A stretch of DNA of 6,418 bases from a virus. The translations under genes were made by a program, and so were the position numbers. Every line of letters starts with the position of its first letter. Position 1 is the first letter of the stretch. Shown here one piece after another: positions 1 through 6,418 of this stretch. The stretch is from IMG/VR virus record IMGVR_UViG_3300013371_000001. One strand, written 5' to 3'. Under the pieces are notes generated by a model. It was not told the DNA's origin, ran no database searches, and was given only the letters and a program-made list of their open reading frames with translations.

Positions 1-951
1 AAGCTCCGCCAAGGTCATAATGTGTTTGGTGATGACGATATTGAATTAGGGGCTATGGAGATGATTGGGTATTTTTATGAAGCTTATCCAACGTTAGCTC
101 GCATGATTGACTGGACTACTGCATGGGTATCACACATTGATGTGACTTACTCTGCACGTGTTGGTGATCAGAATACAGCTAAGAAATTGCATGACTTCAT
201 GCGTCGCGTGACTAATGGTCAGACGCAACTTAGTCAAAAGCAGATGGATAATACAATTTATTGGGGCGGGCAACATTCACGTTTGATTAATATCAAATGT
301 TACTTGAAACATAATGAGTTTATGGAAGAGTTCAAGGAACAACAAGCATTGGCTAAGAAGTGTGATAAAGCTGCAATGCGTGTCGTGAATGTAATGTCTG
401 ATAGTCGTTTGATTAATTGGACTGTTGGCATTATGCGTTTTGAAGCACGTTTAAAAAAACGTTGGCTTGAACGTGCTGGTATTCCAGTTAATCTTTTTGA
501 ACTTATTCGATTTCAGCGTGAAAACCCTGAGATATTACAAGCACTTTGGACTAAAGCAACTCATAGCATATTTGAAGCCTTAAGGGGTCAAACTATGAAA
601 TTAACCGATGATAAAAGTGTTCTTGAAGCCATATCTAAATCCCCAGTAGTTGTTACAAACAGTGGGAAGGTTTCCCAAACACGTATCCGAAATATTTACG
701 CAACATTCTGTCTCATACGCGAACATGGTTTGGAAGAGCTTGCAAAAATGCTCCCTAAAACAACATTTTACAGACAGATTTCAGAATTATGTGAATGCGG
801 TTTTTCTAAAGCGTATTTACAGAACTTGCATGACAACAAGTCATCAAATGTCATTCCTTTCATGAAGCTCGTAGAAATCGACTTTTCACAGCAGTTGCCA
901 GACTGGTATGAACCGCCAGTTTCGCAATTTAACTATTTAAAACTTGCATAG
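1..951 (+). CDS. gII: Replication initiation (nicking) protein pII, C-terminal 316 aa; the 5' end is cut by the window edge and continues from 6039..6311
   Basis: The frame is open from base 1 (KLRQGHNVFGDDD...), with stop TAG at 949..951. The motifs IKASPAKLRQGHNVFG, RFEARLKKRWLERAGIPVNLFELIRF and IDFSQQLPDWYEPPV closely match what I recall of M13/f1 pII (IKASPAKVLQGHNVFG, RFEARIKTRYLKSFGLPLNLFDAIRF, VDFSSQRPDWYNEPV). Confidence 0.95.
   Translation, partial: KLRQGHNVFGDDDIELGAMEMIGYFYEAYPTLARMIDWTTAWVSHIDVTYSARVGDQNTAKKLHDFMRRVTNGQTQLSQKQMDNTIYWGGQHSRLINIKCYLKHNEFMEEFKEQQALAKKCDKAAMRVVNVMSDSRLINWTVGIMRFEARLKKRWLERAGIPVNLFELIRFQRENPEILQALWTKATHSIFEALRGQTMKLTDDKSVLEAISKSPVVVTNSGKVSQTRIRNIYATFCLIREHGLEELAKMLPKTTFYRQISELCECGFSKAYLQNLHDNKSSNVIPFMKLVEIDFSQQLPDWYEPPVSQFNYLKLA
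595..951 (+). CDS. gX: pX-like protein (118 aa) from an in-frame internal start within gII
   Basis: ATG at 595..597 is in the gII frame and is preceded by AAGGGG (582..587) at 7-nt spacing. The product starts MKLTDDKSVLEAISKS, which aligns with the recalled M13 pX start MNIYDDSAVLDAIQSK. The size is similar to Ff pX (111 aa). Confidence 0.6.
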   Translation: MKLTDDKSVLEAISKSPVVVTNSGKVSQTRIRNIYATFCLIREHGLEELAKMLPKTTFYRQISELCECGFSKAYLQNLHDNKSSNVIPFMKLVEIDFSQQLPDWYEPPVSQFNYLKLA

Positions 952-958
952 GTGAGCT

Positions 959-1294
959 ATGAATAATTCACAACATCCAATTATGACAGTTACAGGCATC
1001 CGTAAGGCTGCTGGAGACTTTACAGACGATAAAGGCAAAACAATCGAGTTCTCAAACACGGTTGTAACTGTATTACAGAATTACTCTGAGCGTGAACTTG
1101 AACAAGGTGCAATCGGATTCAAATCTACCGATTATAAAATCAAAGGCGCTCAGTTCTTTAATGATTACATGCACCAGAAGCTACCAGCCGAGGCTGCAAT
1201 GATCTTTGATTGGGATTTCACAGGTAAACAGCCAAAGGCTGTATTAGTGGCGTTAGATTTCAATGCGAAGAAACAGGAAGTTAAATCGCTATGA
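959..1294 (+). CDS. Putative ssDNA-binding protein (gene V position), 111 aa
   Basis: The ATG lies just after the gII stop, with AGGTGAG at 950..956. It occupies the syntenic position of Ff gene V and has a small soluble mixed-charge sequence. I recognised no direct similarity to Ff gVp, so the call is positional. Confidence 0.5.
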   Translation: MNNSQHPIMTVTGIRKAAGDFTDDKGKTIEFSNTVVTVLQNYSERELEQGAIGFKSTDYKIKGAQFFNDYMHQKLPAEAAMIFDWDFTGKQPKAVLVALDFNAKKQEVKSL

Positions 1295-1446
1295 TCAATA
1301 TAAATCATTTTAAATCAGTTGTTTGCGCTGACTGTGGCGTTAAGTTTAAACCAGCATCACGATATTTAGAGTTGGGTGCTCACAAACCACATTGCACGCA
1401 AATGGGTGCTGAAATGGTAAAAAAGCCAACACAAACAAAGGCATAA
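1291..1446 (+). CDS. Small zinc-finger-like protein A, 51 aa (MININHFKSVVCADCGVKFKPASRYLELGAHKPHCTQMGAEMVKKPTQTKA)
   Basis: The ATG overlaps the upstream stop (ATGA at 1291..1294), suggesting translational coupling. It has a C-x2-C-x3-F-x5-Y-x5-H-x3-C pattern and is a paralogue of the next small ORF. It is not in the supplied ORF track because it is too short. Confidence 0.55.
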   Translation: MININHFKSVVCADCGVKFKPASRYLELGAHKPHCTQMGAEMVKKPTQTKA

Positions 1447-1458
1447 ATATACCATTTC

Positions 1459-1472
1459 GTATAATGTATAAT
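1459..1472 (+). promoter_or_regulatory. Tandem GTATAAT GTATAAT, two candidate -10 boxes upstream of zinc-finger ORF B
   Basis: There are exact TATAAT hexamers at 1460..1465 and 1467..1472 in the 62-bp gap between the two small ORFs. I found no convincing -35 element. Confidence 0.3.
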
Positions 1473-1508
1473 ATGTAAATAAATCAATAACTTAGGTGTA
1501 TTTTTACT

Positions 1509-1598
1509 ATGACAGAATATGTTTATACATGCAAGAAGTGCGGTAAAAAGTTTACAAAACACTCTAGTTATTGCATCCATTTTTACAAGTGTAAATAA
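1509..1598 (+). CDS. Small zinc-finger-like protein B, 29 aa (MTEYVYTCKKCGKKFTKHSSYCIHFYKCK)
   Basis: The ATG is preceded by AGGTG (1494..1498). The spacing Y-x-C-x2-C-x3-F-x5-Y-x2-H-x3-C equals the classical C2H2 finger spacing with Cys as the last ligand. It shares CxxCGxKFxxxSxY with ORF A. Confidence 0.5.
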   Translation: MTEYVYTCKKCGKKFTKHSSYCIHFYKCK

Positions 1599-1667
1599 CA
1601 GATACCACTGGCTTTTGGGGGCGTGGTTTTAAAGCGCAAGTCAGTGGTTCTATTGGGGATTAAGAGT

Positions 1668-1880
1668 ATGCAGATTGATGATTGCACAGCCACAACGGTA
1701 ATCAATGGGGTCAATTACTGCGTACTCGTCATACATCAACAAAGCTGGCTAGACGAACTCAACAATTTATCCGTTGTCCAAGTTGGTCTCTTACTGTCTA
1801 GCACAGCGTTGATTTGGTACGTTGCTTGGGGCATACGTGCCACTTTAGACCTACTTGGGCACACTTCTAACGAGGAATAA
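1668..1880 (+). CDS. 70-aa single-pass membrane protein, possible minor coat or coat-paralogue protein
   Basis: ATG at 1668 (GGGGA at 1655..1659) is preferred over the GTG at 1623. It has a hydrophobic segment VVQVGLLLSSTALIWYVAWGI. Its stop lies 3 nt before the coat gene ATG. Its C-terminal YVAWGIR matches YVGWGIR of the coat protein at both protein and DNA level. Confidence 0.5.
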   Translation: MQIDDCTATTVINGVNYCVLVIHQQSWLDELNNLSVVQVGLLLSSTALIWYVAWGIRATLDLLGHTSNEE

Positions 1881-1883
1881 CTC

Positions 1884-2147
1884 ATGGACAATAAAGAACA
1901 AACTCCAAACACTAACCAAGAAACTAAAAAGGTAATCACTGCTGCTAAACGTGCCGTGATGACTGCGGGTGTAGTAATTGCTACAACTGCAACTGCCTTT
2001 GCTGCTGATGGGGATACAACTATTGACTTAACTACTGGCTTGGCTGGTGTTGCGATTGTTGCGGGTCTTCTTTCAGCGGGTAGCTTGAAAGCTGTACCGA
2101 CATACGTTGGTTGGGGAATCCGCAAAGCATTGTCAATGCTTCGTTAA
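1884..2147 (+). CDS. gVIII: Major coat protein precursor (pVIII-like), 87 aa; predicted mature form is 47 aa
   Basis: GAGGA at 1872..1876 lies 7 nt before the ATG. There is a signal-like segment VMTAGVVIATTATAFA with an AxA cleavage motif. The predicted mature peptide is ADGDTTIDLTTGLAGVAIVAGLLSAGSLKAVPTYVGWGIRKALSMLR, with the acidic N-terminus, hydrophobic core and basic C-terminus expected of an inovirus coat protein. A terminator follows it, as in Ff. Confidence 0.85.
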   Translation: MDNKEQTPNTNQETKKVITAAKRAVMTAGVVIATTATAFAADGDTTIDLTTGLAGVAIVAGLLSAGSLKAVPTYVGWGIRKALSMLR

Positions 2148-2157
2148 TTGACAATAG

Positions 2158-2207
2158 AAAAAAGCTGGGAGGAGCGCACAGCTGTACGCACCGCACCCAG
2201 CTTTTTT
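2158..2207 (+). terminator. Rho-independent terminator after the coat gene
   Basis: AAAAAAGCTGGG (2158..2169) pairs with CCCAGCTTTTTT (2196..2207). The stem is GC-containing and ends in a T6 run. The position is equivalent to the strong terminator after Ff gene VIII. The flanking A and T runs make it potentially bidirectional. Confidence 0.8.
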
Positions 2208-2227
2208 CATAACTGGAGAAAAGCGAA

Positions 2228-2290
2228 GTGACCGTCTATTACATCATTGTTGTGGCTCTTGCGTTGTGGATCGTCTTGTCGGGGAAATAG
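2228..2290 (+). CDS. Hypothetical 20-aa hydrophobic micro-ORF (MTVYYIIVVALALWIVLSGK, GTG start)
   Basis: GGAGA at 2214..2218 lies 9 nt before the GTG at 2228. The product is entirely one hydrophobic helix, and its stop TAG (2288..2290) lies 1 nt before the pIII ATG. It may be a pVII/pIX-type minor coat protein or a leader peptide, or it may not be expressed. Confidence 0.25.
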   Translation: MTVYYIIVVALALWIVLSGK

Positions 2291-2291
2291 T

Positions 2292-3707
2292 ATGGTTATA
2301 CGTTTATTACTAATCTGTCTTGCTTTATTCACTGTTGAGGCTCATGCAACTGATGATGGTGATTGGTGGCTTCAACGTGAAATTAAGCTACAGCAGAACC
2401 GTGAGGATTATGCAAGACGTGTCTATGGTCGATCTGCTAGATCATTTATTGAAACAGATCCAGTAACAGCTAAGAGTAAAACAGTTACCAAAATTGCAAT
2501 TGCTGAAGCTTCGCCAACTGCTTCTAAAGTAGGCTCTTCAATGTTTAAACGCGTGGCTTTTTATGCAAAGAATCCAGGCGTACAAATGGTTGGGGTTATG
2601 GCTGTGACTCAGCTTATTGAAGCAATTGGCTGGGTAATGGAAGATGGTGCATATGTAAAGAAAAAGCCTGTAGAACCGAACGATCCAAACGATCCTAGAT
2701 TGCAATATTACTATCAGAGTAGTTCTTTTGGGGTTACAAAAAAGTTTGGCACCAATAGTCAAGCTGCTACAGATATTTGTACTCGTAATGCTCAAGGCTA
2801 TGGTTGGATACTTGTTTCAGCTACTCCTTATAATTGGGGACCGACTGAAGTCGGACAAAGGGATGCAAAATGTATTATTAAGCGTTCTCCAACAGATGCC
2901 AACGAAACATTTAATTGGGGTTATCAACGTATTGTTAACCCAATTTATGACCCAAATGCACCTAAACCACCAGATCAAATCATTCCTTTGACTCCAGAAT
3001 TGCTCGGGGCTGCAATGATGGGTGAAGGTTATCATGATCCTGTAGATTCAACTGTTGATAGTAAAGTTAATACGGGTTTAATGGATCAATCTGTAGCTGA
3101 TTCTTATAGTCATGCTGGAAATGGTGTGGGTGATGAATTAGCCAATGATATGGATTATCAAATTAAAAATGCTCCATTAACACCAGATGGGCAACCAGCG
3201 CCTTTTGGCGATCCCCGCTATAAAACACCGCCATTATCAGATAAGCCTTTTATGAATGATCGTTCATGGCGTACCGATGGTGGTACTGCTGATGGTAAAG
3301 CCGAACCTATTAAAGACCCAGACGGAAATCCAACTGGTGGACAATCTTTATCTATTCAATTTCCAGTTTTTTGCGAATGGGCTTTTACGGTCTGTAAATG
3401 GTATGACGACTGGAAAAAAACAGATCAATGGATGAAGGATGAACCAGAACTAAAGGATGAAAAGTTTGAAGTACAAGATGAGGATTTACCCGGTTATCAA
3501 CATGTTGATTATGTGAAGTTTGGGCAAACATGTCCTTTTATGCCTGAATCAGTTGTATTTGATTATGGTATTGGTCAGATGGCTTTTGATGCTGATGCTT
3601 CAATTCTTTGTACCTATGGAGAAATTGCACGGCCTTATATCATCGGTATTAGTCATCTTGGCTGTCTAATTTACTTGTTATTTGCTTTAAGAAATGGAGC
3701 TGTCTAA
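2292..3707 (+). CDS. gIII: Minor coat / adsorption protein (pIII-like), 471 aa
   Basis: ATG at 2292 (GGGGA at 2281..2285) is preferred over the TTG at 2247. It has a signal peptide MVIRLLLICLALFTVEAHA followed by TDDGD. The C-terminal membrane anchor PYIIGISHLGCLIYLLFALRNGAV resembles the recalled Ff pIII C-terminus (...FANILRNKES). Its size and position after gVIII fit pIII. Confidence 0.8.
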   Translation: MVIRLLLICLALFTVEAHATDDGDWWLQREIKLQQNREDYARRVYGRSARSFIETDPVTAKSKTVTKIAIAEASPTASKVGSSMFKRVAFYAKNPGVQMVGVMAVTQLIEAIGWVMEDGAYVKKKPVEPNDPNDPRLQYYYQSSSFGVTKKFGTNSQAATDICTRNAQGYGWILVSATPYNWGPTEVGQRDAKCIIKRSPTDANETFNWGYQRIVNPIYDPNAPKPPDQIIPLTPELLGAAMMGEGYHDPVDSTVDSKVNTGLMDQSVADSYSHAGNGVGDELANDMDYQIKNAPLTPDGQPAPFGDPRYKTPPLSDKPFMNDRSWRTDGGTADGKAEPIKDPDGNPTGGQSLSIQFPVFCEWAFTVCKWYDDWKKTDQWMKDEPELKDEKFEVQDEDLPGYQHVDYVKFGQTCPFMPESVVFDYGIGQMAFDADASILCTYGEIARPYIIGISHLGCLIYLLFALRNGAV

Positions 3708-3985
3708 TGCTTAAATTTCTGGCGAAGTTAACCGAGTGGCTTTTAAAAAACTCAGTTCAAAAGGTTCTGACTGGTGCGGGTTTATCGGTTGTTTCTTACT
3801 TATCAGTTGTAGCTGTAATAAGGGTTGCATTTGAAAGATTAATTAATTCAGTTAATAGCGTATCTGCTGACCTACTTAATTTTATGGGGATATGTGGTCT
3901 TGATTACGCGTTAAGTGGATTTGTTTCTGTAGCTGTTTTCTTGATGACAATTAAACAAGGCAGCTTATCTTTGAGGAAAAAATAA
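3707..3985 (+). CDS. gVI: Minor coat protein (pVI-like), 92 aa, multi-pass hydrophobic
   Basis: It starts in a TAATG overlap with the pIII stop, with GGAG at 3696..3699. It has two to three hydrophobic segments. It sits between gIII and gI as in Ff, the slot commonly occupied by a small membrane protein upstream of Zot-family genes. Confidence 0.7.
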   Translation: MLKFLAKLTEWLLKNSVQKVLTGAGLSVVSYLSVVAVIRVAFERLINSVNSVSADLLNFMGICGLDYALSGFVSVAVFLMTIKQGSLSLRKK

Positions 3986-5199
3986 TGAGTGAATCTGCTG
4001 GCGGTACGTTCCGATTAGTATGTGGTCAGATCGGTGCGGGTAAGTCTTATTTGTATGTCAAACAAGTTGAAGAAGAAGTAAAAAAAAGCGGTAAATATAA
4101 AAAGATTTATTCAAACATTCGTGCACATGCTGAATTAGCTGAAGGTATTACACCGCTTCCTGATGATTGGCGAGAATGTGAACCTGATAGCCTTGTTATT
4201 ATTGATGAGGTGCAGAAGCATGAGAAGTTTAGTAAACACTTCTCTAGCCGTAGGGATAGTGAGATTGTAGACCTTACAATGATTCGACATCAGCGTTTAG
4301 ATTTATGGCTTATTAGTCCTAATCCTGCGTTAGTAAACAGTGATGTACGTAATCTTGTTACTCAATACTTTTGGCTTGAAGTTGTAGGGGCTAAAACAAC
4401 CAAATGTTATTGTTTCACTAAGGTTTATAACAGTATTACTAAATCGATTAAACAGCAGGCTTATGATGAGTTTGTTTATACAATCGAAGAGAAATATCAC
4501 AAGCTATATAAATCTACTGAAGACGGAATAGCTTCAGGGCGTAACTATAATTTTAATGTTAAGTTATGGGGGTTTATTGGGGGCTTGGTTTTCGTTGTCA
4601 TAATCGCGTGTTTACTTGTTGCATTCTTGGCTAAAGGTACGAAAACAAAAGTAGATCAAATGTCTACTGCTCAAAAGAATGATGCAGAACAAGCACAGAA
4701 AACAAAAGAAGAGAACAAAGATAAATTAGGTGTTATATCAAAGCTAACTGATGAAGAATGTAGAAAGGGTGTAAATGTAGATAAGCCTGAATGCGTGGAA
4801 TATTTTAACCGCCTAACTAAAAATGGTGAGTCAGTTGGGCCTGCTGTACAACAAGTAAGTTATGACCCGTCTAAGCCTTTTGAATCAGCCGAAAAGATAC
4901 AAGAAACGGTAACCTATCAAGTTACTGCAAAGCCTGTGTTGTCTGGATGTATGACAGATCGTCACGGTAAGTTAGTCGGATATACTCAACAAGGTACGAT
5001 TATTCACGGCCTTAATCAGTCCGATTGCAAACGTATAATTAAGGGAGATCGTCCGTTTAATTACTTCGCTCAGCAGTCCGTACAACAACCTGTACAACAA
5101 GCAGTTCAGCAAGTTGCTACTAATCAGGCCTATCAGGCTAATAACTATGTTCAGGAAGGCTTAGAACGTAATCCAGTGAATGGCGCGAACCAATTATGA
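3985..5199 (+). CDS. gI: Phage assembly ATPase pI (Zot family), 404 aa
   Basis: It starts in a TAATG overlap with the pVI stop, with GAGGA at 3973..3977. It has Walker A GQIGAGKS near the N-terminus, Walker B-like LVIIDEVQ, and a central TM segment LWGFIGGLVFVVIIACLLVAFLA. The periplasmic C-terminal domain has Cys pairs and a Gln-rich tail. Confidence 0.93.
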   Translation: MSESAGGTFRLVCGQIGAGKSYLYVKQVEEEVKKSGKYKKIYSNIRAHAELAEGITPLPDDWRECEPDSLVIIDEVQKHEKFSKHFSSRRDSEIVDLTMIRHQRLDLWLISPNPALVNSDVRNLVTQYFWLEVVGAKTTKCYCFTKVYNSITKSIKQQAYDEFVYTIEEKYHKLYKSTEDGIASGRNYNFNVKLWGFIGGLVFVVIIACLLVAFLAKGTKTKVDQMSTAQKNDAEQAQKTKEENKDKLGVISKLTDEECRKGVNVDKPECVEYFNRLTKNGESVGPAVQQVSYDPSKPFESAEKIQETVTYQVTAKPVLSGCMTDRHGKLVGYTQQGTIIHGLNQSDCKRIIKGDRPFNYFAQQSVQQPVQQAVQQVATNQAYQANNYVQEGLERNPVNGANQL

Positions 5200-5242
5200 A
5201 TTTCTTCCCTCTGATTACAAAAACCGTCTATTTGATGTAACG

Positions 5243-5343
5243 TAGTGTCATAAAGGAGTGTCTTCAGGGGAATTGAGACACATCGAGTAAACAATTAAAT
5301 CTTGTACAATTTTTGAGTGTCTCAAGGCGTAGTCTAGACACTC
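5243..5343. repeat. Cluster of GAGTGTCT motifs forming two short inverted repeats
   Basis: GAGTGTCT occurs at 5256..5263 and 5315..5322. Its complement AGACACTC is at 5336..5343, with a partial GAGACAC at 5275..5281 and a half-site AGTGTC at 5244..5249. The potential stems are 5258..5263/5276..5281 (6 bp) and 5315..5322/5336..5343 (8 bp). The palindrome GTCTAGAC lies at 5332..5339. Confidence 0.6.
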
Positions 5344-5357
5344 CGACAAGGGGGTAT

Positions 5358-5501
5358 ATGATGATTATTTGGCAATTTATTAAAGATAATTTCGGCCTGT
5401 TTTTGTATTTTATTCTTGCGGTAGTTGTCTGTATACAATTTGCTCTAAAAACTCTTCGCGAGATTAAATATGAACAAGATGATGATCAATACATCCCCTA
5501 A
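5358..5501 (+). CDS. 47-aa small membrane protein (MMIIWQFIKDNFGLFLYFILAVVVCIQFALKTLREIKYEQDDDQYIP)
   Basis: AAGGGGG at 5348..5354 precedes tandem ATGs at 5358 and 5361; the TTG at 5313 in the ORF track is unlikely. It has one TM helix and an acidic tail. It sits where Ff carries gene IV. Confidence 0.55.
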   Translation: MMIIWQFIKDNFGLFLYFILAVVVCIQFALKTLREIKYEQDDDQYIP

Positions 5502-5536
5502 ATTGCCTAATATTTATACAATAAATTAATGCCTGA

Positions 5537-6418: not shown

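Follow-up and report, generated by a model that had tools for sequence, protein, structure and literature searches.

Organization of the locus

In the slot where Ff encodes the hydrophobic peptides pVII and pIX, an Acinetobacter filamentous phage (inovirus) carries two micro-ORFs, designated here as ORF A and ORF B, whose deduced products resemble miniature zinc fingers. This arrangement raises the questions of whether such short frames represent genuine genes, to which class of finger their products belong and what function they may serve. The window analysed here, i.e. the whole 6,418-nucleotide stretch of DNA from IMG/VR record IMGVR_UViG_3300013371_000001, contains the following features around the two ORFs:

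959–1294, + strand: gene-V-position ORF, 111 aa, presumed ssDNA-binding protein (role from position and size only)
1291–1446, + strand: ORF A, 51 aa, C-x2-C-x15-H-x3-C finger with a disordered Lys/Thr/Gln-rich tail
1454–1481, + strand: attP, dif-like XerC/XerD site (defined by chromosomal prophage junctions)
1482–1498, + strand: conserved linker AATCAATAACTTAGGTG, identical 5' of both finger alleles
1509–1598, + strand: ORF B, 29 aa, stand-alone classical-type C2HC finger (C8, C11, H24, C28)
1605–1647, + strand: stem-loop (fold energy and covariation)
1668–1880, + strand: p7/Psh-like small membrane protein gene, 70 aa (role from position)
1884–2147, + strand: major coat protein gene, 87 aa (Pfam Inovirus_capsid below threshold, E 0.006)

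The product of the gene-V-position ORF matches phrog_4994, a family of unknown function (PHROGs, E 7e-20), and has no Pfam match. The p7-like protein, which possesses two N-terminal Cys residues and a C-terminal hydrophobic segment, returned only weak PHROG matches, and the coat assignment is supported by the position of the gene before a pIII-like ORF.

The 62-nt gap between ORF A and ORF B was shown to hold the XerCD/dif-like attP, composed of the XerC arm ATTTCGTATAA, the centre TGTATA and a degenerate XerD arm ATATGTAAATA, and integration therefore separates the two genes. In A. baumannii chromosomes, the attP position at the right end of the prophage reads ATTTCGYATAATGTATATTATGTTAAAT, with host DNA beyond it; the attP form is retained between tandem prophage copies. 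The phages concerned form tandem arrays at dif. The attP site also represents the sole stretch with a match in the phage database (phage M02, 92%). The initial annotation had regarded the micro-ORFs as a tandem pair, a view that could not be maintained, as attP splits the end of the replication module from the start of the morphogenesis module. The repressor-Rep-gene V module ends with ORF A as its last cistron, and the morphogenesis operon opens, directly after attP, with ORF B.

A promoter/terminator scan detected no sigma-70 promoter 5' of ORF B and no canonical terminator 3' of it, and Rfam yielded no match anywhere in the window. The linker, which forms the left edge of an exchangeable cassette, contains a Shine-Dalgarno-like AGGTG (1494–1498), which is spaced 10 nt from the ATG of ORF B and 5 nt from that of a 37-aa allele.

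Both finger peptides are non-hydrophobic, basic and soluble (GRAVY -0.31 and -0.70; pI 9.5 and 9.4), in agreement with the earlier statement that they do not correspond to pVII/pIX. Equivalence to these hydrophobic membrane peptides of ~32 aa was rejected on the basis of GRAVY and basic character. Separate hydrophobic ORFs are located at 1668–1880 and 2228–2290, and the pVII/pIX role is presumably filled by the ~60–70-aa membrane protein gene (1668–1880), together with ~30-aa 'VWYFF' hydrophobic peptides in relatives. Nor do the fingers represent annotated inovirus components: Pfam, PHROGs and NCBIfam returned nothing above threshold for either ORF, and the word 'zinc' is absent from the Acinetobacter Af-phage paper (PMC11209303).

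The micro-ORFs as coding genes

Both ORFs were recovered at 1291–1446 and 1509–1598 with the translations originally given for them (MININHFKSVVCADCGVKFKPASRYLELGAHKPHCTQMGAEMVKKPTQTKA for ORF A and MTEYVYTCKKCGKKFTKHSSYCIHFYKCK for ORF B), and they share the core CxxCGxKFxxxSxY followed by H-x3-C. ORF B exhibits the spacing Y-x-C-x2-C-x3-F-x5-Y-x2-H-x3-C, with Cys as the fourth ligand, precisely as described, whereas 15 rather than 12 residues separate the second Cys and the His in ORF A. The ATGA overlap is also real, the TGA of the upstream ORF occupying 1292–1294 and the ATG of ORF A 1291–1293, and ORF A is coupled in this manner to the gene-V-position ORF in every case.

Frames this short could be chance frames over DNA that is conserved for other reasons (as an attP flank, origin or packaging signal), or the antisense ORF at 1380–1580 could represent the real gene, possibilities that the long Shine-Dalgarno spacing of ORF B and the near-absence of ORF B-type ORFs from protein databases would fit. 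Chance is, however, excluded by a shuffle test: stop-to-stop segments with the pattern C..C-x11-16-H-x3-C number two in the window, compared with a mean of 0.038 in 500 dinucleotide-preserving shuffles, and at least two occurred in 0.2% of these shuffles, which bears out the earlier expectation that two such ORFs would seldom arise fortuitously. The frames are open in relatives, with the single exception of L042 (a frameshift in a T7 run), and the ligands are invariant among homologues, across ~40 distinct sequences. Conservation was observed at the protein level despite saturated synonymous change, and frames other than the finger frames are not conserved. Purifying selection, which the initial annotation had suggested as a check, was evident from a dN/dS of ~0.25 for the ORF B family (0.25 for B1, the group that includes ORF B, and 0.13 for B2, the allele group of a sister phage) and a pN/pS of 0 to 0.34 for ORF A.

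The antisense ORF was found to be open in only 5/18 and 4/21 homologues and spans the site that is cut by integration; it was rejected as a real gene, as its frame is neither conserved nor left uninterrupted by integration. The scarcity of database entries is explained by gene-caller length limits, with members of 29–33 aa being at or under these limits and gene finders mostly missing the 29-codon family; a family-profile search of 5.8 billion proteins yielded one match (profile headed by a 44-aa extended ORF). The notion that the ORFs are not genes is thus strongly disfavoured and must be considered exceedingly improbable. ORF A and ORF B are very probably real coding genes, each specifying one zinc-stabilised ββα finger with Cys as the fourth ligand (C2HC).

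Zinc-finger class of ORF A and ORF B

The B1 profile was shown to align, over profile positions 6–26, with Krüppel-type C2H2 fingers in the PDB, such as the single-finger chain 2epc (E 2.3e-6) and the consensus finger 1mey (5e-18), and matched ZNF568 at 5e-42 (summed over fingers), indicating that ORF B represents a free-standing C2HC finger. The top Pfam family for 15 of the 19 members is zf-C2H2, with scores (19.2 bits for ORF B and 24.9 bits for the best relative) below the gathering threshold of PF00096 (25.2 bits). The classical C-x2-4-C-x12-H-x3-5-(H) spacing is present in ORF B and not in ORF A (x15). The hydrophobic core, defined as an aromatic residue at -2 from the first Cys, Phe at +4 from the second Cys and a hydrophobic residue at -3 from the His, is retained in B1, where Y6 is fully conserved or exceeds 90%, F15 exceeds 90% and residue 21 is Y, L or F. 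Cys replaces His as the fourth ligand in all members of B1, B2 and ORF A, which identifies these fingers as C2HC variants.

The ORF A profile returned no PDB match. AlphaFold2 modelled ORF A as a β-hairpin plus helix (pLDDT 64, with 70–80 in the ββα core), and the low-confidence single-sequence model of ORF B comprised a hairpin only (pLDDT 67). Foldseek reported no match with E <1, and the ORF A model retrieved only non-significant zinc-knuckle matches. ORF B, at 29 residues, is a minimal stand-alone finger; in ORF A, the loop between the ligands is longer and a disordered basic tail is present. Profile comparison of the two (hhalign probability 50%) provides weak support for their possible homology.

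Distribution and exchange of finger alleles

ORF A is rare and restricted to Acinetobacter, whereas the ORF B family is near-universal in the clade. The ORF B family was found to head the morphogenesis operon in ~45 of 50 related Acinetobacter/Moraxellaceae inoviruses, a figure that refers to structurally anchored slots holding a CxxC-x11/12-H-x3-C micro-ORF. The B1 family comprises 18 distinct members, in which Tyr, Cys, Cys, Gly, His and Cys are invariant; the invariant Tyr and Gly and a near-invariant Phe lie outside the search pattern. The C8-x2-C11-x12-H24-x3-C28 arrangement of ORF B is common to all 19 aligned relatives. Among the ORF A homologues, P0001 to P0003 and P0005 retain C12, C15, H31 and C35, and H34 is not kept. 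In chromosomal prophages, ORF A is always followed by attR or attP, and the gene is retained both at the right-hand end of the prophage and in RS1-like remnants.

In the sister phage, the ORF B cassette holds a different finger allele (B2), which profile comparison identifies as homologous to B1 (hhalign 93.9%, E 1.6e-7). A DNA-similar ORF B cassette occurs in a backbone with a Rep that is 43% identical. ORF B accordingly resides in a discrete cassette that has been swapped between backbones and is able to hold a very different homologous allele. Some intact relatives (L021, L044, L052 and L065) lack any finger, indicating that ORF A and ORF B are accessory rather than core genes. Many relatives carry both a finger and the 'VWYFF' peptide gene, the latter between the finger and p7; a reading of the hydrophobic peptide in L021 and L044 as a replacement for the finger in its slot was therefore dropped.

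In ~70% of relatives, a dif-like site is located ~30 nt before the start of the finger ORF, to which it is joined by the conserved linker. Together with the direct flanking of attP by ORF A and ORF B, this position could point to accessory factors of Xer recombination, which would modulate the activity or directionality of XerC/XerD at the degenerate XerD arm in a manner analogous to XafT of TLCphi. TLCphi needs XafT where its XerD arm is degenerate (PMC9226527), as that of attP is here, and the window encodes no DUF3653 protein of its own, with no window protein matching the DUF3653 helix-turn-helix domain of XafT. However, the fingers exhibit no similarity to XafT, some relatives (L002, L024–27, L067–68 and L073–75) carry a finger but no dif-like site in the slot, and dif-like sites occur without fingers (L021, L044 and L065). 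A strict finger-attP link was rejected, as each was found without the other among relatives, and a role in Xer recombination appears quite unlikely.

The swapping of cassettes between unrelated backbones and the presence of two very different alleles in one backbone suggest that the partner of the finger is not backbone-specific. This would suit accessory factors in which the C2HC finger serves as a protein-interaction module of the UBZ4/Rad18 type, directed at a conserved protein of host or phage, such as pilus or secretion machinery (superinfection exclusion), a defence protein or a phage repressor (RstC-like antirepression in the case of ORF A, which occupies the rstC position of RS1-like modules). 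Such protein binding constitutes the main rival explanation. It would also be consistent with the dispensability of the fingers in the four intact relatives that lack them, with a net charge that is not conserved (0 to +6 in B1 and -1 to +4 in B2) and with the C-P-x-C-x11-H-x3-C sequence of B2, which equals the UBZ4 pattern and gave a very weak match to the WRNIP1 UBZ (E 0.5). Inoviruses are, moreover, known to encode host-modulating microproteins of 30 aa in this region, as exemplified by the accessory PfsE (PA0721) of Pseudomonas Pf4 (PMC8764522). Conversely, the partner is hypothetical, the UBZ similarity is not significant (zf_UBZ E 0.026 in the Pfam search of the window, besides the WRNIP1 value), most family members are basic, and PfsE is a membrane peptide for which the 'VWYFF' hydrophobic peptide of relatives offers a better analogue. 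Protein binding is on balance somewhat unlikely.

A covarying stem-loop and the proposed function

Downstream of ORF B, a stem-loop with arms CCACTGGCTT ... AAGTCAGTGG and an inner GCG/CGC helix precedes the next gene's ribosome-binding site (GGGGA, 1655–1659) by 7–10 nt, with a U-rich stretch and this site lying 3' of it. As DNA, it was predicted to fold at -10.8 kcal/mol (z = -3.7), and RNAalifold predicted 13 pairs across 16 distinct cassettes, 7 of them with compensatory double changes. The loop motif has 28 true occurrences in the fetched loci, each of them directly 3' of a B1-pattern finger ORF, and the finger of every distinct stem-loop cassette belongs to the same subfamily as ORF B. 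The element is missing from the B2 allele and from other B1 subfamilies, most cassettes being without it, which excludes hairpin binding as a family-wide mechanism; the stem-loop could instead be an attenuator or terminator unrelated to the finger protein.

Many small phage zinc-finger proteins, such as Com and Ogr/Delta, regulate gene expression. The family studied here is basic (median pI 9.3, net charge +4; +6 for ORF B), and a role of the fingers as small basic nucleic-acid-binding regulators is tentatively favoured. Against this role, a single finger of 29 aa is normally incapable of sequence-specific binding to duplex DNA, net charge varies within the family, and no sigma-70 promoter was detected 5' of ORF B. 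ORF B would most likely bind structured nucleic acid, the best candidate being the co-inherited covarying stem-loop, and such binding may tune read-through or translation of the morphogenesis genes. Synthesis of ORF A would keep pace with that of the ssDNA-binding protein at a constant ratio, and from its rstC-like position the ORF A product may target phage DNA or influence the control of lysogeny.

The stem-loop lies on the packaged (+) strand, and the finger ORF, invariably 5' of the p7-like gene in relatives and 5' of the coat gene, encodes a basic peptide. A component of virion assembly could be envisaged on these grounds, which would recognise an ssDNA packaging signal and pass it to the p7-like membrane protein, thereby replacing one of the two Ff tip proteins. 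This possibility is very unlikely, as some intact relatives lack the finger, allele exchange is not accompanied by matching changes in the p7 or coat genes, most cassettes are devoid of the stem-loop, and the peptide is soluble without a membrane anchor. Nucleic-acid-binding regulation represents the best explanation overall, held at somewhat less than even odds. A more specific form of it, in which ORF B and the stem-loop constitute a self-contained protein/cognate-nucleic-acid cassette that directly follows the Xer attP and switches the morphogenesis operon on or off or couples it to the integration state, is rather improbable, as is the alternative that the attP-flanking fingers represent a new, non-XafT class of Xer modulators.

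The finger ORFs add a conserved and largely unannotated gene class to clinically relevant A. baumannii inoviruses, and, beyond eukaryotes and archaeal viruses, free-standing fingers with classical sequence features of the eukaryotic kind are seldom encountered. Situated at a Xer site, within a mobile cassette that also carries a covarying RNA/DNA hairpin, this locus is a good candidate for a switch in lysogeny, phage production or host interaction. If the cassette reading holds, a bacterial virus would be using a classical zinc finger of 29 residues as a riboregulator or to bind an ssDNA hairpin. Given its small size, the peptide can be made by chemical synthesis, and its zinc binding, structure and ligand binding are directly testable.

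Comparison with known systems

Compared with PF00096, ORF B displays the same spacing and core residues, (Y)-x-C-x2-C-G-K-x-F-x5-(Y/L/F)-x2-H-x3, but it is a single finger without a flanking domain or linker, constitutes the whole of a 29-aa protein and is encoded by a bacterial virus. Ros/MucR proteins (PF05443, C-x2-C-x9-H-x3-4-H, domain of ~58 aa) differ in spacing, the finger ORFs being too short and without a Pfam match to this family. The UBZ4/Rad18-type modules (WRNIP1 and RAD18) share the C2HC ligands, the C-(P)-x-C-x11-H-x3-C pattern and the ββα fold, and their signature is resembled by the sister allele B2 (x11) and by a 75-aa 'HLDKCL' family in relatives, ORF B having x12; they are, however, eukaryotic ubiquitin-binding modules.

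AFV1p06 of the archaeal filamentous virus AFV1 (PDB 2lvh) is a single-finger viral protein that binds zinc and DNA (PMC3541406) and thus offers a precedent for the proposed regulator role. It resembles the proteins described here as a small viral protein with one classical-type finger and a non-His fourth ligand, yet it derives from an archaeal lipothrixvirus, uses Glu as this ligand and bears N- and C-terminal extensions, and no significant sequence or structure match to the ORFs was obtained (Foldseek E 5.7).

Among inovirus proteins, PfsE is presumably encoded between the ssDNA-binding and coat genes in the Pf4 gene order, but this 30-residue peptide carries a YAWGW motif, binds PilC and lacks Cys/His ligands. 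RstC, encoded by the CTXphi satellite RS1 and not known as a zinc protein, is comparable to ORF A by gene position only: ORF A follows the repressor/Rep/ssDNA-binding module as the final small gene, adjoins the Xer attachment site and is kept in stand-alone RS1-like remnants. The likeness to XafT consists solely of adjacency to attP.

Com of phage Mu is a small zinc-finger translational activator that acts on a stem-loop before mom, and represents a CCCC finger of 62 aa. The finger ORFs exhibit neither sequence similarity to Com nor a Pfam match to its zinc-ribbon. The likeness lies in the arrangement, in which a small phage zinc-finger gene is placed just 5' of a structured element that precedes the next ribosome-binding site, the binding of this element by ORF B being putative.

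Genome organization

The window represents an entire inovirus genome, circular and 6311 bp in size, as indicated by its terminal redundancy (bases 1-107 are repeated at 6312-6418), and Acinetobacter baumannii chromosomes were shown to contain prophages that are 97-99% identical over most of their own length. The gene order is as follows.

Features of the window
6039-6311 and 1-951 (across the circle junction), Rep, 407 aa, Pfam Phage_CRI and G2P_X_C
959-1294, gene-V-position ORF, 111 aa, presumed ssDNA-binding protein
1291-1446 (+), ORF A, 51-aa finger-like micro-ORF
62 nt gap between ORF A and ORF B
1509-1598 (+), ORF B, 29-aa finger-like micro-ORF
1668-1880, membrane protein gene (p7-like), 70 aa
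1884-2147, coat gene
after the coat gene, pIII-like ORF
then pVI-position ORF, 92 aa, with DUF2523 in the homologue from related prophages
then Zot/pI-position ORF, whose homologue carries Pfam Zot
last and divergent, repressor-like gene, 68 aa

A strong terminator-like hairpin was recognized by eye 3' of the coat gene (2157-2210, AAAAAGCTGGG...CCCAGCTTTTTT), having been overlooked by the automatic scan because its loop exceeds 8 nt.

Coding status and distribution of the finger ORFs

Both micro-ORFs and their translations were recovered exactly as initially annotated, together with the shared core CxxCGxKFxxxSxY...H-x3-C, the classical finger spacing of ORF B and the ATGA overlap at the start of ORF A; the spacer between the second Cys and the His comprises 15 residues in ORF A versus 12 in ORF B. 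The window carries the motif twice. Chance doubling had been considered unlikely, and 500 dinucleotide shuffles of the window agree, yielding a mean of 0.038 motifs per shuffle, with at least two in 0.2%.

ORF A has very few relatives: when 1.84 billion representatives were searched exhaustively with HMMER, just two homologues (P0002 and P0005) and one unrelated repeat protein were returned, and a word-index search yielded three clusters, all from Acinetobacter where the source names an organism. Residues C12, C15, H31 and C35 are invariant, H34 varies, and every copy is coupled through ATGA to a 111-aa gene-V-position ORF.

For ORF B, related loci were fetched via Rep (4 genomic and 79 IMG/VR), via the closest homologue of ORF A (8 chromosomal places) and via a degenerate DNA pattern, and were scanned independently of the finger motif, using the p7-like, coat and pIII genes as anchors. 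A CxxC-x9-16-H-x3-4-[C/H] micro-ORF lies directly upstream of the anchor genes in 42 slots and is absent from seven. Two of these seven carry a finger slightly farther upstream, three are truly fingerless (L021, L044 and L052), one (L065) was mis-anchored and is likewise without a finger in the slot listing, and in one (L042, about 6060-6150) a frameshift within a stretch of seven T residues breaks the finger ORF, reflecting either sequencing error or decay. The absence of fingers from L021, L044, L052 and L065, four relatives in all, indicates that they are accessory genes.

The slot ORFs form two families. B1, to which ORF B belongs, comprises 29-33-aa peptides of the form Y-x-C-x2-C-G-x2-F-x8-H-x3-C; the first set contained 18 distinct sequences, and the pattern scan added others. 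The Tyr, the Gly, the His and all three Cys of this pattern are invariant. B2 comprises 34-40-aa peptides of the form E-C-P-x-C-x11-H-x3-C (20 distinct sequences). As Cys22 of ORF B is not conserved, its ligands are assigned as C8, C11, H24 and C28. Profile-profile comparison (93.9%, E 1.6e-7, all four ligands aligned) identifies B1 and B2 as homologous; common ancestry of ORF A and B1 is plausible, the hhalign probability being 50% over 18 columns around CxxCGxxF.

Conservation and purifying selection of both micro-ORFs, for which a check had been proposed initially, were borne out, with invariant ligands, a median dN/dS of 0.25 for B1 (mean pS 0.78 versus pN 0.34) and 0.13 for B2, and a pN/pS of 0 to 0.34 for ORF A, synonymous sites being near saturation in the distant pair. 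Disruption in relatives, named initially as a counter-indication, was confined to L042. A second counter-indication named initially was that the antisense ORF 1380-1580 might prove to be the real gene; it is open in only 5/18 and 4/21 homologues, and the sense frame alone is consistently open. A non-coding reading of ORF A and ORF B is essentially excluded.

Predicted fold

Among PDB entries, the B1 profile (positions 6-26) matches classical fingers of the Krüppel type, including the single-finger chain 2epc (E 2.3e-6), the consensus finger 1mey (E 5e-18) and ZNF568 (E 5e-42, summed over fingers). In the HMM search suggested initially, zf-C2H2 was the commonest Pfam family (15 of 19 members), but it stayed just below the curated cut-off of 25.2 bits (best member 24.9, ORF B 19.2). 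AlphaFold predicted a beta-hairpin and helix core for ORF A (pLDDT 70-80, from a shallow alignment); the model of ORF B, based on a single sequence, was uninformative, and Foldseek returned no significant match. A degenerate pattern scan also detected the C2HC pattern as a module at the N or C terminus of larger tailed-phage proteins, the stand-alone 29-34-aa form occurring, among the matches listed, in inovirus-sized contigs only.

An attachment site separates the two ORFs

A dif-like XerC/XerD site, overlooked initially, is located between ORF A and ORF B (1454-1481, ATTTCGTATAA-TGTATA-ATATGTAAATA). In chromosomal copies, ATTTCGYATAATGTATATTATGTTAAAT and then host DNA come after ORF A, which represents a hybrid attR carrying the host XerD arm TTATGTTAAAT, and the phage form (attP) is retained between tandem prophage copies. 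Integration therefore parts the two genes: ORF A closes the repressor-Rep-gene V module, and ORF B opens the morphogenesis module. This position suggests that the fingers could be Xer accessory factors, as does the degenerate XerD arm, but fingers without dif-like sites and dif-like sites without fingers both occur among relatives, and such a role appears improbable.

A search of the phage database matched the window at the dif-like site alone, the match being to Acinetobacter phage M02 (OQ693633). In M02, an unannotated 37-aa finger ORF (a B2 allele, 161-274) lies right after this site; the record resembles an excised prophage in which one end is duplicated (positions 1-138 are similar to 5817-5954) and host DNA is retained beyond attR.

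A long imperfect hairpin at 5537-5636 (ssDNA -29.5 kcal/mol, z = -6.4) consists of a pair of dif-like sites in inverted orientation, the central region being 12 nt, an arrangement like the folded attP of CTXphi. As left junctions of chromosomal arrays lie at 5533-5539 or 5622, the phage seems to possess Xer attachment sites of two kinds. A. baumannii and related chromosomes (L008, L013, L036 and L093/L094) also contain modules of the type 'repressor-Rep-gene V(-ORF A)', stand-alone or repeated, that end at dif and lack structural genes. These modules recall the RS1 satellite of CTXphi and may be generated by Xer recombination of the internal attP with the flanking dif.

An exchangeable finger cassette with a conserved stem-loop

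The window and the L006/L009 prophages share one backbone, except for ~180 nt around 5351-5532 and a discrete cassette, also overlooked initially, which is bounded by TTAGGTG immediately 3' of attP and by the ribosome-binding site preceding the p7-like gene. This cassette contains B1 and a hairpin in the window versus B2 in the prophages; the same B1 cassette, visibly similar in DNA, is present in L004 (Rep 43% identical). A virion or packaging component seems highly improbable, given that the fingers are dispensable and their alleles swap freely.

The stem-loop (1605-1647), missed together with the cassette, lies 3' of the ORF B stop, and fingers of the ORF B subfamily always have it behind them. 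Its loop motif has 28 true occurrences, each directly downstream of such a finger, and the stem-loop is missing from B2 and other B1 subfamilies. RNAalifold predicted 13 pairs across 16 distinct cassettes, seven with compensatory double changes. A U-rich stretch follows, then the ribosome-binding site that serves the following gene; the element may be an attenuator or a binding site.

Other small ORFs in related phages

Two more small zinc-finger families, both lacking from the window, occur between the Zot and repressor genes of related phages, and tiny hydrophobic ORFs (20-39 aa, many containing the motif 'LVWYFF', below annotation thresholds) occur near p7/coat genes. The latter are candidate pVII/pIX- or PfsE-like peptides.

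Additional small ORFs
L004:12179-12403, L015:2534-2773, L046:6087-6317, ~75-aa family ending C-x2-C-x12-H-x3-[HC], some members with 'HLDKCL', matching phrog_10717 (unknown function)
L002:5827-6135, L003:128-328, L015:2210-2425, 60-102-aa family, C-x2-C-x12-H-x4-H
window 2228-2290, tiny hydrophobic ORF
L018, L019, L051, L054, L124, L200, tiny hydrophobic ORFs downstream of finger ORFs
L021, L044, tiny hydrophobic ORFs where the finger would stand

Possible function

Among the roles considered, nucleic-acid-binding regulation is tentatively favoured, since most of the peptides are basic (median pI 9.3; net charge of ORF B +6), small phage zinc-finger proteins such as Com and Ogr are typically expression regulators, and ORF B is inherited together with a covarying structured element that from its position could control how far the morphogenesis genes are read through or translated. 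It is further favoured because the closest characterized analogue, the single-finger viral protein AFV1p06, binds zinc and DNA (PMC3541406). The main rival, somewhat doubtful, is that the fingers are protein-binding accessory factors: the cassette is independent of the backbone, charge is not conserved, UBZ4-type C2HC beta-beta-alpha fingers bind protein, and the position of ORF A mirrors that of rstC in RS1. Inoviruses also encode 30-aa host modulators, such as PfsE (PMC8764522).

The libraries and papers searched gave no description of a C2HC finger of classical type that is conserved, stands alone and lies at the attP/morphogenesis junction of bacterial inoviruses. Demonstration of the finger-plus-hairpin cassette or of the Xer link would make these peptides considerably more interesting; zinc fingers and zinc-finger microproteins as such are already known kinds.
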